From assembly GCA_050575255.1 (NCBI GenBank), contig JBNZDD010013714.1:6127478-6191477 (forward strand): 64,000 nt of DNA. Reading direction: 5' to 3'. The notes beneath the pieces are model-generated. The model worked only from the letters and a program-made list of their open reading frames with translations. It was not told where the DNA came from and searched no databases. The stretch comes from Harriotta raleighana. Taxonomy: Eukaryota. Both the position numbers and the translations under genes were made by a program. Of this stretch, positions 1 through 64,000 are shown piece by piece; positions within the stretch are counted from its first letter, which is position 1; every line of letters starts with the position of its first letter.

Positions 1-37100: not shown

Positions 37101-40100
37101 TAATGTAAGCTGCTTCACTGAGCATCTTATGATTTTTTAACAGTGTATCAAACAAGTATTTGCTGCAGTTTTATTTAAGATTAAATTAAGAATAGCTGGA
37201 GTTTCTTTCAATCAATAAAATAATGAGCAATAGAGGAAGATGTAATGATCTGGGCTACACAAATATTCAGAGCGCATCTCACAATGTAACGAAAAGCTTG
37301 GGTAGGGTGGGGGACAGAAATGCCACTGTTACTTGAAGTTGAATAGAAGTGCTTATTCGGACTTTTGCCATGCTAATCATGTAGAATTTCCATGTTACAG
37401 CATTGTGAGGGTTAATAGCTTCAGGAGGTAGGAATGTGGATCCTTTTGCAGAGTACTCCAAGAGAAGCAATTACTGCATGGACCTTTAGAGGTAGTACTC
37501 TTTAAGTAGTTCTAAACAGATGGAAAGCTTGGTTTCAGATTTTATCAAGGATGACAGACAGGTAGTACTTGTGAATGCTTTAACAAGACACTCATACTCA
37601 ACAAACACATGGAATAAACATTGAATAAGTGAGACTGCTTTAAATGCATGGCTTTCATTACTAGTCACATCCAGCTCCTTGCTTATGTTGCATTACACCA
37701 GTCCTTGAATTTGGCGTCTTAGCAGGAGGGAGGGAGGCATAATTTATTTTCAAAGGTGCTTTCTGGAAGCTTTTGCTGTTTTTAGTTTTATTTAGGTTCT
37801 GCCAAACGTCTCGGTGACTTTATTTCCAGATATCAGAATTCCAATTTCATAAATGGGTTCTTTTAGTTTATGTTTCATTTGATTTGCTTAATGTCGTCTC
37901 TTTTTCACCTTGTAGGTCAAATTTTTCCTGCAGTCGGACTACTTTAATATCTCTTTGAGCACTGATTTTTTTTTACGTTCACAGTTAGTTTAAGCTTGTT
38001 TAATAGACAATAATGAATCACGGATCCTTATAGGGAGGCATTGTAAATATTGCAATATATGTTTTATAAACCTTGTACAGTTGTAATATTTTCTAACATG
38101 AAATGTGGCTGCTGGGTGTGTATAATCTCATTACAGTATCTGCAGTTTAAAATTCTTACAGTATTCAGTTTTACTCAGCCAGTATTTTATGGAGAAAGAC
38201 TTATACTCGTCTAGTCATCAATTCACTCCAACTTCTGCACGGTGAATCAAGCAGTTGAAATTAATACGCTAAAAGGAAAAAGTCTAGGACAATAGATCTT
38301 TAGTATAAGTCTTACTGGACTCGGTTCACTAATATGTGTACTTTAGGTCTTTCTTTTTAATAAACACTGATTGCATTCATGAAATGGTTTTCATATTAAA
38401 ATAGAAAATATTTTCCTAGACACGGCCATTTCATTTCAGCTTTCAACGCACAAGGCAATAAGCACTTAAATTAAGCAAGAGGAAACCAAAGGGAGGTTAA
38501 AGCAAATGTAGTCCATCATTCTATCCCAAATGTAACATATCACATTACTTTTCTTTAACAAGTCACTCCTTTTCTTTTTTAGAAAGATTTTTAACCAAGA
38601 TAATTTCTGTGTCCTCTGACAAAAAACCCACCTGGTAATTTAAGCCAATGCAATCTGTTACAGCAGGAAGATGTAGGGTAGTGTGACCAGTGCTGTGTTA
38701 TAATGTCACTACACAGATTATATTACTGCTGTAGAATCAAATCTTCATTCATTCAGACTGGCTGCTCCCTTGGTACCTTCAGACCACATCAGAGGTCTTC
38801 ATTTGTAATGCAGAGCAAGAGTTTTGAGGGCAATCAAAATTAATTCACACAGATCTTTTTACATGAATGTAAAGTTTCCAATAAAGGTTTTTCTCAACAG
38901 GTGCTCTGGGAAACAGGTAGACATTAAATTTCCGGAAAGAGGTTTATGCTTTGTGTAGCAAAATCCATAACAAAGTTGTAAATTTGTTATTCTTCTTATG
39001 CTCTGACAGTGCAGCTGCACACCTGCTAGACAGAAATACCCATATTTAAAAACAAAATGTGAAGGTAATTTAAAGTTAAATAACCCTGAGTTGAATAACA
39101 TTAAACCAATGTTAGTATTTCATATGCACTTATACATTTTGATATTGTAATTTGTTTAAAAACAAGTCAAAAATCACATTGCACAAATGGCATAATGTCA
39201 CACATTGCATTTCTAAGCTACACTAATAACTAACTGTTGATTCAAATTGCACAAAACTGAGGATTTCAAACGTGATGTGTTATAAGCTCATTTTTAGGCT
39301 CTGTGTTTCCGTTCTATTGAATATTTTGTGTTTTCTCCATGACCTTGGTTATGTCTGGATGTTGATATGTACATAGTCAGTGATAACACTGAATGTAGAT
39401 CAATATCTTTTAAGTACTGCCAAGCTGACTAAAAATGAATATAATGGTGCAGAATGCATTTGCCCATTGATTGACAGTTGGTAATTATTAGCCACTTTAG
39501 GCATCCCATCACTTAGTAATTTTGACACCGCTGTGTGTATAAGTAAAAGAAACTTGTGGTGGAGGGGGAAGGGGAGAGATATTAATTTTATAACTAGGCA
39601 GGCCTGACTGCTGATTTATTGTTTGAAACGATAACATCTAAATAAATACAAGTGTTGCTGTTATATTTTTCATTTATGCAGCTATCATTGAACCTTTCCT
39701 CCATTTGGTTGACTGGAAAAAGAATAAAAGCATTTGCAATAGTAAAATAAAAGTTACTTTACTTAATGAATATGCAGAACACAGCAGATTAAATTGACAA
39801 GCACTCATATGTTTTAATGATTGAAAGGACTTGACCAAGTCACATTTCTCAGGAAACAGGTTGTCATGAGCTATCAATATTCTCTTAATCCTTTGTTACT
39901 TATGGCTGTGGTTTGTTACTTGCAGTCTTGGAAAATTATGCCTTGTCTCAGGTGGTCACTTGCAGTGTTAGAAAATGAGATGCTAAATGGTTGCACAAAC
40001 AATTTGATTATGGCATTTAATTCCTGCCATATAGATTTCCAGGCTCATTCCTTCAGTTAAATCAGTATTTTTCTGTTCCTTCAGCAATCTTGCCTGGTGT

Positions 40101-40434
40101 TGGAATATTTAATTTCTGGACCTTTAACAATCAATAAGTACTTTCACTGTCAGTCGGAAGAAAACTATATTCCCAGAACCTCCTGCTGGTTTGTTAACTA
40201 TTTTATCCTTCGTTAAGTAAACCCATGTAGAGAATTAATTTCTGTAATTTGCAAATGATTAACCCTGAAGTGTAGAAATATGTGGATGAATCTGGCATTA
40301 TTTTCATAGCATTAATCGTATCATACAAAGCATTGGTTTGTTGCAAGTTACTGCCTTCTAATGGATATGGGACTGAAAAGACAACCTGGGTTATGACTGA
40401 GAGCAATGCTAGTTTTCATTTCACTTTGGCAAGG

Positions 40435-40600
40435 CAACAAAAACAACAACTTCCATTTAAATAGTGCATTTCACATAGAATGACATCTTGGGGTGCTTCA
40501 CAACTGATCAGGTTAGATGCTGAGCAAAGGAAAGAAAGGGAGGTGACCATAGTCAGGGTTGAAGAAGTAGATTTTAAGACTGGTTTTGAAGACCACAAGA
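40435..40600 (-). mobile_element. Old L2-type 3' end fragment
   Basis: (CAA)n CTTCCATTTAAATAGTGCATTTCACA..GACATC....GTGCTTCACA followed by purine-rich sequence; diverged. Confidence 0.5.
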
Positions 40601-43600
40601 GAAAGGGTGCAGAGTGGGGGAAAGCGAGATTATTACACCCTATCATTAATCATAATGACTGTGGTTGACTAACTAAATCTTTAAGTTTGACTTTGTATAA
40701 TGGGGAATCTACGTATACTATCATCTTTTTTGCACTTTTCCCCAATTTTTTAAAGGCTTTGTTGGAAAAATAAACACCCCTGCCAAATCTATGACGAAGA
40801 AACAATTTCCAAACTCTGATAGTAATTTGCCAGCCATTACATTTTTGATTACATCTGAGTCTGTGCATTGTTTCCCTGTCATTGATTTGGCCAAACAGTG
40901 TTTTATATTTTGAGGAATGTCTTTTGCAAATAGTAATAAATGGTGCATTTAAACTGCCAGCCAATGTAGATTTACTATACTGTACTTTGAAAGGCTTGAC
41001 AGTCAATATAGCGCAATGAGTAAATTTATATCATGGGCTACATTGTTGAGGAAGTGAGATTACACTCATGAGTTAATCTTTACAGATCTATTTTGGTTTC
41101 TTGCACAGAAATGATGAAATGCAGTGGTTGTTCAAATTGTCAACAGCTGTAGCAGACTTGCATGGATGTAAAATTATTCATCAGATTTTCAAAAGGAACC
41201 TGGTCGTAATGGAGACTGGCGAATTCTTAGGTCTCCTGTGGCTTGTGTTCTTTCCCGTAGTCAAGGTTTAAGGAGCAGGACATGGATTTTAAGTTTATTG
41301 GGAACCATATTATTACAGTTATAGCTCTGCTAGGGAAAATTAAATTTTATATTTGTGGGGAGTGCTTCCATGTTGCACTGGATCAGCAAGGTTCTTTCAC
41401 CCATTTCATATGTACTTTAAACTGACTGGACTCTTCTCCAGCGAGCTATAATGGAGGAACTAGCCATTGAAGGAACATATACAGTAATAACATTGGACAG
41501 TCTCAGATCAGCTCTGAGGAGATGCAGACATTCAGCATTAATTGGTATTAAAGCACAGTACATATCCAGTAGATCAGCACAGATAGATTAGACGCAAATC
41601 CCATTGGAGCTTTGCTGTGCTGCTGAGATTTTATTGTGGCAGTTGATTTCAGCAGCACTTCATTTTGCAGTATGAATGCTTCAAGTCCAAAATAATCCTG
41701 GCTCCTCTTCCCTAATATGCCCTAAAAGTTATGTGGCGGTCCAGTTGCTCACACGCACTTTGGAGCCTCTGTGAGTGGGTTTAGCTGCACATGCCTAACA
41801 GCTTTGTCTGTGAACTCTGCCAGGAATTGGATTAAATGTTGTATCAAGTGCAAAACTGTTAGTGAAAAGAGATAGTTAGGAAAATGGAAATTAAATGTAG
41901 TTCTTATAAAAAAAAATCTTTCCAATGATCAAGGGTCTAAATAGTGATTGACCACAAGCCATTCAGCCACAGAGGCCACCATAGCTGATTCCAATCCCAA
42001 CCACATAAGAACACTTCTCCAGCACTGCTCCTCTTCCCTTCTCCCTCCTTGCCCAGGTGCGTTGAGACCATTTGTAGCAACTTTTTTGTTCCTCCAGCTG
42101 AAGCTTGCAAACAACCTAACAGTCTGGGGAGTGAACTTGGACTTTACGGTTCATTTTCACTCTCGACATGTGCTTAGCCATTGGGGGAGGCGAGCAGGAA
42201 TTATTTAACCCCTGTAAACTCAAATGCCATTGAATGCCCTGGACGTTGTTACTTTGAATGCACAGTTAATATGCATCAAGGAATACATTTTCACACCTTA
42301 TAAATCCAATTGTTACAGTTATCACATGTTCACACCTCCGCTCAGTTTGTGCTCCACAGCACTGTGTTCTGAGAGCCATCTGTTCACTTCACACCTCCGA
42401 TGTGTGTTTAGAAAAAAGGAATGGATTTGTAAATTCCACATCCCATTTCCTGTAGGAATCTTTAAAATCACTGCCACATTGGAAAATACAACAGTACAGT
42501 GTTATTTTCATATGATTCTTTGTCTGATTTATTTCAAACAACGTGTGGCCTATTAAAAACAATACCCAGGGAGTATTATTGGGTACCGTGGATCTTAGTT
42601 GAACAAATTATTTGTAAGATTATTTTTGCAAATGTGATGTAAAAGGATAACTGTACTTCACTTCAGTGTTATCATAGTCTTCTCTTGGCGATGAATGATT
42701 CTTAAGAAAATAGGTCCATCTAGTTTGCCTTCCATCATCTTGGCAATCACATGCACATGTAATGTCCCAAACTATATCCTAAGATATTATTTCCTAAAAC
42801 AATGCAAACTTTCACCTGCAGCTCCAGTGGTTTAAGCAGCTTTGCATATTGTCTCCTAACTCTTGATTGCTACAAGAGTGAGAGGAAAAAGGAATGGCCA
42901 AGGTTTCTGACTTGCAGCCTGGCACATGGATTGCCTAAGTGGGAGAATTGGGGGCAAAAGATTGCAAAAGTCTGTCCTATTGATCAAGTTTTTCAAGCAG
43001 TCAATGTGTCCACAAACAGTTCCTGGTTATGCAGGGTTTACAAGCTAATACACATTAAATAGCTTCTGATTTAACAGTGCATTGCTTTGGCTCCATTGCT
43101 TATTGAGAAAGCCTATAAAGCACATTTTCTACACGGTTCATAATGTAAGGAAAAGAGTGAAAAATTAAGAATGTGACATGATAATCACCACTAGTGAAAA
43201 TTATCACGACATGGCTTTTACTTTGCACCTGCACATTTCTCTATGGTTGTCAAAAACAGTGTCTGACACGAGTGAACCTTTTAATTGTCTATTTCCAGCA
43301 AAAACTAACCCAACATATGAATGAAGCCAAACAATTCCTCACATCCTAAAGCGAACTCAAAACTTTTTATCCTCTTAACTTGCGATCAGGTGTTCCGAAA
43401 CATTGACATGCTAAAGCTTTTCCGTTTCCTTCATCATTATGCCGTCAATCCAACAGTAACAAAGAGTCTTTTTGATTAAACATACTGAGTAAAGGGGATA
43501 AAGAGGCATTGTTGTTGCTTTGGTGAATTTTAAGTCGGGTTAAGTTCTGGGAGCAGGCTCCAATGACTGCTCAGAATCGGGTATGTTGGATGAAGGGGTA

Positions 43601-44394
43601 AAACTGTGGACTGAACAGATGCTTTTACCACGTCTTCCTTCTGTATTTTATGTTTAGAATTAAATGTTGTGTGCGCAGAGGCAGTTGGCAATGGAATAAT
43701 GTCATGTCACCAACAAACTACATTATTGCAAGTTCACTTTGATTTTGAATCTGCTCAAATGTCACTGAATGAGATTTTTTGACTGTTGTTGTCTCTTAGA
43801 AGACTACTAGGTTTTAAGCAGTTGCGGGACATTGAATTTGTTTTGTGTTTTAAGAAGTGTTTTCAATTGGTACAAGATTTTTTTTGTTTGCAGATCAGCA
43901 AAAGTAACAGCGTATCTTTCTTTCAAGTGGAATTTCTGTTACAGGAAGAATCTTTCATGCACAAAATGCAGTAAAGGTTTATCGAGTCTGGTATGTCAAT
44001 GTAAGGGCAACATATTGAACCCATTTCCTGGTCTTTGTCACAGCAAACAAACAGACAATTAATAATATCTGAAAGTAAATGTCAAATTCTGGAATATGAG
44101 AACTCTGCCCTTTTTCCTAGAAGTAAGTGAAGTTCCCAGAATCTGCATTTCGATTGGTAAAAAAACAATAGTGACACATTGTGTTAATACTGAAATGATT
44201 CCTACAAATGGGAAGATGATACCTAATGTAGTAAATGAAAAGATCCTTCATTCAAATAGGCCACCCATTGAGGTCAGTAAATTCTCAATGCTATTCTTCA
44301 AAATTAATGGTGTATATAGTATCTTTAATTTGATATGCTGTAGGCCAGTTGGCATGTTATTCAAACATGTTATTATAAGACCTCTAAATGATCT

Positions 44395-44555
44395 ATAATA
44401 ATAATAATAATTATTGCATTTGATACAGCACAAGATGTCACAAAACGTTTAACCAGTTCAACTGTAAAGCCCTGGTGCATGTGTATTTTGTAGGCAAATA
44501 TTGCAGGTAATTTGCAACGGGCAAAGTTCCACAAACAGCCACAAAGTGAATCATT
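44395..44555 (-). mobile_element. Diverged SINE 3' part, reverse orientation
   Basis: (AAT)n TTGCATTTGATACAGC...ACTGTAAAG...GTAGGCAAA...CCACAAACAGCCA. Confidence 0.7.
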
Positions 44556-44860
44556 TACATTTTATGAGAACAGTGATGAGACCTTGACCATGAGGAGAAC
44601 TTGGACCTCGTGTCTAGGGTATGGAATTCCACAAGGAGGTGGGCGATGGAATCCTCTCCAGTTGAGGCAGAATTAGCATCTACAATAAACACTGAAATCA
44701 TATATGTTTGGAATAAATCAGAGAAGTAAATATCAGTTAAATTAGATTTGCATTTTATTTTTGAGGTCTAGTTGGGTACTGTACAGTGATATTTTGTGAA
44801 CTGATTCTACCCAATCTCACTTCTTTTGAACCTCTCACTCCATTTGGAGTCAATTGTGTG

Positions 44861-45280
44861 TCAGCTTGGCTCATTGGTAGTACTCTCATCTGATCCCACT
44901 TCTGGACTTGAACTCACTTTGCGCAAGCTGACAATGCAGTGCTGAAGATATGTTGCATTGTTGGTTGTGCTGTTGTTCATATGAGACCTAGAACTGAGGT
45001 CCTGTCTGCCTGTTCAGGTGGATGTTAAAGATCCCATGGCACTATTCAAAAAGAGAAGGGAGTTTCTTCTGGTGACAACAATCCCCTAAACTAAAAAAAT
45101 TATCATTAATTTGGTCAGTCATAGCTGTTTGTGGAAAATTGATGGCTGTACACAATTGTGCTGCCATCTTTGCCTATAAATATACAGTTAATTCATTTCA
45201 CAGTCATTTCCGTGAAGCGCTTTGAGACATCCTTCCGACGTCATAAGGCGCTATATTAAATCAAGAATTATTATTATTAT
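44861..45280 (+). mobile_element. Near full-length tRNA-derived DeuSINE (SacSINE1/AmnSINE1-related)
   Basis: A-box TGGCTCATTGG, with the B-box region apparently deleted. Deu-domain-like ATGAGAC..AACTGAGGTCCTGTCTGCCTGTTCAGGTGGATGTTAAAGATCCCATGGCACTATTC. Tail GTGAAGCGCTTTGAGACATCC...AAGGCGCTATAT..(ATT)n. Confidence 0.85.
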
Positions 45281-48200
45281 CACCATAATTGTTGTAAGTC
45301 CCCCTCAGGGGAACAGGAAAATAGAACTTCTATCTTACGATCATTTCTCATCAAGCCACTATTGCCATCCAAACAAAATGTGAACAAAGACTCCCAGTAG
45401 ATGTACTTCTCAACCTGATCCTTGCGTTGGACAATCTTCTTCTTTATGCGGAGAAGTCATAGACATCATCACATGTCTGGTAATGTATCTAAATATTATT
45501 GAGTTAGCTAATACGATTGTTGTTTTGAATCTGGTTTAATCACTAAATGACTTAAACATGTTTAATTACACCCAGTTACCATATTAACCTTAAGTGATGA
45601 TCCAAATATATCATTTTATGAAAGGAATTTTTCTGCATTGAATACTTTCATCAGAACTGAAGTACAAAAGTCTTGGTTTTACTGTCTGTACAAGAAGCTT
45701 GCACAGATCTGGAATTCAATACTCCAACAAATTTAACCTGATTATAAAGAAGGATGGTCTTGATAATGATATCTGCAGTGAGAACATTTATAAATTTTCT
45801 CTCCAACAGTCTGGCAGGTTTAAAATTCATATCCTTTCTCTTGTATTTAAATCTTGCTGTGTGTTTACTGAAAGAAATGTGTGTGCGTAATAGAATTGCC
45901 ATCACCTGTGCATAAAGGTAATGTATTTAAAATAAGCTACAGGTTTCCTCTTTCATGAGGGTTAACTTAATGAAAAAGGCCTTTTGCTTCAAATTGCATG
46001 ACAACATTTTCAGATTGCATTCCTGAAACAGAGAATTCACTTATTCTGAGTAATTGGATGCTGACTTAGGTTAATATGTACAATGTTCTAAAATGAAAAT
46101 GTTCCATTGTAAGTAGAACTGTATGATACCTGAAGCAGACTCAATAGATTTGGTTGAGCTCTGAGTTAATTATACCTCAGCCTATTTTTTGAATGAATCC
46201 AAGCATGAATTCTACACAGTAAAGATTGGGATAATGATATTCAATTCTGTTTGGTACTATGCTGAATGAATTGACCTTTCAGATAAAACTACTCACTTGA
46301 ACAGAAAATCTAGAAAAAGAATAGACAAAACAAGTAGAAGTAGAAAAGTACTTTTAAATATTAGATAAGGATTCAGAGATCTGGCACCATTGTGGAATAT
46401 TGAATTGTATTAAACATCATTTAATTATTTCTTGTTTTATTTCTTCTGTTTATAGTGCCTTCACTGAAAACAATGTGCTGTGTAATTGGTTTGCAAATCA
46501 TCAGTGGTTAGGTCATTGCTATGGTAGTCTTTAGTATACGTGTTCGTTCTAGACTCTACAAGAGGATGGAGCAGTATCTGAATGACATTGCTTTTCAGTA
46601 CTTGAAAGGCATATTCATTTGCTTGAGCTTTTATCTTGTCATTGTTTTAGACTGCATCCACGAAGAACTGTTTTGACAACAAGTGAGCCGTTTTTGTGCA
46701 CAATCGTGTCTGAAACAGTACATTTAACATCCTAATCAGGTTAAAAGCTTTACTTCGTACTAAGTAGCAAACCCCACTCATGTTCAGGAGACGGAATCAG
46801 CGATAATAAGTGTTGTTCTATTTTAGGTCAGGTTGTGGGATCAAACCGATATGAAAACAGCCCAACACTAGCTACTGCAGTCAAAATTCTGTGTGAGACA
46901 GTAGGTTGGAGATGGAAAACCTATCTTACTTGCAAGTGAAAAGGTAGCTTAAACCTTACAAACGGTGTTCGATTTATTTTTCATACATTTAGCTTGCCTC
47001 TTGAGATTGTTCTTGATGGATTCAAGCATTGATATTCAGTTTGAGATTTTTCTCCTTTCTTTCCCTGTGACGGAGTTCACTGCAAAAATCGGCTGCTCTT
47101 TGTGAAACTGATTAAATTTGCAGTGCAAACAAAATTTTAATTACGCAGCTCTTGCACTTTTTGTGAATTTAGTTTTACTCAGAGAAACAACTTACTGACA
47201 AGTGACTGCACATGCATAAATGCTCCAACTGAATATGCTGCTTGAAACTCTGCCGCTGTGAATGAGCTAGGCTTAAATCCTGGCTAGTAGCTTAAACAAG
47301 ACATTTCCGCACATAAAGAAAATAAGAACTCTGTACTGTGGTTGGTGAAATGAAGGGAAGTTAAAGATTTGTCAAAACAAAGTTTGGAATTACAGACTGT
47401 GTTCTGTACACTAAACCAGTCAATTCTGTGCTAAATTAGTCTCTTGTCCAGCCTGATAATATAGTTATATATTTAAAAGAAAACAAAGATGGAGACGGTC
47501 AAATTTATGGATGGAAGCCACTGATTAATATGTCGAAGTACAGGGAAAAGATAATTAAACAAGAGCATTTATTTCAAATGGAAATGTTTACAGTAACTAA
47601 TATTGTAATCTCGCTTTCCCTATTTGTTCCTATCACCAGAGCACATCAATTGCATAACAAAGAAACAGGAACAGAGAATGTCTCACCGACTCACAAGAAT
47701 GACAGTGCCATTAAAGGAACACAACAGAGAAAGTGAAAGTTTTCGAAACAATTCATCCTCATTGTAATCTAACAAGTGGCTCTGCAGGGTATGTCTTGAA
47801 GCAAATTACTATTTTTCCCAATTGTGTTTTTTTTTGCAAGTGCACATTTATTACTGTTGGGGGTTTGCTTTCTGGGTTACCCACCTCTGCAATTCCCCCT
47901 CAGCGCTGCAGTGTTGATGGAGTAGCTCATGATTATTCTTGATGGTACCTGGAACAAGTTGAGACAGAACAGCAGTGCATATCACTATTAACGGGATTAG
48001 ATTCCTTAATTATCTGTGGGTGCAGGGTAAAGCCCAGAACTAATTTTCACAGAGTTATTGAGAGCTGTAAGAAATAGTTTGTTAGATGTGCAGCTGTCAT
48101 GTTTTGTGTTTGTGTGAGAAGAATTTTAAATGGATCTTTGTGGCTAGCACTGGGAATTTGAGGGTGCAAGCTTCTAATAAAAGAACTGAATACTTCTTGA

Positions 48201-48819
48201 ATAATTGTTACTTTGAGTTTATATCGCCGCCACAGTAAAATTGCTCTGAAATGTTTGGGTTGTTAATTCAACTTTCCGATGCCAGCAGAATAAAAGACTG
48301 TGACTGTGTTAGCAATCTTTAGAGCATATAATGTTCAGTATAAAATGTGTCGCACTTCAGTGCACAAACTCTCTGGTAGTTTTATTTCTCCATTCAAATA
48401 GTGCAGCTGGCAAACCATTTGTTCTTCACTAGACAGATTTTCCTTTTTGATCTGTGTACTGTGAAGGAGTCATTGAAATTAGGTGATATGTGCAACATTA
48501 CAACACATGGCCTGGATTCACAAGACTCAACTGGAGATGCACTGGACATTCACTTCAAGGTGCTACCAGCTGATCCTTAATGAACAGCCAAAAGGGTCTT
48601 GCAAACAGCTCAAGGAAGAATAAAGGAAAACATACACAAAACACTTCTAACATACAAAGTTTTTTTTTTAGAATCTTGATGAGAAACAAGTTGTGCTCCT
48701 GATTTTTGCTTCACATTAAAGTTGCACAACTCGTTTTAAATGACACACTAACTGATTAAATGATTTTTTTTATTCCTGTATAAAGTTGAACTCAGAAGTT
48801 TTCTTAGTTGAAAAAAAGG

Positions 48820-48950
48820 CAAAGTAATACAGATGCTGCAAATCTAGTATAAACACAGAAATTGCTGGGAACACGCAGCAGGTCAGGCAGTGTCTATGGA
48901 GAGGGAAAAATTAGTTAAAGTTTCCATTCTATGACCCTTTGTCAGAACAG
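48820..48950 (-). mobile_element. Single arm of the Penelope-type palindromic element
   Basis: CAGATGCTG..AATCT..ACAGAAATTGCTGGGAACACGCAGCAGGTCAGGCAG..TCTATGGAGA..GACCCTTTGTCAGAAC matches the 26108 element. Strand is given by the hammerhead-sense orientation. Confidence 0.8.
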
Positions 48951-51900
48951 TTTTTTAAGTTGCACTGCTACAGATGAATACATTTTGAAGAAGGACCAGG
49001 AGATTGTTGACTTGTATCTGATATGAAACTGCACTCATCATAGCTGAGGAAACCACTGGCAAGGCAAATAGCTCAATATTGTAATATTTTTCGCTCAGAT
49101 TAACTTCTCAGTGTCCTGAAACAGGACACCGAGAAAGGCTGTGCTTTAACAGATAGCAATAAATAGTAAAAATATAGATTTGGTGTGAAAAAAAATCTCT
49201 CTTCCCAAATCCCTCTGTCTCAAACACTCCCTCTTGCCTTTCAAAGCTTGTCCAAAAATTTGTTTCTTTGACTAAACTTACGGCCATCTCCTGCTGTTCT
49301 CTCAGCTCAGGCTGCCTCCTACTGAGCCTGGATGTTAGTTTCCTCAGGTATAATGCGAGCACAGTTTTGTATCAGATATAGGTCAACAGTTTGCTGGTCA
49401 CTTTGTAAAGTACTTTGAGACTTCCTTGTAGAGCAAAAGCAAGTTGTATACTACAAATTGTCATTGAAAGTTAGCTTTCTGGAAATAATTTGCCATGCTT
49501 TATGAGATGAATGAAATTTAATAAGCTTTATCTGCTAGAGTGATAATACAGAGAACCTCCTGCATTTTTTTCAAATCAGGTGATACCAGGAGAAAATGGA
49601 GATCAGAATGGGGGTTGGTATTTGAGGTTCATAACTAACATATGCATGAAATGTGGACACCTCGATTGGATGCCACAATATCAAGGGCCCCAGAGCAAGA
49701 ATAAACATGGACCCAGATCTCTGTGTGTTCGCAGATGTGGGACTGGCAAAATGATTCTTTTCCTCATGTTAGTAGCAATGCATCTTCTTATGATAGCTTG
49801 GAGGTGCAGGCAAGCAGCATCTGCCTCCCCTGGGAGAATACAATTACTAGAGAATATAGTTGATATTCAGATGTTATGTAATCAAATTTGAGGAGGGGTG
49901 GATGGAGTCAGTCCTTTTCCGGGTTTTAGAAAATGATGGTCCTTTACTATGACGTTGGTTAATAATGTGTTTTGAAAAAGAAAAGAGGGCTGATACTGCA
50001 AAGGATTTTGTGGATGGATCTTTGCTAGGCACAGTTGATTCAATAATTTGTTTCAATAATTTGTTCCTCAATACTGTTTTATATATGTTTGCCTTTTGGT
50101 GCATGTTCAGTGAGATATTCAGTGAGATTAGGGTGTGGGAGGAGTTTATTGGTGTTGCATTTCAAGCTGTTACAATCTTTATATAAGCTTAAAAAGCAAC
50201 AAATGATATACAGTATCTCTCTTCATATTTTGTTCAAGTTCTCCCATTATGTCGATCACATTTTACATGAAGAAGTGTAACATTTAGTTAATTTTAGAAG
50301 ATTCTAAATTTCATCAGATTTTTTTTCCTCCAGCCAAAAAACTGAGTGCATTAATCAATACAAAGCATCAACAAAACACCACGGGTGATTTTTTGCTTTG
50401 ATCTATGTAACTACTTCCTGCTATTAGGTCAAAGATAATACATGGGATAAACCTATTGTTCACCACCAGCTTACTCTTGAAGATCAAGCCACGCCATTCT
50501 TATTAAAGCTTTGACAAATGGTAATGGGTAACGGCGTTTCTTAGTTGTGGTTTCTTCTTCATGAGGGATTGAAAAAAATATTGATCTAATGTCATTGGGT
50601 TGGAGATATGTAGATATTAACCATTGTGACCAATATATTTTCTGTATTTTCAAAGCTGAGACACAGCAGAGACTTTTCGGATTCTTGGTTGTTAATTATT
50701 TATCATGTCCTACCACTCTTATGATCTTAAATTATTTAAGACTGCCTGGCATCTTTTTTCCTTGCTTCAGAGTACTTTATCAAAATTCTTGAACGATTAA
50801 TGGGATCACAACCAATTGAGTTTCTCTCTTTTTTTTTCTCCTATAAAGTTTTTTCACCCACTAAAAAAAATCATGCTTCTATTTGTCTCTAGTACCCACT
50901 TTAATGTTCAGTGCTGTTAGACATATCTTGGGCTTTCTGCAGTTTGAAGTTTTGGTGGTTTGGGCAATGTGGCTCTGTGGTCTTCCATTTCTTTCCTGCT
51001 ACAAAGCCACAAAACTGTTTCCAACTCTTTGAAAAACAATACAGTGCTTAAGAGCAAATGCTGTACTCCATAATGCAAGTTTGTTTTAAAACCTTGGAAA
51101 GCTAACACATTGATCCGAACAGACAGGTATGGTACCTGTAACTATCAGACTGATAGAGCTTTCAGTGACAGCAGAGAAAACATACCCCCAAAGTTTGGGT
51201 CTCATATCGGCCCCATGCCCAAACCTCAGGCAAAGACTCGTGCTCTTTGGTGCCCCATTGGCCTACTTAACCACATTCATTTCATTTCTTATGTTATGAT
51301 TCCTTCCCAAATGTTTTTTTCACAGGGAAGTTGCTGTATAAATGTAAGTTGTGCAGGCATTGAAAAGAGATTGGGGAAGAAAGTCGACTGCCATTTTGGA
51401 TCGAATCAGATCTATGCCAGAGTGAGTTTATTGCAGTACCACATTAACCCATATTATTATTTTTATGACATGAATTCACACCACTGGAAAATATTGAGGG
51501 AAAATATCAATTGAATATTGTTTTGATATTAAGGCACTTTTAACTTTGCCTGTTGGGCACACAAAATGAAAAAAAATGGTCAAATAGAAATAATTGTTAA
51601 GCGAGTATGGTTTTTTTCACTGACCAATGCATTTCTTTAAAAAAAACTTCCAAGAACATGTCTGCAAACAATAATCTGCTCTATATTCTGATTGAATCTA
51701 TTTCAGATAAGATCAGCTAGGTGGTTTATGTGTACACAAAAAAAAACTTCATAATGCCAAGGTAATTGTGAATGTGAAATAATTTAAAGAAAAAAGTACT
51801 AAAGGTCAAAAAAGGAAGACAAAAGGCATATTGGTCTCTCGCAAAATGCAAATAGCCTCATTCAGGAGAAGAATCTCAGTTATAAGAGAGAAATTGAAGA

Positions 51901-53032
51901 GAGAAGGGGTTACAGTGATTTTGTTTGGGTGCTATGAGGTATGTAGGGCTCTTTATTCTATGGGCATTGTTGGAAATTCCACAGTCTGGAGCAAAACAAA
52001 ACCCAAATGTTGCATTGGGCCCAATGATAAGGAAGGGTTGAGAACTGTTGTAAAAGCTCTCATTCCCTTTTCATTCAGTCTTGGTTCTTCCTTTATTCGA
52101 GATTGTCTGCAGCACAATTAGCCGGTGAACACCAATTTAGAAATGAGTTTGAATTTCTGCTAATAATCTAACTGGTATAATTAATAGTATGCACAAATCT
52201 ACCCCAGAATTTATCTTACCTTGTTTGGTGACTAAAAGGTTCCTGATGTGTTAAAATCCATCCTTAACACATGCTCTTCATTGTAGCCTTAATGCAACAC
52301 ACATGGGAATTGTTACTAAATAATGTGCACTCTGCAAACCATTTTAACCCCAGATGACTAATGTTCTTTAAAATAATCAGAATATCTGGATGGATAACAT
52401 GTTGCAAAATAAATTCATTTGCGAGAGAGAGAACAGCTTAACTCATCGGCCACAGTGCTACCAACTCATTGATCCTTCATATACATGTGGTAGAACACTA
52501 ATGTATATAATATACACATGTGGTACAATATGTAAATGTGAACTCTTCACAATGAGACATTTGTTCACAACAAGACACAGCGAAGCCAGTGGAAATGGTC
52601 ACTTGCTGTTGCCTACGGAAAGTCCAAGTGACATGTATTATAAACAGATTTGCTCTCCCCTTAAGAGGTGAGTCTGCCACAAAGCATTGGCTTGCGATGA
52701 ACAAGTTTCAAACTTGAAGTTTCAAACTAAATAGTTAACTTTGCAACTTGGACTTCATGTGTGTTCAGGTATCAAAAGCAGCATAAGAAATCTGTGAGCT
52801 AGACAAATTACTTTCATTTTGGATAACCCACGTACCCAGACAAAATACAAAGTGAAACTCTGTCAGACCTGTGTGGACTTGGTATCATTTACACAGTGTA
52901 TTTTAAACTAAATTGGCCTTTGCTTCAGCTCAAATTAATTGGCTGCAGAAAAATGGGCAGCTGAGACAAGATGAATTAAGGGATAGCCTTCACTATATAT
53001 CCTGATATGCACTCTCAAAAACTGAATTGGAA

Positions 53033-53110
53033 ACAACAACAACAATATTACCCTTTCACATCGGGAGGACGTCCCAAAGCGCTGAACAGTCAGATCAGGA
53101 CCCAAATGGG
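53033..53110 (-). mobile_element. L2-type 3' tail with (CAA)n, reverse orientation
   Basis: CTTTCACATCGGGAGGACGTCCCAAAGCGCTGAACAGTCA is the reverse complement of the tail seen at 30265-30302 and 60215-60255. Confidence 0.72.
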
Positions 53111-53514
53111 TGGGGGGGGGGGGGGGGGGGGNCAAATAGTACAGGCAAATGTGGGAAATGGGTGGGGGGGGGGGGGGTGGGGGGAGGAGGGAGTGGGATG
53201 GGGAAGGAGAGTGGGAGAGAGGGAAGAGTTAGGGGGGGAAGCACATGTCCAGCATATTTGTTAACAAAGACATAACCGGAACATCTCACAGAAATTCTTT
53301 AAACTCTGAGGCTACATGTTTAATTCTTATATTCTTTTTTTTTTCTCAGCCATACAAATATATTAATCTGTATTACAAACTGGTTTAATTTTTTTTTAAA
53401 AACTGTTTCGCTAAACTTTGTTCTGAATTTCTGTATATATTATACCTTGTTGTGGGTGAAATTTGTTTAAAAAATATACAGTCATTATATTTTTCAGTAA
53501 AATCTGGTTCTTCA

Positions 53515-53590
53515 AGTCAAGTGTTTTGAGATTTCCCCTGACATGAAAGGTGCCATATCAAATGCAAAAATTATTATTTATTATTATTGT
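53515..53590 (+). mobile_element. SINE/L2 tail fragment
   Basis: GTGTTTTGAGATTTCCCCTGACATGAAAGGTGCCATATCAAATGCAA followed by an (ATT)n-like tail. Confidence 0.65.
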
Positions 53591-53703
53591 TTGAAGGAAA
53601 CAATTTCATGAGTTTACTGGTATAATAACTCAGTAGTAGGTCAGAAGCTAGTGGGGTTAGATTGATACACCAGTCAAAAATATGATTATTAATTAACCAG
53701 CAT

Positions 53704-53845
53704 GTCAATGTTTCGGGTCCACGTCTCTTCATCAGAATGTTCTGATGAATGGTCGTGGAGCCCAAACGTTGAGTCACTTTTTCTTTCTCCATAGATGCTG
53801 TCTGACTTGTTGAGTGTTCTCAGCGATTTCTGGTTTTGTTTTAGA
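53704..53845. mobile_element. Penelope-type palindromic element: truncated left arm, longer right arm, two back-to-back hammerhead-like motifs
   Basis: Centre TTCATCAGAA-TG-TTCTGATGAA (53728-53749). Plus strand: CUGAUGA-A-UGGUC-GUG-GAGCC-CAAA-CGUU. Minus strand: CUGAUGA-A-GAGAC-GUG-GACCC-GAAA-CAUU. The right arm matches 26215-26300. Confidence 0.82.
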
Positions 53846-56699
53846 AACAAAACTACGTTGATGCATATCAATAACTTCGATTTTACCATGTTGATGAACC
53901 CCTGGTTCAACAGTCTCCATGGCTGTTGTGGCCTGTGCTTACATCATTTGCCATTTTGTTATAAAGCTGTAAAAGTATAATCTGCTTGAGGCTGGTTGCT
54001 TGTAATGATTGTATGTTTGTGTTCATACTTTTGTTTTCATTATTGCTAAATATTAAATATCATTGCACAGATAGTGAAATTAACAATATCTGTGGAATAT
54101 TGGCTGCATGTTTCTGCCCTAAAATATTGCTAATGATGTACTATTCCAACTAATTATCCATTCTTAGACATAACCAGGTTTATTTCTTAAACCGCGAGAT
54201 AGGCCTTGGATGGATGTCCAAATATTTTTCTTGTACAGTAACCAACTTTCACACACATTGTTTGCAACAAATGTGTAAAGCTGAGTCAACCTATGTTGGA
54301 CTTTATTTTTCTTAAATGTAAGGCAGTGCCCACTCGTTGTTTTCTTGCTTGTGATATTTGTGCTAAAGTGATTGCAAACAGAATGACTTAAAACCGATTC
54401 AGAATTTAGTTTTGTCCTTTTTATATAATGACACTCGGGAGTTTGAATAATGGTGTCCATTAATATGTTCATTGAGGGTCACTACATTCATTCATTGCCC
54501 ATATCACATGTCCTTTCAATGAGATCAGTTCCATCAGCTGTCACATTCGATTAAAAATATCCCATAGATCCACTGACCACCTGACAGTAGAGAAACTTAA
54601 AACCATACACCCACAATTAGCATTATAAAATGGGCGATCAACTGGAATGAATGATGGTGTAAGAGAACAGAAAATGGATTGAAATTTGAAAAGACCCTGA
54701 TGAAGTCTCCTTGGAAATTGCAGCAATAGACCAGAAAACATATGCATAGATATTATGGGAAAGCAAAGCTGTCAATAGCAGGTTGTTTCTGTGTAATTAT
54801 AAACAGCCGCGATTTGATAAAACTAGACTAAATACTACCGAACTAAACATCTGAAAGGAATTTTAATGAATTCCTGCAAGGTTAGAAAACCACAGCCATT
54901 AATAATCTTGCACAATGAAAGTCTTCACCACATTAAATTGGATACCATAATCATGGACCAAAGGCATCACACATTTGTATTTTATTATCCAGAGTTAGAG
55001 AGCTACGTTTCACTAAATCTTTTTATTTCCTTTTTCTAAATTAAATGTGTTGATTCTGCTTTAGTTCTGCTCTGAATTGGTTAAACTGATTTAACTGTTG
55101 GCAACATAGAGTTAGAACCATCTTTCATCGAAAGGTCTTGAAAATATGTAACAAGTGAATAGTCAATCGCTTAGGGATTAGTCAAAATGCTCTATATTGG
55201 ATAAAACCATTTGATTACCAGCATGCTCAGGGAAATATCTCTGTAGTGTATGCGCTTTGACACTTAAGGAAACCCCAGTACTGTAATACATAAATCAAGC
55301 TGCGAAGAATTGGCAAGAATTTTTTTTAAAATTGGAATATTAATTCTGGGGATATCCAAAAATGAAAAACTTTGGAAAACTATGAGACCACGATAAGATG
55401 GTGGGTTAGCAGTGCCACACTCTATGCTGGTTCCAGTCTGACATAAGAGATCCTTCATAGGGCACTGCAGAACTGACTTCCAAATGCAGGTAAATAGATG
55501 TTGTAACTTTTAACCTCAGTGCCTGGGACTGGGATGTCATTACAGTATATTTGTAGATTGTTTTTAAAAAAATGCAATTATTTTCTCCCAGGTACTTTCC
55601 AGATTCCTTGATCTGGAAAACCTTTAGATATGCCTTTAGAATAAAAGGCAGTGCACAAATAGGGAATGACGTAATACAATGTGGTAGTCTTAAATTAATG
55701 GGCACCACAGTGTTTTTTTGCCCCACATTTTTGGCTCATTGTTTTAAAATATTTCTATTTATACCTAAAGACTGACAATGAATTCTTTGCCACTTTCCTT
55801 CGAGTACTTTTCTCAAATATGAAAAGATTAGAAGTAACTAAGCAAGTATAATTTTTCTCAAGTTTCACATATGTCTGCTTTATTGCACCACTTACATTTA
55901 TATACTGTAGTACAATGGCAGGTTAAGTATTCCTTTAATCCGTCTGGGTAATGAGTGCATTAAAAAAGCTTCAGATAATCAATAGCACATTAATACACAT
56001 AAAATATGTACAAATTGATTTTTTTTTCCCATTGCTTTGCCTTCCGATGCCGAAGACAGAAGCCACAATCAAAAGATCAAAAATAAGTGAATGTGCTTCA
56101 TAAGCACTATAAATCTTGAAGTGAAAAGCTGTGGCAGCTTTGTTGCGTGCCAGCCAGGCAATTCAAATATCAGATACTGAACTGTTTTGATGTTATTATA
56201 GTATTAAAGTGAAAAGCTTTTTCAGTATTTAAAGGGCGGCAGGATTCCGAAAGATAAAGCACTCTTCTATTACTGGTTACCCAACCGATCAGAGTTTTTT
56301 TTATGAATGACCAAATAATAGATCAAAGATCTTTTCCTGGTGAGTTCTGACAATTGTCTGTTGGGTTAGAGACCTTCTGCATGAATTTTGTCCAGTGATA
56401 CCTCGCACTCCTCATACTTCCCTTATCTCTCTCTCTTCCCTGCCTGAGGGTGGTGAACGATCCTGGACTGTGGTTCTACAAGTATTAGTCACTGTCTAGG
56501 ATTTTGTCCACGTGCCTGTTTTTTTTTGCAAGCCTGAAAAGTGTTTGTGGGCTCTGCGGCTCGAGAAAGATTACGAGTTCAGTTTGACACNAGATTACGA
56601 GTTGAGTTTGACACCATCCTAACCTCAAAATCATACATAAGCACCTACGTGATTAGATATTTGGTGACGATTCAGAGCAGGAACACTGGCTAAATGTTG

Positions 56700-56878
56700 A
56701 GGTCATTGTGATCACTTCAATTTATGACTGTTTGTGGGACACTGCTGTGTGCAATTGGCTGCCATGTTTCGCCCATAAATATAGTCAATTCACTTTACAG
56801 TCTATTCTGTGAAGCGCTTTGAGATTTCTAGAAGACATGAAAAGTGCTATATCAAATGCAAGAATTATTATTATTATT
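56700..56878 (+). mobile_element. SINE 3' part (same family as 9868-10075)
   Basis: ATGACTGTTTGTGGGACACTGCTGTGTGCAATTGGCTGCC...GTGAAGCGCTTTGAGA...TATATCAAATGCAAG..(ATT)n. Confidence 0.88.
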
Positions 56879-59800
56879 TGCATTAAGGATCCAATTTATC
56901 AATTGAGCCAGACTAATATCAAAGTGTTCCAAAGTACATTATCAACATGATTCCCTTCACCACTATTTTAATCTAAACTGCTTGGTGACTAAAGTCCTTC
57001 ACGTGGTAAATACAGATACATTCAGCAATTTTGGAATAAATATATGCCAGCTCTTCTTTTCTTTGGTATAGAAAGGCTACTGTAATTCTAATAACTTATT
57101 AGCATTTGGCAATGCTTTCAGGCATGAGGATATCAGACAACATTTTTAACAAACCTGCTGACAGTCCATCCCTTTTAAAGGGAAATGTCAAATGTGAACC
57201 TTTTGCTTATTGCTAATGTTTGGGTCATTTGGTGGAAACATTAGACATTCTGCAACGTAGCTATTAGCGGCAAATAAAGGTCAGGTAGAGGTCAGTTGTC
57301 ACAAAGCAATTGCAGGGATGATGTTTGATGAATAATTCTCTTCATGAAAGTTCTTGCAAAAAAAAGCACAATATATTGACCATAGTAACTTACATTTTCA
57401 AAGTGTTTGCCTCATAGACAAATAATTTTTCTATTGGCACGTGTTCCTGAAAGCAATAATACAATCCCATCAGTTTTCTAAAGTCTAAAATGTGTGATAA
57501 TTGATGAGAACAATTGCTATATCTTACACTTGCAGTTCTCAAGTCCACTGTACCTGATGAAGATATAGTCCTGACCTCCTTTCCTGACTGGCCCCACTTT
57601 TACTTACCATTGAGCCCTAACCTTACTATCTTCTCTGGCAACTTCACAGTCCACTTAACCCCAGTCTTAACCCACTTATTGGCCGTGCTCTCTTCACCAG
57701 CTCTCTTTTGCATCTTATAAGATCTTGACTTCCCTTTTCCAACCAGCTCAGTTCTAACTTGCTCATTTTCCCACAAGTTGATTTCACATTCCGACAATGT
57801 GATAAGAAGAATATATCAAATGTATGGATTATTATATTCAAACAAGCTACTGTTTAGCTGTGCCTCTTGCTCTGCCTATACCTACTATCTGATCACCATC
57901 TCTGTGTGATTTGCATTAGCTCTAATACCAATGATGCTCCCTGCTGTATTCAGATCACCAGACACAGCTGTCCAGTGTAAATATTACAGCATCACTGTCT
58001 GAATGTCAGTCTTCTGGATACTTGGACACTAATGGCTCATTACATGAATAATAAATGAGTTACAAAAACGCTGTAAAAACGTGAGTCTATCCCACTTGTG
58101 GATTTTAGCTCAATGAATTACTTGATAACGAGTTGTAAAATACAGTCTTCATATTGCAGTGGAATCCTTTAATCATCAGCTGTTTATTTGTTTGGAATAT
58201 TTTGTGTTTCCAGGTTGAGTATAGCATGACAAGATGCAAAGTAAAACTCCCTTCACTCAATTATTAATTTAAGCCAAAACTATGGCCAGTTTCTTTTGTG
58301 TGTATGTGTGTATTCACACCTAGTGCTGAGACTACTGTCGACAATATTTTATGCAACCACAAAAACTTATTCAGGCGACATGTCTGCGATAAATTTCATC
58401 TCAGGCCCTGCAAATTGAACGAATCTCAGGCTCTTCTAGATTACATTTTCCCTTCCAATACATCTCTAGTGATGTCATGCTTCCGCTTTGGCTCAGACAC
58501 TGAGGTGAAGGTAATCTAAATCAGACGTTTTAGCTGCCAATACTCTTAATTGGTCAACAGAAGAATCTTCCATTTCTCTTCCTTTGAGATGTAGGGGCCT
58601 GTACCTAACAGTACGCCATCTAGTAACCTGGGAAAAAAGAGAAGCTTTCCATTAGGGAACATTTGACAGAAGACCTGGGATTTTTACTTATACGGTATCT
58701 CCAAATAGACTGCTTCCTTTTCATGGCATCTATTTTGCTTGTAAGATAGTACAAATGACTAACCTATTAGATAACCCAACTGTTCATTGTTTTTTGCAAT
58801 TTATTATACATTTTTTTGGGCATCAACTCCTGCACAGATCTTGAGTCCGCCTCTGCGATAGTGTTTGAATGTTTCTGTGTAATGATCTGTTGCAACAACG
58901 CAGCCAACTTAAGAGGGAAGCATAGCCTGCAGTAGATTGTGGATTGCGATGTTTATGTCAGAAATGCAACAAGAATTTCTTGATCAAAGGGGTTACTTTT
59001 AACTGGAAAGATGGTTTGCACTACCACAAAAATTGCCTCATTAACATTGTATTTTTTAACTTGCATGTTATTCTGAGTGGGACATTAGAATTGTGTTTAG
59101 TGTGTGTGTATGTGTGTGGAAAAAAAAGACCAATTGACCATGAGCAATCCTAAGGTTATGGCTTATTGGAGTGCAATAATGAAGAACTACTATATTTATA
59201 TTACTTTTTTGAGCCCGAAGGGCCTTCTTCATCCGAATCTTGTGATCTGTAATTTCACAGTCAAACTTCAAAGGAGGTGATTTTTGAAGATAAATGCAGT
59301 TGAAATATGTTCATATTGTCAGAGTTGGATGAAATATTTACAAAAAAAATCAGTTGTCAGGAGACATTCATTGATATTTTTAATTCTGCCTCTTGCTAAT
59401 CTCCTAAAATCGTTCATAATTACATCTGCCAGCCTGATCGAATACGATTACCTTTAAATTAGTTGGGTGAATTACATTCATGTTCATAATTTTTTTTAAA
59501 TGTTCACTGAATCAGTAAGCATATAATCATCTTGAATTAGCTTGGTTGCATCACATTATACAGTGGTGGATATCGGCTGGTGGTGGGGCAGGGGGAAGAT
59601 GCTGTGATTTGCAGTGCACAGATGTTTGTCACTCTGACAGCATGCTGTTCTGCTCACTGGCAAACACCCAGATTGTTTTTAGCTGGAAATCATACAAGGG
59701 CGCATTATGCATGAAAGTGTGACTCATTTGTCATTCGCTCTTCCTCTTCACAGACACACATGAAGCTGCATTGAAAAGGGTTAAAATAAAGACCATAAGG

Positions 59801-60159
59801 ATGGTATTGGGTGCCATTGAAGTGTAAATAGCAACAACTTATATTATACTGTATATACTAAATACTGTACTTGCTTAGATAGCTCTTACTTACTAATATT
59901 AAATTACTATATTATAAACACTTCATGTTGAAGTGCTTTACAGGGACGAACATGGGTCATAGTTGGATGAAGCAGACGTGAACTGAGATAAAGCTGGGAA
60001 GGAGAGACATCATAAATGTTTTTAAACTCCTAAAGAGAAATGGTGAATGGATATGGAAATGTTTTAGATAAGGGAATTTCAAACATTTTGTGGCTTATGA
60101 AGTTGGCATTGCTCACTTCAATTTATCTTATCAATATTGTCCCATCAGTCACCCTAAAT

Positions 60160-60289
60160 ACCCTCCTTTCCCTCCACCCTCTCCGATCCCGACCCCAGCT
60201 CGGGTCTGAAACTCTTAACTATCCAGCGCCTTGGGATGTCCTCCCGACATGAAAGGAGCTATACAACTGTAATTTTGTTGTTGTTGTTA
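60160..60289 (+). mobile_element. L2-type 3' end with (TTG)n tail
   Basis: C-rich tract, then CAGCGCCTTGGGATGTCCTCCCGACATGAAAGGAGCTATA..(TTG)n. Confidence 0.72.
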
Positions 60290-62479
60290 TGTGATAGACT
60301 GACAGCATCACAACATCAAGCTACTCTTTAAAGAAGACCAGTATCCTGGCCTCGACCACTTTTCCTGGCATGTTAAATTAGATATGTGTCCATGCATTGA
60401 GCATTTTCCATCAATGATTCAACTTGAATTTGGGCCAATACAATAAATTTTACATTTGTATGGTGCCTTTCACATTGGGAGAATATCCCAGAGCCCTCGA
60501 AACCCTTTGTGGTTCTGCAATTTCTGTTCCAGTCTATTTCAATCCACAACAGTATTGGGCCCATTAGTAAGACTAGATGGAATGATCAAAGGAAAGCTGG
60601 TGAAGATCCCATCTATGTAGAGCTAGGTAAGAACTGGCACTATGGCTGATATAATTACATGATTGCCTGACTCAAGTGTACAAGTACTATACTGCAGTTG
60701 GAGAGCAGATGATCTATTGCTTACATTATTTGACTGCAGTAGAAATATTGGTATCCTATGATTCACTGGGCATAGCTGTGTCCTAATCTTGGAAGTATTG
60801 CAACATCCACTCTACAGTAGCCTCTCATAATTCTTACTAGACGTTAATAATTATAATGCTGCATAGATTAAATTATCATCCAATACTTATATTCAAGTGC
60901 ACAGTGAATTAGTGTTTCTGCATTTGACCCCTTGTCACTTCAATTCAATGCATGTGGCTGCAAAATGTTGCTGAATATTCCAGGAAGAAATAGATGTGTA
61001 ACAATTTTATTATAATATGATTGTTTGTATTCCTTTTGAATCATGTTTAATTGATAGTGAAATCATTATTTATTCTAAAATGATGTGACAGTGAGAGTAG
61101 CCAAGGTAGTATTACAACAGTGGAATGCGTTATTGCGTTACTAGTAACTAGAGCACAGTTGTATTACAAAATTATAATATAATCAAATGAAACATCCAAG
61201 GTGCAATTTTCTGCCCTATAAATAGAAGAAACCAGGGAGCAAATGTAGTGTTTGTCAATCCCATTGTCAAATCATTGGAAGCATCTTTGTCATCAAATCC
61301 ATTGCTATTTCAACTTTGCACTCTGTGTGCCTGAGAGAATGTAGCACACTGGCTACAACAGAGTTATTAATGAAAAGTTGCCATTGAATAGTTGATGCTA
61401 ATTAGAGATTAGTGATCAAGAAATAGTTTGCAATTTGGATGTTGTGATGGAAAACTCCATTATTCAAAGTTGATTCCACTGCTATGCATGGTTAACAGCA
61501 GACTCTTCATTTATTTATACAAAATAATGCTTCTCAGGTTATGCAGCGGTTCACACAGCTGTTACTTTCTTTCTACAAGACCAAGTAACTTTCACAATGG
61601 CAGAGAAACATCGCGTTTGTTGTGAATGGGAAACGCATGGTTTTAGTAAAAGGTTTAAAACAATCAAATTAATCAAGAAAAGTTGCCTTCCAAATAGTGC
61701 TAGAGTTGAATACTATAATTAGAGCTTTTTTTTTTCCATAATGGGCCAGTGGAGGGGTTAACACAATGCCTCTTCATATAATGCGACTGTATACCAACGC
61801 ACATCTATTGTCATTTTATATAAAAGGAAGAGGAAAACTGAATGTTGCTTATAGCATTGTTGCCAATTAAATGTGAAATGTCAACCTTTCCATTTAAAAG
61901 CAGATGGACGAATAATTGTTCTTTGGAATTGATTTTAAATAATTGAAAACCTTACTGGGCAAAAAAGATGAATCTATCTGAAGAATCAACAGAAATCCAG
62001 CTATAATACAGTCAAATTGAAATGCAGTTTGTAAAGATATGTTTATGCCCAAGTTAAAATATCACAAATATTACTTTGAAACTGCTGATTTAAGTTCTCT
62101 AATTGCAAGTCAGCATCTTCTTTCAAAAATTTTAAACACTGATCATCATGCTTTTGTTCCAATGACAAAGGAAATATTCAGTGACAGAAGAATAGAATTT
62201 GCCAGGTCTGTGTTAGAACCAAACAGATCACAAACACAGCTGTGCTAATCTTCTTTAGCTTTCATGCTCTAATAGATAAACACAGAAAACATGAACGCTG
62301 CAATTGTCAGGATGCATGTTTTACTAGAATTTTAATCAGTGGAAATTTTAAAGCCTTTGCTGGATTTATCTATAAATGTAATTTTGTTGTTGTTGTTGTC
62401 TTGTGTGACTGAATAAAATAAGCTCCGGAAAACATAGCAATACCTACGTCATTGAGTTTTATTTCCAAATATCTACCCA

Positions 62480-62708
62480 CCTTGGTTCTGCCATATCCTG
62501 GAGTTCCCTCTGCTTGTCCTCCCTCCCTTGATGGCTTTTAAAACTGCTATCTCATCAACGGCTCTTTTCCTCCTGACCCTGCCTCAGCCTGCCTTAGCTA
62601 ACCCCACCCACCCCACCACCACCCAATTTGTGCCCACTTATCTCTTTGTTTGTTTGTAATGTCCCCCTGACATGAAATGTGCTATTTTAATGAAAATTGT
62701 TGTTGTTG
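62480..62708 (+). mobile_element. Diverged L2-type 3' end with (TTG)n tail
   Basis: C-rich 3' UTR-like tract, then ATGTCCCCCTGACATGAAATGTGCTAT..(TTG)n; same layout as 60160-60289. Confidence 0.55.
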
Positions 62709-63114
62709 GCAAGTATTGGGCCTGGTATACCCAACAAACAAACTTTAAGTTGTATGTCTGTATTATACCCAGAGGTTTTTTCTCTATCAAGTAACCAATA
62801 TATTCTACTGTTTGTGAGATTTAAAACCTTATTGGGAAAAAATGTGTTCACGATGTTTAAGACTGATGAACATTGGAGATTTATTTTCTATATATATTTA
62901 TATAGGAAAAATCTTCAGGCTAGATTTCTAATCGTTGCTACATATTTTCTTAAAAGTAAAATCAGAATTTGTAGCTAACATTTTAAGTACTGTATTGCTC
63001 TGGAAATGTAAAACCTATCAAAATATAATTGTTTTCAAAGATGTTCACATTTGATGTTAAACAGATATTTCTGTACTTAAATCATTATATCTATGTAAGT
63101 GGGTAAATTTTATA

Positions 63115-63536
63115 TCTAGGTATCCAGACATGCATCATTCCTGCCACCTACCAGTAGATACAAATGTGATTGCAGTCTTCAGTAGGACACTTTTATATCA
63201 CAACAAAAATGAAAAATGATTAAAAATGAATTAATCAAAAGCACAGTACTTTGGAATGAAGGAGACTAAAACAAATAAACAGCTTTGTATCTTTCAACAG
63301 TTAATATTGTACATCTTTAGTGAATGGACCATTTGCCACTATATTTTATTTCTGTGCTGGGACTATAAATTAGACTGATGGCAAATGTCTGATATATCTT
63401 TGTAATGTCATTTGAAATCATGATCTATTCAATATCAAGTGAATTTTAACCTGATAGATTTTGCTGACAGATCTAAAACATACGTCATACCTGCCACCTA
63501 GAATTAGACACAAACGTGATTGCAAACTTCAATAGG
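63115..63536 (+). repeat. Diverged local direct duplication, period ~350 bp
   Basis: CATTCCTGCCACCTACCAGTAGATACAAATGTGATTGCAGTCTTCAGTAGG (~63136) versus CATACCTGCCACCTAGAATTAGACACAAACGTGATTGCAAACTTCAATAGG (~63486). Confidence 0.75.
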
Positions 63537-64000
63537 TTAGAAAATAAAATTGAGATAAAGAATGAATTTGTAGTGTAGGGAACAAAATTCATTAGGCAAA
63601 CATGAAAAGTAGTATGGATATCTCAGGTTATATTTGTTATAATTGCTTAACAGAGATATCACCGGAGTTACATTATGGAGGTAAGAAACAAAGAGCTGTA
63701 TTCAGTTGAGTTAGGAAGAAAATCTCATTTTAGGGTCACAATGATGTGTGAAATTGAATGAAAATCACAATGGAAAGGGTTAACAAGAACTGACTACAAC
63801 TAAAACAGGACCTGGCTTCTGCAACTCCATTAGTTCCTCGAAGTTCAATCAGCCAAACACATATGTGATCACGCGGCTTGAGAGAAGGGAAAATGGGCAT
63901 CTACCAAGTTCAGAGTTGCATTTATGTCATAGCTTTCAACTTCCATTACTCTCTTTCCTTTCCTAGCGGACAGGGACCGAACCTAAGGCATTAACGCTGG

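What the first reader, a model, noticed from the sequence alone, without database searches (positions are those of the whole stretch)
53704..53845. Back-to-back hammerhead ribozyme cores at the centre of a dispersed palindromic element
Seen: five related arms (26173-26208 minus, 26209-26235 plus and truncated, 48912-48948 minus, 53704-53737 minus, 53740-53773 plus). Their majority consensus is AGUU-CUGAYGA-A-GGGUC-GUG-GACCC-GAAA-CG-UU-GACU. This has the hammerhead core CUGANGA/GAAA/UH, a 5-bp stem II, a 4-bp stem I and a palindromic ACGU helix III. Established: minimal type-I hammerheads with a palindromic helix III, which work as dimers, occur in the terminal repeats of Penelope-like retroelements. 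Inference: these are non-autonomous or collapsed Penelope-type inverted termini with one ribozyme on each strand. Each copy here has at least one damaging change (G8 loss, G12 to C or A, broken stem II), several compatible with CpG decay, so intact members are probably elsewhere in the genome.
Basis: partly seen in the sequence, partly recalled or inferred. Interest (0 to 1): 0.8.

Follow-up and report, generated by a model that had tools for sequence, protein, structure and literature searches.

The report
Decayed Penelope retroelement ends in chimaera
These are worn-out ends of a very common jumping gene in a chimaera (a cartilaginous fish); each end carries a small self-cutting RNA motif, and the mirror-image pairs are a known by-product of how such elements insert, so the finding is real but largely ordinary.

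Summary
The five arms exist. They belong to a dispersed family of roughly 130-nt units (at least 14 per Mb) in a holocephalan genome, downstream of Sall1. Loose-end consensus from one read run and three contig sets restores the intact minimal type-I hammerhead (CUGACGA, 5-bp stem II, GAAA, ACGU, 4-bp stem I); every local copy is damaged, and CpG decay hits catalytic G12 (20%) at least as hard as a loop G (18%), so the family is decaying. The layout matches Penelope-like element (PLE) ends: a tail on one arm only, an 8-10 bp duplication around the 26.1-kb pair, one fixed and one variably truncated inner end. In other animals the same core lies 42-164 nt behind PLE-like ORFs (25 of 100 loci). 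Back-to-back pairs cannot form the cis dimer: transcripts fold into one long hairpin. At 53.7 kb the left arm is only the 34-nt core. Opposite-strand hammerheads and head-to-head PLE palindromes are published. No autonomous chimaera partner could be linked, and cleavage is untested. Real, a new member of a known kind, modest interest.

The parts
53704..53739 (-). Left arm of locus B: minimal hammerhead core only (core bases intact, stem II 3 of 5 pairs, G16.2A; predicted cut between 53707 and 53706); the rest of the arm is missing
53739..53773 (+). Right-arm hammerhead of locus B (CUGAUGA at 53742-53748; G12C at 53763; stem II 3 of 5 pairs; predicted cut after 53770)
53774..53843 (+). Arm body of locus B, 60/70 to the five-arm majority, no tail, no target duplication found
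26108..26212 (-). Locus A left arm: hammerhead 26173-26208 (G8 deleted, otherwise family-like; predicted cut between 26177 and 26176) plus body, no tail
26210..26296 (+). Locus A right arm: inverted copy truncated at the start of stem II, G12A; GGG at 26210-26212 can be read as either arm (microhomology), 12 nt between the arms
26297..26334 (+). Tail of about 30-38 nt, on this arm and on locus C only; matches the family's loose-end consensus
   Evidence: (8742 reads)
26098..26107 (+). Left copy of the likely target-site duplication of locus A (8/8, or 9/10 with the next two bases)
   Evidence: score reached by 2 of 1433 (strict) and 13 of 1445 (relaxed) random site pairs
26335..26344 (+). Right copy of the likely target-site duplication of locus A
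48822..48949 (-). Locus C: solo arm with tail and a degenerate hammerhead (48912-48949); possible decayed duplication 48798-48810 / 48950-48962 (11/13, T-rich, weak)

Best explanation
The arms are fossil 3' ends (pseudo-LTR: minimal type-I hammerhead, about 70 nt of body, optional tail) of an abundant endonuclease-bearing Penelope-like retroelement of chimaeras. Shown: the unit, its abundance, the intact family motif, neutral-looking decay, the one-sided tail, the duplication at A, and that inner junctions have one fixed and one variable side. Inferred from PLE biology: the element's protein nicked AT-rich DNA and began reverse transcription at one of two internal sites about 90 and 120-130 nt downstream of the hammerhead (giving no tail or tail), and often stopped just 5' of helix I; the cDNA end then sometimes folded back on itself, or a second cDNA was joined head to head, giving a palindrome with one hammerhead per strand. 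In the active element two same-strand hammerheads of a tandem transcript would pair their ACGU palindromes into two 4-bp helices III and cut after GUU, probably with protein help. The genomic back-to-back pairs are insertion by-products: any transcript carries one sense and one antisense copy, which zip into a long hairpin, and the local copies have lethal changes as well.
For: Family motif: reads that stop at 26199 (5790 of 30,888 laid, run X17) continue with the reverse complement of AGUU-CUGACG, and so do contigs of three further organisms; 6438 of 9253 reads restore the stem II C at 26193; among the listed substitutions in the motif all others are C>T/G>A (10 rows not shown). Tail: 8742 reads continue past 26108 with the tail; PMC8557442 and PMC11167929 describe a 30-40 nt optional tail on one end as a PLE signature. 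Junctions: opposite-strand joints have 26199 on one side and 26145-26199 on the other (7 of 8 listed joints with X17 reads); PMC3846280 calls head-to-head palindromic junctions the most frequent form and reports 8-10 bp duplications. Same core beside PLE-like ORFs in other animals: 30 of 100 loci hit by 120 RT-bearing proteins, 25 with a same-strand ORF ending 42-164 nt upstream; L068 has the core in front of an intact 902-aa ORF with RT, L038 and L029 behind GIY-YIG; 26 of 90 such matches have an inverted partner within 600 nt. A bamboo shark protein is 52% identical to the L068 ORF (P0235). Folding: stem II pair probability 0.0 for the sense hammerhead in all five locus transcripts that hold one. 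Decay: G12 20.2%, loop G 17.8%.
Against: No PLE ORF remnant in the window (0 hits at E 0.05 from 120 proteins; best profile hit E 0.63) and no genome to search, so the autonomous partner is not linked. The metagenome loci were picked by a pattern drawn from these arms, share only the core (downstream similarity not above shuffles), and many are near-duplicates. Two of three loci here are head-to-head, more than the 4-5% seen in reads; the read figure is a lower bound (192 joints unlisted, short clipped ends) and the true share may be much higher. X17 shares only a species label with the best holder (0.41 of words) and its depth on the unique flank was 0-1, so it may be a close relative rather than the window's species. 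The perfect part of the duplication at A is 8 bp, also typical of hAT transposons (recalled). Locus B has no duplication. No cleavage was tested.
Confidence: 0.8

Rival explanations
1. The palindrome itself is the master unit: a non-autonomous element with one ribozyme on each strand that processes both polarities, as in some viroid-like RNAs, and is copied whole.
For: 2 of 3 loci in the window are head-to-head; core-to-core is the largest single listed joint class (116 reads at 77 starts); contigs of three organisms bridge an A-like centre (table 8); locus A is bounded by one duplication.
Against: A and B have different centres; joints vary over 26145-26199; listed inversions are 266 reads against 5790 that run on into unlike sequence; the full-length transcript folds into a hairpin with stem II probability 0.0.
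Confidence: 0.07
2. A short hammerhead-bearing SINE- or retrozyme-like family moved by a non-PLE reverse transcriptase (for example CR1/L2), the inversions being twin-priming products.
For: Most reads diverge within about 10 nt upstream of the core (agreement 0.47-0.54 over 30 loose letters), as for a short unit with its own 5' end; no PLE ORF nearby; CR1-like LINEs and their SINE dominate the elephant shark genome (PMC1845163).
Against: No tandem array of the unit in the window, no tRNA-like head tested or seen in the arm, no simple-repeat 3' end; the optional tail and this core type are PLE features. The preprint 10.64898/2026.07.22.740005 derives animal retrozymes from PLE pseudo-LTRs anyway.
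Confidence: 0.07
3. A MITE of a DNA transposon (hAT-like) whose inverted repeats happen to resemble a hammerhead.
For: About 190-bp palindrome with a perfect 8-bp flanking repeat at A.
Against: Ends are asymmetric (tail on one side), solo arms exist, truncation is at the centre and not the ends; all core boxes, stem II, stem I and the ACGU palindrome are present in the family; the elephant shark mobilome is described as almost exclusively retroelements (PMC4350176).
Confidence: 0.04
4. The 53.7-kb or 26.1-kb copies were co-opted as regulatory hairpins or ribozymes near Sall1.
For: They lie in the Sall1 neighbourhood; the insertion at A appears shared with organism B (one contig runs from the flank 21 nt into the arm).
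Against: Each copy has core or stem damage; B has lost most of one arm; they lie 8.7 and 36 kb past the stop codon; density is what a common repeat gives.
Confidence: 0.02

Closest known systems
Minimal type-I hammerheads (min-HHR) of metazoan PLEs (PMC4209133; parts 1-2 of 4 read, supplements searched in part)
   Same: Type I, extra nucleotide between 9 and 10.1, G10.1-C11.1 pair, palindromic 15.2-16.2, 4-bp helix I, no helix III as a monomer, thousands of solo copies; dual motifs on opposite strands are reported there (100-700 bp apart in Schistosoma; one at the 5' end of a truncated PLE).
   Different: Stem II is 5 bp with a 3-nt loop; the pair here is 2-12 nt apart; no chondrichthyan appears in the text read or in the 2 supplement files searched.
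Inverted pseudo-LTRs with tail of EN+ PLEs: Penelope/Poseidon, Neptune (PMC3846280 and PMC8557442, passages; PMC11167929, parts 1-2 of 4)
   Same: Head-to-head inverted, 5'-truncated copy; tail on one end; 8-10 bp duplication; hammerhead about 90-120 nt from the 3' ends (RT starts at +111-118 from stem II in PAc).
   Different: Here nothing but the terminal unit is left; the ORF and clade are unknown (the nearest layout among fetched loci, L068, has a Cys-rich linker that I recall as Neptune-like; not tested).
[quoted passage not shown]
   Same: About 100-bp dispersed chondrichthyan repeat, about 1 per 10 kb in one BAC; its two probe primers match the arm in the right order (10-nt exact match over the end of stem II and GAAACGU, 21 of 2000 shuffles; second primer 163 of 2000, not significant).
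   Different: Never called a PLE or ribozyme in the passages read; reported as nurse-shark-specific by hybridisation; only the probe could be compared, so kinship is a lead.
Non-LTR retrozymes (10.64898/2026.07.22.740005, parts 1-3 of 5)
   Same: Type-I hammerhead, non-coding, derived from PLE pseudo-LTRs, reported in one chondrichthyan.
   Different: Defined by head-to-tail tandem units; the copies here are solo or inverted.

Membership tests
Minimal type-I hammerhead | CUGANGA and GAAA boxes, UH | tested here: met
   Met by the family; among local copies only 53704-53739 keeps all core bases
Minimal type-I hammerhead | Stem II with G10.1-C11.1 and stem I closing the motif | tested here: met
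   Family: 5-bp stem II in the MFE of the majority motif, AGUU/GACU stem I from reads. Not met at 53.7 kb (3 of 5 pairs on each arm)
Minimal type-I hammerhead | Compensatory changes in the stems | tested here: inconclusive
   None among the listed chimaera substitutions; in other animals helix I, which was outside the search pattern, pairs in 39 of 55 distinct flanks against a shuffled mean of 24 and maximum of 32, relatedness not removed
Minimal type-I hammerhead | Self-cleavage as a dimer | not testable with these tools
   Only the 4-bp ACGU duplex energy was computed (-1.7 kcal/mol)
Rfam hammerhead families | Covariance-model match | tested here: not met
   No hammerhead hit; but the models also missed the ORF-adjacent motifs in 5 of 5 control loci, so this says little
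EN+ Penelope-like element | RT plus GIY-YIG ORF joined to the repeat | tested here: inconclusive
   Absent from the window; no genome held; present beside the same core in other animals
EN+ Penelope-like element | Hammerhead in the terminal repeat | tested here: met
EN+ Penelope-like element | Optional 30-40 nt tail on one end | tested here: met
   On A right arm and C, not on A left arm or B
EN+ Penelope-like element | Head-to-head inverted, variably 5'-truncated copy | tested here: met
   Loci A and B; joints
EN+ Penelope-like element | Target duplication of about 8-10 bp where present | tested here: inconclusive
   Clear at A, weak at C, none at B
EN+ Penelope-like element | Partial tandem (direct pseudo-LTRs) | not testable with these tools
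   None in the window; needs the assembly
Non-LTR retrozyme | Head-to-tail tandem units each with a hammerhead | tested here: not met
   Nearest same-strand arms are 4.8 kb and 27.5 kb apart; elsewhere in the genome not tested
MITE / DNA transposon | Symmetrical terminal inverted repeats with fixed ends | tested here: not met
   One-sided tail, solo arm, variable centre

The most novel reading that the evidence does not exclude
[quoted passage not shown] If so, over ten thousand fossil junctions in slow-evolving chimaera genomes would read out how PLE 5' junctions and second strands are made, and show that uncut RNA is the template, since copies run through the ribozyme cut site.
Probability: 0.3. 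Interest if true: 0.55.

Novelty: new member of a known kind. Interest (0 to 1): 0.3.

Why it matters
It labels an abundant chondrichthyan repeat as a hammerhead-bearing PLE end; eight literature searches returned no paper describing this family in chimaeras, though Repbase/Dfam entries, subscription papers and the preprint's supplements could not be seen. How PLEs make head-to-head palindromes is called unresolved in PMC8557442 and PMC3846280, and this family offers many junctions to test it. The locus named in the finding is itself a dead copy with no sign of function.

Tried and rejected
Whole-genome search: no genome held. Rfam: no hammerhead hit, uninformative by the control. Viral contigs: 0 hits for two patterns. 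GTDB contigs: 3 hits to a 21-mer, nothing beyond the 21-mer, taken as chance. Metagenome scan: 100 stretches, none with the chimaera arm body (best profile hits E 1e-4 to 1e-3, core only or slightly beyond; three downstream regions tested were not above shuffles). PLE ORF remnants in the window: none. Reading frames through the A left arm are all interrupted. No RNA holder listed, so expression was not addressed. Earlier-findings look-ups returned nothing. The Lunse et al. paper on dimeric PLE hammerheads is not held; I saw only its title and the review's account. Depth falling towards the core (27,400 to 11,000) was not read as 5' truncation, because local indels in the reference copy at about 26169 and 26199 break the alignments. 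The idea that the two 53.7-kb cores form the active dimer was rejected: they are on opposite strands and fold into one hairpin.

Full report
Setting. The window holds a Sall1 gene (large exon 11964-15449, last exon ending 17447). The large exon is 97% identical to Callorhinchus milii Sall1 and 87-88% to catshark and manta, so this is a holocephalan. No genome is held. The three loci lie 8.7, 31 and 36 kb past the stop codon.

Observation. Self-comparison and a profile search give five arms at three loci and no more. Locus A (26108-26334) is a 190-bp palindrome at 87.5% plus a tail on the right; locus C (48822-48949) is a solo arm with tail; locus B (53704-53843), the finding's own, is a 34-nt left arm, a 2-nt spacer and a 105-nt right arm without tail. 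The left flank of B does not continue the arm (33/70 against 57-67/70). Taken alone the copies are weak: a descriptor finds no perfect motif, one with a single core mismatch (0.05 expected) and no more at two mismatches (1.0 expected); the B arms fail it.

The family. I laid one raw genomic run and three contig sets of related organisms on 25990-26240 at 80% likeness (4 of 19 listed runs). From 1,894 million letters, 30,888 reads were laid; depth peaks at 27,400 on the arm against 0-1 on the unique flank, i.e. 14.5 arms per Mb, about 13,000-16,000 for a 0.9-1.1 Gb genome (0.91 Gb is the elephant shark figure in PMC1845163). This is a floor: the window itself has four long arms in 64 kb. The run shares only a species label with the best holder, so it may be a close relative. 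Reads stop at 26199, where the window copy lacks G8, and 5790 of them continue with the complement of AGUU-CUGACG; the three contig sets agree (agreement over all 30 loose letters is 0.47-0.54; per-base agreement is not given). 6438 of 9253 reads restore the stem II base at 26193. The family motif is thus stem I AGUU/GACU, CUGACGA, an extra A, a 5-bp stem II with a GUG loop, GAAA, and ACGU followed by U17. Among the listed substitutions in the motif the rest are transitions, nearly all at CpG, 18-22% each; no row is listed for A13, A14, A15.1, U16.1, U17 or the inner stem II pairs (10 rows were not shown). Catalytic G12 is changed in 20.2% of reads and the loop G in 17.8%, so there is no sign of selection on the core in the genomic copies at large. 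Many copies should still keep an intact core (inference from these rates).

What kind of element. (i) 8742 reads run past 26108 into a 30-nt tail, which the window has on the A right arm and on C but not on the A left arm or B. An optional 30-40 nt tail on one end is a PLE signature (PMC8557442, passages), explained by two internal RT start sites (PMC11167929, parts 1-2); there the start lies 111-118 nt from stem II, here the ends lie about 90 and 120-130 nt from it. (ii) Locus A is bounded by an 8/8 (9/10) direct repeat; 2 of 1433 strict and 13 of 1445 relaxed random site pairs score as high. C has a weak T-rich candidate and B none. PMC3846280 reports 8-10 bp duplications around inverted pseudo-LTRs (passages). 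(iii) Opposite-strand joints have the full core on one side and a partner cut anywhere from 26145 to 26199 on the other. The listed joints total 266 reads, 116 of them core to core, against 5790 that run on into other sequence: 4% and 2%, lower bounds, since 192 joints are unlisted, about 290 further reads lie on the A right arm, and clipped ends are short. Two of three loci in this window are inverted, which suggests the true share is higher. (iv) A pattern for the core found 100 stretches in metagenome contigs, animal-like DNA unrelated to the chimaera arm beyond the core. 30 of 100 carry PLE-like ORF hits from 120 proteins, and in 25 a same-strand ORF ends 42-164 nt upstream of the core; L068 has the core ahead of an intact RT-bearing ORF, L038 and L029 behind GIY-YIG; 26 of 90 matches have an inverted partner within 600 nt. 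Many of these loci are near-duplicates and the pattern came from our arms. A bamboo shark protein is 52% identical to the L068 ORF, so such elements exist in chondrichthyans. Against: no ORF remnant in the window and no direct link in a chimaera genome.

How it works. As a monomer the motif has no helix III; two same-strand copies can pair ACGU with ACGU (-1.7 kcal/mol). That dimer mode, with low rates, is described for PLE motifs (PMC4209133; review PMC6765202); in PAc cleavage needs the element's protein and is dispensable for insertion in vitro; 8 of 9 frog dimers did not cut. The back-to-back pair is different: either transcript has one sense and one antisense copy, folds into one hairpin (-33 to -60 kcal/mol over about 82 nt) and gives stem II a pairing probability of 0.0. 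So the pair is a by-product of insertion, not a two-ribozyme device. At A, GGG at 26210-26212 belongs both to the family's upstream letters and to the start of the inverted arm, closing a 12-nt loop: what a cDNA end folding back to prime on itself would leave. PMC3846280 proposed self-priming on an antisense template for such palindromes. At B no such microhomology is evident, and the left arm's body was probably lost later (inferred).

Comparison and novelty. It works like a PLE pseudo-LTR with a minimal hammerhead and meets the terminal features I could test; the ORF link is open. It fails the tandem criterion of retrozymes within the window and the symmetrical-end criterion of MITEs. Rfam has no matching model, but also misses 5 of 5 control loci. 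Opposite-strand hammerheads are in print. The nurse shark repeat NSRE1 is a probable relative on probe evidence only. Eight searches found no description of this family in chimaeras; repeat databases, file 1 of the PMC4209133 supplement and the preprint's supplements were not seen and may list it. Verdict: real, a new member of a known kind, local copies dead; interest 0.3.

Noticed in passing
window 9868-10085, 10145-10227, 16001-16119, 26733-26917, 30154-30226, 32537-32756, 45125-45280, 53516-53606, 56709-56897: A second dispersed family (75-91% alike) ending in an (ATT)n run, SINE/LINE-like; one inverted pair at 9915-9978 / 10164-10227; one piece lies 100 nt left of locus B.
   Followed up: no
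window 266-509, 5073-5206, 20560-20683, 24931-25289: Near-identical tandem duplicates on either side of a single N (387, 5139, 20621, 25114): probably scaffolding artefacts.
   Followed up: partly
window 48994-49036 and 49357-49399: 43-nt inverted repeat (79%) 320 nt apart, just right of locus C; could be a small DNA-transposon relic.
   Followed up: no
window 53834-53852: The 3' end of the B right arm is followed by a short inverted copy of its last 9 nt.
   Followed up: no
window 26280-26320: The arm-tail boundary coincides with a pyrimidine run and CAG that look like a 3' splice site; a second CAG follows in the tail.
   Followed up: no
window 25990-26129: One contig of organism B runs from the unique flank into the arm, so insertion A seems older than the split from that organism (record 17).
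   Followed up: partly
window 26190 and 26170-26171: Variants at 30-40% in organisms B and C but under 10% (26190, 26171) in the raw run and organism E point to subfamilies.
   Followed up: no
L068 10-2899: [quoted passage not shown]
   Followed up: partly
L007, L032, L009, L070, L099 and others: Head-to-head hammerhead pairs with intact cores in invertebrate-like host DNA of metagenomes, 14-130 nt apart.
   Followed up: partly
window 30262-30323, 53054-53092, 60214-60275: A third small dispersed repeat.
   Followed up: no
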